A stretch of 64,000 nucleotides of DNA from Dehalococcoidia bacterium (GCA_964291495.2 OZ219871.1:1248001-1312000), one strand, 5' to 3'; counted from the first letter of the stretch, positions 1-64,000 are shown. The notes: generated from the sequence alone by a model not told the origin. A program made the numbers and translations.

Positions 1-36
1 TGGCGATTGTAGCGCTCGCCGCCGGGCCCGCAGCGG

Positions 37-864
37 CTAGGGCTGCTCGACGACCTCGCGCGCGCGGATGCCGAGGCCGAGCCGCAGCGCGGTGCAGTGC
101 ATCATCATCGTCGCCAGTGCGGGCAATGCGGCGTCGACGACGGCGCGCGCCTCGGCGATGGCCTCCCCGCGCACCCCGGCGGCGCGCAGCGCCTCCTCGT
201 CGGCGCGCAGCGGTTGCGCGAGGAAGCGCGTCGAGGAGCGCGCGTAGAAGTAGAGCGCACGCCCGCGCTGCCGGAACAGCGGGTAGGCCGAGAGGTGCTG
301 CAGCTCGTCCCACGCCGCCTCGAGGTAGCCGGGCCAGACCGCGATCGCGCGGTACAGCTCCGGAGGGCGCGCCAGCTGCAGCTGCTCGGCCACCTCGGGC
401 AGCGGCCCGGCGACCGCCGAGGCGAATTCCACCTCGCGCTCCCTGTGTGCGCGCTCGCGCTCGCTGCTCTCGCGCGGGGCGGGGCGGCCCTGCCCGCCGA
501 CCGAGGGCGCCTCGCGCGCCTCGGCCAGCGCGGCGCAGAGCAGCAGCAACTGCGGCTGCACGAGGTGGAAGACGTCGAGCACGCCGAGCAGGCAGTCGAG
601 GTCGTCCGCCGTGAGCGCGCCGCCGAGCAGCGTCTCGCGGCTGAGCGCGGGCTGGTAGACCTCCTCGACGGCGTCGAGCGCCATGTCGGCCATGTAGAGC
701 GCGCTGCCGAGGAAGCCCGCGGTCTCGACGGACGGCTCGAGCTGCGGCCAGACGGCCTCGAGCACGCCCTCGCAGGCCCCGAGGTGGGCAATCACCTCGG
801 GCACGAAGGGAGAGCGGAGCGCGGCCGCGACGGCCTCGGCTGTGGGTGACGGCGCGGCGGTCAT
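37..864 (-). CDS. DehI-family (group I haloacid dehalogenase-like) protein, possibly non-catalytic
   Basis: Two internally similar helical halves (LRSPFVPEVIAHLG..VWPQL and LQLARPPELYRAIAVWPGYLEAAWDEL) resembling the DehI repeat; TATCCT box 7 nt upstream of the ATG. Confidence 0.55.
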   Translation of the reverse strand: MTAAPSPTAEAVAAALRSPFVPEVIAHLGACEGVLEAVWPQLEPSVETAGFLGSALYMADMALDAVEEVYQPALSRETLLGGALTADDLDCLLGVLDVFHLVQPQLLLLCAALAEAREAPSVGGQGRPAPRESSERERAHREREVEFASAVAGPLPEVAEQLQLARPPELYRAIAVWPGYLEAAWDELQHLSAYPLFRQRGRALYFYARSSTRFLAQPLRADEEALRAAGVRGEAIAEARAVVDAALPALATMMMHCTALRLGLGIRAREVVEQP

Positions 865-912
865 CGAGCGGAGGATAGCGCGACGCGGGCACGTCGCCCG
901 CGCAGTCCGGGG

Positions 913-1512
913 CTATCCGGCGGGAGCGGCGTGCGGTCCCGCCTCCCAGCCGACGACGGCGAGATGCTCGCGCGCGAACCCCGCCGGAAGCGGGTGCGTC
1001 TCCGTGGCCATGATGTTGTTCCAGTGATTGAGGAAGCCGCGCCAGCTGATCACGGCGACCAGCTCCACGATCTCGCCGTCGTCGAACCACTCGCGCAGGG
1101 CCTCGAAGTGCTGCTCGGTAACGAGGTTCGGCACGACCGAGCCGTCCCGGGCCAGCCGCAGCGCCGCCTTCTCGCGCGCCGTGAACAGCTCGCTCTCCTC
1201 GAAGTCGTAGACCGCGCGCAGCTTCTCGACGGGCATCCCGTTGCTCGCCGCCCGGAAGGTGGCGTGGGACTGGGTGTGCGAGCAGCGCGCCGCGATGTCG
1301 ACGGCCAGCGAGACGATGCTCTTCAGCTCGCGCTCGACGGTGCCGGAGCGGGTGGCGGCGAGCATGACGCTCATGGCCTTCACCAGCTCGGGCCGCCGCG
1401 CCATCGTGAGCTGCCCTCGAGGGATGTAGCCGCCCGTCTCCTCCATCGCCTGTAGCGAGTCCCGGATCTCCGGGTCCACGTCCTCGATCGCCAGGGCTGC
1501 GACGTGCGCCAT
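913..1512 (-). CDS. Carboxymuconolactone decarboxylase / AhpD-like protein
   Basis: MARRPEL..ELKSIVSLAV..RCSHTQSH..FTAREKAALRLA..LREWFDDGEIVELVAVI pattern; AAGGAG RBS. Confidence 0.8.
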   Translation of the reverse strand: MAHVAALAIEDVDPEIRDSLQAMEETGGYIPRGQLTMARRPELVKAMSVMLAATRSGTVERELKSIVSLAVDIAARCSHTQSHATFRAASNGMPVEKLRAVYDFEESELFTAREKAALRLARDGSVVPNLVTEQHFEALREWFDDGEIVELVAVISWRGFLNHWNNIMATETHPLPAGFAREHLAVVGWEAGPHAAPAG

Positions 1513-1594
1513 CGGGGGTCTCCTTTGCGCTGCATCCGCGAGATCTCAGCGAGGCTCACGATAGGAGACGGAGGCCGGAACCGGCACTTCCGGG

Positions 1595-1656
1595 TTGAAG
1601 GGTGCGCAACCCCGAGGTACTGTGGTACCACAAGAACACAACGCAATATCTTGTGG
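1595..1656 (+). promoter_or_regulatory. Sigma70-type promoter and operator-like palindromes of the vapBC operon
   Basis: TTGAAG(1595-1600)-17 nt-TACTGT(1618-1623); perfect palindrome TGTGGTACCACA (1621-1632); inverted repeat CCACAAGA/TCTTGTGG (1628-1656). Confidence 0.6.
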
Positions 1657-1663
1657 AGTAGCC

Positions 1664-1939
1664 TTGAAGACGATCAGCGTGTCCGTGGACGATGGGACCC
1701 ACCGGCTGGCGCGAGTCAGGGCTGCCGAGACCGGCACGACCGTATCCGCCATGATGCGGAACATGCTGCTGGAGATGCTCAAGAGACCAGCAACTACCGA
1801 ACCCGTGGAGACCGAGCACGAAAGACGGGCCCGGCTCCTCGGCGACGTCCTCGAGCGGTTCAGCAACAAGGGCATCGGCGTGGACACCAGCCAGCTGCTG
1901 ACCCGCGAGGAACTGTACGACCGCGATGCGGCTCGCTGA
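1664..1939 (+). CDS. vapB: Ribbon-helix-helix (CopG/VapB-type) antitoxin
   Basis: TTG start after GGAG; KTISVSVDDGTHRLARVRAAETGTTVSAMMRNML RHH pattern; LTREELYDR C-terminus; overlaps the PIN gene. Confidence 0.8.
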   Translation: MKTISVSVDDGTHRLARVRAAETGTTVSAMMRNMLLEMLKRPATTEPVETEHERRARLLGDVLERFSNKGIGVDTSQLLTREELYDRDAAR

Positions 1940-2363
1940 CACCAACATCCTCCTCTACGCCGTGAGCAATCAGGAGGATGTCGCCGCGAAGAAAGTCACG
2001 GCCGCGGCCACCCTGATGGAGCCGGACCTGGCGCTCTCCGTTCAGGTGCTTCAGGAGTTCTACCATCAGGCCACCAGGCCCCGCGGGCCGGCGGGGCTGA
2101 CCCACGAGCAGGCCATCGAGTTCCTGAGACCCCTCGGCACGCTCCCGACTCAGGACATCACAGTGGAGCTGTTCACCAGCGCGACCGGGATCAGGGCGAG
2201 GTTCGGCGTGTCCTACTGGGACGCCGCCATCCTCGCGGCGGCGAAACTGCTGGGATGCGAGGCCGTGTACTCGGAGGACCTGAGCCACGGGCAGAACTAC
2301 GGCGGGGTCATGGTGATCAACCCGTTCCTGGAGGAACGAAGAGCAGAGGAACCAACCACCTGA
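1926..2363 (+). CDS. vapC: PIN-domain (VapC) toxin
   Basis: DTNILLYA, QVLQEF, SYWDAAILAAA, YSEDL, INPF motifs. Confidence 0.9.
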   Translation: MRLADTNILLYAVSNQEDVAAKKVTAAATLMEPDLALSVQVLQEFYHQATRPRGPAGLTHEQAIEFLRPLGTLPTQDITVELFTSATGIRARFGVSYWDAAILAAAKLLGCEAVYSEDLSHGQNYGGVMVINPFLEERRAEEPTT

Positions 2364-2400
2364 CCAGCCGGAACACACCCGCGCTGCCACGCTCGCACTA

Positions 2401-2421
2401 AGAACGCACGTTCGCTATACT
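2401..2421 (+). promoter_or_regulatory. LexA/SOS box beside the ruvB -10 element
   Basis: GAAC-GCAC-GTTC (2402-2413) followed by TATACT (2416-2421). Confidence 0.7.
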
Positions 2422-2450
2422 GTGCGAGGCGGGGTACGGCAGGAGGCGGC

Positions 2451-3518
2451 GTGGACGACGAGAAGCGCGGTCCGCTGGCCCGCACGCAGACCCCCGAAGA
2501 CATCTCGATCGAGCCCACCCTGCGCCCCCGGCGCCTCGAGGAGTACTTCGGTCAGGACACCGTCAAGGAGTCGCTGCGGATCGCGATCGCCGCGGCGAAG
2601 GGGCGGGGCGAACCGCTCGACCACCTGCTGATCCACGGCCCGCCCGGCCTCGGCAAGACGACGCTCGCGATGATCCTCGCGTCCGAGATGGGCGTCTCGA
2701 TCCGCGTCACCTCGGGGCCTGCGATCGAGCGCGCGGGCGACCTCGCCTCGGTGCTCACGAGCCTGCAGCCGGGCGACGTGCTGTTTATCGACGAGGTGCA
2801 CCGGCTGCCGCGCGTCGTCGAGGAGATCCTCTACCCGGCGATGGAGGACTGGGCGCTCGACATCATCCTCGGCAGCGGGCCGAAGGCGCGCGACGTGCGG
2901 CTCACGCTCAACCGCTTCACTCTGATCGCCGCGACCACGCGCTACGCGCTGGTCTCGCAGCCGCTGCGCGACCGCTTCGGGGCGAGCTACCGGTTGGACT
3001 TCTACGACGAGGCGGCGCTGAGCGAGATCGTGCGCCGCTCGGCCGGCGTGCTCGGCTGCTCCATCGACGCCGGCGGGGTCGCGGCCATCGCCAGCCGGGC
3101 GCGCGGCACCGCGCGCGTCGCCAACCGGCTGCTGCGCCGCGTGCGCGACTACGCCGAGGTGGAGGCGGACGGCGTGATCACGGAGCCGGTGGCCGCGCTC
3201 GCCCTCGCGCAGCTCGGTATCGACGAGCTGGGCCTCGACGCGATGGACCGCGAGCTGTTGCGCGTGTTGGTCGAGCGCTTCGGCGGCGGACCGGTGGGCC
3301 TCGAGACGCTGGCCGCAGCGGTCTCCGAAGAGGCCGACACGATCATGGACGTCTACGAGCCGTACCTGCTGAAGATCGGCTACCTGCAGCGCACCCCGCG
3401 CGGGCGGGTCGCCTCGCGGCTGGCGTACGACCGCCTCGGCCTGGAGCCGCCCCCGGCGCTGCTGGCCGCCGTCGCGCAGCAGCCCGCGCTGTTCGAGGAG
3501 AACGGCGCGAGCGCCTGA
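2451..3518 (+). CDS. ruvB: Holliday junction branch migration helicase RuvB
   Basis: [37 protein letters not shown]. Confidence 0.98.
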
Positions 3519-3522
3519 GGCC

Positions 3523-3729
3523 TCAGCGCACCCCCAGCACCATCGCGTCCACCGGGTTGCCGGCGTCGAAGACGGCGACGGCGAGGCGGCGGCCGGCCGT
3601 GAGCTGCGCGGCGGGGATGGCGCGCGAGACCGGCACGGACGTGACCACCGAGGAGAGCGATCCGGCGAAGCGCACGCTCGCCGTCCAGGCGGCGCTGTCG
3701 AAGGCGACCAGGGTGGCGCGCTCCAGCAC
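3523..3729 (-). CDS. Small (68 aa) spike/OB-fold-like virion protein
   Basis: GTG start 2 nt after the upstream stop, preceded by GGAGG; beta-rich sequence ATLVAFDSAAWTASVRF..VPVS..AGRRLAVAVFDAGNPVDAMVLGV resembling the N-domain of gpV/gp5-like spikes. Confidence 0.5.
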   Translation of the reverse strand: MLERATLVAFDSAAWTASVRFAGSLSSVVTSVPVSRAIPAAQLTAGRRLAVAVFDAGNPVDAMVLGVR

Positions 3730-3731
3730 CG

Positions 3732-5702
3732 TCAGACCTCCCCGAGCGTCAGCGTCTGCTCGTAGCGCGGGCGCGCTCCGCGGGCGAAGCGCAGGCGCAG
3801 GCCGGCGACGCGGAACCGCGCGGCCTCGAGGCCTGCCGCCGCATCGCTGACCTCGACGATGTCGCCGGGCTCCTGCACGACATTGGGCCGGACGAGCAGC
3901 TCGCCGCGCTCGACGGCGAGGCGCGACTGGCGCAACAGCGTGCCCGCGCGGGCGGCGACGCGGTCCTGCGCGCCGAGGTTCTCGTCGACGGCGATGACCG
4001 CGCCGGCGCCCTCGGCGATCGCCGACTCGTCGGTCGCCTCGGCGAAGACGCCACTGCCGAAGACCCGCGCCCAGCCGGCGGTCGGGCGGCCGGCCTCGAT
4101 CGCGTGCGCGAGGATGGCGTGGTCCGTGCCGTAGGCGTAGTCGGCCGCGGCGCTCGCGGCCTGCTCGGACAGCACGAGCAGGCGACCATCGCTGCGCAGC
4201 CGGTCCGGCAGCGCGCGCAGCAGCCGGTGCATCGCGGTGGCGGCGCGCTCGCCGGCGCGCATGGTGAACGCCGGGCGCAGCGCGCCAGATTCGGAGCTCG
4301 CGCGGCGCGCGGTCAGCCGCAGCCCGGCGCGCCGCGCGATCGCGGCGAGGATCTCGCCGGCGCTCCGCTGCCCCGCCTCCCATACAAGCTGCTCCGTGGC
4401 GACCCACGTCTCGAGCAGGCCGAGGCCGTCGACCGCGTCCACCTCGACGGTCGCGGTCCCCCCGCTGCGACGCCGCCGGACCGCGGCGATCCAGAAGCGC
4501 GGCCCCTCGGACGTCTCGATACCGGCGCTGCCGCGGTAGCCGGGATGCACCCGCAGCTCGCCGCCGGCCGCCAGGGCGACCGGGGCGCGGGCGCCGGCGT
4601 AGCGGCCGTCCTCATTGCGCAGCGTCAGCCGCAGCCGTCCCTGCTCGCGCTGATCGATCACGGCCTCCAGCACGTCGTCCGTCAGCTCGTGCTCGACGTG
4701 CGCGATGGGGGCGCGCCAGACCGCGTCCGGCGAGGCGAGCCAGGCGGCAGCGGGTGAGGCGACGGCGCCAAGGCCGTACGGAGAGACGTGGGCGAATGGG
4801 CGCGGATCGCGCCACTCGCCGTCGCCGTGGAGGCTGCCGGCAACGCCCGCCGTGATCTGCACGCGGTCGTAGGCGCCCGTCCCCCGGTACGACTCGGCAA
4901 ACACCGCCTGCGGTGCGTCGGCGCGGAGCAGGCCGCTTGCGAGGTAGCCGACGTCCGACCCCGCGGCGGCCGAGGCAACGGCGGCGAGCGGCAGCCAGTG
5001 ACCGGGCGGCTGCCCGCCGCCCACCCCGAGCACCGTGGACCAGACGCCCGCGGCCCCGTCCACCGTGGTCCCCGAGACCAGCACGTTGCAGTCGACCTCG
5101 AAGTACGCGGCGAGGCCGCTGACCGTCGCGAGCGAGCGCGACCAGGCGACGGGCGCGGACCACGCGCCGAGCCCCTGGCGGCGCACGGCGAACACCGTCC
5201 CGCCCGAGGCGTAGAGCACGGCCGCGGACCCGTCGGGGCCGATCGCCACCGCCACCGCCGTGACGGACGAGGCCGCCGTCGCCACCGTCCGTGGCGCTCC
5301 GAAGCTGGCGCCCGAGTCTGCGCTCTCGCGCACCTCCACGCGCTTGCCGTCGGCGCGGACGCTCGCGAGGAGAGCGCGGCTGCCGGAGGCGGCGAGTCCG
5401 AGGCGCGGCGCGACGGCGACCGTCCCGACGGCGGTCCAGGCGTCGAAGCCCTCCCCCGCGGCGGGGTCGGTCACACGCTGGCGGCTGAAGGCGCCGGTGA
5501 TGGGATCGATCCGCGCGCGCAGCAGCGCGCCGTCGCCCGCCGCGGCGAGGGCGCACGGGCCGTCGCGCTCGGCGCCCTCGTGGATGCGCTGCCAGCGCAA
5601 CCGGATCGCGCCGACGTCGCGGTCGAAGAGCCGCACGCGCAGGTAGGGCTCGGCGCTGGCCGCCTGCTGGGCCGCGCGCAGCGTAGGGGTGAGCGCGCGC
5701 AT
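3732..5702 (-). CDS. Phage tail hub/baseplate-like protein with an N-terminal Asp-box beta-propeller-like region
   Basis: ATG at 5702 (MRALTPTL); Asp-box SADSGASF; C-terminal hub-like segments (LRLTLRNEDGRY, VEVDAVDGLGLL, AGEILAAIARRAGL, GELLVRPNVVQEPGDIVEVSD). Confidence 0.55.
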   Translation of the reverse strand: MRALTPTLRAAQQAASAEPYLRVRLFDRDVGAIRLRWQRIHEGAERDGPCALAAAGDGALLRARIDPITGAFSRQRVTDPAAGEGFDAWTAVGTVAVAPRLGLAASGSRALLASVRADGKRVEVRESADSGASFGAPRTVATAASSVTAVAVAIGPDGSAAVLYASGGTVFAVRRQGLGAWSAPVAWSRSLATVSGLAAYFEVDCNVLVSGTTVDGAAGVWSTVLGVGGGQPPGHWLPLAAVASAAAGSDVGYLASGLLRADAPQAVFAESYRGTGAYDRVQITAGVAGSLHGDGEWRDPRPFAHVSPYGLGAVASPAAAWLASPDAVWRAPIAHVEHELTDDVLEAVIDQREQGRLRLTLRNEDGRYAGARAPVALAAGGELRVHPGYRGSAGIETSEGPRFWIAAVRRRRSGGTATVEVDAVDGLGLLETWVATEQLVWEAGQRSAGEILAAIARRAGLRLTARRASSESGALRPAFTMRAGERAATAMHRLLRALPDRLRSDGRLLVLSEQAASAAADYAYGTDHAILAHAIEAGRPTAGWARVFGSGVFAEATDESAIAEGAGAVIAVDENLGAQDRVAARAGTLLRQSRLAVERGELLVRPNVVQEPGDIVEVSDAAAGLEAARFRVAGLRLRFARGARPRYEQTLTLGEV

Positions 5703-5713
5703 GCCGGCCCGCG

Positions 5714-6319
5714 CTACCCGCCGCGCGGCGAGGAGAGCACGCCCGAGCGAGCGCGGCGAGCGCGGCCGTGCCGGGCCAGCGCGCGGGCGAACTCGGCGAG
5801 CCGTTCCTGCGCCCAGACATGGTAGTGCCGCCAGGTGTCCGCGCCGCCGACGTTCACCCGGTTGACCGCGAACGAGGCCCACTCCAGGGCCGCGTAGCCG
5901 CCCGCCCCCGTCGCTGCCAGGTCCTCGAGCGCCGGCGGCAGCGTGCTGCCGGCTTCGTCGAGCGTGTGCAGCTTCGAGTAGTGCACCGTGACCGCCTCGC
6001 CCCCGCCCGGCGGCGCAGCGACCTGCAGCGTCAGCGTGTCGCCCCAGAGCGAGAACGGCGGCCGCGAGGGCGGGTACTGCCCCACCGGGTACTCGACGGC
6101 CTCGATGCTGACGCGGTCGCTCAGGGTCGCGACGCTGAGGTCGCGGCTGCCGGCGACCGTCCGCAGCGCCGCGCTCGCCTCGAGCGGCGCGGCGAGCGAG
6201 AGCTCGCGGACGGCGCGCTCGATGTGACGGTCGAGCGCCTCGTCGGGCCAGCGCTGGTTGGCCGGATCGGTGTCGCGGAGGTCGCGGCGCAGCCGCGCGC
6301 GCATCGACGGCAGGTCCAT
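5714..6319 (-). CDS. Head-tail adaptor/connector-like protein
   Basis: ATG at 6319; N-terminal MRARLRRDLRD..RWPDEALDRHIERAVREL helix-W motif resembling phage adaptors; directly follows the capsid gene. Confidence 0.55.
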   Translation of the reverse strand: MDLPSMRARLRRDLRDTDPANQRWPDEALDRHIERAVRELSLAAPLEASAALRTVAGSRDLSVATLSDRVSIEAVEYPVGQYPPSRPPFSLWGDTLTLQVAAPPGGGEAVTVHYSKLHTLDEAGSTLPPALEDLAATGAGGYAALEWASFAVNRVNVGGADTWRHYHVWAQERLAEFARALARHGRARRARSGVLSSPRGG

Positions 6320-6358
6320 CTCGTCCTCGATTCGGGCTGGAAGGCGCTGGGTGGGGAG

Positions 6359-6399
6359 GAGGGCGGCCGTCCGGCGCACCGGCCGGACGAGCCGCCCTC
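6359..6399 (-). terminator. Strong GC hairpin after the capsid gene (partial terminator or mRNA stabiliser)
   Basis: GAGGGCGGC-CGTCCGGC pairs with GCCGGACG-a-GCCGCCCTC; 6 nt loop; no U-tract. Confidence 0.5.
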
Positions 6400-6413
6400 G
6401 TGCCGGCCTCGGC

Positions 6414-7304
6414 CTAGGGGCGGACGCCGCTGAGCTTCGCGAGCTTCAGCTCGTTGAAGAGCGCGACGGAGACGTACCACTTGACGCGCACGCGGGTGGC
6501 GTCCTTCGTCTCCAGCGCGCCGACCCGCTCGATCGTCAGTCCGCCCGGCGCGGTCAGCCCGGCCACGGCGCCCTCGCCGAACTGCAGGGCGTAGATCGTC
6601 GAGGTGTCCTCGGAGGCGCCGGTGGTGTCGTCGTCGGCGATGTGGTCGTTCACGCCGATCGGGATGCCGTCGTAGAAGGCGACCATGCGGCCGAACTCGT
6701 CGCGGTCGTGCTCGACGATCCCGCCGCCGCTGGCCCGCGCGAGCTTGTTGAGCGTACGCCGCGAGCGGCGCGACATCAGCAGCATCTCCGGCTTGCCGCC
6801 GCGCACGGAGTCGATCAGCTCGTCGAGCTTGTCGAGCGTCAGCGTCGCGCCGTTCGTCCCCATCGAGACCGTCTGGGCCGAGGCGCACAGCTCGGCGAGG
6901 CCGTCGAAGGACTTCGCGTCGCCGCTGGTATCGCCGTTGATGAAGGTGTCGTCGAACTTCTGCTGGACGGACTTCGCCTTGAGCGCGACGACCGCCGCCT
7001 CGATGTCCTGCACGTTGTTGCGGGTGCGGGCGATGTAGTTGTCGATGTCCGCGTCGCCGCCGAGGATCGTCAGCGCCGTCGTGATCTGCGTGAAGGTGGG
7101 CGTGTCCTCGGACCAGGTGTCGCCCACGTTGTAGAAGGCGGCCGAGGCCCCGAGCTTCTCGCGGTTGTAGGTCAGCCCGTTGCCGACGATCTCGATGAAC
7201 GGCAGCCGCTGCAGGATCGGGCTGTCGTAGACGACGGTCTCGATCACGCCCTCGAGCAGCACGTCGTTCGAGAGCTTCGCGCCTTCGGTCAGTGTCAGTG
7301 CCAT
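6414..7304 (-). CDS. Phage-type major capsid protein (probable HK97 fold)
   Basis: 296 aa; SPILQRLPF..GNGLTYNRE, ILGGDADIDNYI, KAKSVQQKFDDTFINGD..SFDGL, LDKLDELID, FYDGIPI, TSTIYALQFG, RVRVKWYVSVAL; AAGGAG RBS. Confidence 0.85.
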   Translation of the reverse strand: MALTLTEGAKLSNDVLLEGVIETVVYDSPILQRLPFIEIVGNGLTYNREKLGASAAFYNVGDTWSEDTPTFTQITTALTILGGDADIDNYIARTRNNVQDIEAAVVALKAKSVQQKFDDTFINGDTSGDAKSFDGLAELCASAQTVSMGTNGATLTLDKLDELIDSVRGGKPEMLLMSRRSRRTLNKLARASGGGIVEHDRDEFGRMVAFYDGIPIGVNDHIADDDTTGASEDTSTIYALQFGEGAVAGLTAPGGLTIERVGALETKDATRVRVKWYVSVALFNELKLAKLSGVRP

Positions 7305-7417
7305 GGTGTCGTGTCTCGCTCCTTCCGGCGCGCGCCGCGCGCCTCGCTCGTGATTGCCGCGGGCACGCTAGGGGCGCGCGCCGCCTGCTCCGAGGGCCAT
7401 GTGGCAGCGCTCGCCGG

Positions 7418-7906
7418 CTACGCCCGGGTCCGCTGCTCGAGGCCGTACGCGATCTTCTCGGCGGTGCTCATCGCCTCCGTGCGCGGCCCGCGCCGCTCCG
7501 GCGCACCGGCCGGGAAGCCGCGCACCGCCTCGTCCTCCGACTCGCGGGCGATCCGCTCGCGGATCTCGGCGACCGTGCGGCGCGCCGCCTCGACCGAGGC
7601 GTCGACCGCCTCGACGTCGTCGCCCTCGATCAGCTCCGGCGGCAGCGACGGCTCGGCCTGCAACAGCGCACCGCGATAACGCGCGACGGTGGCGCGGCGC
7701 GACGCTCGCTCCGCGTCGAGGGCGTCGCGGGCCTCCTGCAGCTCGCTGCGCAGCGTCGCCAGCTCATCGCGTTCCGCCTCGGCGACGGCCGCAAGCTCCG
7801 CCGCTGCCTCGTCGGGCAGGTCGTCCCCGGCCTGTTCGGGATCCGCGAGCGTCTCGCTCGAGGCCGCGTTCGCGCCGTCCTGCTCCATCGCGTCGTGCTC
7901 TGTCAT
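7418..7906 (-). CDS. Capsid scaffolding-like protein
   Basis: ATG at 7906 after AAGGAG; acidic disordered N-terminus, coiled coil, short C-terminal PAGAP..MSTAEKIAYGL tail; immediately upstream of the capsid gene. Confidence 0.65.
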   Translation of the reverse strand: MTEHDAMEQDGANAASSETLADPEQAGDDLPDEAAAELAAVAEAERDELATLRSELQEARDALDAERASRRATVARYRGALLQAEPSLPPELIEGDDVEAVDASVEAARRTVAEIRERIARESEDEAVRGFPAGAPERRGPRTEAMSTAEKIAYGLEQRTRA

Positions 7907-8021
7907 GCGTCTCTCCTTCGGGCATCCGGTGTTCCGGATCGGGGTCGTCGAAGGGGCACGCTGCGCGTTGCGCGTGGAAACTCCGAGGGTCGGGTGGCGC
8001 TCGGCGCGGTACGATCCGGCC

Positions 8022-8684
8022 ATGGCCACTTCCGAGACCGCGGCCTCCGAAGTCACGACGCCTCCCGAGGGAGCACGGATCGCGATCCGCCCGCTCGCGC
8101 CCGCCGACGTGCGCGCGGTGCGGCGGCTGGAGCGCGCCGCCTACGGATCCGCCAACCCGCGCACCGCGTTCGAGCGCGAGCTGCGCAACGGCCTCGCGAG
8201 CTACCTCGCCGCCGTTGACGCCACGCCCGGCGCCGCGCCCGGCGCCGCGCCACCGGCGCGACGAGGACCGCTCGCCTGGCTCCGACGGCGCCTCGGAGCT
8301 GCCGAGGGGCCGCCGATCCTCGGCTTCGCGGGCGCCTGGTACACGCACGAGCAGCTGCACCTGGTGACGCTCGCCGTCGATCCGCGGGCGCAGCGGCGGG
8401 GGATCGGGCTCGCGCTGGTGCTCGCCGTCTGCGACCTGGCGATCGAGGCCGAACTCGACAGCATCGCGCTGGAGGTGCGCGCCTCGAACGCGGGGGCGAT
8501 GCGGCTCTACAAGCGCTGCGGCTTCCGGCGCGTCGGGCGGCTGCGCAGCTACTACAGCGACAACGGCGAGGACGCGATCGTGATGCTGCTCGACGGGCTC
8601 ACCGCGCCCGAGCCGCCGGAGGCGCTGACCCTCGCGCGCCGCGCACGCGACGCTGCCGGTCGCACGGTGGGCGAGGAGGGCTGA
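8022..8684 (+). CDS. rimI: Ribosomal protein S18 alanine N-acetyltransferase (GNAT)
   Basis: HLVTLAVDPRAQRRGIG, LEVRASN..AMRLYKRCGF..RSYYSDNGEDAIVM. Confidence 0.9.
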   Translation: MATSETAASEVTTPPEGARIAIRPLAPADVRAVRRLERAAYGSANPRTAFERELRNGLASYLAAVDATPGAAPGAAPPARRGPLAWLRRRLGAAEGPPILGFAGAWYTHEQLHLVTLAVDPRAQRRGIGLALVLAVCDLAIEAELDSIALEVRASNAGAMRLYKRCGFRRVGRLRSYYSDNGEDAIVMLLDGLTAPEPPEALTLARRARDAAGRTVGEEG

Positions 8685-8705
8685 GGTGCGCGGCGGAAGC
8701 CGGAC

Positions 8706-8748
8706 CTCCCTCACCCTCCGCCCTCTCCCTCGGGGAGAGGGGACCGGA
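8706..8748 (+). repeat. BoxC/REP-like palindromic intergenic repeat, copy 1
   Basis: CTCCCTCACCCTCCGCCCTCTCCC-TCG-GGGAGAGGGGACCGGA; related copies at 21.5-21.7 kb and 42.6-42.7 kb. Confidence 0.8.
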
Positions 8749-8797
8749 CGGCTCTCGGAGGGTCCGGGTCAGTGTGCCGGGGGGCGGCGGCCGCGGG

Positions 8798-9112
8798 TTA
8801 CGAGGCGGCAGCGGCCTCCTCGGCCTCTTCGAGCTCGGCCGCCGGGTCGTGGACGTAGCGCAGGTAGCGGTCGTCGCGCTCGCCGAGGAGCACGAGCATG
8901 CCGTCGGCCTCCTGCTCGCGCACCCAGCCGGCGAGGCTCGCGCTGTGGCCGAAGATCAGGAAGGTCTCGCCGGTGAAGGAGAAGCGGCGGCCGTTGACGG
9001 TAACGTAGAAGGGCGGCGGCCCGTCGTCCCCGTTGAAGTTCAGGACGAACACGTCGGCGTCTCCCTCGGAGAGCACCGTCAGGTCATCGAAACCGACTTC
9101 GACCTCGCTCAC
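8798..9112 (-). CDS. Small acidic hypothetical protein
   Basis: GTG at 9112 after GGGAGG; host-like codon usage; VSEVEVGFDDL..RYLRYVHDP. Confidence 0.65.
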   Translation of the reverse strand: MSEVEVGFDDLTVLSEGDADVFVLNFNGDDGPPPFYVTVNGRRFSFTGETFLIFGHSASLAGWVREQEADGMLVLLGERDDRYLRYVHDPAAELEEAEEAAAAS

Positions 9113-9173
9113 CTTCGCCTCCCTCGGCCTCCCGCGCGCGGGCGATCGCGCCGCCGATGATACGGTCGTTCCC

Positions 9174-9656
9174 CTACGAGGGGCCAGCGTCCGCCTCGAT
9201 CTCACGAGGCGCCGCGCGCAGGTCCGGTGCGGCGAGCAGCATCAGCAGCGTCACGATCACCGCGGAGCCGACGCACCACACGCAGATCGCCTCGATCTCG
9301 AACAGCTCGAGCCACGTGAGGTACGCGGAGTAGAGCGTGCCGCCGAGGGCGAGCGCGAAGGTCAGGCCGGCCAGTGCCTGCGGCGGCGTTTCGCCGCCGC
9401 GCAGCTCGGCCCACCAGCGCCGCGCCGCGACCAGCGCGAGCAGCGCGAGGTACATCCCGAGGCCGAGCACCGCGATCGGCACGCCGGCGATCTCGGCGAA
9501 CTCGGAACCCTGCACCGTCTGGCAGTCGCCGACGCCGGAGCAGGCCGCCTCTTGCCCCTCATCGAGGGCGACCCAGCTGAGGTAGCCGGCCACCGCGACG
9601 CCGGCGATCGCGAGCGCGAGCAGCAGGTCGTGGCGGCGTGCGAGCAGGAAGGTCAC
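9174..9656 (-). CDS. Vitamin K epoxide reductase (VKOR) family disulfide bond formation protein
   Basis: ACSGVGDCQTVQGS loop cysteines, CVWC active site, four hydrophobic helices. Confidence 0.92.
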   Translation of the reverse strand: MTFLLARRHDLLLALAIAGVAVAGYLSWVALDEGQEAACSGVGDCQTVQGSEFAEIAGVPIAVLGLGMYLALLALVAARRWWAELRGGETPPQALAGLTFALALGGTLYSAYLTWLELFEIEAICVWCVGSAVIVTLLMLLAAPDLRAAPREIEADAGPS

Positions 9657-9668
9657 GGCCCAGGGCGG

Positions 9669-10487
9669 CTAGCTGCCGTCGTCCGGCACGAGGCGATCAA
9701 TCACCTCGCGGAAGCGCTCGATCGGCTGGGCGCCGGGAACCACTTGCCCGTTGATCAGGAAGTTCGGGGTCGACAACCTGCCGAGCAGACCCTGGAGCAC
9801 CTGGGCGGACTGCCGGGCCTCCTCCTCGACGATCAGCTCCTTGATGCCGGACTCGACGCAGTCATCGAACCTGCCGAGGTCGAAGGCGCCCTCGGGCAGC
9901 TGCGCAGCGACCTCGCGCGCGAAGTTCTTGAGGTTGCCCTCGGAAGCCCAGCCGGCGCGGCCCTGGCGCTGGAAGAGCACGTCGTGATACGGCCAGAAGA
10001 GGTTCTGGTCGACGGCGCACTCGGAGGCCGCGGCGGCGTTGACCGAGTCCGGTCCGAGCAGCGGGAGGTGCCGGAACTCGATCGAGACGAGGCCCTGGTT
10101 GATGTACTCCTCCTCGATCAGCGGCTTGGTGTCGCGGCTGAAGTCGCCGCAGTGCCCGCAGGTGAAGTCCTCGTAAGCGACGATGCGCACCGGCGCGTCC
10201 GGGCTCCCGAGCTGCTTCCCGTCGACGGGCGCCGACGATCCGCGGTACTCGAACTCGAGATCCCCGGCGGCGTTGCTGCCGCCGGGGCGATTGAACCAGA
10301 TCAGCGCCGCGACGATGACGACGGTCGCAACGACGATGCCGATGGTGAGGAAGCCGCCGAACGAGTCGATCGTCGCCTTTAGGCCGCGGCCCTCTTGCTG
10401 CGTCTGCTGCTCGGCCTGCTGTTCCTGGGACTGCTGCCCCGCACCCGGTCCTCCTCGGCGGCGGCGACGACGGCGACGACTACCCAC
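9669..10487 (-). CDS. Membrane-anchored DsbA/BdbD-type thiol-disulfide oxidoreductase
   Basis: LGSPDAPVRIVAYEDFTCGHC, STPNFLING, GAQP; N-terminal TM helix. Confidence 0.9.
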   Translation of the reverse strand: MGSRRRRRRRRGGPGAGQQSQEQQAEQQTQQEGRGLKATIDSFGGFLTIGIVVATVVIVAALIWFNRPGGSNAAGDLEFEYRGSSAPVDGKQLGSPDAPVRIVAYEDFTCGHCGDFSRDTKPLIEEEYINQGLVSIEFRHLPLLGPDSVNAAAASECAVDQNLFWPYHDVLFQRQGRAGWASEGNLKNFAREVAAQLPEGAFDLGRFDDCVESGIKELIVEEEARQSAQVLQGLLGRLSTPNFLINGQVVPGAQPIERFREVIDRLVPDDGS

Positions 10488-10594
10488 GATGCCTCCGTGC
10501 GCTCACTCCCGGCGGGACGCTGGTGGCCGCTTCGATTATCCGGCGAGGGCGGGGGGCGGGCAACGGCGGGGCGCTGCCCACCCCGGCTGGATGC

Positions 10595-13033
<2,439 letters not shown>

Positions 13034-13078
13034 CGCCGCATCACCCTTCGCACCACGTCGCGTCCCGTCGTCTCGTGA

Positions 13079-13423
13079 TCAGCGCTGGCCGCGGCGCGGC
13101 GTGCGCTCCGGCAGCATCGAGCGCAGCCGATCGAGCTCGGCGCGCGTGTCATCCAGTTCGGCCTGCAGATCCTCGACGCGGCGGCTGAGCCGCAGCAGCA
13201 CCTCGGCTCCCGCGAGGTTCACGCCGAGATCCTCGACGTACTGGCGCAGCCGCCGGAGCACCTCGACGTCGCGCTGCGAGTAGAGGCGCTGGTTGCCGGC
13301 GCTGCGCGCGGGAGCGACGAAGCCCATCCGCTCGTAGGTGCGCAGCGTCTGCTGGTGAACGCCCACCATGCGCGCCACCACCGAGATCTGGAAGACCGGC
13401 TCGTCCTGCGGAATGTTGGTCAT
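13079..13423 (-). CDS. hspR: MerR-family heat shock repressor HspR
   Basis: PVFQISVVARMVGVHQQTLRTYER..RSAGNQRLYS..LGVNLAG. Confidence 0.88.
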   Translation of the reverse strand: MTNIPQDEPVFQISVVARMVGVHQQTLRTYERMGFVAPARSAGNQRLYSQRDVEVLRRLRQYVEDLGVNLAGAEVLLRLSRRVEDLQAELDDTRAELDRLRSMLPERTPRRGQR

Positions 13424-13448
13424 GTGCTATCCAGTTCAGCGCGCCCGC

Positions 13449-14420
13449 TCAGGAGGCGCGTACATCCTCGACCGTGGCGGCCTCGGTCTCGCGTTCGCCC
13501 TCGCTCGCGCGCAGCTGCTCGAAGAGCGCGCGCTGCGCCTCGTCGAGCGGCTCGGGGAGGCGCAGCCGCACGCGCGCCAGCAGGTCGCCGTGGCCGCCGC
13601 CGGAGCGCGGCATCCCCTGACCCGCGAGGCGGAAGACGCGCCCGCCCTGTGTCTCCGCGGGGATGCGCAGCGCAAGCGTGCGCCCCTTGAGCGTCGGCAC
13701 CTCGGCCTCGCCGCCCAGCGCGGCGTCGGCGACGGGCACGTCGATCTCGACGTGCAGATCGTCGCCGCGGCGCTCGAAACGCGGGTGGCCGGAGACGCCG
13801 ACGCGCAGGAAGAGGTCGCCCGGGGCGCCGCCGCCGCGCCCCGGACCGCCCTTGCCACGCACGCGCACGCGCCCGCCGTCCTGAATGCCAGCCGGGATGT
13901 CCACCTCGATGCGCCGCGACTCGCCGCCGGCCTCGCGCAATTCGATGGTCCGCGAGGCGCCGTGGTAGGCCTCCTCGAGGCTGATGCGCACGGGATGCTC
14001 GACGTCCTCGCCGCGCGCGCGGGCGGGCCGGCCGGCGCCACGGCCGAAGAGCCCGCCGAAGAGATCCCCGAGGCCGCCGCCGTCGCCGCCGAGATCGAAC
14101 TCGACGTGCCGGAAGCCGCCGCCCGGGCCGCCGGGGCCGCCGCCGAAGCGGAAGCCGCCCGCGCCCTGGCGTCGCATCTGCTCCTCGATCTGCTCGGCGT
14201 TGCGCCAGTTGTCGCCGTACTTGTCGTAGGCGGCGCGGGTCTCGGCGTCCGACAGCACCTCGTGCGCGGCGCTGATCTGCTTGAAGCGCTCCTCGGCCTC
14301 GGCGTTGCCGGGGTTGACGTCCGGGTGGTGCTGGCGGGCGAGCTTGCGGAACGCATCGCGGATGTCCTTCTCGGATGCCGCGCGCGAGACGCCGAGGACG
14401 GAGTAGTAGTCCGTTGCCAT
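13449..14420 (-). CDS. dnaJ2: Class II J-domain chaperone (DnaJ2/CbpA-like)
   Basis: J domain with HPD, G/F region, C-terminal domain, no zinc finger. Confidence 0.9.
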
Positions 14421-14453
14421 GAACGTAGTATAACAGACTGCCGCCTACGTTCA
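14420..14453 (-). promoter_or_regulatory. Leaderless extended -10 promoter of dnaJ2, bracketed by a 9-bp inverted repeat
   Basis: TGtTATACT 6 nt upstream of the ATG; TGAACGTAG (14420-14428) / CTACGTTCA (14445-14453). Confidence 0.55.
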
Positions 14454-14460
14454 CACACTA

Positions 14461-14481
14461 CCTGAGTTATCTACACTCATA
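14461..14481. promoter_or_regulatory. HAIR (HspR-associated inverted repeat)
   Basis: CCTGAGT-N7-ACTCATA versus consensus CTTGAGT-N7-ACTCAAG, between dnaJ2-hspR-clpC and hsp20. Confidence 0.8.
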
Positions 14482-14485
14482 TCTC

Positions 14486-14515
14486 TTGACAGAGCACACG
14501 CACACACCATAAAAT
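14486..14515 (+). promoter_or_regulatory. Sigma70 promoter of hsp20
   Basis: TTGACA-18 nt-TAAAAT. Confidence 0.7.
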
Positions 14516-14587
14516 ACGAGCGTGACAGGAGGGGCCCGGCGAGACCCCTCGATGAGCGCGAACAGCGCGTAAGGAGGCACCAGACAG

Positions 14588-15049
14588 ATGGCACACAACA
14601 CGAGCATCGTGCGGCGCGACCCGTTTACCGGCATGCGGCAGATGATGGACCGGCTCTTCGACGACTCCTTCTTCCGCTCCGGCCCCGCCGGCTGGCCCGG
14701 CGCCGCCTGGCGGCTCGAGGAGGGCACCCTGCCCGTCGACCTCTCCAGGGCCGACGGCGAGATCAAGGTCCGCGCCTCGCTGCCCGGCTTCAAGCCGGAG
14801 GACATCGACGTGCAGGTCCACGAGGGCGTGCTCTCGATCAAGGCCGAGCACGGCGACGAGCACGAGGCCGGCGACGAGCGCTTCTACCGGCGCGAGCGCG
14901 TGAGCGGCTCGTTCAGCCGCCGCATCGCCCTCCCCGGCGTCGTGCGCGACGCGGAGGTGGACGCGCAGCTGGAGGACGGCGTGCTCACGCTGACGCTCCC
15001 GCTGCCCGAGCAGCCGCAGCCGAAGCAGATCGAGATCCACACCAGCTAG
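14588..15049 (+). CDS. hsp20: Hsp20/alpha-crystallin small heat shock protein
   Basis: LPVDL..VRASLPG..RRERVSGSFSRRIALP..LEDGVLTLTLP; AAGGAGG RBS. Confidence 0.95.
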   Translation: MAHNTSIVRRDPFTGMRQMMDRLFDDSFFRSGPAGWPGAAWRLEEGTLPVDLSRADGEIKVRASLPGFKPEDIDVQVHEGVLSIKAEHGDEHEAGDERFYRRERVSGSFSRRIALPGVVRDAEVDAQLEDGVLTLTLPLPEQPQPKQIEIHTS

Positions 15050-15090
15050 TTCCGCATCGCGGCTTCCTCCCGGCCGCAGCGGCGCACAGT

Positions 15091-15122
15091 CAACGGCCCC
15101 GGGGCGAACCCCGGGGCCGTTG
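15091..15122 (+). terminator. Intrinsic terminator-like hairpin after hsp20
   Basis: Perfect 14-bp stem CAACGGCCCCGGGG-CGAA-CCCCGGGGCCGTTG. Confidence 0.75.
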
Positions 15123-15208
15123 CTTGTGTGCGCCACACTCGTTGCAATCGGCGCGTCGCGCCATGACACTGGGCGCCTGATTCCGTGTCTCAGGATGGAG
15201 GGACCGAG

Positions 15209-15748
15209 ATGGGCAGGGCATCCTACGTGCTCGGCGCGCTGGCGCTGTGCGCGGCACTGGCGCTGGCGGCGTGCGGCGGCGATTCGGGGCCCTCCGACGT
15301 GGGGGCGCGCGCCTCGGCGACGCTGGCCGGCCCGGACGGCGCGCCGATGGGTGAGGTGACGCTCACGCAAGGCCCCAACGGCGTACTGATCGAAGCGGAC
15401 GTGCGGGGCCTCTCGCCCGGCGCGCACGGCTTCCACATCCACTCCGTGGGCGCCTGCAGCCCGGACTTCAGCGCGGCCGGCGGCCACTACGCGCCTGGCG
15501 GCGAGGGGCACGGCCTGATGCACGAGGACGGATCACACGCCGGCGACCTCCCGAACATCCACGCCGGCGCCGACGGCGCGGCCCGCGCCGATCACTTCAC
15601 GGACGCCGTGACCCTGGACGCGGGCGCCGATCACTCGCTCTTCGACGACGACGGCTCGGCGATCATCATCCACGCGAAGCCGGACAGCTACGGCGAAGCC
15701 CCCGAGGCGGGCGACCGCGTGGCCTGCGGCGTCATCGTGCGAGGCTAG
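15209..15748 (+). CDS. sodC: Cu/Zn superoxide dismutase, lipoprotein
   Basis: Lipobox LAAC; HGFHIH, HAGDLPN, IIHA..D, RVACG. Confidence 0.93.
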   Translation: MGRASYVLGALALCAALALAACGGDSGPSDVGARASATLAGPDGAPMGEVTLTQGPNGVLIEADVRGLSPGAHGFHIHSVGACSPDFSAAGGHYAPGGEGHGLMHEDGSHAGDLPNIHAGADGAARADHFTDAVTLDAGADHSLFDDDGSAIIIHAKPDSYGEAPEAGDRVACGVIVRG

Positions 15749-16583
15749 CGAGCCCTCGCCCGCCGCCTCCGGCGCGGAGCCCTCGACGAAGCCTCGACCA
15801 CCTCGCGATCGTCGGCGTGCGGCAGGCGGACCTCGCGCGGTATGCGCTCCGCCTCCATGCGCGAGAGCAGCGCCAGCGCCTTGCGCGTGTCCGAGGCGAC
15901 GCGCGCCGGCTCCGCCAGGCGGAAGCGGAACTTCGAGCACCAGTAGGTGAACGCGCGCAACTGCGACTGCAGCGCGCGCTGCGGCAACACGTCGCCCGTC
16001 TCCGCCCGGTACTCCACCTGCAGCTCCGCCAGCGTGCGCCCGTAGACGCGCTCGTAGGCGGCGACGTCCGGCTGCGCGCTGCGCGGGCCGTCGAGGTTGC
16101 GCGCCTTCACCAGCTCCAGCTCGGCCTGCAGCAGCAGCACCTCCTCGACGGTGATCCCGTACTGGAAGTTGAGGTGCGCGCGATGCTTCTCGTGCCCGAT
16201 CGCGCGGGCGAACGCCTCCGCGCTGTCGTCGTACCCGCGCGGTGGCTTGCGCTCGAACAGCAGCCGCTCCGCCTCGGCGGCCGGGATCGCCTCGCCCGCG
16301 GCGTCGATCAGCCGCTCGGCGAGGCGCAGCCAGTCGAAGGCCTCGCCGCCGATCAGGTAGCGATAGACGACGCCGTCGGCTTCCTCCTCCGGCGTCACCC
16401 AGCGCGCGATCACGTCCAGCAGCGCCGGATACCACGGCTCGCCGCGCTCGATCGCATCGAGGAAGCTCCGGACGCCCTCGTCCGCCTCCAGCGGCGGAGG
16501 AGGCTCCGGGTCGGCGGACGAGGAGCCGTTCGCGGCGGCATCGGCGCCCGGCCGCTCGCGTGTCGCGGCTCGGCGGCCGGGGC

Positions 16584-16587
<4 letters not shown>
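15745..16587 (-). CDS. Hypothetical protein translationally coupled to secA
   Basis: GTG overlaps the secA stop; globular core WYPALLDVIARW..YLIGGEAFDWLRLAERL..AHLNFQYGITVEE..FTYWCSKFR..VASDTRKAL. Confidence 0.75.
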
Positions 16588-19175
<2,588 letters not shown>

Positions 19176-19195
19176 GCTGCCTCCTCAGGGGCGGT

Positions 19196-20167
19196 TCAGC
19201 GGAACAGGTCGCTGACCGAGCCCCCGGTGTGGATGCGGTGCATCGCGTCGCCGAACAGCGGCGCGATCGAGAGCACCTTCGTCGGGGCCTGCTTGAACGA
19301 CCCCTCGGCGAGCGGGAGGGTGTCCGTGAAGACGATCTCGGAGATCTCGGGGCTGTCGAGTCGCTCGAAGGCCGGCCCGGCGAAGAGCTGGTGCACGCAG
19401 CCGACGTAGATCGAGCGCGCGCGGTGCCGCCGCAGCAGCTCGAGGGCGCTCGCCACGGTGCCGCCCGTCAGGATCTCGTCGTCGATGATCACGGCGTCGG
19501 CGTCCTCGGCGTCGCCGATCAGCGTCAGCGCCTCGGCCTGCTCGTCGTTGCCGGAGCGCCGCTTGTCCACGATCGCCAGGCCGGCGCCGAGCCGCCCGGC
19601 GACATCGCGCGCGCCCTTCGCGCCGCCCACGTCGGTGGCTACGACGACCGGGTTCGCGAGGTTGAGCGAGCGGAAGTACTCGGCGAGTAGGGGCTGCGCG
19701 TGCAGCTCGTCCACCGGGATGTTGAAGAACCCCTGGATCTGCCCCGCGTGCAGGTCCATTGTCAGCAGCCGGTCCGCCCCGGCCACCTCGATGAAGTTGG
19801 CGATCAGGCGCGCGCTGATCGGCACGTGGGGCTGGTCCTTCTTGTCGGAGCGGCCGTAGGCGAAGTAGGGGATCACCGCGGTGATGCGCCCGGCCGAGGC
19901 GCGCTTCGCCGCGTCGATCATGATCAGCAACTCCATCAGCCGCGTGTTCACCGGCGAGCCGATCGGCTGGATCAGGAAGACATCGCGCTCGCGGATGTTC
20001 TGCAGGAAGCGCACGAAGATGTTCTCGTTCGAGAACTCGAACACCTCGCACTCGCCGAGTGGCATCTCGAGGTGGCGGCAGACCGCCTCGGCGAACGAGC
20101 GGTGGGCGTTGCCCGTGAAAACGGCCATCTCGCGAAACACGAACGCGCCACCCGATCCGCGACTCAC
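19196..20167 (-). CDS. prs: Ribose-phosphate pyrophosphokinase
   Basis: FSNENI..RERDVF, PYFAYGRSDKK, DLHAGQIQGFF; start uncertain (20167 or 20140). Confidence 0.95.
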   Translation of the reverse strand: MSRGSGGAFVFREMAVFTGNAHRSFAEAVCRHLEMPLGECEVFEFSNENIFVRFLQNIRERDVFLIQPIGSPVNTRLMELLIMIDAAKRASAGRITAVIPYFAYGRSDKKDQPHVPISARLIANFIEVAGADRLLTMDLHAGQIQGFFNIPVDELHAQPLLAEYFRSLNLANPVVVATDVGGAKGARDVAGRLGAGLAIVDKRRSGNDEQAEALTLIGDAEDADAVIIDDEILTGGTVASALELLRRHRARSIYVGCVHQLFAGPAFERLDSPEISEIVFTDTLPLAEGSFKQAPTKVLSIAPLFGDAMHRIHTGGSVSDLFR

Positions 20168-20315
20168 GGCGCCCTCTTCACACGCTCCCGCACAACGCGG
20201 GCGAGCGCCCCGGGCACGCCATACGCCGCCTGTCGGAGGATGGGCCGGGGCCAACTCGATGGTACCATGACGCACCCGCACGGCACGCAGCCGGCCGCCG
20301 GAGGTACGCCCCCGC

Positions 20316-21488
20316 ATGGACTTCGCCCTCACCCCCGAGGAAGAGCGTTTCGGCGAGGATCTGCGCGCCGTCCTCGCCGATCTGCTGCCTGCCGACTGGT
20401 CCCGGCGCGGCCTGATCGAGCCTGCCGACTCGGCCGAGCGCGCCGCCCTCGCGGAGCGCGTCGCGCGCGCCCTCGGCGAACGCCGCTGGCTGGCGATGGC
20501 CTGGCCGCGCGAGTTCGGCGGCCTCGACGCCTCCTACATGCAGCAGTACGTGCTCAACGAGGAGCTCGCCTACCAGGACGCGCCCGGCGGAGGCGGCGTC
20601 GGCGTCTCCTCGGCCGGCCCGGCGATCATGCAGCACGGCAGCGAGGAGCAGCGGCGGCTCTACCTGCCGCCAATCGCCGCCGGCGAGGACCGCTGGTGCG
20701 CGCTCTACTCCGAGCCGGGCGCGGGCTCGGACCTCGCCTCGATCCAGACGCGCGCCGTGCGCGACGGCGACGAATACGTGATCAACGGCCTCAAGACCTG
20801 GGTCGCCGGCGCCGAACACGCGACGATGGGCTGGCTCGCCGCACGCACGGACCCGGGCGCCCCGAAACACCGAGGCCTCTCCACCTTCGCCCTGCCGATG
20901 GACACGCCGGGCGTCGAGATCCGCCCGATCGAGAACCTCGCCGGCGAGCGCCAGCTCGCCGAGGTGCAGCTGCACGACGTGCGCATCCCGATCGAGCAGC
21001 GCGTCGGCCCCGAGCACCGCGGCTGGTACCACGTCGCCTCGACGCTCGACTTCGAGCGCTCCGGCGTGGCCGCCTACGCGCGCGGCCGCCGTCACATCGA
21101 GGGCCTCGTGCAGTTCGCGCAGGAGCACACGAACGAGGACGAACGCCGCGAGCAGGTGCGCTACGAGCTGGCCGACCGCTGGATCGAGCTGGAGGTCGGC
21201 TTCAACGTCGCGCAGCGCATCCCCTGGATGCAGACGCAGGGCATCTCGCCGAACCACGAGGCCTCAGTCTCGAAGGTCTACGGCGCGGAGCTGACGCAGC
21301 GCATCGCCGGCACGGGCGTGCGCCTCTTCGGCCTCGCCGGCCTGATCGCCCCCGGCGGCGCCGACGCGCCCGCGGGCGGCGCCTTCGCCCGCCACTACCT
21401 CACCTCGACCGGCGCGACGATCGAGGCCGGCACCTCCGAGATCCAGCGCAACATCATCGCCCAGCGCGGGCTGGGGCTGCCGCGTTAG
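20316..21488 (+). CDS. Acyl-CoA dehydrogenase family protein
   Basis: YSEPGAGSDLAS, INGLKTW, LDFERS, TIEAGTSEIQRNIIA. Confidence 0.95.
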   Translation: MDFALTPEEERFGEDLRAVLADLLPADWSRRGLIEPADSAERAALAERVARALGERRWLAMAWPREFGGLDASYMQQYVLNEELAYQDAPGGGGVGVSSAGPAIMQHGSEEQRRLYLPPIAAGEDRWCALYSEPGAGSDLASIQTRAVRDGDEYVINGLKTWVAGAEHATMGWLAARTDPGAPKHRGLSTFALPMDTPGVEIRPIENLAGERQLAEVQLHDVRIPIEQRVGPEHRGWYHVASTLDFERSGVAAYARGRRHIEGLVQFAQEHTNEDERREQVRYELADRWIELEVGFNVAQRIPWMQTQGISPNHEASVSKVYGAELTQRIAGTGVRLFGLAGLIAPGGADAPAGGAFARHYLTSTGATIEAGTSEIQRNIIAQRGLGLPR

Positions 21489-21549
21489 GGCCGTAGCCAC
21501 CCGACCCACAAGGCGCACCTGGCGAAACTCCCACAAGCCCGCTCCGCCC

Positions 21550-21684
21550 CCCTCTCCCTGGGGAGAGGGCGGGGGTGAGGGGGACGACTCCCGCGCCCCT
21601 CCGAAAGCGCCGACGGCGCAACGAAACTCCAGAGGGCGGATCCTCCCTCACCCTGACCCTCTCCCTCGGGGAGAGGGGACCGGA
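21550..21684. repeat. Inverted pair of BoxC/REP-like repeats (copies 2 and 3)
   Basis: Reverse copy about 21550-21583 and forward copy about 21643-21684 of the CCCTCACCC..CCCTCTCCC..GGGAGAGGG motif. Confidence 0.8.
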
Positions 21685-21853
21685 GGCGATGCGGTCGCGG
21701 CCCCCGAGGAGCGGGCTACGCGAGGGTCTCCAACGGCGGGAGCTGACGCCACCTCGCCATTTGACAGCCCTCCCCCGATCCGGCACTCTGCGGGCGAGTC
21801 CCGCACGCGCGTTCGCGTAACGACATAAGCAGATTGTCGGTACCCAAGAGCCG

Positions 21854-24800
21854 ATGTTCACGCACCTCCATACACACACCGAGTACTCACTGCTGGACGG
21901 GCTCAGCACCATCCCGGACCTCATCGCGCGCGCGAAAGCGCTCGGGCAGGACGCCCTCGCCATCACCGACCACGGCAACCTGCACGGCGCCCTCCAGTTC
22001 TACGAGGAGGCCCGCGCCAACGAGCTCAAGCCGATCATCGGCCTCGAGGGCTACGTCGCGCCGGGCAGCCGCTTCGACCGCAGCGCCGCCTCGCGCACGC
22101 CCTTCCACCTCACCCTGCTCGCGCAGAACGAGACCGGCTACCGCAACCTGCTCAAGCTCTCCAGCGCCTCCCACCTCGAAGGCTTCTACTACCGCCCGCG
22201 CGTCGACCGCGAGCTGCTCGAACGGCACAATGAAGGCCTGATCGCGCTCTCCGCCTGCCCCTCCGGCGAGGTGATGACGGCGCTCCAGGAGGAGCGCGAG
22301 CCCGACGCTCGCGAGGCCCTCGGCTGGTACGCCGACGTCTTCCCCGGCCGCTACTACGTCGAGCTACAAGAGCACGGCCAGGAGCAGTTCAGCCGCTTCA
22401 CGCCGCGGCTCGTCTCGCTCGCCCGCGAGTTCGACCTGCCGCTGGTGCTGACCAACGACTCGCACTACACGACGCCCGAGCAGGAGCACCCGCACGACGT
22501 ACTGCTCTGCATCGGCACCAACTCGACGATTCACGAGACCGACCGCATGAAGCTCGAGAGCGGCACCTTCTACCTGCGCTCCGAGGACGAGATGCGCGCG
22601 CTGCTGCCCGAGCTGCCCGAGGCCTGCGACTCCACCTCGCGCATCGCCGAGCAGGTCGACATCCAGCTCGACTTCGGCCGCACGCTGCTGCCCGACCCCG
22701 GCATCCCCGAGGGCCTGACCGCCGACGCCTACCTGCACCGGCTCTGCGAGGAAGGTCTCGAGCGGCGCTACCGTGATCCCGGCGAGGAGCAGCGCGAGCG
22801 GCTCCGCTACGAGATCGAGGTGATCGCGGAGACCGGGTTCGCCGAGTACATCCTGATCGTGCGTGACATCGCCCGCTTCGCCCGCGAGCAGCGCATCCCG
22901 ATGGGCGTGCGGGGCTCCGCCGCCGCCTCGATCGTCCTCTACTGTCTGGACGTCACCGACATCGAGCCGACGCAGTACCGGCTCGTCTTCGAGCGCTTCC
23001 TCAACCCCGAGCGGCGCGAGATGCCGGACGTCGACTTCGACTTCGCCGACGACCGCCGCGAGGAGGTAATCCGCTACGCCGCCGAGCGCTATGGCCGCGA
23101 CCGCGTCGCGCAGATCGTCACCTTCGGGACGCTCGGCGCGAAGGCCGCGATCCGCGACACGGGGCGCGCCCTCGGCATGTCCTACGGCGAGGTCGACCGC
23201 GTCGCCCGGCTCGTGCCCAACTCGCTCGGCATGACCCTCGACCAGGCGCTCAGCGAGGTCGAGGACCTGCGGCGCGCATTCGAGGAGGACCAGGCGGTCG
23301 GCGAGCTGCTGGACACCGCGCGCAGCCTCGAGGGCGTCGCCCGCCATGCGAGCACGCACGCCGCCGGCATCGTGATCTCGCGCGAGCCGCTGGTCGACGT
23401 CGCGCCGCTGCAGCGCGCCACCTCCGCCCGCGAGGACGACGAGCAGCCGCTGCCGACGACGCAGTTCGACATGAACGACGTGGCGAAGATCGGGCTGCTC
23501 AAGCTCGACTTCCTCGGGCTGGCGAACCTCACGATCCTCGGTCGCGCCGCCGACCTGATCGGCGAGCACCTCGGCGAGCCGCTGGACCTCGAGGCGATCC
23601 CCGACGGGGACGAAGCCACGGCGGACCTGCTACGCGAGGGACGAACGTTCGGCGTCTTCCAGCTGGAGGGCGCCGGGATGCGGCGCTGGGTGACGGAGCT
23701 GCAGCCGCGCGACATCCGCGAGCTGGCGGCGATGATCGCCCTCTACCGCCCCGGCCCGATGGAGCACATCCCGCGCTACATCGAGGTCAAGCACGGCCGC
23801 GCCGCGCCGCACTACCCGCACGAGGACCTCGCGGGCGTCCTCGACGAGACGTACGGGGTGATCACCTACCAGGACCAGGTGCTGGAGATCGCGCGCACCT
23901 TCGCCGGCTACTCGCTCGGCCACGCCGACGTGATGCGCAAGGCGATGGGCAAGAAGATCCCGGAGGTGATGCTCGCCGAGCGCGACAGCTTCATCGAGGG
24001 CGCGCTGGCCAACGGCTACGACCAACGCCTCGCGGAGCAGCTCTTCGACATGATCGAGCCGTTCGCCGGCTACGCCTTCAACAAGGCGCACGCCTTCTCC
24101 TACGGGGTGATCGCCTACCGTACCGCCTGGCTGAAGGCGCATTACCCGGTGCAGTTCATGACCGCGGTGCTGATGGCCGCGGGCGCGCACCCGACGGGGG
24201 CGCAGGAGCGCATCGCGGCGGCGGTCGCCGAGTGTCTTCGTCTCGGCATCTCCGTCCTGCCACCGGACGTCAACCGCTCCGGCGTCAACTTCGCGATCGA
24301 GCGCGTCGGCGACCCCGCGGCCTCCGAGGAGCCGGCGATCCGCTTCGGCATGGCGCAGATCAAGAACGTCGGCGCGGCCGCCGTGGAGGGCCTCGTCGCC
24401 GAGCGCGAGAAGGACGGTCCGTTCGCCTCGATCGAGGACTTCGCGCGCCGCGTCAACGCACGAGACTGCAACCGCCGCGTGCTCGAATCGCTCGCCAAGG
24501 CCGGCGCGCTCGACTGCCTCGGCAGCGACGGCGTGGACCGCTCCGCGATCGTCTACGGCGTGGACCGCATCCTCACCGTCGCGCAGGAGGCGCAGCGCCA
24601 GCGCGACACCGGCCAGACCTCGATGTTCGACCTGTTCGGCGACGAGGTGGACACGCCGCTGCCGGCGCTGGAACTCGAGCCCGTCACGACGCCGCAGCGA
24701 GAGCTGCTGGGCTGGGAGCGCGAGCTGCTCGGCGCCTACGTCTCGGCGCATCCGTTTCGGGAGGCGGCGAAGCGCCTCGCGGAGCACGTCACGCACCAGA

Positions 24801-25663
24801 CGCCGGAGCTGACGGCGGAGCTCGCCGGCCTCGAGGCGGCCGTGGCCGGGATGGTCACGGGCGTGCGGCGGCTGACGACGCGCCAGGGCAAGGCCTTCGC
24901 CGCCGTCACCGTCGAGGACCTCAGCGGCACGGCCGAGCTGACCGTCTGGCCCGACTCCTACGAGGAGCACCAGGGTCTGCTGGTGCATGGCAACGTGCTG
25001 CTGGCGAAGGTGGAGATTCGCGAGCGCGGCGACCGCCTCACGCTCGCCGTCGCCGAGCTCGCCCCGTACGACCAGGAACAACGCAAGCTGCTCAACTTCG
25101 ATCCCGCCCGGTTCACGCCCTCGCGAGGCCGGCGCCGGCAGCGCGGCGCGGACCGGGCAGCTGCCAACGGCGCCAACGGCAACGGCGCGGCGCCCCATCT
25201 CGAGGCGGTCCCGCCGATCGCCGAGGCGACAGCGAGCGGCAACGGGAACGGACGCGGTGTCCCGGCTGCGGCCTCGCCGCCGGGCAACGGCATGCACGGC
25301 CCGGCAGCCGCAGCGAACGGCGGCCGCCGCAACGGCGCGCCGGGCGGACGGCGAGCGCGCCCGGCTCCGCCTCCGGACGGGCCGGAGCGGCTCTGGATCC
25401 TGGTCGAGGAGACGACGGACACCGGCGCGGACCGCCGCCGCCTCGGCAAGATCGTGCAGCTGCTCGAGGCCCACCCCGGCGCGCAGCCCGTGGAGATCGA
25501 GCTCCAGGCGCAGGACGGCCGCAGCGAGCGCCTGCGCCTGCCTCCCGTCGCCGACATCGAGGCCCTCGTGCCCCAGCTCAAGCCGCTGCTCGGCGTGCTC
25601 GGCAGCGCCGCCCGCGCCGGCGACGAGCAGCCAGAGGCGCTCACCACGGCGGAGGCGATCTAG
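21854..25663 (+). CDS. dnaE: DNA polymerase III alpha subunit
   Basis: PHP HLHTH..TDHG..NDSH, MPDVDFDF, KLDFLGL, YAFNKAH, OB fold; TTGACA at 21761. Confidence 0.98.
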   Translation: MFTHLHTHTEYSLLDGLSTIPDLIARAKALGQDALAITDHGNLHGALQFYEEARANELKPIIGLEGYVAPGSRFDRSAASRTPFHLTLLAQNETGYRNLLKLSSASHLEGFYYRPRVDRELLERHNEGLIALSACPSGEVMTALQEEREPDAREALGWYADVFPGRYYVELQEHGQEQFSRFTPRLVSLAREFDLPLVLTNDSHYTTPEQEHPHDVLLCIGTNSTIHETDRMKLESGTFYLRSEDEMRALLPELPEACDSTSRIAEQVDIQLDFGRTLLPDPGIPEGLTADAYLHRLCEEGLERRYRDPGEEQRERLRYEIEVIAETGFAEYILIVRDIARFAREQRIPMGVRGSAAASIVLYCLDVTDIEPTQYRLVFERFLNPERREMPDVDFDFADDRREEVIRYAAERYGRDRVAQIVTFGTLGAKAAIRDTGRALGMSYGEVDRVARLVPNSLGMTLDQALSEVEDLRRAFEEDQAVGELLDTARSLEGVARHASTHAAGIVISREPLVDVAPLQRATSAREDDEQPLPTTQFDMNDVAKIGLLKLDFLGLANLTILGRAADLIGEHLGEPLDLEAIPDGDEATADLLREGRTFGVFQLEGAGMRRWVTELQPRDIRELAAMIALYRPGPMEHIPRYIEVKHGRAAPHYPHEDLAGVLDETYGVITYQDQVLEIARTFAGYSLGHADVMRKAMGKKIPEVMLAERDSFIEGALANGYDQRLAEQLFDMIEPFAGYAFNKAHAFSYGVIAYRTAWLKAHYPVQFMTAVLMAAGAHPTGAQERIAAAVAECLRLGISVLPPDVNRSGVNFAIERVGDPAASEEPAIRFGMAQIKNVGAAAVEGLVAEREKDGPFASIEDFARRVNARDCNRRVLESLAKAGALDCLGSDGVDRSAIVYGVDRILTVAQEAQRQRDTGQTSMFDLFGDEVDTPLPALELEPVTTPQRELLGWERELLGAYVSAHPFREAAKRLAEHVTHQTPELTAELAGLEAAVAGMVTGVRRLTTRQGKAFAAVTVEDLSGTAELTVWPDSYEEHQGLLVHGNVLLAKVEIRERGDRLTLAVAELAPYDQEQRKLLNFDPARFTPSRGRRRQRGADRAAANGANGNGAAPHLEAVPPIAEATASGNGNGRGVPAAASPPGNGMHGPAAAANGGRRNGAPGGRRARPAPPPDGPERLWILVEETTDTGADRRRLGKIVQLLEAHPGAQPVEIELQAQDGRSERLRLPPVADIEALVPQLKPLLGVLGSAARAGDEQPEALTTAEAI

Positions 25664-25734
25664 CGCCACTTCGGCCGTAGCGCCCGCGCCAGCGCTTGAG
25701 AAGATCGGGCGCTACTATCGGGCTCGTGCTACGC

Positions 25735-27762
25735 ATGACCCCCACGGCGCAGCGGTCGGCGCTACGGTTCCGCGAGGTCCTGACCCGCCGGATCGAGCGC
25801 TCGCCCCGCGCGGGGCCGATGGTGCTCGCAGCCGTCGTCGGGCTCGGCGCCGGGCTCGCCGCCGTCGGCTTCTCGATCCTCGTCGAACTGAGCGACCGCT
25901 TCTTCTTCGACATCCTCAAGGACGAGTGGCTGGTCGGACTGCCCAACGCGCGGCTGATCCTGATCCCCGCGATCGGCGGGCTGCTCGTTGGCCCGATCAC
26001 CTACCTCCTCGCGCCGGGGGCGCGGGGCCACTCGATCCCCGAGGTGATGGCGGCGCTGGACTCGCGCGGCGGGCGGCTGCCAGCCACAGATGCGGTCGCG
26101 AAGATCGCCGCGGCGACGATCACGATCGGCTCCGGCGGCGCCGTGGGGAGGCAGGGGCCGGTCGTCTTCATCGGCGCGGCGTTCGGCTCCCTCGCCGGGC
26201 GCATCCTGCTGCTCAACGAGCAGACGATGCGGCTGCTCGCGGCGGCGGGCGCGGCCGGCGGGGTCGCAGGCGTCTTCAACGCGCCGATCGCCGGCGTCTT
26301 CTTCGCGCTCGAGGTGCTGTTGCGGCGCTTCAGCACGCGCAACTTCAGCACCGTCGTGCTCGCCTCGATCGTCGCAACGGTCACCGCGATCGCGTTGCGC
26401 GGCGACGAGCTGGCGATCCCCGTGCCGACCCACCAGCACCTGACGAGCATCGAGGAGGCCCCGCTCTACGCCGTGCTCGGCGTGCTGTGCGGGCTCGTCG
26501 GCGTCGCCTTCATCCGCGTCTTCTACTGGACCGAGGATGGCGTCGCACGCCTCTCCGGCATCCCGGGCTGGCTGCTGCCGGCCGTCGGCGGCGCAATCGT
26601 CGGCGCGCTCGCCCTGTACGACGGGAGCATCCTCGGCATCCGCGAGATCGCCCGCGACGAGGCGCTCACCGGGGAAGGCGTGGTCGGCGTCATGCTGGCC
26701 CTGCTGCTGCTGAAGATGGCGGCGACCTCGATCAGCGCCGGCAGCGGGGGCAGCGGCGGCGTGTTCTTCCCCGCGCTCTTCATCGGCGCGATGACCGGCG
26801 GCGTCTTCGAGGAGGCCGCGGTCTACCTGCTTCCCGACGTTGTCGACGACTCCGGCACGTACGCCACCGTGGGGATGGCCGCCGTGTTCGCCGCCGCCTC
26901 GCGTGCCCCGATCACCTCGACCCTGATCCTCGTGGAGATGACGGATGACTTCGGCCTGATGGTGCCGCTGCTGATCTCCATCACCGCCGCCACCGTCGTC
27001 TCCCAGCTGCTCAGCCGGGGCACGATCTACTCGATCAAGGCGGAGCGCCTCGGCGTCGCCATCGAGGAGGACGTGGAGCCCTCGGACGTGATGGCGCAGT
27101 TGCGCGTCTCGGATGCGATGTCGCCGATGATGGTGGCATTCGGCCCCGACGCCACCCTCGACGAGATCACGCTGGCGTTCGAGGGCGACCCGGATCCGAT
27201 CGCCCTCGTGGTACGGGAGAACGGCGAGATCTACGGCATCCTCACCGGCGCCGACATCGGCGAGGCGCTCGCCCACGGCGAGCAGAACGCCACGGCGGCC
27301 GACATCTGCACGACGTACCTGCGCACGATCCACCCGGACCAGACGCTGCTCGAGGCGCTCAACCTCTTCGCCTCGCAAGACATCCGCGCACTGCCCGTGG
27401 TGGAGCCCGACGACCCGTGGCGCCCCGCCGGGCTGCTGCGCCGCGGCGACATCACGCGCGCCTACGCCGAGGCCGTGGACCGCCGCGCATCGCGCGCCCG
27501 GCGGCGGCGCCTGCGGCCCGTGCGGCGCAGCGACAACGTGCGCTACCTGGAGCTGCGCGTCACGCACGAGAGCGGCCTCGACGGCAAGGAACTCTCCGAC
27601 ATCGATCTCACCGAGGACGCCGTGATCGTCGCGGTCCGCCACGAGGGCGCCACGCTGATCCCGCGCGGCCACACGCGGCTCGCCGAGGGCGACCGCGTCA
27701 CGATCATCGCCAGCGCCGCGGCCGTCGCCGAGGTGCGGGCGACGTTTGAGGGCCACTCGTGA
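25735..27762 (+). CDS. ClC-family chloride channel/transporter with CBS pair and TrkA-C domain
   Basis: GHSIPEV, GRQGP, FNAPIAG, GGVFFP, IY motifs; CBS domains; C-terminal IPRGHTRLAEGD. Confidence 0.92.
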   Translation: MTPTAQRSALRFREVLTRRIERSPRAGPMVLAAVVGLGAGLAAVGFSILVELSDRFFFDILKDEWLVGLPNARLILIPAIGGLLVGPITYLLAPGARGHSIPEVMAALDSRGGRLPATDAVAKIAAATITIGSGGAVGRQGPVVFIGAAFGSLAGRILLLNEQTMRLLAAAGAAGGVAGVFNAPIAGVFFALEVLLRRFSTRNFSTVVLASIVATVTAIALRGDELAIPVPTHQHLTSIEEAPLYAVLGVLCGLVGVAFIRVFYWTEDGVARLSGIPGWLLPAVGGAIVGALALYDGSILGIREIARDEALTGEGVVGVMLALLLLKMAATSISAGSGGSGGVFFPALFIGAMTGGVFEEAAVYLLPDVVDDSGTYATVGMAAVFAAASRAPITSTLILVEMTDDFGLMVPLLISITAATVVSQLLSRGTIYSIKAERLGVAIEEDVEPSDVMAQLRVSDAMSPMMVAFGPDATLDEITLAFEGDPDPIALVVRENGEIYGILTGADIGEALAHGEQNATAADICTTYLRTIHPDQTLLEALNLFASQDIRALPVVEPDDPWRPAGLLRRGDITRAYAEAVDRRASRARRRRLRPVRRSDNVRYLELRVTHESGLDGKELSDIDLTEDAVIVAVRHEGATLIPRGHTRLAEGDRVTIIASAAAVAEVRATFEGHS

Positions 27763-27851
27763 CACAGCGGCGGTCGCCCGGCGCGCCCCTCCCGGCCTGA
27801 ACGGGTAGACTGAACCCACGGCCCCTTCCTGCCCGTTCGAGACGGAAGGCG

Positions 27852-28862
27852 ATGGCGCAGCAATCCCCCGAGGCAGAGGCCCTGCGACCGCCCGACGAAG
27901 CCGGGTCGTCCCGCACGCAGTCCGTGATCGGGAACGTGACGAGCGAGATCGGGCGCGTCATCGTCGGACAGGACCAGCTGATCGAGCGGCTGCTGGTCGC
28001 CCTCCTCACGGGGCAGCACGCGCTGATCGAGGGCGCCCCCGGCCTCGCCAAGACGCTGACGGTCTCGACGCTGGCGCGCACCCTCAAGCTCTCCTTCTCG
28101 CGCATCCAGTTCACGCCGGACCTGCTGCCGGCGGACATCACCGGCACGCTCGTCTTCCAGCAGTCGGACGGCCAGTTCCGGCTGCGGCGGGGCCCGCTCT
28201 TCGCGAACGTCATCCTCGCGGACGAGATCAATCGCGCGCCCGCCAAGGTGCAGTCGGCGCTCCTCGAGGCGATGCAGGAGCGCCAGGTCACGATCGGCGG
28301 CACGAGCTACCCCCTGCCGCAACCGTTCTTCGTGCTCGCCACCCAGAACCCGATCGAGCACGAGGGCACCTACCCCCTGCCCGAGGCGCAGCTCGACCGC
28401 TTCATGCTGAAGATCCTCGTCGGCTACCCGGATCGGGAGTCCGAGCGCAGCATCATCCGCCGCGCGCTCGAGCAGGAGGACGTCGAGGTGGAGCCCGCCG
28501 CCGGACAGCGCGACCTCGAGGCGCTCACCCTCGAGAGCCGGCGGATCGAGGTGAACGAACGCATCCGCGAGTACATCGTGCGGCTGCTGGAGGCGACGCG
28601 GGAGCCCGCGCGCTACCAGCTCGAGGATCTGGAGCCGCTGATCGAGTTCGGCGCATCGCCGCGCTCCGGCGCGATGCTGGCGCAGGCGGTGCGCAGCCTC
28701 GCCTGCATTCGCGGGCGCGGCTACGCCCTGCCCGAGGACGTAAAGGAACTCGCCCCGGACGTGCTCCGCCACCGGCTGGTGCTCACCTACGAGGCCGAGG
28801 CGCGAGGCGTCAGCCCCGACCAGATCGTAGAGCGGCTGCTGGCCGGCGTCGGGATCCCCTGA
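27852..28862 (+). CDS. moxR: MoxR-family AAA+ ATPase (bat-type operon)
   Basis: [52 protein letters not shown]. Confidence 0.95.
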   Translation: MAQQSPEAEALRPPDEAGSSRTQSVIGNVTSEIGRVIVGQDQLIERLLVALLTGQHALIEGAPGLAKTLTVSTLARTLKLSFSRIQFTPDLLPADITGTLVFQQSDGQFRLRRGPLFANVILADEINRAPAKVQSALLEAMQERQVTIGGTSYPLPQPFFVLATQNPIEHEGTYPLPEAQLDRFMLKILVGYPDRESERSIIRRALEQEDVEVEPAAGQRDLEALTLESRRIEVNERIREYIVRLLEATREPARYQLEDLEPLIEFGASPRSGAMLAQAVRSLACIRGRGYALPEDVKELAPDVLRHRLVLTYEAEARGVSPDQIVERLLAGVGIP

Positions 28863-28864
28863 GC

Positions 28865-29839
28865 GTGCGCGCACGCCTGCTCGGCCTGCTGCGCGGCGGG
28901 GCGAGGGGGCCCCGCGACACGCACGATCTGCGCCCCGAATCCCTCGAGGGAGCCAGCGCGCCCCCGCTCCCGCCGCGCCTGCTCGCCTCCGCGCGCCGCC
29001 TCGAGATCCGCGCCCGCCGGCTCGTCACCAGCGAGCTCGGCGGCGAGTACCGCAGCACCTTCCGCGGTGCCGGCATCGAGTTCGCCGAGGCGCGCGAGTA
29101 CGTCCCCGGCGACGACGTGCGCCGCATCGACTGGAACGTCACCGCGCGCATGGGCGCGCCCTGGGTCAAGGAGTACATCGAGGAGCGCGAGCTGCACCTC
29201 GTCTGCGCCGTCGATGTCTCCGCCTCGCAGCTGGCCGGGCGGCCCGCGCAGGGCCGTCGCGACGCCGCCGCCGAGGTCTGCGCGCTGGTCACGCTCGCCG
29301 CCGCCTACAGCCACGACCGCACCGGCCTGCTGACCTTCAGCAACCGCATCGAGCGCTACGTGCCGCCCGCCAAGGGCACGCGCCACGCGATGCGCCTCGT
29401 GCGCGAGGTGCTGCAGCCCGACCAGCCGCAGCCGACCACCTCGATCGCCACGGCCTGCGACTACCTCGTGCGCGTGCTGCGCCGCCGCTCCACCGTCTTC
29501 CTCATCTCGGACTTCATCGACGACGGTTACGAGCGGCCCCTGCGCGATCTCGCCCGCCGCCACGAGGTCATCGCCATCGTGCTCGTCGACCCGCTCGACG
29601 AGGCGCTGCCGGACGCCGGCATCGTCGAGCTCGAGGACATCGAGCGCGGGGGACGCCTGCTGGTCGACAGCTCCGACGAGGGCCTGCGCCGCCGCTACGC
29701 CGAGGCGGCTGCGGAGCGGCGGGAGCGGCGCGCCGCCACGCTGCGGCGCGCGGGCGTCGAGGAACTGATCGTGCGCACTGATGCCGACGCCGCCGCGCCC
29801 GTCCTCGAGTACTTCCGCCGCCGGAGCCGCCGCACATGA
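28865..29839 (+). CDS. DUF58 domain protein
   Basis: FRGAGIEFAEAREYVPGDDVRRIDWNVTAR, VDVSAS, LISDF. Confidence 0.93.
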   Translation: MRARLLGLLRGGARGPRDTHDLRPESLEGASAPPLPPRLLASARRLEIRARRLVTSELGGEYRSTFRGAGIEFAEAREYVPGDDVRRIDWNVTARMGAPWVKEYIEERELHLVCAVDVSASQLAGRPAQGRRDAAAEVCALVTLAAAYSHDRTGLLTFSNRIERYVPPAKGTRHAMRLVREVLQPDQPQPTTSIATACDYLVRVLRRRSTVFLISDFIDDGYERPLRDLARRHEVIAIVLVDPLDEALPDAGIVELEDIERGGRLLVDSSDEGLRRRYAEAAAERRERRAATLRRAGVEELIVRTDADAAAPVLEYFRRRSRRT

Positions 29840-30843
29840 CCCGCGCAGCGCTGGCGGTCGCGGCTCTGGCGCTGGCCGTTCTCGCGGTCGTCGGCGCGCT
29901 CGCCGTCGCGCCGGCCTCGGCGCAGCGGGCCTCGCCGCTGGAGTTGCGCGTCGAGGTGACGCCGCGCACGGCTACCCTCGGCGACCGGGTGCGGATCACG
30001 ATCATCGCCACGCACGCCGAGCCGCTGCTGCTCACCGCCGATCCGCCCTCGCGCGGGGACGAGTTGCAGCTGATCGAGGCGCTTCCCCCAGAAACCGTGA
30101 CGCTTCCCGACGGCTCGCTGCAGACCGAGATCGCGTTCACCGTCGCCGCGTTCACGCTCGGCGCGCAGGACGCCGGCCCCCTGCGCGTCTTCTGGCTGCG
30201 CCAGGACGGCAGCTCCGGCGAGGTGCAGGCGATCCCGCCCACCTTCGAGGTCGCAAGCGCGCTCCTCGACGACTCCGGGGCGCTGCGGCCGCTGAAGCCG
30301 CAGGCGGCGTTCGGCGAGCCGCCTCCCGCCTGGGTGCGCCCCGCGGTTGTGGGCGGCGCGCTGCTGGCGCTCGCGCTCCTCGCGGCGCTTGCCGTGCGCT
30401 GGCTGCGACGGCGCACCCCGGCGCCCGCCCCGCCGCCGGAGCAGCTCGATCTCGCACCCGAGACGTTCGCGCAGCGCCGGCTCGAGGCATTGGCCGCGAG
30501 CGGCGCCCTCGCACGCGGGGAATACGAGCGCTTCTACGGCACGCTCTCGATCGTGCTGCGCGACTATCTGGCGGCGCGCTTCAGCTTCAACGCCCCGGCC
30601 CTCACCACGCCCGAGCTGGACCGTTCGATGGGCGGCCACGGGGTGGAGCGCTGGCAGGCGCGACTCGCCGGCGGCCTGCTCGAACGCTGCGACGCCGCCG
30701 TCTACGCGGGCCGTCACCCCGATCCGGGCTCAGCCGACCACGATCTGACCGTGGCCTTCGAGATCATCGACCTGTCACGCACGCGCCCACCCACCCCCGC
30801 GGGCGCCTACGGCGGGGCCGGCCCGGCAGCGAGGCAACCATGA
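29836..30843 (+). CDS. Bat-operon membrane protein (exported Ig-like domain, TM helix, helical C-domain)
   Basis: Signal peptide, beta-rich domain, TM helix, LRDYLAARF..ALTTPEL; position between DUF58 and batA. Confidence 0.65.
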   Translation: MTRAALAVAALALAVLAVVGALAVAPASAQRASPLELRVEVTPRTATLGDRVRITIIATHAEPLLLTADPPSRGDELQLIEALPPETVTLPDGSLQTEIAFTVAAFTLGAQDAGPLRVFWLRQDGSSGEVQAIPPTFEVASALLDDSGALRPLKPQAAFGEPPPAWVRPAVVGGALLALALLAALAVRWLRRRTPAPAPPPEQLDLAPETFAQRRLEALAASGALARGEYERFYGTLSIVLRDYLAARFSFNAPALTTPELDRSMGGHGVERWQARLAGGLLERCDAAVYAGRHPDPGSADHDLTVAFEIIDLSRTRPPTPAGAYGGAGPAARQP

Positions 30844-31790
30844 GCTTCGCGACCCCCTGGCTGCTGCTGCTGCTCCCGCTTGCCGGGGCCTTCCTGCTCG
30901 CCCGCGCGCTGTTCCGGCCGCGGCGGCCCCGGCTCGCGGTCGCCGACCTCGCGCCGCTCAGCGCGGCCGCCGCCCCCAGCTGGCGGCTGCGGCTGCGCTG
31001 GCTGCCCTGGCTGCTGCGCGTCGCCGCGATCGCGCTGCTGATTCTTGCCGCCGCTCGCCCCCAGCGCGGTCTCGCCCTTACCACGCTCCCCGAGGACGGC
31101 ATCGACATCGTCGTCGTCCTCGATGTCTCCGGCTCGATGAGCCAGCTCGCCGAGCCGGGCCGGAACGCGCCCAGCAAGCTCGAGGCCGCGCAGGAGGTGA
31201 TCGGCGAGTTCATCGAGAGCCTCGAGGGCGACCGCATCGGCCTCGTCGCCTTCCAGTCGCGCGCGATCCTGCTCTCGCCGCTCACGCTCGATCACGACGC
31301 GCTCGGGCGGCAGGTCGAGGCCGCCGAGTCCGGGCTGATCCCGGACGGCACGGCGATCGGCCTCGGCATCGCCGAGGCGCTCAACCTGCTGCGCGAGTCG
31401 CCCGCGCGGAGCCGCATCGCCGTGCTGCTGACGGACGGCGAGAACAACCAGGGCGAGGTGCCGCCGATGCAGGCTGCGCGCATCGCCGAGACGCTCGGCA
31501 TCCGCGTCTACACGATCGGCCTTCACGGCGCCGCACGCGGCGGCAGCCAGGTCGACGTGCGGCTGCTGCAGCAGATCGCCGCCGTCACAGGCGCCGGCTA
31601 CTTCGACGCCGCCACGCAGGTCGAGCTCTCCGAGGCCTACCGCGAGGTCAGCCGGCTTGAACGCAGCCGCGTGGGAGAGCGGCGCTTCACCGAATTCCAC
31701 GAGTACGGGCCGCTGCTCGCAGTCGCCGCGCTGCTGCTGCTGGCGGCCGAGGCGGGCCTGCGCGCAACCGTCTTCCGGAGATACCCGTGA
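30840..31790 (+). CDS. batA: BatA-like VWA domain protein
   Basis: MSFATPWLLLLL, ARPQ, MIDAS DVSGS, GTAIGLG, LLTDGENN. Confidence 0.88.
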   Translation: MSFATPWLLLLLPLAGAFLLARALFRPRRPRLAVADLAPLSAAAAPSWRLRLRWLPWLLRVAAIALLILAAARPQRGLALTTLPEDGIDIVVVLDVSGSMSQLAEPGRNAPSKLEAAQEVIGEFIESLEGDRIGLVAFQSRAILLSPLTLDHDALGRQVEAAESGLIPDGTAIGLGIAEALNLLRESPARSRIAVLLTDGENNQGEVPPMQAARIAETLGIRVYTIGLHGAARGGSQVDVRLLQQIAAVTGAGYFDAATQVELSEAYREVSRLERSRVGERRFTEFHEYGPLLAVAALLLLAAEAGLRATVFRRYP

Positions 31791-33652
31791 TCGGCCTCGC
31801 CGACCCGCTGGCGCTGCTCTGGCTGGCGATCCTGCTGCCGGTGCTGTTCGCGGCCTCGTACGCGGCGCGCCGACGCCGCGAGGCGGACGACGCCTTTGGC
31901 GGCGCCGCGGCGCTGCGCCGCGGCAGGACCGAGTGGCGTCGGCCGCTGCAGGAGCTGCTGCTGCTCGGCGCGATCGTGCTCGTCGTGATCGCCGTCGCGC
32001 GTCCGCGCTGGGGCGAGGAGGAGCGCCCGCTCACGCGCCTCGGCATCGACGTCGCGATCGCCCTCGATGTCTCGCGTTCGATGACGGCGAGCGACATCGA
32101 GCCCTCGCGCGCCGAGGCGGCCGCGGCGGCGATCGACCAGCTCTTCAACCACCTGCGCGGCGACCGCGTGGGCCTCGTGACCTTCGCCGGCGACGCCTTC
32201 GAGCGCTCGCCGCTGACCCTCGATCTCGATGCGGTGCGCCAGCTGGTCGCGCGGGCGCAGGAGGAGCAGGCGTTCGTGCGCCCCGGGACGGACCTCGGCG
32301 GCGCGCTCGAGACGGCGCTGCGCCTGCTCGACATCGAGGACGCGGCCAGGACGCAGGTGATCGTGCTGATCTCGGACGGCGAGAACCTCGGCGAGGACCT
32401 CGACGATGCGCTCGAGGATGCCGATGACGCGGGCGTCCGCGTCTTCAGCGTCGCCGCCGGCACCCCGGACGGCGGAACGATGGCCGCGCGCCGGAGCGGC
32501 GACGAGGATGCGCCCACCGTGCGCCGGCCGTCAGGCGACGAGCTGAGCCGCGCCGACCGCTCGACGCTGCGGCGCATCGCCGAGGCAACGGGCGGCGACC
32601 TGCGCGAGCTGGGCGAGCTGCCCGGTCTCGCGGTCGAGTTCCAGCAGCTCCGGCAGTCCGCCTTCGACCAGGGGGCGAACCGCGCACCCGTCGAGCGCTT
32701 CCAGTGGTTCCTCGGCGGCGCGTTGCTGCTGCTCGTCGTGCAGGCGCTCGTCGGCGGCGGTCGCTGGCGGCGACGCCTCGGCGTTGGCCGCCTCACCCTC
32801 GCGTCCGGCGTGCTGCCGGCGATCGCGCTGATTGTCGCCTGCGCCAGCGCCGAGTACGCGGCTACCGAGGACGGCCACGACGCGTACGCCGCGGGCCGCT
32901 ACGACGACGCCCTCGCCTCCTATCGCGACGCCGAGGCGGTCGCGCCCGACGCCCCGGAGCCGCCCTACAACATCGGCAACACCCTGCACCAACTCGGCCG
33001 CTACGAGGAGGCCACGGTCGCCTCGACGACGGCGATGAACACCTCCGTCGATCCGCTGCTGTTCAGCCGCGCCGCCTACGCCCTCGGCAGCCACGCCTTC
33101 CGCCGCAGCGACCTCGAGGCCGCGCGCGACGCCTGGATCAGCGTGCTGTTGCGCGATCCGTCCGACCTCGACGCGAAGCACAACCTCGAACTGGCGCTAC
33201 GCCTCCTCGCCGGCCCCGAGGAGACGCCGACGCCTCCACCCGGCGGGGGCGACGGCGAGGGTCAGGGCACGGGCGAGGACGGCAGCGGGGGCGAGGAGCC
33301 AGATCCCGACGACGAGAGCGCCGACTCGTCCGGTGAGGGCGGCGGACAGCCGGAGCCCGGCTCGACACCCGACGCAACCCCGCAGGGCGACGGCGCGGGC
33401 GATTCGCAGCCGCCCTCGGACCCCGCGGACTCCGGCGGATCGCCGGCCGGTGGGCCGGGCGCGCAGGTGGAGCAGGAGCAACCCCAGACACTCGACGATG
33501 CGCGCGCGCTGCTCGCGGAGGAGGCGCTGCGGATCGGCGACGAGGTGCTCACCATCGAGGACGCGATCGCCCTGCTCGAGCTTGTCCGCCGCGCCAGCGA
33601 GCTCGAGGCGCTCGCGCCGCGCGGCGTGGCCGGTGGACCGGGGGACCGCTAG
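31787..33652 (+). CDS. BatB-BatC-like fusion (VWA, TPR, acidic disordered tail)
   Basis: ARPRWG, DVSRSM, ISDGE; then TPRs (YNIGNTLHQLGRYEEA, DAKHNLELAL). Confidence 0.8.
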   Translation: MIGLADPLALLWLAILLPVLFAASYAARRRREADDAFGGAAALRRGRTEWRRPLQELLLLGAIVLVVIAVARPRWGEEERPLTRLGIDVAIALDVSRSMTASDIEPSRAEAAAAAIDQLFNHLRGDRVGLVTFAGDAFERSPLTLDLDAVRQLVARAQEEQAFVRPGTDLGGALETALRLLDIEDAARTQVIVLISDGENLGEDLDDALEDADDAGVRVFSVAAGTPDGGTMAARRSGDEDAPTVRRPSGDELSRADRSTLRRIAEATGGDLRELGELPGLAVEFQQLRQSAFDQGANRAPVERFQWFLGGALLLLVVQALVGGGRWRRRLGVGRLTLASGVLPAIALIVACASAEYAATEDGHDAYAAGRYDDALASYRDAEAVAPDAPEPPYNIGNTLHQLGRYEEATVASTTAMNTSVDPLLFSRAAYALGSHAFRRSDLEAARDAWISVLLRDPSDLDAKHNLELALRLLAGPEETPTPPPGGGDGEGQGTGEDGSGGEEPDPDDESADSSGEGGGQPEPGSTPDATPQGDGAGDSQPPSDPADSGGSPAGGPGAQVEQEQPQTLDDARALLAEEALRIGDEVLTIEDAIALLELVRRASELEALAPRGVAGGPGDR

Positions 33653-33665
33653 AGGCTCAGTCCGC

Positions 33666-36074
33666 TCAGCGTGCGAACCGGCGCAGCCACAGGCGGCGCA
33701 GCAGGATCTCCCGGAAGAGCCGGTTGCGCAGCCGGCGGTAGAGCGCGTCCACGCGGCGCACGGCCGGATCTTCCTCGTCGGGCTCCTCCGCCGGCGCCTC
33801 AGCGGCGTCGGTGGCGGGCGCACCGTAGCGCTCACGTGTGAAGGCGGCGGCGAGGATCTCGACGGGCTCCCCGCTCTCGAGCTCGCGCTTCAGCCCGGCG
33901 GCCGCCTCGAGCGGCGTGCGGTTGGCGGGGGCCGGGATGCCGGCCCAGCCCGAGATCCGCTGCAGTCTGGCCCAGCGCGCCGTGGCCGGGCTCAGCCCTC
34001 GATCGGGGAAGGCCCACGCGCCCCGCACGAGCAAGACGAGCGCGGCGACCGCCGCCAGCACCGCGATCGCCCACCCGGCGATCAGTCCGAGCGGCGCCCA
34101 GAGCGATCCGTCGCCACCGCCGACAAGGTCTCCTCGCGGTCCCCCGATGCCAGCCGGCTCCAGGCTCTCCTCCAGGAGTTCCGCCAGCTCGAGCGCAGCG
34201 ATCGCGTCGTCCGTGCCGGCCCCGAGGGGGGCGGCGAACGCGTCCCCCGCAGCGCTGCGGCTGACCAGCTCGCGCACCGGCGCCGGGTTGAACTCCACCC
34301 AGCCGTAGCCGGGGAAGAAGACCTCCGGCCAGGCCCACGAGTCCTTCTCGCTCAACACGAATGCCTCCGAGGACTCACTGAACGAGGTCTCGTCCAGCGC
34401 GAAGCCCACGGCGATGCGAGCGGGAATGCCGAGCGAGCGCAGCAGCACCACCATCGCCGAGGCGTGGTGGTCGAAGTAGCCCTCGCGGCTCTCGAACAGG
34501 AACCAATCGATCGGATCGCGTCGCGGCGGCGGGTCCGCGACCTTCAGGCTGAACGGGTAGTTCTCCCGCAGGTAGCGCTCGACCCGGAAGGCGGCGAGGT
34601 ACGGAGCATCCCCTTCCGTGGCGATGCTCGCGGCCAGCTCGCCGGCGCGGGGGGGCAGATTGTCGGGAAGCTGGAGGTAGCGCTCCGTCACCCAGCCCGG
34701 GTACTCCGTACCCGCGGACATCAGCGCGTCCACCCCGGCGACGGAGACGGAGCCCACCGCCGTGTAGCTCGTACCACTCCCGGCTCGGCCGCTCGGGCGC
34801 AGCCCGATCACGTCGTCGGGCGAGGCGCCCGTCAGGAACTTCGCCCCGATGTCGGTCGCGAGCGGCTCGCCCACCGTCACCAGGCGGCGATCGCTCAGCG
34901 GCGACTCCACATGGACCTCGACGGCGACGAGGCGCCGCTCCTGCGCCCGCGTCGCGGGCGTGCCGAAGCGCGCCGCCTCCACGGTGATCGCCGGCGGATC
35001 GATCAGCTCGGTCTCGGAAAGCCGCCAGCCGCCGCGTTCGTAGCGATCGAACACGTAGGCGCGCAGATAGGCGGGGCCCCATGTCTCCGCGGAGACGACG
35101 TACATCGTCTCGTCGTCGAGCCTGACGCGGCCCTGCAGCGGCAGGGCTCCCTCGAACTGATGGATGAGCTGTCCGTGCTTGCCATCGATCCCGATGAAGA
35201 CCTGACCGAGCGGCTGGATGCGATCGGTGATCGGGCGAATCGCGTTGCCCCACGCCCCGGCGGCGGGCTCCCAGCCGTCGCCGACCGGCACGATCCAGGC
35301 GAAGAGGATCAGTCCCGCCGCCACCCACCCGCCGGCATGGAGCACCTGCAGCGAGAGCCAGCGAGGCATCGCGATCGCCTGGCCTCGCCAGCTGCGGATC
35401 GTGCGCAACAGGTGGATGCGCGTGAACAGCAGGATCGCGGCGAAGAGGAAGACCACGAACGCCAGCGCCGGCTTTCCCGGCAGGTAGGAGATGTTGGTCA
35501 GCAGCGCGAACCCGCCCGGCAGCAGCGCCAACCAGGCGTTGCGCCAGCGGAACACCGCCCAGGCTGCGAGGTAGGGGACGAGCCAGACCGCCCACACCAG
35601 CAGCAGGACGAACGGCAGCGGGTCCGTGGAGACGCCACCCGTGACGAGCGCGGCCAGCCAGTCGACCATCCGCCCCCACAGATCGCCCCAGCGCGTCGCA
35701 AGTCCGAACCCCGTGGCGAAGGGATCGGACAGCTCCATCGTGTGCATCACCATCGCGGTGGCGACCGCGACACCGAGCGCGATGCCTACGAAGAACAGCG
35801 ACCACGGCCGCGTACCGAAGCGGGCCAGCAGCGCGCCGATCACCAGCCCGACCCCGGCCGCCACCGGCAGGGCCGGCATCTCGTCGACCCAGTTCGCGCG
35901 AGCGATCGAGATGGCCACGGAGAACTGGGCGATCGCGAGCAGCGCGAAGCTGATCCAGTCCTCCCAGAAGCGCCAGGCGGTCACGCTGCGCGGATCGGCT
36001 TCGGCGAGCAGATCGCGCAGGCCTCGGGAGCCGAAGCCTGCCTGGCGGGGCGTGCTGTCGGAGAGCGCGGTCAT
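33666..36074 (-). CDS. TgpA-like membrane transglutaminase-family protein with degenerate catalytic triad
   Basis: Multi-TM N-terminus; GYFDHHASAMVVLLRSLGIPARIAVGF..AWPEVFFPGYGWVEFNP. Confidence 0.85.
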   Translation of the reverse strand: MTALSDSTPRQAGFGSRGLRDLLAEADPRSVTAWRFWEDWISFALLAIAQFSVAISIARANWVDEMPALPVAAGVGLVIGALLARFGTRPWSLFFVGIALGVAVATAMVMHTMELSDPFATGFGLATRWGDLWGRMVDWLAALVTGGVSTDPLPFVLLLVWAVWLVPYLAAWAVFRWRNAWLALLPGGFALLTNISYLPGKPALAFVVFLFAAILLFTRIHLLRTIRSWRGQAIAMPRWLSLQVLHAGGWVAAGLILFAWIVPVGDGWEPAAGAWGNAIRPITDRIQPLGQVFIGIDGKHGQLIHQFEGALPLQGRVRLDDETMYVVSAETWGPAYLRAYVFDRYERGGWRLSETELIDPPAITVEAARFGTPATRAQERRLVAVEVHVESPLSDRRLVTVGEPLATDIGAKFLTGASPDDVIGLRPSGRAGSGTSYTAVGSVSVAGVDALMSAGTEYPGWVTERYLQLPDNLPPRAGELAASIATEGDAPYLAAFRVERYLRENYPFSLKVADPPPRRDPIDWFLFESREGYFDHHASAMVVLLRSLGIPARIAVGFALDETSFSESSEAFVLSEKDSWAWPEVFFPGYGWVEFNPAPVRELVSRSAAGDAFAAPLGAGTDDAIAALELAELLEESLEPAGIGGPRGDLVGGGDGSLWAPLGLIAGWAIAVLAAVAALVLLVRGAWAFPDRGLSPATARWARLQRISGWAGIPAPANRTPLEAAAGLKRELESGEPVEILAAAFTRERYGAPATDAAEAPAEEPDEEDPAVRRVDALYRRLRNRLFREILLRRLWLRRFAR

Positions 36075-37327
36075 GCGTACACGCCCCCTTGATCGCCCAC
36101 GCCCACGGAGGAGAGCACCTGCACGAGGTCGTCCTGGCGCTTCACGGTGTAGGTGTAGACGCCGCCCGAGGCGAGCGTGCCGTAAACATCGAGCGAGCTG
36201 GTCGTCGCGCCGAAGGTCTCACCCTCCAGCAGCACCGCCGCCACCTTCACCCCGCGCGCGGAGAGCGACATCAGCGCCAGCGCCCAGTCGTCGCGCGGCG
36301 AGGGCGTCACGGCGACGACAGTGGTGTGCCGCCCGAACTTGCGCGACTCCTCGAGCAGCAACTGCGACAGCGACACCTCGCCGACGGCGCGAGCCAGCGC
36401 CAGCAGTTCCAGCAGGCGCGTGTAATGGTTGCCGCCGCGGCTCGGCTCGTTGACGCGCAGGTCGTTGTCGTAGGCGATCATGCCGACGGAGCGGTTCTGG
36501 GTGATGAAGTAGCGCGCGATCGAGGCGGCGACCATCACCGCCGCCTCCTCGGTGCCGTCGTCGCCTTCTCCGGAGTGGACCCCCTCCTCGAGATCGAGCA
36601 TCACCCAGATGTCGGAGGCGGGATCGAGCTCGAAGAGCTTCACCATCAGGTTGCCGGTGCGGGCCGTGGCCGGCCAATGCACGCGGCTGAGCGAATCGCC
36701 CGCCTCGTAGGCGCGCAGGCCGGCGACGTTGGGCGTGACGTTGTGCGTGCGCCTGCGGAAGCGCCCGTCACCCGGCAGGTTCGCCGGCGGCACGTGCAGC
36801 CTCGGAAGCTCGGGCGCGCTCGGGTAGACGAGCACCTCCGAGCGCACGCCGAAGGTGCGGGACATGCGGAAGAAGCCGAACGGGTCCGTCGCCGTCACCG
36901 TGACCGGGCCCAGCTCGTAGAGCCCGCGCCGCAGCGCCGGCGTCTCGTAGCGCCAGACGTCGATCCCGCGGCGGCCGAGCGTGAGCACCCGGTTCGTCAC
37001 ATGGCCCGGCAGCGTCGAGTGGTCGTGGACCTCGAGCCAGACCTTGGGCAGCCACGAGCGCGAGCGCACGATCACGCGCCCGTGCAGCGCCCGTCCGCGC
37101 GAGACGCGCTGGTCGCGGCGGCGCACCTCCACCTCGATGCCGCGAATCATCGAGCGGTTCCAGAAGTAGAGCAGCGGGATCGCGATCGCGATCAGGTAGG
37201 CGAAGCGAAACAGCAGCCAGAACCCGGTCGCGCTGGCGACGGCGAGGGTGAAGAGCGCGACGGCGATGGCCGCCGCCACATTGGGCCGGCGCGCGGCGAG
37301 GCTGGCCGCCCGCCACAGCGCGCTCAT
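36071..37327 (-). CDS. DUF58 domain protein with N-terminal TM helices
   Basis: RRGLYELGP..DPFG, LRAYEAGDSLSRVHWPATAR..VKLFE. Confidence 0.9.
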   Translation of the reverse strand: MSALWRAASLAARRPNVAAAIAVALFTLAVASATGFWLLFRFAYLIAIAIPLLYFWNRSMIRGIEVEVRRRDQRVSRGRALHGRVIVRSRSWLPKVWLEVHDHSTLPGHVTNRVLTLGRRGIDVWRYETPALRRGLYELGPVTVTATDPFGFFRMSRTFGVRSEVLVYPSAPELPRLHVPPANLPGDGRFRRRTHNVTPNVAGLRAYEAGDSLSRVHWPATARTGNLMVKLFELDPASDIWVMLDLEEGVHSGEGDDGTEEAAVMVAASIARYFITQNRSVGMIAYDNDLRVNEPSRGGNHYTRLLELLALARAVGEVSLSQLLLEESRKFGRHTTVVAVTPSPRDDWALALMSLSARGVKVAAVLLEGETFGATTSSLDVYGTLASGGVYTYTVKRQDDLVQVLSSVGVGDQGGVYA

Positions 37328-37330
37328 GGC

Positions 37331-38287
37331 TCAGGCGCCGCCGCGCGCCCGCGCCCCGGGCACCGGAGTGCGCTCGATGCACTCGTCGACGATCTGCGCG
37401 CTCTCGATGTTCCGCACGCGCGCGGCCGGGCTGACGATCACGCGGTGCCCCAGCGTCGGGTAGGCCAGCCGCTTGATGTCGTCGGGCTGCACGAAGTCCC
37501 GCCCGTCGAGCATCGCGTACGCCTGCGCGGCCCGCATCAGCGCCAGCGACCCGCGCGGCGAGGCGCCCAGGTAGACGCTCTCGTGCTCTCGCGTGGCGTT
37601 CACCATCGTCACGATGTACTGCTTGATGAGCGGGTCGATGTAGACCTCGCGGGTGGCCTGCTGGAGCTCGATCACCTCCTCGGCGTTCGTGACCTGCTCG
37701 AGCGATTCGATCGGGTGCTGTTCCTGCTGGGCGTCCATCACCAGCACCTCGTCGGTGGGGTTCGGGTAGCCGAGGCGGACACGCATCAGGAAGCGGTCGA
37801 GCTGCGCCTCGGGCAGGGGGAACGTGCCCTCGTACTCGATCGGGTTCTGCGTGGCGAGGACCATGAACGGCGCGGGCAGCCTGCGCGTCACGCCGTCGAC
37901 GGTGGCCTGCCGCTCCTCCATCGCCTCCAGCAGCGCGGACTGCGTCTTCGGCGTTGCACGGTTGATCTCGTCCGTGAGCACGATCTGCGACATCACCGGG
38001 CCGGGCCGAAACTCGAACTCGCGCGACGCCTGGTTGAAGACCGCGACGCCCGTCACATCCGAGGGCAAGAGGTCCGGCGTGAACTGGATGCGCTGGAAGC
38101 TGCACCCCGTCGAGCGCGCGAGCGCCCTCGCCAGCATCGTCTTGCCGACACCGGGTACGTCCTCGAGCAGCAGGTGCCCACGGCAGAGCAGCGTCACAAG
38201 CGCGAGCCGCGCCTCCTCGGCCTTGCCGATGATCACGCGTTCGATGTTATCGAGGATGCGCTCGGAGACTTGGCGTGGATTCTCCAC
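37331..38287 (-). CDS. moxR: MoxR-family AAA+ ATPase (DUF58-TgpA operon)
   Basis: [44 protein letters not shown]. Confidence 0.95.
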
Positions 38288-38475
38288 GTCGGCCCTCCCA
38301 ACTCTTCGCGGCCGTGCCTCGTCTCACCTCGTCAGAAGCCGTGACACAGGTGAGGCCAACGCAGCGCGCGTCAGTATAGCAGCGCGCTCCCGTGGCGCTC
38401 TCCGTGCGCGCCAGCGCGTACAACCTCTCATCGCCTCCTGCGGATAGGATGTAGGGACTCCCGGCGAGGAGGCTC

Positions 38476-39783
38476 GTGGCCGAAGACCAGACCCCTCCGC
38501 CTCCGCGCTCCGCGCGGCATGTCAGCGCCGTGAGCCTTCTGACCGCGGTGGTCGTGATGCTGCTCGTCGCCGCAGGCACCGCCGCGCTGATTCGAGGCCT
38601 CAACGACGCTCCCGAGGAGCAGCCGCCGGGTGTCCGGATCGTCCCGATCACGCGCACGGCCACCCCCGCCCCAACACCAACGCCATCACCAACCGCGACG
38701 CCGTCCCCCCCGCCGGCGCCGACCGCGACTCCTTCGCCCTCACCGACACCCTCGCCGTCACCAACTCCGACCGCGACACCGTCGCCGTCCCCAACACCCT
38801 CGCCAACCCCGACGGAGACGCCGACGCCCACCCCATCACCGACACCAACGACTACGTCCACACCGACTCCGACTCCAACACCAACCCCGTCACCCACGCC
38901 AACTCCGACACCGACGCCCACGCCGACTCCCACCCCCGTGCCGGGAGAGGTCACGACGAACCCCGGGCGCGTGGGCACGGGCAACGCGTTGATCGTGCAG
39001 GCCTCGGCCGCCGGTTCCACCCTGGCGCGGATCGAGTTCCGGGGCTCCACGTACACCCTGGTGCCGGCCGGTGACGGGTTCTGGGGCGTCTTCGCGATCC
39101 CGGTGGGCGCCGAGCCGGGCGAGGAGTCCCTGCGTGTCGCGTTCTACGACGCCAACCGCGTGCAGATCAGCGAGGCCACCGCGACATACGTCGTGTTCGA
39201 GATCGAGCGGGACGTCGAGCAGATCACGCTGCCTCCCGATGCAGCGGCGCTGCTGACCGAGGACCACGCGCAGCGCGAGGACGAGCTGCGCGCGGAGCAG
39301 TTCGCCCGCTCCGACCTCGATCCGGCGTGGACGGAGCCTTTCCTGGTCCCCGTGCGCGACGCGCAGATCACCGCGGTGTTCGGGAGCGGCCGCTCCTATG
39401 ACGGCGCGCCGGTCAGCAGCACCCACGGCGGCGTCGACTACGGTGCCAACGAGGGCGACCCGGTGCTCGCCTCGGCGCCCGGCCGCGTGAGCTGGACTGG
39501 CGCGATGCCGATCCGCGGCAACAGCGTGATCATCGACCACGGCGCGGGCGTGAAGAGCGGCTACCACCACCTCTCACGCATCGATGTCGCTGTCGATGAC
39601 GTCGTGGCGCCGGGCGACACAATCGGAGCGATCGGCTCGACCGGGGTCTCCACCGGGCCACACCTGCACTGGGAGGTCAGCGTTCACGGCGTGAACGTCG
39701 ATCCGCTCCAATGGCTCTTCAATTCGTTCCTGGCGAGCGGGAGCTTCACAGCTCCAACGACGACAGAGTCTGCGCAAGAGTGA
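38476..39783 (+). CDS. M23 metallopeptidase with TM anchor and Pro/Thr-rich linker
   Basis: [17 protein letters not shown]. Confidence 0.9.
38656..38940 (+). repeat. Low-complexity (T/S)P dipeptide repeat coding region
   Basis: About 90 codons of TPSPTPTP-type repeats. Confidence 0.9.
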
Positions 39784-40444
39784 CGATCGCCGCCGTCTCC
39801 ACGCGCAGCCTGCGAGGCCCAAGACTCACGGGCAGCGCGCCGTCCCCGATCAGCCGCTCGCGTTCCTCGGGCGTCCAGCCGCCCTCCGGCCCGATGTAGA
39901 TCGCGACGGCGGACGGCGCCGGCGCGACGCCGGCGAGCGCCTCGGCGACCGTCTCGGCCGCGCCGGGGTCGGCGATCAGCCGGAGCGCGCCGGCCGGCGG
40001 CTCTTCGCCGAACAGGGGCAGCGAGGCGCGGCCACACTGCTCGGCCGCCTCGATGGCGACGCGCCGCCAGCGCTCGACGCGCCCCTCGCCCGGCTGCAGT
40101 ACCGCACGGTCGCTCGCGAGCGGCGTGATCGCCGCGACACCCAGCTCCGTCGCCTTCTCCACGATCCAGTCGCCGCGCTGCCCGCGAGGGAAGGCGCAGA
40201 GCAGCGTGACGGCGACTGGCGGATCGGGGAGCGGATCGAGCGGCTCGCCGATTCGCAGCGTGACGCCCTCGGCCGCGACGGCGGCGACCGTCGCTTCCCA
40301 CTCTTCGCCGCTGCCGTCGAAGACGGCGAGACCGTCGCCCGGACGCAGCCGCAGCACGCTGCGCAGCCGGTGCGACTGCGCCTCCTCAAGGCACACCGCT
40401 GCGCCGCGCTTGAGCCGCGCGTCCGGGACGTAGAGCCGCCTCAC
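39746..40444 (-). CDS. rsmE: 16S rRNA m3U1498 methyltransferase
   Basis: [39 protein letters not shown]; GTG overlaps the prmA stop. Confidence 0.95.
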
Positions 40445-41385
40445 GGGCTCGCCTTCCGTGCGACCACGGCGCACCACTCCTCGTCTTGCTCGACGGCCAC
40501 CTCCGTGAGGCCGGCGCCTCGCGCGGCGGCGGCCACCTCCTGCGCTCGATCGGCCATGAAGCCGCTGACGGCTGCCCGTCCGCCAGGACGCAGCGCCCGC
40601 GCGATCGCCGGCAGCAGCTCACACACCACGCCCGAGGAGATGTTGGCCGCCACGAAGTCGTACGCGTCCGCCGCGCCGTGCTCCGGATGGAGCGAACCCC
40701 GCGCGACCCGCACACAGCCCTCGAGGCCGTTGCGCCGCACGTTCTCGCGAGCCGCTTCCACGGCGTCCGGGTCCGTATCGAGCGCGTCGACGCGCGCGGC
40801 GCCCAGCCGCGCCGCCGCGAGCGCCAGCACCCCGGAGCCGGTACCGAGGTCGAGCACCGCATCGCCGGGCTCGCACTCGCGCTCGATCGCCGCGAGGCAG
40901 AGGCGGGTCGTCGGGTGCTGGCCGGTTCCGAACGCCTGCCCCGGATCGAGACTGATAGCGAGCTCGTCCGCATCGTCGGGCGGCTCCCATGACGGGTGCA
41001 CCACGAGGCGCCCGACGCGCAGCGTCGTGAAGTGCTCGCGCCAGAGCTCGGACCAGTCGAGATCCTCGACCGCACGGTAGCGCAGCCGGGGCAGCGGGCC
41101 ACTCAGCGGCAGGGCGGCCAGCCGCCGCCGCAGCGCGCGGCGTTCGCGAGGCGCGAGCGGCGCGGGCAGGAACGCGCGCACGACCGCCTCGCCGGGCTCG
41201 ACGGTGTAGACGAAGTCGCGCTCGTCCGAGGTTCGGATGCGCGGTTCGAGGGCGACCGCGCCCTCGGTGATCGCTCCCAGCGCGTCCGCGATGAGCTCGG
41301 CGTCGGTGAGCGCGAGCCGGACCGTCAGCTCGACCCAGGCGGCGGAGCCGCCCGGCGCGGCGCGTGCGTTCGCGCCCGCCGTCAT
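40441..41385 (-). CDS. prmA: Ribosomal protein L11 methyltransferase
   Basis: LDPGQAFGTGQHPTT, LDLGTGSGVL, VAANI. Confidence 0.95.
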   Translation of the reverse strand: MTAGANARAAPGGSAAWVELTVRLALTDAELIADALGAITEGAVALEPRIRTSDERDFVYTVEPGEAVVRAFLPAPLAPRERRALRRRLAALPLSGPLPRLRYRAVEDLDWSELWREHFTTLRVGRLVVHPSWEPPDDADELAISLDPGQAFGTGQHPTTRLCLAAIERECEPGDAVLDLGTGSGVLALAAARLGAARVDALDTDPDAVEAARENVRRNGLEGCVRVARGSLHPEHGAADAYDFVAANISSGVVCELLPAIARALRPGGRAAVSGFMADRAQEVAAAARGAGLTEVAVEQDEEWCAVVARKASP

Positions 41386-41389
41386 GAGG

Positions 41390-42508
41390 CTAGGAGAACG
41401 CCTCCCGGATACGGCCGAACAACCCGCGATCGTCGGCCGGTAACGAGGGCGTCCCGAGCGAGTCAGCGAGCTGCTCCAGCAGCTCGCGCTGCTCCTCGGT
41501 GAGCTTCGTCGGCGTCACCACGTGCGTACGGACCAGCAGGTCGCCGCGCCCGCTGGCGCGGAGGTGGGGAACGCCTCGCCCACGCACGCTGAAGATGTGA
41601 CCAGGCTGCGTACCGCTGGGCACGTCGATCGTGACCGGATCGCCCTCCAACGTCGGCACCTCGATCTCCGCGCCGAGCGCGGCCTGCGCGGGGTTCAGCG
41701 GCAGGTCGTAGACGAGGTGATCGCCACGGCGTTCGAAGTGCTGGTGATCCTCGATGTCGAGGTCCAGGTAGAGATGGCCGGGCGGGCCGCCGCGAGTGCC
41801 GGCGTCACCTTCGCCGCTGAGGCGGATCTGGTGCTCCTCGTCGACTCCGGCGGGGATGTTCACGGAACGGGTCACGGTGTCCGCGCGGAGACCGCGACCG
41901 CCGCAGCCCTTGCAGGGGTCGGTCACCACCTCGCCGTCGCCGCCGCAGCGGTTGCACAGCGCCGAGTTCACGAAGCGCCCGAACAGCGACTCCTGCACGC
42001 GCCGGATCTCGCCCTGGCCGCCGCACTCCGAGCAGCTCGCGGGCCGGCTGCCGTTCGCCGAGCCGCCGCCGCCGCAGTCCTCGCAGCGGCCGACGCGCTG
42101 GAACTGGATCTCGCGCTCCGCACCGAAGACAGCCTCCTCGAACGAGACATTGATCGAGGCGCGGCGGTCCGAGCCGCGCTGCGGGCCGGGCCGGCGCGCG
42201 CCCGTGCCGCGGAAGAACGCATCGAAGATGTCGCCGAAGCCGCCGAAGCCCTCGAACCCGGAGAAGCCGTGCTGCCCGCCGCCGTTGAGCCCGGCCATGC
42301 CGAAGCGGTCGTAGGTGCGGCGCTTCTCCGGATCGGAGAGCACCTCGTAGGCGGCGTTGACCTGCTTGAAGCGATCTTCGGCGCCCTCGCTCTTGTTGCG
42401 ATCGGGGTGGGACTCCATCGCAGCCTTGCGGAAGGCGCGCTTGATCTCCTCCTGCGAGGCATCGCGCTGGACCCCGAGGGTCGCGTAGAGGTCGACTTCT
42501 GCGGCCAT
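41390..42508 (-). CDS. dnaJ: Chaperone DnaJ (class I)
   Basis: HPD, G/F region, four CxxCxGxG repeats. Confidence 0.97.
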
Positions 42509-42586
42509 CAACCTCTCAGTTTACCGAAGAGTCGGGTACAGCGCGTGGGGCGCGGCCCGGACGATCACAGCGCCCCCTCCTGCCCG

Positions 42587-42712
42587 CTCTCCTGGGAGAG
42601 AGGGTTGGGGTGAGGGGGCTCGCCTCGCCGGCGCCGTCCTCGCTGGGTTGTTGGGCCCCCCGCGGCACCCTCCCTCACCCTCCGCCCTCTCCCGCGGGGA
42701 GAGGAGACCGGA
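42587..42712. repeat. Inverted pair of BoxC/REP-like repeats (copies 4 and 5) between dnaK and dnaJ
   Basis: Reverse copy about 42587-42618 and forward copy about 42670-42712. Confidence 0.8.
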
Positions 42713-42760
42713 GGCGCCCTCACGTGCCGCACACCTCCGCCCGGACCGAAGACCGCGCGC

Positions 42761-44665
<1,905 letters not shown>

Positions 44666-44735
44666 CTCGTACCCCTTGTCGCGTTCCCTGTCGGTCGTGG
44701 TTCGTTCCGGGAGCAGGCTCCCGGTCTCGTCGCTC

Positions 44736-45317
44736 CTACTCTTCGGCCTGTCCGCCCGCGGCGGACCCGGCCTCGCCGCCCCCGACCACCACCTGGGCCG
44801 GTCGCAGCACGTAGTTCTCGATGCGGTAGCCCTCGCGCACGAGGGCGACGACCTGGCCCTCCGGGCCCGGCGCGGACGAGACGGCCTCGTGCACCAGCGG
44901 GTCGAACGCCTCGCCCTCGCCGCCGATCTCCTCGACGCCGGCGCTCGCCAGCATCTCCTTGAACTTGCGCTCCACGAGCCTGATGCCCTCGATCCACTGG
45001 TCCTCGGCGAGCGCGCCGTCGACCGAGGTCAGCGCGCGGCTCAGGTCGTCGAGCGGCGGCAGGCAGCGCGCCATCGTCTGCGCGAGCTGCGCCCGCGCGC
45101 GCTCCGCCCAGCGCTCCTCGGTGCGGCGCCGGTAGTTCTGCAGATCGGCCACCGCGCGCGCGTGGCGCTCGGTCAGCTCCGCGACCTCCGCCTCGAGGGC
45201 GGCGATGCGCTCGGCGTCGCTCGACGCCTCGTCACCAGCCTCCCGGGCGGGCGCGGCGCTGTCCCCGGCGGTGTCTCCTTCAAGAGGCACGTCGTCTTGC
45301 TCCTGGTTGTTCGTCAT
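44736..45317 (-). CDS. grpE: Nucleotide exchange factor GrpE
   Basis: [28 protein letters not shown]. Confidence 0.96.
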
Positions 45318-45346
45318 CGGTGTGTGTGCAACGGGCGGGTGACGCC

Positions 45347-46360
45347 TCAGCCATCGAGTTCGTGCAGCAACTCGGTCATCAGCCGGGCGAAGTAGCGGAC
45401 GCGCGGGATCGTGTGCCCGTATTGCATCCGCGTGGGGCCCAGCACCGCGACGGAGCCGACGGCGCCGCCGGGCTCCCCGAAGGCCGAGATGACCATGGTC
45501 CAGTCGTGCAGCCAGCTCCGCTCGTTCTCATCGCCAATCAGCACGCGCGCGCCGGGGTCCGGGCTCTGCGGCGGTCGCAGCGCACCACGCAGCTCGTACG
45601 CCTCCAGGTGCTCCACCGCGTCCAGCATGCGATCGGTGGTGGAGAACTCCGGCTGCTCCAGGGCCTTCCTGACGCCGTCGATGAACAGCTGCGCCGCGCT
45701 CGCGCCTTCCGCCACGAGGTCGGCGACCTCGATCGATAGGCGGTGATCGTCGTCATCCTCGAACTGCGAGGCGATCGCGCGGATCCGCTCCGGGTCGGAG
45801 AGCGAGAGGCGGTCGTTGAGGCGCGCCGCGCGGGTGAGCAGCTCCGCCTGGTCCTCGTGCTCCGGCACCGCGACGATCCGCTCCTGCACGCTGCCGTCAT
45901 CCAGCACCGCCACCAGCAGCGCGGCGCCGGGCCGCAGGTGCACCAGCTGCGCCTGCCGGAGGTGCGGCACGGGCCGCTGCGGACGCGAGACGACGGCGAC
46001 GTTGCCGACGGCCGCCGCGAGGACCGAGGCGGCGAGCTCGAGCCACTCGTCCAGCCCCGGCGGCACCTGGTAGAACTGGTGCTCGATCGTCCGCCGCTCG
46101 TCCGCGCCGACCGGATCCTCGGCCATCAACTGCTCGACATAGAAGCGGTAGCCCGTATTGGAGGGGACGCGCCCGGCCGAGGTGTAGGGGTGCGTGATGT
46201 ACCCCTCCTGCTCGAGCGCGGCCAACTCGTTCCGCACGGTGGCGGTGGAGACGTCGAGGTTGTGGCGATCGACCAGTGCGCGCGAACTCACCGGCGCAGC
46301 CGTGCCGATATACTCGTCTACGACGAGATTGAGGATGTCCGCCCGGCGCTGAGTGAGCAC
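45347..46360 (-). CDS. hrcA: Heat-inducible transcription repressor HrcA
   Basis: GTG at 46360 after GGAGG; STATVRNELAALE..PYTSAGRVPS..GYRFYV, GPTRMQY. Confidence 0.96.
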   Translation of the reverse strand: MLTQRRADILNLVVDEYIGTAAPVSSRALVDRHNLDVSTATVRNELAALEQEGYITHPYTSAGRVPSNTGYRFYVEQLMAEDPVGADERRTIEHQFYQVPPGLDEWLELAASVLAAAVGNVAVVSRPQRPVPHLRQAQLVHLRPGAALLVAVLDDGSVQERIVAVPEHEDQAELLTRAARLNDRLSLSDPERIRAIASQFEDDDDHRLSIEVADLVAEGASAAQLFIDGVRKALEQPEFSTTDRMLDAVEHLEAYELRGALRPPQSPDPGARVLIGDENERSWLHDWTMVISAFGEPGGAVGSVAVLGPTRMQYGHTIPRVRYFARLMTELLHELDG

Positions 46361-46389
46361 GGGCCCTCCATCCCGACTAACCCCGCGGA

Positions 46390-46416
46390 TTAGCACTCTC
46401 ATGGGGAGAGTGCTAA
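46390..46416. promoter_or_regulatory. CIRCE operator
   Basis: Perfect TTAGCACTC-N9-GAGTGCTAA; TAGAAT -10 on the minus strand at 46425-46430. Confidence 0.97.
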
Positions 46417-46513
46417 CACACAGGATTCTAGCCGCCGGACACCCGACCGGTCAACGCTCGGACGGGCCCGGAAGGCGCACTCGCACGGGATCGAGAGCAG
46501 GAAACGGGAGCGC

Positions 46514-47086
46514 ATGGACCGCGATTCGGACCACCCGGCTGCCGCCCCGACCCAGGCCGGCGATCCCGCCCGCGCGGACGAGGCGCGCGACGCCTTCTCC
46601 GAGCTCTACGAGGCGCACGCCGGCCGCGTCTACCGCTACCTGCTCTCGCGCACCAGCAGCGTGAGCGACGCCGAGGAACTGACCTCGCGCACCTTCACCA
46701 ACGCCTTCGCCAGCCTCGGCAGCTACCGCGGGCGCGGCAAGTTCGAGTCCTGGCTGATGACCATCGCGCACAACCTCCTCGCCAACTGGTACCGCGACCG
46801 CGGCCGCAGACCGCAGTCCGCGCCGCTCGACGAGGCGCTCGCCGTGCCCTCGGACGCGCCGGGGCCGGAGTCGGCGCTCGAGACGCTGGAGGAGACGCAG
46901 CGCGTGCGCCGGGCCACGGCGGCGCTGGCGCCCGACCGCCAGCGCCTGATCACGCTCAAGTACGTCGACGGTCTGACCAACGCCGAGATCGGACGCATCC
47001 TCGGCCGCAGCGAGGGCGCCGTGAAGGCCCTCCACCACCGCACCTTGCGCCAGCTCGCCGAGGCGCTCGCGGCCGAACCGGAGTAG
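46514..47086 (+). CDS. ECF-type RNA polymerase sigma factor
   Basis: DAEELTSRTF, FESWLMTIAHN, region 4 EIGRILGRSEGAVKALHHR. Confidence 0.92.
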   Translation: MDRDSDHPAAAPTQAGDPARADEARDAFSELYEAHAGRVYRYLLSRTSSVSDAEELTSRTFTNAFASLGSYRGRGKFESWLMTIAHNLLANWYRDRGRRPQSAPLDEALAVPSDAPGPESALETLEETQRVRRATAALAPDRQRLITLKYVDGLTNAEIGRILGRSEGAVKALHHRTLRQLAEALAAEPE

Positions 47087-47175
47087 CCCGGGCCGCAGCG
47101 GTTCCCGGCTGCGGGTGTGGCGACAGTCGCCCCCGCTCGCTACGATCACGACACCCCGGAAGGGCTGCGCCCACC

Positions 47176-47823
47176 ATGGACATCAACTGGCTCGGGCACG
47201 CCTGCGTGCGCCTGCGCACGCGGCAGGCGGCCGTGGTCATGGATCCGGCGGGCCGGGAGGCCGGCTTCGACATGGGCCGCCCCACCGCCGACATCGTGAC
47301 GATCAGCCGCCACCACTCCCACCACGGCCACGCCGGCGGCGTGCGCGGCCAGCCGATCATCATCGACGGCCCCGGCGAGTACGAGATCGAGGGCGTGCAG
47401 CTCTTCGGCCTGCCCAGCCCGCTGCCGCGCGACGGCGGGGACACGCAGAGCGAGCGCAACACCGCCTACGTCGTCGAGGCGGAAGGGCTGCACGTCGCAC
47501 ACCTCGGCAGCGGCTGCACGCCGCCGCGCGAGGACGAGGCGGGACTGTTCAGCAACATCGACATCCTGATCGTGCCGATCGGTGGCGACGAGTCGGTCGG
47601 GCCGGAGCGGGCAGCCCGCACGGTGCGCGATCTGGAGCCGACGATCGTGATCCCCGTGGGGTACGACGGACCCGCAGCCGAGGGCGAGCAGCCCCCCGCG
47701 CTGCGCGCCTTCCTCGACGCCACCGGCCTCAGCGGCGGCGAGCCGCTGCCGCGGCTCAGCATCCGCCCCCGCGGGCTCGGCGAGGAGCAGCGCGTCGTGC
47801 TGCTGGAGGCCTCGCGCAGGTAG
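47176..47823 (+). CDS. MBL-fold metallo-hydrolase
   Basis: INWLGHAC, ADIVTISRHHSHH, GPGEYEI, HLG, IVIPV. Confidence 0.85.
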   Translation: MDINWLGHACVRLRTRQAAVVMDPAGREAGFDMGRPTADIVTISRHHSHHGHAGGVRGQPIIIDGPGEYEIEGVQLFGLPSPLPRDGGDTQSERNTAYVVEAEGLHVAHLGSGCTPPREDEAGLFSNIDILIVPIGGDESVGPERAARTVRDLEPTIVIPVGYDGPAAEGEQPPALRAFLDATGLSGGEPLPRLSIRPRGLGEEQRVVLLEASRR

Positions 47824-47838
47824 CGCCTTGGGCGGTCG

Positions 47839-49008
47839 TCAGGGCAGGTAGATCCTCGGGTTGCGGCGCACGCCGTTCAGCTCGACCTCGAAGTGCAGGT
47901 GCGGGCCCGTGGTGCGCCCGGTGAGGCCCGCAAACCCGATAACCTGCCCGGCTTTCACCTCGTCGCCGTTCTCGACGGCGAAGTTGCCCAGGTGAGCGTA
48001 GAGCGTCGTGAACCCGCCGCCGTGCGCGACCTTCACGTAGAGGCCGTACGAGCAGCACCGGTGACCGCCGACGAAGATCACCTTGCCGGCCGCCGCCGTC
48101 TTGATCGGCGTACCGACGGGAGCCCTGATGTCGATCCCGAGCGGGTGGCTGGGACCGAAGTACGAGGTGATGATGTCCCTGGTGGGCCAGATGAAGTCAG
48201 GCGAGATGATGCGCCCGCCAGGGACCAGAATCGTCGCCCCGGCCCGTACGAAACCGTCCCCTGGCAGATCATTCGCCTCGATGATCTCCACCACGTTGGC
48301 TTCGTAGCGCCTGGCGATCTCATGGAGGGTTTCGCCGGTGCGGATTTCGTGGATCATCCCGTCCACGCTCGGCACCCGCAGTACCTCGCCCACGCGCAGC
48401 AAGTCGGGCTCGTAGATGACGTCGAGGTTGTTCCAGAGGATGGACTTGGAGCGGATGCCGAAGCGCTGGGCGATGCCGCTGACCGTGTCGCCCTCGCGCA
48501 CCTCGTAGTGGAAGAACAGCGAGCGCGGCTGCGCCTCCAACTCCAGAGCCACCACCCCGGCCGGCGCCGGAACAGCCACCCGGCGGGCCAACTCCCCGAG
48601 ATCGACATCCGGGAGGGAACCGCTCCGGGTCCGGGGCGCCGTCTCAGCCGGTGCAGGCTCCAGCTCGCTCGCGACCGAGGCGCTGGGCACCAGGGAGCTC
48701 ATGAGCACCGGCCCAGTGGGCGCCGGAGCGGCAGGCTGCTCCCAGGCCGCCGCGCCCGCCATGCCCGGCACCGAGATCTGCGCCGGTCTCAGCACCGGCG
48801 CCTGCGGTGTGGAACTCACAGTGTCAGGGGAACGCCCGACGGCCAGCACGACGAGCAAGATGAGGGCGACCACCGCCGCGCACAGCGCGGGCTGCGTCAG
48901 CGGAAGCCAGGCTGCCTCGCGGCCGGCAAGGCGCCGACGCTGGGCAAACCGGAGTTCGCGCCCGATCGTGGAAGGCGGACGCGGGAGTACGAGGCCGATA
49001 CTGCTGAT
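47839..49008 (-). CDS. LysM-LysM-M23 cell-wall peptidase, paralog 1 (start probably the ATC at 49008)
   Basis: YEVREGDTVSGIA LysM, HPLGID, CCSYG, YAHL, TGPHLHFE. Confidence 0.88.
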   Translation of the reverse strand: MSSIGLVLPRPPSTIGRELRFAQRRRLAGREAAWLPLTQPALCAAVVALILLVVLAVGRSPDTVSSTPQAPVLRPAQISVPGMAGAAAWEQPAAPAPTGPVLMSSLVPSASVASELEPAPAETAPRTRSGSLPDVDLGELARRVAVPAPAGVVALELEAQPRSLFFHYEVREGDTVSGIAQRFGIRSKSILWNNLDVIYEPDLLRVGEVLRVPSVDGMIHEIRTGETLHEIARRYEANVVEIIEANDLPGDGFVRAGATILVPGGRIISPDFIWPTRDIITSYFGPSHPLGIDIRAPVGTPIKTAAAGKVIFVGGHRCCSYGLYVKVAHGGGFTTLYAHLGNFAVENGDEVKAGQVIGFAGLTGRTTGPHLHFEVELNGVRRNPRIYLP

Positions 49009-49105
49009 TCCGCTTCCTCCTCCAGCCGGATGCGGCCACCCCCGCGCTGCGCCACCAGCCATCCGGGAGTGAGGTTGCCCGACAGGCAGGCGGAATCCTA
49101 GCACG
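49009..49105 (-). promoter_or_regulatory. Conserved promoter and structured 5' leader, copy 1
   Basis: TGcTAGGAT extended -10; aligns with 50485-50580; CCGGATG..CATCCGG stem; GGAGGAGG RBS. Confidence 0.55.
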
Positions 49106-49218
49106 GCCCGGCGCACCACTCGTTCCGTCCGAGTGCCATGCCGAGGGCAGGCCGATCCGACGAGCAGTGCGTCGTGGTTCTGGCCGCAGCGGCGCCGTTA
49201 GCGTCTCGGGCGACTCCG

Positions 49219-50484
49219 TCAGGGCAAGTAGATCATCGGGTTGCGGCGCACGCCGTTCAGTTCGACCTCGAAGTGCAGGTGCGGGCCCGTGGTGCGCCCG
49301 GTCAGGCCGGCAAAGCCGAGCACGGTGCCCGCCGTGACCTCGTCGCCGCTCTTCACCGCGAAGCTCGCAAGGTGGGCGTAGAGCGTCGTGAACCCGCCGT
49401 CGTGCTGGACCTCGACGTACAGCCCGTACGAGCAGCAGCGCGTGCCGCCCACGAAGATCACCGTGCCGTCGGCGGCCGCCTTGATCGGCGTGCCGACCGG
49501 CGCCCTGATATCGATACCCAGCGGGTGGCTGGGACCGAAGTACGAGGTGACGGTGTCCCTCGTGGGCCAGATGAAGTTGAACTCCGAACTGGTCGTCGGC
49601 GGCGCCGCGACTGCGCGTGCGGGGGCGGCCGGCGGCGAGGGAGCGGGACGGACCACGGCCGCAGGCCTCGGAACGACTCGCCCGCCGGGCACGAGAATCG
49701 TCGTGTCCGCGTAGATGCTGCCTTCGCCGTCGAGCCGGTTCACCTCGATGATGTCGACGATGTTTGCGTCGTAGCGATCGGCGATCTCGAGCAGTGTCTC
49801 GCCGTAGCGAACGCCGTGGAGGATTCCTCCGACGCTTGGGATCTGGATCTCTTCCCCCACGCTCAGGAAGTCGGCGTCGGGAATGATGTCGATGTTGTTC
49901 CAGAGGATGTAGTTCGCGGTGATGCCGAAGCGTTCGGCAATCCCGCTGACCGTGTCGCCCTCCTGCACCTCGTAGCGGAAGAACAGCGGGCGTGGCTGCG
50001 CCTCGCGCTCCTGGAGCTCGCTCTCGGCCGGCGATGCGCCGGCTCCTCGCAACGCCGCCCTCGCGAGGTCGATCTCGGACGTGGCTCCTGGTTGATCCTG
50101 GGAAGCAGCCGCGGCCGACCGGCCCGCACCGGACGCAGCCGAATTCGCCGGGGCCGGGATGACAAGCGGCGGCTCAATCGCCGTCGGCGCGGACAGCGCC
50201 GGCGCCGCCGGCTGCTCCCAACTCGTCGCCCCGGCCATCCCCGGCAACGAGATCTGCGAGGTTCTCAGCACGGGACTCGGTTGCGTCGACGTCACCGTCT
50301 CCGGGAAGAGCCCGGCGATCAGCACAAGGAACAGCAGGAGGCCGACGAACGCTGCGGGCGCCGCCGGCGGCGTCAGCGGCAGCCACGACTGCCTGGCGGC
50401 GGTGATCCGCCGGCGCTGGGACAACCGGAACTCGCGTCCCGGCATCGGACGCGATCGGAGGAGAACGGATCCGATAGTGCTGAT
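49219..50484 (-). CDS. LysM-LysM-M23 cell-wall peptidase, paralog 2 (start probably the ATC at 50484)
   Basis: Same architecture as paralog 1; M23 domain nearly identical at DNA level. Confidence 0.88.
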   Translation of the reverse strand: MSTIGSVLLRSRPMPGREFRLSQRRRITAARQSWLPLTPPAAPAAFVGLLLFLVLIAGLFPETVTSTQPSPVLRTSQISLPGMAGATSWEQPAAPALSAPTAIEPPLVIPAPANSAASGAGRSAAAASQDQPGATSEIDLARAALRGAGASPAESELQEREAQPRPLFFRYEVQEGDTVSGIAERFGITANYILWNNIDIIPDADFLSVGEEIQIPSVGGILHGVRYGETLLEIADRYDANIVDIIEVNRLDGEGSIYADTTILVPGGRVVPRPAAVVRPAPSPPAAPARAVAAPPTTSSEFNFIWPTRDTVTSYFGPSHPLGIDIRAPVGTPIKAAADGTVIFVGGTRCCSYGLYVEVQHDGGFTTLYAHLASFAVKSGDEVTAGTVLGFAGLTGRTTGPHLHFEVELNGVRRNPMIYLP

Positions 50485-50580
50485 GCGCGCCTCCTTCGGC
50501 CGGAGGCGACCACCCCCAGGGTCGCGCAATCAGACATCCGGGTAGCGATCTACCCGACAGGAAGAAAGATGTTAGCACGA
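50485..50580 (-). promoter_or_regulatory. Conserved promoter and structured 5' leader, copy 2
   Basis: TGcTAACAT extended -10; CGGGTAG/CTACCCG and GCGACC/GGTCGC hairpins; AAGGAGG RBS. Confidence 0.55.
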
Positions 50581-50647
50581 GGCACGCTGGCGGGCCGCAG
50601 CGCAGCGGCGCAGGCGCGGTCGCGAACGCTCCGTCCGCCTCCCGGCG

Positions 50648-52153
<1,506 letters not shown>

Positions 52154-52393
52154 GCGCGTTACACGCCGTCCTGTTCGACGGCTTCCGAACCAGGGGACAA
52201 GTGGACGCTGGTCATTCTACCGCACCAGACCGCAACTTGCACAGTGCGAGGCACAACCTGGCCGCGGCAAGCCCGACGCTCACGGCGAGCCTTCGATCGG
52301 CGCACGGTCCGAACCACATTCGCAGTGCAGATTCTTCCGGAACGGCGTAGCCTGAGCATGCCCGACGCGGCGGGGGACCGGAAGGTCGCCATC

Positions 52394-54151
52394 GTGCACG
52401 AGCATGCACTCGTCGGCGAACTCGCGGTCATCGGCCTCCTGGCCGTCGCAACCGCGCTGGGCCTGCATCGTCTCGGCCTGCCGGCAACCATCGGGTTCCT
52501 GATCACCGGCAGCATCGCGGGCCCACACGGCCTGCACCTCGTCAGCAACACCGACCGCATCATGCAGATCGCCGAGCTCGGCGTGATCCTGCTGCTCTTC
52601 GCGATCGGGCTCGAGTTCTCGCTCTCGCGGCTGCGTTTCATCTGGCGCACCGTGGCGATCGGCGGCTCGCTGCAGGTCGGCGCTACGGCGGCGGCAGCGC
52701 TCGCGATCCTCGCGATTGCCGGCGACAGCATCGAACGAGGCCTCGTCTTCGGGTTCATCGTGGCCCTTTCGAGCACGGTGGTCGTGTTGCGCGTGCTGGC
52801 GGTGCGGGGCGAGCTGGCCGCCCCACACGGCCGCTTCACCGTCGGCGCACTGATCTTCCAGGATCTGCTGATCATTCCTCTCACCCTCCTCGTGCCGGTC
52901 CTCGCCGGCGGAGATGGCAGCCGCTTCCTGCTCGATGCCGGTTGGGCGCTGCTACGCGCCACGCTCTCGATGGCGGTCTTGCTCGGCGTCGCCCGCCTCC
53001 TGATCCCGCGGCTGTTCGCGGCGGTGGACGCCACGCGCACACGCGAGGTGTTCCTGCTCACCGTGATCTCGGTCGCCCTCGGCTCGGCCTGGCTGATGAA
53101 CCAGCTCGGGCTCTCCGTCGCGCTGGGCGCGTTCCTCGCCGGCCTGCTGCTTGCCGACACGGACTACCGGCATCGCGCCACCAGCGACATCATCCCCCTG
53201 CGCGACGTCTTCACGAGCTTCTTCTTCATCTCGCTCGGCATGCTGGTCGACTGGCGGGTGTTTGTGGAGCAACCGCTCCTCGCGATCCTGATCGTGCTTG
53301 GCCTGGTTCCCGGCAAGGCGCTGATCGCCTCGCTCGCGGCAGTCGCGATGCGCTACCCCGCGCAGGCCGCGTGGCGCGCCGGCTTCTACCTCGCCCAGTT
53401 CGGCGAGTTCGGCTATGTGGTCCTGATCCTCGGGGCGAACGAGGGCCTGATCACGTCCGACGAGGTGCGCCTGATCGTCACCACGGGCGTCGTCAGCATC
53501 ATGCTGTCGCGCCTGCTCATGCGCTGGACCGGCGAGATGCACGCGGGCGAGGTGTTGCTCCGGCCACTCGAGCGGCTGCTGCGCGTGCGCGGCATCGACG
53601 AACCGACGCCGCGGGACGCCGAGCTCGCCGGACACGTCATCGTCGCCGGATTCGGCGTCGCCGGCCAACTGCTCTCCCGCACGCTGGCGCAGGTGGGCAT
53701 CCCCTACCTCGTCCTCGAGCTCAACGCCGAAACCGTGCGCGACGCCCGCCTGGTGCACGAGCACGTCTACTACGGCGACGTCACCAGCACGGAAGCCCTG
53801 GAGCACGCGCGGCTTGCCCACGCGCGAGCCCTGGTGCTGCTCATCAACGACCCGCCCGCCGCGCGCAGCGCGATTATCGCCGCCCGGGGGGAGAGCCCCG
53901 ACATCCCGATCCTCGTGCGCACGCGCTACGTCGCCGAGCGCGAGCAGCTACTCGCCCTCGGCGCCAACCAGGTGATCTCCGAGGAGCTCGAGAGCGGCGT
54001 CGAGATGTCCGCCAACGTGCTGCAAGTGCTCGGGCTCGATCCCCCGTCGATCCGCCGCCAAGTCAGCGATGCCCTGACCGACGCCGACGGCGTCGACCTC
54101 AGCGGCGGCAGCGGCGACTGGATCGAGGCGCTGGGCGACCGATCGCGCTAG
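52394..54151 (+). CDS. CPA2 (Kef-type) cation:proton antiporter with TrkA-N domain
   Basis: AELGVILLLFAIGLE, ALSSTVVV, LGAFLAG, AQFGEFGYV, GFGVAG; start 52394 or 52358. Confidence 0.92.
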   Translation: MHEHALVGELAVIGLLAVATALGLHRLGLPATIGFLITGSIAGPHGLHLVSNTDRIMQIAELGVILLLFAIGLEFSLSRLRFIWRTVAIGGSLQVGATAAAALAILAIAGDSIERGLVFGFIVALSSTVVVLRVLAVRGELAAPHGRFTVGALIFQDLLIIPLTLLVPVLAGGDGSRFLLDAGWALLRATLSMAVLLGVARLLIPRLFAAVDATRTREVFLLTVISVALGSAWLMNQLGLSVALGAFLAGLLLADTDYRHRATSDIIPLRDVFTSFFFISLGMLVDWRVFVEQPLLAILIVLGLVPGKALIASLAAVAMRYPAQAAWRAGFYLAQFGEFGYVVLILGANEGLITSDEVRLIVTTGVVSIMLSRLLMRWTGEMHAGEVLLRPLERLLRVRGIDEPTPRDAELAGHVIVAGFGVAGQLLSRTLAQVGIPYLVLELNAETVRDARLVHEHVYYGDVTSTEALEHARLAHARALVLLINDPPAARSAIIAARGESPDIPILVRTRYVAEREQLLALGANQVISEELESGVEMSANVLQVLGLDPPSIRRQVSDALTDADGVDLSGGSGDWIEALGDRSR

Positions 54152-54169
54152 GCGCGACCAGCCCGTCGC

Positions 54170-54637
54170 TCAGAACGGCTTGTAGATCGCGAGCCAGGTC
54201 ATGACCGGCACCGTCAACACCATCAGCGTACCGAAGACCACGGGGACGCGGTCGTTGATCGCGTCCTCGAGCGCCTGGCTCGTCTCGCCTCGCTTCTTCG
54301 CCTGCAGCGCCAGCAGCCGCACCCGTCGCAGTCCCACGCCGAGCAGCGGCAGGAAGATGAAGACGTCGACCGCATAGATCAGCTCGAGCGCCAGCAGCCA
54401 GCCGGTGGTCACGAGGTTGGTGTTCTCCGCGGCCGCCCAGGCGAAACCGGTCAGCCCCGTGGCCAGCAGGCCGGAGAGCAGCCAGCGCGTCTCGTTCTGC
54501 TGCGCCTCGGTCAGCAGCGTTGCGCGAAGGTTGATGTCTGAGGTGCCCCACGCGCGCCAGACGGCGACCATCACGGAGCCGAGGCCGGCCATCATCCAGA
54601 ACAGCGCCAGTATGTGCAGCAGGCGGAAGAAGGTCAT
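54170..54637 (-). CDS. DUF2269-like integral membrane protein
   Basis: FRLLHILA N-terminus, four TM helices, AIYKPF C-terminus. Confidence 0.7.
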   Translation of the reverse strand: MTFFRLLHILALFWMMAGLGSVMVAVWRAWGTSDINLRATLLTEAQQNETRWLLSGLLATGLTGFAWAAAENTNLVTTGWLLALELIYAVDVFIFLPLLGVGLRRVRLLALQAKKRGETSQALEDAINDRVPVVFGTLMVLTVPVMTWLAIYKPF

Positions 54638-54685
54638 CGCGGCTCCGCGATCCGGGCGCGTCCGCCCCGGCTCAGGGCCTCACGC

Positions 54686-56326
54686 TCACGAGGACGCCGC
54701 CTGCGAGGCAGGCTCCCGCGCCGCGCCCGCGCGGTACTGCAGCGCCGCACCCACGAAATCGCGGAACAGCGGCTGCGGGCGCAGCGGCCGCGAGGTGAAC
54801 TCCGGATGGAACTGCGTCCCCAGCATCCAGGGGTGGTCGCGCAGCTCCATGATTTCGACCAGCTCGCCGTTCGGCGAGCAGCCGGAGGCGATCAGGCCGT
54901 GCTGCTCCAGCACCGGCAGCAGCGCGTTGTTCACCTCGTAGCGGTGGCGATGCCGCTCGCGCACCTGCTCCCGCCCGTAGGCGGCTGCGGCGTGCGTCCC
55001 CTCGACCAGCCGGCAATCGAAGCCGCCGAGGCGCATCGTGCCGCCGTAGTCCTCGATGCCGCGCTGCTCGGAGAGCAGCGAAATCACCGGGAACGGAGTA
55101 CGCGGATCGGCTTCCGTGGTGTTCGCCTCCGGCATCCCGGCCACGTTGCGGGCGAACTCGCAGACCATCATCTGCAGCCCCAGGCAGACCCCGAAGTACG
55201 GAATACGCTGCTCACGCGCGTACGTCGCCGCGGAGATCTTGCCCTCCAGCCCGCGATCGCCGAAGCCCGGACAGACGAGGATGCCGTCGACCTCGCCGAT
55301 CGCCTCCTCCGGCGGCCGCGCGTCGAGCTCCTCCGAGTGCACCCAGTGGAAGTTCACGCGGGCCCGGTGGTAGACGGCGGCGTGGATCAGTGCCTCGCGG
55401 ATCGAAAGGTAGGCGTCGTGCAGCTCCACGTACTTGCCGACCACGGCGATGCGCACCTCGGAGCCGGGATTGCGCAGCCGCTCGACGAAGTCGCGCCAGT
55501 CGTCGAGGTCGGGCGCCGGCGTCTCGATGCCGATGCGCTTCAGCACCAGGTCGGCGAGCCCGCACGCCTCGAGGACCAGCGGGATCTCGTAGATCGAGTC
55601 GGCCGTCTGGAGGGGAATCACCGCCTCGCGCTCGACGTTGCAGAAGAGGCCGATCTTCTCGCGCAGCGCCTCCGGCGCGGGCTGATCGGCGCGGGCGATG
55701 ATCACGTCCGGCTGGATGCCGAAGGAGCGCAGCTCGCGCACGGAGTGCTGGGTCGGCTTGGTCTTCAGCTCCCGCGTCGAGCCGATGTAGGGCAGCAGCG
55801 TGACATGGATCGAGGCCGTCGCGTCCACGCCGAGCGTGTGCCGCATCTGGCCGATCGCCTCGATGAACGGCTGGCTCTCGATGTCGCCGATGGTGCCGCC
55901 GACCTCGACGATCACGACCTCGGCGTCCAGCGCGGCGCCCGCCTCGCGGATGCGCCGGCGAATCTCGTTGGTGACGTGCGGGATCTGCTGGATGGTGCCG
56001 CCGAGGAAGTCGCCGTGCCGCTCCTTGCGGATCACCTCTTCGTAGATCTGGCCGGAGGAGGTGGAGTTGGCCTGCGAGAAGTTCTCGTCGAGGAAGCGCT
56101 CGTAGTGTCCGAGGTCGAGGTCCGTCTCGGCGCCGTCGTCGGTGACGAAGACCTCGCCATGCTGGTACGGGGACATCGTGCCGGGGTCGACGTTGATGTA
56201 GGGGTCGAGCTTGAGAACGGAGACGCGGAGGCCGCGGGCGCGCAGGATGCGGCCGAGCGAGGCGGTGACGATCCCCTTGCCGACGGAGCTCACGACGCCG
56301 CCCGTGACGAAGATGTACTTCGGCAT
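54686..56326 (-). CDS. pyrG: CTP synthase
   Basis: KYIFVTGGVVSSVGKG, KTKPTQHSV, GVCLGLQ, QFHPE. Confidence 0.99.
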   Translation of the reverse strand: MPKYIFVTGGVVSSVGKGIVTASLGRILRARGLRVSVLKLDPYINVDPGTMSPYQHGEVFVTDDGAETDLDLGHYERFLDENFSQANSTSSGQIYEEVIRKERHGDFLGGTIQQIPHVTNEIRRRIREAGAALDAEVVIVEVGGTIGDIESQPFIEAIGQMRHTLGVDATASIHVTLLPYIGSTRELKTKPTQHSVRELRSFGIQPDVIIARADQPAPEALREKIGLFCNVEREAVIPLQTADSIYEIPLVLEACGLADLVLKRIGIETPAPDLDDWRDFVERLRNPGSEVRIAVVGKYVELHDAYLSIREALIHAAVYHRARVNFHWVHSEELDARPPEEAIGEVDGILVCPGFGDRGLEGKISAATYAREQRIPYFGVCLGLQMMVCEFARNVAGMPEANTTEADPRTPFPVISLLSEQRGIEDYGGTMRLGGFDCRLVEGTHAAAAYGREQVRERHRHRYEVNNALLPVLEQHGLIASGCSPNGELVEIMELRDHPWMLGTQFHPEFTSRPLRPQPLFRDFVGAALQYRAGAAREPASQAASS

Positions 56327-56422
56327 CAGCCCTCGGATGGTTGGGGAGGACACGGACCATATTCCGCGCGCGCCGCGAAGGTGTCAACGCTCGGGGGCGT
56401 GGGCGCGCCCCAGCACAGCCCC

Positions 56423-56812
56423 CTACGGATCCCCTGTGTAGTCCTCAATGTCGCCCAGAACCGGTACGCGCCCGATGCCCCAGAGGATCACCTCCCGACT
56501 TCGCTCGAAGTCAGCATGGAACTCGAACCAGACCATGCACTCAGGCACATCCGGAAACCCGGGCTCCGTGAGGAGTAGCCCCTCGCGGATCGGTTCGTCG
56601 CCGTCAACGACCTTGATCCGCGGGTGCTCCCGGCCATCCCGGTACGCCTCGATCTCGCGATCAAGGACGTGCTTGATGCCGCCCTCAAGCAGCTGCAGTC
56701 GCGCCACGGCCCCCGGGACCACCGAGGCGAGTTGCGCGGAGAACTCGGGGGTTACCTCGAAGTGGTGTGTCCAGCGGCCGGGCGGCTGCTCACGAGGAAG
56801 ATCTCGTGGCAC
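56423..56812 (-). CDS. Putative toxin of unrecognised family, downstream of a Panacea antitoxin
   Basis: 129 aa ORF overlapping the antitoxin 3' end; lower GC than flanks; pattern loosely reminiscent of RelE/ParE. Confidence 0.5.
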   Translation of the reverse strand: MPRDLPREQPPGRWTHHFEVTPEFSAQLASVVPGAVARLQLLEGGIKHVLDREIEAYRDGREHPRIKVVDGDEPIREGLLLTEPGFPDVPECMVWFEFHADFERSREVILWGIGRVPVLGDIEDYTGDP

Positions 56813-57344
56813 GTCGTTCCGCCAGCGCCCGCTCCCACGCCGCAACCTCAGTTGGCGTCGGCTGGCGGTCAGAGATGTACGCGGTCTCGTACGGGATCTC
56901 CTCGCGATCACGCGCGAGCCTCCACCCCGCCTCGAGGTGCGACAACGCACTTACCTCCGACGCGTTGAGCTCTCGGAGGTCCGCAAGTACGGCATCTACG
57001 ATGGCGAGTTCGTCGGGATCCAGGACCTCGCTCACTTCCGACCTCCGCAGGGGGCGGATCACCTTCTGCGGGCGGTTGAAGTAGTGCCGTTCGAAGCGTT
57101 CGAGCTCCCCCTCTGCCTCCATTGAGCGAAGAGCTGGAAGCAGTTCCCGGGGGGCGGGCCCTCTGTCCAGGCGCTGGTAGGTAGCCCCGGTGATCGACTC
57201 GCCGAGCATTCCGAACGCCTTGAAATCGCTAAAGTAGAGAATCTTGTTGAGCTTCGTGGCCCCGAAGCGAGGATCCTCCTCCGACGCTTCGGCCACGTAG
57301 AGAACGAGTTCCCGGAACTTGCTGCTATCGAAGGTCCTGGTCAG
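56790..57344 (-). CDS. Panacea/SocA (DUF4065) domain antitoxin
   Basis: KFRELVLYV..TKLNKILYFSD..ITGATY..GPAP..SALSH..W..EEIPYE; start probably CTG at 57344, alternative GTG at 57296. Confidence 0.88.
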   Translation of the reverse strand: MTRTFDSSKFRELVLYVAEASEEDPRFGATKLNKILYFSDFKAFGMLGESITGATYQRLDRGPAPRELLPALRSMEAEGELERFERHYFNRPQKVIRPLRRSEVSEVLDPDELAIVDAVLADLRELNASEVSALSHLEAGWRLARDREEIPYETAYISDRQPTPTEVAAWERALAERRATRSSS

Positions 57345-57554
57345 TGCCGCCCCCGGTTACTGCGCTGCGCTCTGCCAACAAGACAGCCGCTTACTCGGCT
57401 CACCCGTCAACACACTCTAGCCGGGTGGCACGTCCGCTGCCAAGAGCGGATCTCATGCGACCATCGGCATTCCTTGCCGACGCTGTACACCCCTCGTACG
57501 CTGAGCCGCGGGCAATCGGGCGCCCTTGAGGCCCGCAACTGGAGAGGCTCACGG

Positions 57555-58838
57555 ATGCCACCCGCCGAGGCGATCAATCCCCAGATCAGCACACTGCCCA
57601 ACGGCCTGCGTGTCATCACCACGCCCGTCCCCACCGCCCAGAGCGCCAGCGTCTCCTTCTTCGTCGGCGTCGGCTCGCGCGACGAGGATCCGCGGACCAA
57701 CGGCGTCTCCCACTACCTGGAGCACATGCTCTTCAAGGGCACCTCCACGCGACCCACCGCGCCTGAGATCAGCGAGGCCATCGAGGGCGCGGGCGGCGGC
57801 CTCAACGCCTACACCACGCGCGAGCTGACGTGCTACTGGAACAACATGCCGTTCGAGCGCGCCGCCACCGGCGTCGAGGTGCTGGCCGACATGATCCAGC
57901 GCTCCCTGCTCGACTCAGAGGAGATCGACCGCGAGCGCACCGTGGTCCAGCAGGAGATCCGCCGCGGCCACGACGCCCCTGCCTCCCGCGCCTCCGAGCT
58001 GATGGTGCGCGCCGTCTACGGTGATCAACCAATCGGCTGGCCCGTCACCGGCTCGATCGAGACCGTCGAGGCGCTCACCCGCGACGACTTCGTCTCCCAC
58101 GTCGAGCGCTTCTACGGCGCGGAGAACTCCGTGCTGTCCGTCGCCGGGAACGTCACGCACGACTGGGTGACCGAGGCGGCCACGGAGTGCTTCGACGGAC
58201 TGCGCGACGGCGTGGCCGGCGACGCGTCGGCCGCCGAGCACGGCCTGCCGGAGGAGTCGATCATCATCGAGGAGCGCGAGATCGAGCAGACCAACATCCG
58301 CCTCGCCGTGCAGGGTCCGGCGCGCCGCGACCCGGACCGCTACGCGCTGGCGCTGCTGCACACCGTGCTGGGGCGCGGCATGTCCTCGCGGCTCTTCCAG
58401 GAGGTGCGGGAGCGACGAGGGCTCGCCTACTCGGTCGCCTCGGGCGTCGCGCAGCACCAGGACATCGGCTCCTTCGTGGTCAGCGCGGGCGTATCGCGCG
58501 ATCAGCAGGAGGAGGCGCTGCAGGTGATCGTCGGCGAGCTGCAGCGCGCCGCCGACGAGCCCGTGAGCGCCGAGGAGTTGCAGCGCGCGAAGGACTTCGC
58601 CGCCGGCACCTTCCGCCTCTCGATGGAGACGCCGATGGCGCTCGGCCAGCACTTCGGCACGCAGCTGTTGCAGGACGGCGAGATCGAACTGCCCGGCGAC
58701 ACCGTCGAGCGTATCCGCGCCGTCGAGGCCGCCGATCTGCAGAGCGTCGCGCAGCGGCTGTTCGGCGGCGAGTACGCGCTCGCCGTCGTCGGACCCTCCG
58801 CCTCGGCGGATCGCCTCGGCGCGATCCTCGCGGCCTGA
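57555..58838 (+). CDS. M16 (pitrilysin/insulinase) family zinc peptidase
   Basis: HYLEH (HxxEH) MLFKGT, LNAYT, SSRLFQEVRERRGLAY. Confidence 0.95.
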   Translation: MPPAEAINPQISTLPNGLRVITTPVPTAQSASVSFFVGVGSRDEDPRTNGVSHYLEHMLFKGTSTRPTAPEISEAIEGAGGGLNAYTTRELTCYWNNMPFERAATGVEVLADMIQRSLLDSEEIDRERTVVQQEIRRGHDAPASRASELMVRAVYGDQPIGWPVTGSIETVEALTRDDFVSHVERFYGAENSVLSVAGNVTHDWVTEAATECFDGLRDGVAGDASAAEHGLPEESIIIEEREIEQTNIRLAVQGPARRDPDRYALALLHTVLGRGMSSRLFQEVRERRGLAYSVASGVAQHQDIGSFVVSAGVSRDQQEEALQVIVGELQRAADEPVSAEELQRAKDFAAGTFRLSMETPMALGQHFGTQLLQDGEIELPGDTVERIRAVEAADLQSVAQRLFGGEYALAVVGPSASADRLGAILAA

Positions 58839-58848
58839 GCCGCCCACG

Positions 58849-59490
58849 ATGAGCGCGCCGCGCACGAACCTGATCCTGCTGCCCGGCGCTCCCGTCGCCG
58901 CGACCCGCGCCGACGCCGTCACCACCTCGCCCGACGCCACCGACGCCGCGCGCGCGGCCGGCGTCCCGATCGATGTCCGCCTCGCCCACCCGCGCGAGGG
59001 CCTGCTGCGCTCGCAGCTCGAGGCGCTCGATGGGCCGGTTGCCTGCGTGCTGCTCGCCGCGACCACGCAGCCGCAGGATCTGCGAGCGGCCGACGTCGAG
59101 CTGCGCCGGCACGAACTGCACCGCGGCCTCACGCCCGGCAACATCGGCCTCGTCCCCGAGATCGGGAGCGCCGCGGCCATCGAACGCCTGCCGCAACTGC
59201 TCGCCGCCATCGACCGCATCGCGAGCGTCGCGCTCGACATCGAGGCGGTCGCAGCCGACCTTCGCGCACCGGATGCGCGCGCCGAGGCGCTGCAGGCGCC
59301 GATCCTCGCGCGGGTCGCGCTCGCGGCGAGCGCCGCAGCGCTGCCCTGGACCGTCGGCGCGATGGGCTTCTCGCCCGGCGATCGCGCGGCCCTCGCGGCG
59401 CGCGCTCGGGTCCTCGGCGCCGCGGGGGTCTACGTGTTGGCCGAGTCCGAGGTCGCGGGCCTCAACGCGCTCTTCTCCGGCGCCGCCTGA
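58849..59490 (+). CDS. Divergent CitE/HpcH-like TIM-barrel protein
   Basis: VRL, ADVELRRHE..GLTPGNIGLVPEIGSAAAI, ARVALAASAA, ARARVLG..EVAGLNALFS resemble CitE. Confidence 0.5.
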   Translation: MSAPRTNLILLPGAPVAATRADAVTTSPDATDAARAAGVPIDVRLAHPREGLLRSQLEALDGPVACVLLAATTQPQDLRAADVELRRHELHRGLTPGNIGLVPEIGSAAAIERLPQLLAAIDRIASVALDIEAVAADLRAPDARAEALQAPILARVALAASAAALPWTVGAMGFSPGDRAALAARARVLGAAGVYVLAESEVAGLNALFSGAA

Positions 59491-59499
59491 CTGCGGTCC

Positions 59500-60003
59500 C
59501 TACGGGATCCGCCCCAACCGCCGCAGCAGCGCCCGGATCTCGCCCACCACGCGGCGGTGGCGTCGCTCCAGCGTGCGCCGCGCTCGCGCGACGTACGCGC
59601 CGCCCGCCTCGTCGAGGAGCCCACTCGCAAGCGCCGCCTCCACCTCGTCCTCGTCCTCCCAGCGCGTCTTGATGCGGCCCACCGCGTCGACACGCACCAC
59701 GAGGTCGAGTAGCAGATCGAGGTAGCGCACCTCGCCGTCGTCGATCTCGACGTCCCGTAGCACGTCGAAGCGGCTCCGCACCTCGCTGCCCGCGTCCCGA
59801 GCGCCGGGCGGACGCACGATGTGGTAGCAGCCGTAGGGGCGGCGCGGCCAGAAGCAGCCGTACGAGTCCAGCGAGTCGGCGCCGCGCTCGATGCGGAACA
59901 GCACCAACAGCAGGCTCGGGCTGCGGTGCACCAGCTCGGTCGCGAAGCGCTCCTCGCTCCCGTCGAGCTTGCGCTTGACCTCGATGATCTCGCTCTCCGC
60001 CAT
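59500..60003 (-). CDS. DUF402-like protein
   Basis: YLDLLLDLVV..EDEDEVEAA..GLL motif. Confidence 0.7.
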   Translation of the reverse strand: MAESEIIEVKRKLDGSEERFATELVHRSPSLLLVLFRIERGADSLDSYGCFWPRRPYGCYHIVRPPGARDAGSEVRSRFDVLRDVEIDDGEVRYLDLLLDLVVRVDAVGRIKTRWEDEDEVEAALASGLLDEAGGAYVARARRTLERRHRRVVGEIRALLRRLGRIP

Positions 60004-60046
60004 CCGGCCAGCCTCCCGGCGCTAGACTACGAAACCGGAGGCGAGA

Positions 60047-60757
60047 ATGAGCGCACCGGCTGGACCCTCGGCCGTCGTCACGGGCGCCAACCGCGCCGAC
60101 GGCATCGGCCTCGCGCTCGTGCGCGAGTTGCGTGCCCGCGGCTGCGCGCCGGTCGTCGGCACCTACCGCGATGCCGCGACGAGCACGGCGCTGCTCGCCG
60201 AGACGGCGAGCGACCCGGACATGCTCGCCGCCGAGCTCGACGTCACCTCGGAGCAGTCGGTCGAGGCGTTCGGGCAATGGTGCGCGCGCCGCCTCGACCG
60301 CGTCGACCTGCTGGTGAACAACGCGGGCCTGGGCAGCGTGCCCGGTTCGATCGTGACGGCGCCGATCGAGGATCTCGAGCAGCAGGTGCAGGTGCACGGC
60401 ATCGGCATGCTGCGCGTGACGCGGGCGCTCCTGCCGCTGATGGGCCCCGGCTCGGTGGCGCTCAGCGTCTCGTCCAGCCTCGGCAGCATCGCCGACATGA
60501 ACGCCGGCTCGACCTACTACGCGCCAGCGAAGGCGTTCCAGAACGCTCTCACGAGGCAACTCGCAGCGACCGTGCGGGCCGACGGCGTGATCGCCTTCTC
60601 CGCCTCCCCGGGCTGGGTCGCGACCTCGATGGGCGGTGCAGGAGCGCAACTGACGCCCGAGGAGTCGGCGCGGCAGCTCGCCGACCTGCTGCTCGGCGCG
60701 GGGCCGGAGGACGCCGGCACGTTCCGCAGCCTCGACGGTGGCGTGATCGCCTGGTGA
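60047..60757 (+). CDS. Short-chain dehydrogenase/reductase (CsgA/C-factor-like)
   Basis: VTGANR..GIG, LVNNAG, SSSLGS, YAPAK, PGWVATSMGG. Confidence 0.92.
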   Translation: MSAPAGPSAVVTGANRADGIGLALVRELRARGCAPVVGTYRDAATSTALLAETASDPDMLAAELDVTSEQSVEAFGQWCARRLDRVDLLVNNAGLGSVPGSIVTAPIEDLEQQVQVHGIGMLRVTRALLPLMGPGSVALSVSSSLGSIADMNAGSTYYAPAKAFQNALTRQLAATVRADGVIAFSASPGWVATSMGGAGAQLTPEESARQLADLLLGAGPEDAGTFRSLDGGVIAW

Positions 60758-60785
60758 GCCGCTCCGTCCACGCGAGCGAACGCGG

Positions 60786-61550
60786 TCACTCGATGACCAC
60801 GAGCCAGGCGATCAGCGGGTCCGGGCCTCCGTTTGGATCCAGATCGAGGCCGACGGCCACCCGGTCGCCCTCGCGAAGCTCGTGCGGGGCAGCGACCACG
60901 AGGTAGCTCGTGCCCGGCGCATCCCGGGCGCTTACCCGATCGCCGAAGACCAGGTCGACGCCCGGTATCGCATGGTCGCCCTCGAGATCGCGGAGCCGGA
61001 TCGATGCGCCCTCGACGGACTCGACCGTGCCGCTCACGACCGCCTCACCTGCCCAGCGCATCACGCCGCCATCGCTCATGTGCACGCGGTGCAGCCCGCC
61101 GAGGGCGTCCCGCAGCACGACGCGGAACCCCGGCGTCAGCACCGTGGCGCAGGCGACGCCCGGCTGCGCGACGCCCAGGCAGGCGTCCGGCCAGACGACC
61201 GCCTCGGCGATCTCCACGTCCAGGTCGGTTGCGGGAGCGCCAAGCCACTCGGCCATCAACTCGATCGCATTGCCCGTCACCAGCTCCAGCGGTTGTTCGC
61301 CGCTCGGCGTCTGCTCGCCAGCGGGCGTAGTCGGAGTTGCGGTCGCGTCGGCGGTCGGGCTGTCCGTGGGCGTGGGCGGGGCGGTCGGCGCCACGGTCGT
61401 TGGCGTCGGCGTCGCAGCCTCGGTCGGCGCGGTCGGACCGGCCGCCGTCGGCGAGTCGGCGACGGGGCTGCGCGGCGGCGGGCTGTCCGTCGCCGAGCAC
61501 GCGACGAGCAGCAGCACCGCTGCGAGCGCCAGCGTCAGCCGGGCGAGCAT
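60786..61550 (-). CDS. Lipoprotein with Pro/Thr linker
   Basis: Lipobox LVAC; WPDACLG..CATVLTPGFRVVL motif. Confidence 0.75.
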   Translation of the reverse strand: MLARLTLALAAVLLLVACSATDSPPPRSPVADSPTAAGPTAPTEAATPTPTTVAPTAPPTPTDSPTADATATPTTPAGEQTPSGEQPLELVTGNAIELMAEWLGAPATDLDVEIAEAVVWPDACLGVAQPGVACATVLTPGFRVVLRDALGGLHRVHMSDGGVMRWAGEAVVSGTVESVEGASIRLRDLEGDHAIPGVDLVFGDRVSARDAPGTSYLVVAAPHELREGDRVAVGLDLDPNGGPDPLIAWLVVIE

Positions 61551-61707
61551 CGGCGATTCCCTCCCGATCCCCACCTCCGAGGATAGTGCGGCGCGGCCTG
61601 CGGTATCATGTCCGGGACACCGCGCATCGGCGCCGGCGCCGCGCGCGGTGTTCGTGCGCCTCGATCCGCGGCGCACGGGCCAGCAGCAGCAGACGCGAGG
61701 GCGAGCG

Positions 61708-63024
61708 ATGCCGGCGACGGTCATCATCGGCGGACAGTGGGGCGACGAGGGCAAGGGCCGCGTCGTCGACTTCTTCGCACGCAACTGCTCCGTGATCGCC
61801 CGCTACTCGGCGGGCAGCAACGCCGGCCACACGATCGTCAACGAGCTCGGCAAGTTCGGCCTGCACCTCGTGCCGGCCGGCATCTTCCACGCGGAGACCA
61901 CCTGCGTCATCGGCAACGGCGTGGTCGTCAACCCGCAGGCGCTGATCGAGGAGCTGGAGATGCTCTCCAGCCGCGGCGTCGACACCTCGCGTGTGCGCGT
62001 CAGCGATCGCGCGCACGTCGTGATGCCGTGGCACCTCGCCATCGACGAGCTTGACGAGAAGCTGCGCGGCGAGCACGCGATCGGCACCACCGGCACGGGC
62101 ACGGGGCCGGCCTTCACCGACAAGACGGGCCGCCTCGGCGTGCGCATGATCGATCTCGCGCAGCCGGAGTCACTGGAGACCCTGCTGAGCTTCGTGCTGC
62201 CCTACAAGAACCGCATCATCACGGAACTGTACGGCGGCGAACCGCTGGACTACGAGCAGATCCGCGACGAGTACCGCGAGTACGGCCGTCAGCTCCGCCC
62301 GTTCGTCACCGACACGGCGCGGCTGCTGCAGGACGCGCACGACCGCGGCGAGCAGATCCTGCTCGAGGGCGCGCAGGGGACGCTGCTCGACCTCGACAAC
62401 GGCACCTACCCCTACGTCACGTCCTCGGTCCCGTCGTCGATGTCCGCCGGGGCCTGCCTGGGCGTGGGGCTCGGCCCCACGGCGGTCGACCGGGTGGTGG
62501 GGGTGTACAAGGCCTACCAGACGCGCGTCGGCGACGGCCCGTTCCCCACCGAGCTGTTCGGCGAGGAGGCCGCCGCGCTCCGCGACCACGGGATCGAGCA
62601 GGGGACCGGCGAGTACGGCACCACCACGGGCCGGCCGCGGCGCTGCGGGTGGTTCGACGGCGTGCTCGCGCGCCAGACGGCGAAGCTCAACGGCGTCAAC
62701 TCGATCGCCCTCACGCGGCTCGACGTGCTCGCACAGTTCGAGTCGGTGCAGGTCTGCGTCGGCTACGAGCTCGACGGCAAGCGGATCGACTCCCTCCCGG
62801 CCTCCCTGCGCGACGCGAACACCGTGCGGCCGGTCTACGAGGTGCTGCCCGGCTGGCAGCAAGAGGTGTCGGACGTGCGCCACTTCCCGGACCTGCCCCT
62901 GGAGGCGCGCCGCTTCGTGCGCCGTATCGAGGAGTTGGTCGACGCGCCCGTCGACATGATCTCTGTGGGACCGGAGCGCGAACAGGCAATCGTGACACGC
63001 GACATCTTCGGCGTGCCGCTGTAG
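61708..63024 (+). CDS. purA: Adenylosuccinate synthetase
   Basis: GQWGDEGKG, NAGHT, EGAQG, GTTTGRPRRCGW. Confidence 0.98.
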   Translation: MPATVIIGGQWGDEGKGRVVDFFARNCSVIARYSAGSNAGHTIVNELGKFGLHLVPAGIFHAETTCVIGNGVVVNPQALIEELEMLSSRGVDTSRVRVSDRAHVVMPWHLAIDELDEKLRGEHAIGTTGTGTGPAFTDKTGRLGVRMIDLAQPESLETLLSFVLPYKNRIITELYGGEPLDYEQIRDEYREYGRQLRPFVTDTARLLQDAHDRGEQILLEGAQGTLLDLDNGTYPYVTSSVPSSMSAGACLGVGLGPTAVDRVVGVYKAYQTRVGDGPFPTELFGEEAAALRDHGIEQGTGEYGTTTGRPRRCGWFDGVLARQTAKLNGVNSIALTRLDVLAQFESVQVCVGYELDGKRIDSLPASLRDANTVRPVYEVLPGWQQEVSDVRHFPDLPLEARRFVRRIEELVDAPVDMISVGPEREQAIVTRDIFGVPL

Positions 63025-63057
63025 GCGGCGCCTCGAGGACACGGAGAGGGGACGACG

Positions 63058-63579
63058 ATGGAACATCTGCTGCCCGGCTTCCACGTGCTGTTCGCTGCCC
63101 TGCTCGTCGGAGGGCAGGTCCTGCTCGCCTTCGCCGTCATCCCCTCCACCTGGCTCATCGACGACGAGGGGCTGCGCCGCCGCGTCACGCTCGTCGTGGC
63201 GCGTCGCTTCACCTGGATCGTCGGGATCTCGCTTGTCGGGCTGATCGTGACGGGGCTCGCGCAGTTCTACACCGACATCTTCGTCCCGCCGGACATCCGC
63301 GAGAACATGACCGAGTACCACTTCGGCCGCGTCTTCATGGTGAAGATGCTGTTCGTCACGATCCTGATCATCATGATCGCCGTGCACGGCGCGGTCTTCG
63401 GCCAGCGCATCGCCCGCATCTCGGACGCCGTGCAGGCAGGCGAGACGGACCCCGGCGACCTCGAGCAGGCGCGCCGCACCTCGCTGGTCTTCTCCGCGAT
63501 CATGGTGCTGGTCTCGATCGTGCTGATCTTCCTCGGCGCCAGCCTCGGCAATCACGCCTACTCGCACAACCCGCTCTAG
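63058..63579 (+). CDS. CopD/DUF4149-like four-TM membrane protein
   Basis: FHVLFAALLVGG, RRF, TGL, KMLFV..H pattern. Confidence 0.6.
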   Translation: MEHLLPGFHVLFAALLVGGQVLLAFAVIPSTWLIDDEGLRRRVTLVVARRFTWIVGISLVGLIVTGLAQFYTDIFVPPDIRENMTEYHFGRVFMVKMLFVTILIIMIAVHGAVFGQRIARISDAVQAGETDPGDLEQARRTSLVFSAIMVLVSIVLIFLGASLGNHAYSHNPL

Positions 63580-63583
63580 TAGC

Positions 63584-64000
63584 GTGAGCGCGGCTGCCGA
63601 GGCGCCCCGACGCCTGCGCACCTTGCCCGACCTGCTGCGTCCCGGCCTCGACCTCGTCTTCGTCGGCATCAATCCCGGCGAGCGCTCGGCGCGCCTCGGC
63701 CACTACTACGGCCACCCCGGCAACGCCTTCTGGTCCGTCCTCTCGGCGAGCGGCCTCGTCCGTGAGACCGTCGGGCCCGAGGACGACCGCCGCCTCCCCG
63801 CCGAGTGCGGCATCGGCTTCACCGACGTCGTGAAGCGGGTGCAGACGGACAGCACGCGGGTGAGCGTCACGGAGCTGCGCGCGTCCGCGCCTGCCTTCCG
63901 CCGGCGCATCGCCTACGCCTCACCGCGCGCGGTCTGCTTCACGACGACGCGCGCCTTCGACGTGCTGCACCCACGCGTGCGGCCCCCGCGAACGTGGGGC
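63584..64000 (+). CDS. mug: Mismatch-specific uracil/thymine DNA glycosylase, truncated by the window end
   Basis: LPDLLRPGLDLVFVGINPG..GHYYGHPGNAFW..GIGFTDVVKR; absent from the ORF track because no stop falls in the window. Confidence 0.9.
   Translation, partial: MSAAAEAPRRLRTLPDLLRPGLDLVFVGINPGERSARLGHYYGHPGNAFWSVLSASGLVRETVGPEDDRRLPAECGIGFTDVVKRVQTDSTRVSVTELRASAPAFRRRIAYASPRAVCFTTTRAFDVLHPRVRPPRTWG

What the first reader, a model, noticed from the sequence alone, without database searches (positions are those of the whole stretch)
3523..7906. Stand-alone minimal virion operon (scaffold-capsid-adaptor-hub-spike) among core genes: candidate domesticated capsid system
Seen: five intact, co-oriented genes, several with clear RBSs and the last three nearly abutting, between ruvB and rimI. 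Their GC and codon style look like the housekeeping neighbours. I see no integrase, att/tRNA, repressor, replication, terminase, portal, tail tube, sheath, tape measure or lysis gene anywhere in the 64 kb, and no pseudogene debris at the borders. Established: tailed phages order genes scaffold-capsid-adaptor-tail; GTAs and encapsulins are host-domesticated HK97-fold shells; GTA genes can be split over several loci. Inference: this is not a decaying prophage but a host-maintained particle, either a GTA-like agent with portal/terminase encoded elsewhere or a tail-less capsid carrying a hub/spike at one vertex. I recall similar capsid proteins in Dehalococcoidia genomes but cannot verify that here.
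Basis: partly seen in the sequence, partly recalled or inferred. Interest (0 to 1): 0.92.

Follow-up and report, generated by a model that had tools for sequence, protein, structure and literature searches.

The report
Domesticated phage particle genes in Dehalococcoidia
Five phage-derived virion genes beside ruvB, together with a terminase and portal encoded 300 kb away, belong to a gene set inherited vertically across Dehalococcoidia bacteria and look like an undescribed gene-transfer-agent-like particle.

Summary
Five intact, co-oriented minus-strand genes lie between ruvB and a GNAT acetyltransferase: a scaffold-like protein, an HK97-type capsid protein, an SU10-type portal adaptor, a 656-aa beta-propeller fused to a gp27/gpD-fold baseplate hub, and a 68-aa OB-fold protein.

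The same chromosome carries an intact large terminase, a portal and a small conserved upstream ORF about 300 kb away. In other genomes all eight genes form one block.

In an even sample of 201 Dehalococcoidia genomes:
- Capsid, portal and terminase were found in 116, 127 and 139 genomes, and all three in 107.
- They are mostly single-copy and intact.
- Whole families either have them or lack them.

Evidence for vertical inheritance and selection:
- The capsid and portal trees follow GTDB families almost perfectly.
- Capsid identity tracks RuvB identity (r = 0.96).
- dN/dS lies between that of ruvB and that of the acetyltransferase.
- No integrase or tRNA lies near either locus.

I read this as a host-maintained, phage-derived DNA-packaging particle with a tube-less, hub-tipped tail. 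Particle formation, DNA content and transfer are inferred, not shown. My searches of the paper library found no description of it.

The parts
7418..7906 (-). g1, scaffold-like protein (162 aa, acidic, predicted coiled coil), immediately upstream of the capsid gene
   Evidence: Position upstream of the capsid gene. Weak PHROG matches to head scaffolding proteins (phrog_9857 at 0.0072, phrog_1793 at 0.016). No significant Pfam family. An orthologue lies upstream of the capsid gene in 49 of 80 related loci.
6414..7304 (-). g2, HK97-type major capsid protein (296 aa, no delta domain)
   Evidence: PF05065 at 2.7e-12, PF17236 SU10_MCP at 1.6e-6, phrog_212 at 1.4e-71. Best phage matches are 42% identical (Pseudomonas, Acinetobacter and Xanthomonas siphophages). 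Orthologues in Chloroflexota MAGs are 70-96% identical. Median dN/dS 0.255.
5714..6319 (-). g3, portal adaptor of the SU10 type (201 aa from the ATG at 6319; ORF open from GTG at 6379)
   Evidence: PF24175 SU10_adaptor at 1.5e-9, 39 bits against a cut-off of 27, covering profile positions 1-187 of 194. 27 of 28 orthologues match it, best E 1.1e-12.
3732..5702 (-). g4, beta-propeller (about residues 1-335) fused to a baseplate hub of the gp27 / gpD / Mu gp44 fold (about residues 340-656)
   Evidence: AlphaFold2 model from 38 orthologues, pLDDT 93.5, pTM 0.89. Foldseek against PDB: 7b5h_AJ at 2.8e-15, Mu gp44 1wru at 9e-15 (TMt 0.70), R2 pyocin hub 6u5h (TMt 0.70), T4 gp27 1k28_D at 1e-9. The N-terminal half matches sialidases and propeller lectins at about 1e-8. 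BFVD hits: 'Tail protein', 'COG3500 Phage protein D', '43 kDa tail protein', from 5.5e-18. No Pfam family.
3523..3729 (-). g5, 68-aa five-stranded OB-fold barrel, candidate plug or spike base on the hub
   Evidence: Model from 36 orthologues, pLDDT 94.1. Foldseek against PDB gave 0 hits at E <= 0.001. The best are IF-1 (6e-3), P2 gpV 3qr8 (9e-3), the Mu baseplate chain 9ki1_V, a P1 baseplate chain and the R2 pyocin spike. Always directly downstream of the hub gene: 50 of 50 loci with all four genes are colinear.
2451..3518 (+). ruvB, the host flank, convergent with g5
   Evidence: PF05496 / PF17864 / PF05491. It is next to the OB gene in 27 of 80 related loci, in either orientation.
8022..8684 (+). 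GNAT acetyltransferase (RimI-like), the host flank, divergent from g1
   Evidence: PF00583 at 2.1e-15. Present beside the module in 27 of 80 related loci.

Best explanation
The five genes are half of an eight-gene, phage-derived, chromosomally fixed system that Dehalococcoidia have inherited vertically and kept under purifying selection.

The other half lies about 300 kb away on the same contig (C5:948781-952722). It comprises a 111-aa ORF in the small-terminase position, a large terminase and a portal.

Inferred mechanism:
1. Portal, scaffold and capsid protein build a procapsid.
2. The terminase fills it with DNA. With no integrase, replication module or contiguous genome to package, this is most likely host DNA taken by headful packaging, as in gene transfer agents.
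3. The SU10-type adaptor closes the portal.
4. A trimeric gp27-like hub, capped by the OB-fold protein, forms a tube-less tail tip. Its N-terminal beta-propeller would bind the recipient's surface glycans.

Shown here: gene identities, the split two-locus layout, class-wide co-occurrence, congruence with taxonomy and purifying selection.

Inferred: particle assembly, the nature of the packaged DNA, release and delivery.
For: Gene identities:
- Capsid, adaptor, portal (PF05133 at 7.7e-13, phrog_64 at 1e-20) and TerL (PF17289 at 2.2e-8, four TerL PHROGs).
- Hub fold.

Contiguous form: in L091, L092, L093 and L098 all eight genes lie in one block, in the order small ORF-TerL-portal-scaffold-capsid-adaptor-hub-OB.

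Class sample of 201 genomes:
- Capsid in 116, portal in 127, TerL in 139. Capsid and portal together in 109, all three in 107, none in 57.
- Families are all-or-none. For capsid, f6 has 10/10 and f21 8/9, against f23 0/9, f25 0/5 and f30 0/5.

Congruence with taxonomy:
- Capsid tree: 20 family labels need 20 changes (minimum 19; shuffled mean 64.0; 0 of 200 shuffles as low).
- Portal tree: 17 labels need 16 changes (minimum 16; 0 of 200).
- Capsid-portal patristic distances: r = 0.56, Mantel 0 of 999.

Rate and selection:
- Capsid identity tracks RuvB identity, r = 0.96 in 27 loci, mean difference -0.8 points.
- Median dN/dS: capsid 0.255, OB 0.29, adaptor 0.35, scaffold 0.42, hub 0.445, against ruvB 0.195 and the GNAT neighbour 0.52.

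Chromosomal residence:
- The split is inherited. Capsid and portal are 46-114 kb apart in all 10 f6 genomes. They are 0.3 Mb apart here and 2.0 Mb apart in the other genome of the genus with both on one contig (G092).
- Module GC follows the host: loci range from 0.48 to 0.71, and capsid GC3 from 0.67 to 0.95.
- No tRNA in the window. No integrase in the window or within 90 kb of TerL-portal.

Enzyme integrity: TerL Walker-A-like, Walker-B-like and three acidic nuclease motifs are conserved in at least 90% of 18 sequences. The motif names are recalled.
Against: - Nothing here demonstrates particles, packaged DNA or transfer.
- No lysis, regulator, tail-tube or fibre genes were identified. Whether a hub can sit directly on an adaptor ring is unknown.
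- The system is dispensable. Whole families lack it, and several genomes carry broken copies. G073, G003, G153 and G058 have stops or pieces. In G055, scaffold, capsid and adaptor are deleted.
- dN/dS of the hub (0.445) and scaffold (0.42) is not low in absolute terms.
- Variable inserts inside the module resemble prophage moron or defence hot spots: Fic, an AAA_21/OLD-like ATPase, a C5 methylase, a PD-(D/E)XK nuclease and a lectin.
- Family f21 genomes hold 2-7 TerL matches. The three extra copies I examined, all in G020, are solitary, so part of the system may still be mobile.
- The Walker A lysine is followed by a conserved Asn, not Ser or Thr (the consensus is recalled).
- Expression evidence is weak. 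Short contigs of one metatranscriptome at 92-95% identity lie on the capsid, adaptor and hub/OB genes, and carry-over of DNA is not excluded.
- The trees were built in quick mode, and family-level congruence does not exclude transfer within families.
Confidence: 0.6

Rival explanations
1. The module is domesticated, but for a purpose other than gene transfer. Three possibilities:
- An anti-phage or abortive device, in which terminase and capsids sequester or cut DNA on infection.
- A killer particle.
- A vehicle for a specific cargo.

The conserved selection would then act on that role.
For: - The conservation evidence is the same as for the main reading.
- Defence-type genes are repeatedly inserted between module genes: Fic, an AAA_21/OLD-like ATPase, a C5 methylase and a PD-(D/E)XK nuclease.
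- The tail is minimal and lacks any recognisable DNA conduit.
Against: - A full packaging set (small ORF, TerL with conserved ATPase and nuclease motifs, portal, scaffold, capsid) plus an adsorption-type hub is what a DNA-delivering particle needs.
- In my own genome there are no inserts at all: 35 bp separate capsid and adaptor. The inserts are therefore not part of the core.
Confidence: 0.2
2. The module belongs to a lineage of satellites or defective temperate phages that co-diverge with their hosts. They would still be mobilised, for example by a helper phage that supplies tails, lysis and replication.
For: - IMG/VR holds 213 contigs with relatives.
- One of them (L185) has a large serine recombinase next to a truncated portal.
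- TerL is multi-copy in f21.
- The capsid is 42% identical to capsids of lytic siphophages.
Against: - The best 80 IMG/VR contigs are 4-16 kb fragments with the same gene order and no further phage genes where I looked.
- The module is split over 46 kb to 2 Mb in many genomes, with family-specific spacing, so it cannot be packaged as a unit.
- There is no integrase near either locus here.
- The capsid gene is mostly single-copy.
- Capsid divergence equals RuvB divergence.
- The flanks (ruvB, GNAT) are conserved across genera.
Confidence: 0.1
3. The module is a functionless prophage remnant that happens to persist.
For: - Some lineages have lost or broken it.
- No function has been shown.
Against: - Eight genes are intact and colinear in 50 of 50 loci that hold capsid, adaptor, hub and OB.
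- dN/dS is in the range of the housekeeping neighbours.
- It is retained across a class at 54-84% capsid identity.
- Catalytic motifs in TerL are conserved.

Neutral remnants do not stay open over such divergence.
Confidence: 0.04

Closest known systems
RcGTA-type gene transfer agents of Alphaproteobacteria (Rhodobacter capsulatus GTA and relatives); features recalled, not taken from a call
   Same: - A phage-derived head and tail gene set fixed in the chromosome.
- No integrase or replication genes.
- Vertically inherited over a large clade under purifying selection.
- Genes may be spread over several loci.
- Includes TerL, portal, an HK97-fold capsid and an adaptor.
   Different: - A different phylum and apparently an independent origin. 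The nearest capsids are siphophage phrog_212 members at 42% identity.
- Only eight conserved genes.
- A separate scaffold instead of a protease-processed head.
- No tail tube, tape measure, terminator or distal tail protein among the conserved genes.
- The hub carries a beta-propeller.
- Function is untested.
Podovirus tail of Escherichia phage SU10 (Kuravirus): portal, adaptor, nozzle, tail needle (PMC9509320; I saw the search listing and the start of the abstract only)
   Same: - The adaptor belongs to the same Pfam family (PF24175).
- The capsid also matches PF17236 SU10_MCP.
- A short tail built directly on the adaptor, with a distal closing protein.
   Different: - A gp27/gpD-fold hub (the fold of long-tailed phages, contractile injection systems and the type VI secretion system) stands where SU10 has a nozzle.
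- A 68-aa OB barrel stands where SU10 has a needle.
- No fibres.
- tblastn of the adaptor and the hub against 50,697 phage records found nothing.
Hub-spike complexes of P2, Mu and T4 type baseplates, pyocins, contractile injection systems and T6SS VgrG
   Same: - The C-terminal half of g4 has the hub fold (TMt 0.65-0.72 to Mu gp44, 3d37, R2 pyocin hub).
- g5 is an OB barrel like the N-domain of gpV and gp45 spikes.
   Different: - No tube, sheath or baseplate wedge genes.
- The OB protein lacks any beta-helical spike or tip.
- The OB match is generic; IF-1 scores as well.
- The N-terminal beta-propeller fusion is not in the matched hubs.
Capsid-forming phage satellites (cf-PICI); features recalled
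   Same: They encode their own small capsid, portal, terminase and head-tail adaptor, but not a full tail.
   Different: - No integrase, replication or regulatory module.
- The loci are split.
- It has its own hub and plug.
- Vertical rather than mobile inheritance.
Encapsulins
   Same: A host-maintained HK97-fold shell.
   Different: This capsid co-occurs with portal, terminase, scaffold and tail-tip genes. That points to a DNA-filled, portal-bearing capsid, not a cargo-loaded closed shell.

Membership tests
Gene transfer agent (functional class) | Phage-like structural and packaging genes in the host chromosome, without integration, replication or lysogeny functions of their own | tested here: met
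   Eight structural and packaging genes. No tRNA in the window. No recombinase in the window or within 90 kb of TerL-portal. Replication and repressor genes were not searched by family.
Gene transfer agent (functional class) | Vertical inheritance and purifying selection in the host lineage | tested here: met
   Capsid and portal trees follow GTDB families: 20 changes against a minimum of 19, and 16 against 16, with 0 of 200 shuffles as low in each. Capsid against RuvB identity r = 0.96. Median dN/dS 0.26-0.45 against 0.195 for ruvB and 0.52 for the GNAT gene.
Gene transfer agent (functional class) | Particles are produced and released | not testable with these tools
   The only hint is weak: metatranscriptome contigs at 92-95% identity on the capsid, adaptor and hub/OB genes.
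Gene transfer agent (functional class) | Particles package more or less random host DNA, too little to carry their own genes | not testable with these tools
   Indirect only. The genes lie 46 kb to 2 Mb apart in many genomes, so they cannot be co-packaged.
Gene transfer agent (functional class) | DNA is delivered to recipient cells | not testable with these tools
   No data.
RcGTA-type head-tail cluster (homologous family; its gene list is recalled) | The same gene set: protease, head-tail connectors, tail tube, tape measure, distal tail and hub proteins | tested here: inconclusive
   The conserved module has eight genes, and none was recognised as tube, tape measure or protease. No direct comparison with RcGTA proteins was run.
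HK97-type major capsid protein (PF05065) | Match over Pfam's gathering score | tested here: met
   47.1 bits against a cut-off of 24.2. phrog_212 at 1.4e-71. The fold itself was not predicted here.
SU10 adaptor (PF24175) | Match over Pfam's gathering score, full length | tested here: met
   39 bits against a cut-off of 27, profile positions 1-187 of 194. 27 of 28 orthologues match. By sequence against PDB the only hint is weak: 7wmp_m 'Adaptor protein gp12', E 0.14.
Baseplate hub gp27 / gpD / Mu gp44 | Hub fold over the whole domain | tested here: met
   Foldseek E from 2.8e-15 to 1e-9; TMt 0.65-0.72 to Mu gp44, 3d37, the R2 pyocin hub and phage Milano. BFVD 'Phage protein D'. No Pfam sequence family matched.
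Central spike gpV / gp5 / gp45 | An OB domain followed by a beta-helical spike, bound to the hub | tested here: inconclusive
   An OB barrel only (68 aa). 0 PDB hits at E <= 0.001, and gpV at 9e-3 scores no better than IF-1. There is no spike domain.
Prophage (intact or decaying) | Integrase and att site, a contiguous genome with replication, lysis and regulation, strain-patchy distribution | tested here: not met
   (no tRNA or integrase nearby). (split loci with family-specific spacing). (clade-wise distribution, tree congruent with taxonomy). Lysis and replication genes were not searched by family.
Encapsulin | A closed shell without portal or terminase, with cargo carrying a targeting peptide | tested here: not met
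   Portal and TerL co-occur with the capsid gene in 107 of 116 capsid-positive genomes of the class sample, and they are contiguous with it in many.

The most novel reading that the evidence does not exclude
This is an ancient gene transfer agent of Chloroflexota of independent origin, and it builds a virion architecture not seen before. A DNA-filled HK97 capsid carries a portal adaptor that bears a trimeric gp27-like hub directly, with a glycan-binding beta-propeller and an OB plug. There is no tube, nozzle or fibres. It would be the main route of chromosomal gene exchange in Dehalococcoidia. That class includes sponge symbionts and, among its members, organohalide respirers, and it has almost no genetic tools.
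Probability: 0.35. Interest if true: 0.92.

Novelty: new variant of a known kind. Interest (0 to 1): 0.85.

Why it matters
Only a handful of gene-transfer-agent lineages are known (recalled), and none in Chloroflexota.

- Scale: a class-wide, vertically inherited packaging particle would add an independent domestication of a tailed phage. It would be very abundant in the environment, with at least 5,707 capsid protein clusters at E <= 1e-40.
- Gene flow: it would offer a mechanism for chromosomal gene exchange in a lineage that is hard to culture.
- Tools: it would suggest a natural DNA-delivery vehicle for organisms that lack genetic tools.
- Structure: the tube-less adaptor-hub-OB tail would also interest structural virologists.
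- Annotation: in databases the capsid is labelled only 'phage major capsid protein' and the hub 'hypothetical protein'. Virus-mining pipelines count the locus as viral. That may inflate prophage and virus-host counts for Chloroflexota.

Tried and rejected
**Searches that found nothing**
- tblastn of the hub and of the adaptor against 50,697 phage records: no match.
- phmmer of adaptor, capsid and portal against PDB sequences: no match. The adaptor profile A3 gave only a weak first hit, 7wmp_m 'Adaptor protein gp12', E 0.14.
- Own-genome searches with PF03237, PF04860 and PF03354: no match.
- PF13264: no match either, but its control rang in none of 14 genomes, so that answer is uninformative.
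- tblastn of 17 PaMx11 proteins against the genome: only the capsid matched.

**Jobs that gave no usable answer**
- Complex prediction of hub residues 336-656 with the OB protein returned 'no answer' (score 0.00). It is neither evidence for nor against binding.
- The protein-atlas search on the small ORF upstream of TerL (the orthologue in L092) found only unnamed Chloroflexota clusters at 0.96. Named clusters scored below 0.8 (T5 small terminase, DUF1804, DUF5681). These are leads only.

**An error of mine**
- The first capsid tree was wrong for 12 rows. My script took the antisense frame, which is open in this high-GC DNA.
- I rebuilt the tree, choosing the strand by similarity to the window's capsid. 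I use only that tree.

**Sequencing runs**
- 23 rows hold part of the stretch. Only X1 holds half or more, and it may be the source sample.
- The small shares in sponge and reef metagenomes that I did not lay are not used as evidence of habitat.
- Gaps in the RNA run's cover are not used.

**Papers**
- Eight of my nine searches of the paper library looked for a description of this module. The terms were combinations of Dehalococcoidia, Chloroflexi, Chloroflexota, SAR202 and Dehalogenimonas with gene transfer agent, capsid, terminase, portal and HK97.
- None found a description. I read only the listings.
- The ninth search was for phage SU10.
- The IME1 preprint (10.64898/2026.09.15.751708; abstract and four passages read) concerns an unrelated filamentous element. 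[quoted passage not shown] I cannot link that to this module.
- Supplements were not seen.

**Readings rejected**
- Encapsulin, because portal and terminase co-occur with the capsid.
- Tailocin, because a capsid and terminase are present.

Full report
**1. What is in the window**

Between ruvB (2451-3518, +) and a GNAT acetyltransferase (about 8022-8684, +) lie five minus-strand ORFs without internal stops:

| gene | coordinates | length |
|---|---|---|
| g1 | 7418-7906 | 162 aa |
| g2 | 6414-7304 | 296 aa |
| g3 | 5714-6319 (ORF open to 6379) | 201 aa |
| g4 | 3732-5702 | 656 aa |
| g5 | 3523-3729 | 68 aa |

- The last three nearly abut, with gaps of 11 and 2 bp. The g5 stop is 4 bp from the ruvB stop.
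- GC is 0.70-0.78 over the cluster, as in the flanks. Only 1501-2500 is lower, at 0.63-0.67.
- ARAGORN finds no tRNA in the 64 kb.

**2. What the five proteins are**

- g2 is an HK97-type capsid protein. It matches PF05065 at 2.7e-12, PF17236 SU10_MCP at 1.6e-6 and phrog_212 at 1.4e-71. Its best phage relatives are 42% identical. They are Pseudomonas, Acinetobacter and Xanthomonas siphophages, among 291 matching records of 50,697.
- g3 is a portal adaptor of the SU10 family. It scores 39 bits against a cut-off of 27 for PF24175, and 27 of 28 orthologues match that family.
- g1 has only weak scaffold matches (E 0.007 and 0.016). It sits where scaffold genes sit.
- g4 and g5 have no Pfam family, so I folded them from alignments of 38 and 36 orthologues.
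  - g4 (pLDDT 93.5, pTM 0.89) has two halves. The N-terminal half is a beta-propeller that matches sialidases and propeller lectins at about 1e-8. The C-terminal half has the baseplate-hub fold of gp27, gpD and Mu gp44. Matches include 7b5h_AJ at 2.8e-15, 1wru at 9e-15 with TMt 0.70, the R2 pyocin hub, VgrG and T4 gp27 at 1e-9. BFVD gives 'Phage protein D' and '43 kDa tail protein' from 5.5e-18.
  - g5 (pLDDT 94.1) is a five-stranded OB barrel. P2 gpV, a Mu baseplate chain (9ki1_V) and the R2 pyocin spike are among the hits. None reaches E 0.001, and IF-1 scores best. 'Spike' is therefore only a compatible reading.

The fifth gene is a small OB protein without a spike domain.

**3. The missing half is elsewhere in the genome**

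The window is C5:1248001-1312000 of a 3.08-Mb assembly in 8 contigs, 93.7% complete.

- Family searches of the whole genome found one Terminase_6C match (E 2.2e-8) and one SPP1-type portal match (E 7.7e-13). They lie side by side at C5:949.6-952.7 kb, about 300 kb from the window.
- From their likely starts they encode a 491-aa TerL and a 408-aa portal. PHROGs confirm both: portal phrog_64 at 1e-20, and four TerL families from 5e-7.
- A 111-aa ORF stands just upstream (C5:948781-949116), and an unrelated gene follows on the other strand.
- The genome has 3 tyrosine-recombinase and 2 serine-recombinase matches. The nearest to either locus is about 100 kb from TerL.

**4. The eight genes are one system**

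- In other genomes they are contiguous and colinear: small ORF-TerL-portal-scaffold-capsid-adaptor-hub-OB. This holds for L092, L093 and L091, and for L098 without a detected small ORF.
- A scan of one genome per species found 374 relatives of the capsid among 475 candidate stretches. The best 80, at 70-96% identity, are all titled as Chloroflexota MAGs.
- Many of these 80 loci are short contigs. Among them the adaptor was found in 59, the hub in 58, the OB in 52 and the scaffold in 49. All 50 loci with capsid, adaptor, hub and OB are colinear on one strand.
- ruvB lies next to the OB gene in 27 loci, in either orientation.

**5. Distribution**

Even sample of 201 genomes of the class:

| gene | genomes with a match (of 201) |
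|---|---|
| capsid | 116 |
| portal | 127 |
| TerL | 139 |

- Among genomes at least 90% complete and at most 5% contaminated, the capsid matched in 87 of 146.
- From the listed handles, capsid and portal occur together in 109, capsid alone in 7, portal alone in 18 and neither in 67. All three occur in 107 and none in 57.
- Of the 7 capsid-only genomes, two carry divergent 32-35% capsids, probably true phages. Three are 63-88% complete.
- Families are all-or-none. For the capsid, f6 has 10/10, f21 8/9, f16 8/10 and f1 7/9, against f23 0/9, f25 0/5 and f30 0/5.
- Capsid copies are mostly single and intact, at 54-84% identity to the window's.
- In a phylum sample of 251 genomes at E <= 1e-20, 28 matched. 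Thirteen of these lie outside the class, at 47-56% identity in six families. Large families had none, for example 0/16, 0/15, 0/14 and 0/14.

**6. Vertical inheritance**

- Capsid tree. It holds 78 orthologues, picked from the 116 positives as intact hits in families with two or more members, plus the window's capsid and two divergent rows as outgroup. The other positives were left out.
  - The 20 family labels need 20 changes. The minimum is 19, the shuffled mean is 64.0, and 0 of 200 shuffles were as low.
  - Thirteen of the 15 largest families fall on one side of a branch.
- Portal tree. With 60 of the 127 positives plus the window, 17 labels need 16 changes, which is the minimum, with 0 of 200 shuffles as low.
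- Patristic distances in the two trees correlate: r = 0.56 over 1,830 pairs, Mantel 0 of 999.
- Both trees were built in quick mode with SH-aLRT support only.
- Capsid identity to the window follows RuvB identity in the 27 loci that hold both. The correlation is r = 0.96 and the mean difference is -0.8 points.
- The split is itself inherited. In the 66 genomes where I could read both positions on one contig:
  - Capsid and portal lie under 8 kb apart in 38, at 8-35 kb in 8, and at 45 kb or more in 20.
  - All ten f6 genomes lie at 46-114 kb.
  - Four f1 genomes lie at 9-31 kb.
  - The other genome of the window's genus with both on one contig (G092) lies at 2.0 Mb.
- Module-bearing loci range from 0.48 to 0.71 GC, and capsid GC3 from 0.67 to 0.95. 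This is as expected after long residence in the host.

**7. Selection**

I ran pairwise Nei-Gojobori estimates on the window plus the 13 closest of the 80 loci.

| gene | median dN/dS |
|---|---|
| ruvB | 0.195 |
| capsid | 0.255 |
| OB | 0.29 |
| adaptor | 0.35 |
| scaffold | 0.42 |
| hub | 0.445 |
| GNAT neighbour | 0.52 |

- dS is compressed in DNA with GC3 near 0.9, so the comparison with the neighbours matters more than the absolute values.
- In 18 TerL sequences, the Walker-A-like, Walker-B-like and three acidic nuclease motifs are conserved in at least 90%. The motif assignments are from memory. The residue after the Walker lysine is a conserved Asn.

**8. What argues for caution**

- The system is dispensable and sometimes decays. 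Several genomes have pieces with stops (G073, G003, G153, G058). In G055 the portal N-terminus runs straight into the hub C-terminus, so scaffold, capsid and adaptor are deleted, while TerL stays intact.
- Between module genes other lineages carry variable inserts:
  - Fic
  - an AAA_21/OLD-like ATPase
  - a C5 methylase
  - a PD-(D/E)XK nuclease
  - a phosphotriesterase
  - a ConA-like lectin
- A ~130-aa gene after the capsid is conserved in 28 loci but absent from this genome.
- Family f21 genomes hold 2-7 TerL matches. In G020 the three extra copies I fetched are solitary 1.4-2.2 kb segments, 80-84% identical at the DNA level to one another and to the module's own copy.
- IMG/VR lists 213 relatives. 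The best 80 are 4-16 kb fragments with the same order. The flanks I scanned held no further phage genes, except a serine recombinase beside a truncated portal in L185.
- Expression evidence is thin. One sponge metatranscriptome has short contigs at about 92-95% identity on the hub/OB junction, the adaptor and the capsid, at depth 2.7-7. These are contigs, and DNA carry-over cannot be excluded.

**9. Interpretation**

A decaying prophage, an encapsulin and a mobile satellite each fail tested features (see the membership table).

What remains is a host-maintained, phage-derived DNA-packaging particle. The closest known concept is a gene transfer agent. It shares with GTAs:
- a chromosomal structural and packaging gene set without integration functions,
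- dispersal over several loci,
- vertical inheritance, and
- purifying selection.

It differs from RcGTA (recalled) in its origin, in having only eight conserved genes, and in its tail. An SU10-family adaptor is followed directly by a gp27-fold hub with a beta-propeller and an OB protein. No tube, tape measure, nozzle or fibres were recognised.

I infer that the propeller is the adsorption device and the OB trimer the plug. That step, like packaging of host DNA, release and delivery, is inference.

Eight searches of the paper library for such a system in Chloroflexota or Dehalococcoidia found no description. I read only the listings there. Supplements, and papers outside the library, were not seen.

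**10. Verdict**

- The finding is a new variant of a known kind.
- Confidence is 0.6 that this is a selected particle-forming system of the GTA type.
- Interest is 0.85.

Noticed in passing
window 1595-2363 (+): A PIN-domain (VapC-like) gene at 1926-2363 (PF01850, E 1e-11) overlaps a 114-aa upstream ORF with no family. This looks like a toxin-antitoxin pair just upstream of ruvB, in the only lower-GC patch of the region (0.63-0.67).
   Followed up: partly
L179, L180, L181 (G020:C1 around 434 kb, 2.25 Mb, 2.90 Mb): Family f21 genomes hold 2-7 TerL matches. In G020 the three extra copies I fetched are solitary 1.4-2.2 kb segments, 80-84% identical in DNA to one another and to the module's own copy, with short shared flanking repeats and no other module gene. 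This may be a TerL-only mobile or duplicating unit.
   Followed up: partly
L183 (G055:C1:366000-384000): A decayed module in a 1.5-Mb, GC 0.48 genome. Portal residues 15-299 are followed directly by hub residues 262-656 and the OB gene, so scaffold, capsid and adaptor are deleted. TerL and the small ORF are intact on the other strand.
   Followed up: partly
L039 1881-6594; L023 5269-9861; L092 7547-9133; L098 8135-9103; L091 8424-9110: Variable genes are inserted between module genes in other lineages: Fic, a beta-helix protein, an AAA_21/OLD-like ATPase, a C5 cytosine methylase, a PD-(D/E)XK nuclease, a phosphotriesterase and a Laminin_G_3 lectin. The junctions portal-scaffold and capsid-adaptor behave like insertion hot spots.
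   Followed up: partly
L092 10942-11340 and 27 other loci: A ~130-aa gene of no known family lies directly after the capsid gene. It is conserved in 28 of the loci held (39-75% identity), but is absent from the window's genome and its close relatives.
   Followed up: partly
L185 4936-7142: In an IMG/VR contig, a 575-aa large serine recombinase (Resolvase, Recombinase and Zn ribbon domains) lies right against a truncated portal. It looks like a mobile element inserted into the module.
   Followed up: partly
L091 13301-15739; L253 2199-4049: Large proteins with TIG, Big_6 and Rha78A-type Ig domains sit beside the portal on the opposite strand in two distant carriers. Whether they are linked to the module is unknown.
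   Followed up: no
window-wide, for example 3523-8700: In this 75% GC DNA, long antisense and out-of-frame ORFs cover every real gene. An antisense frame without stops misled my first tree script for 12 capsid rows.
   Followed up: yes
window 9174-10487 (-): A VKOR-family protein (PF07884) lies next to a DsbA-like thioredoxin (PF13462). This is a disulfide-bond formation pair downstream of the acetyltransferase.
   Followed up: no
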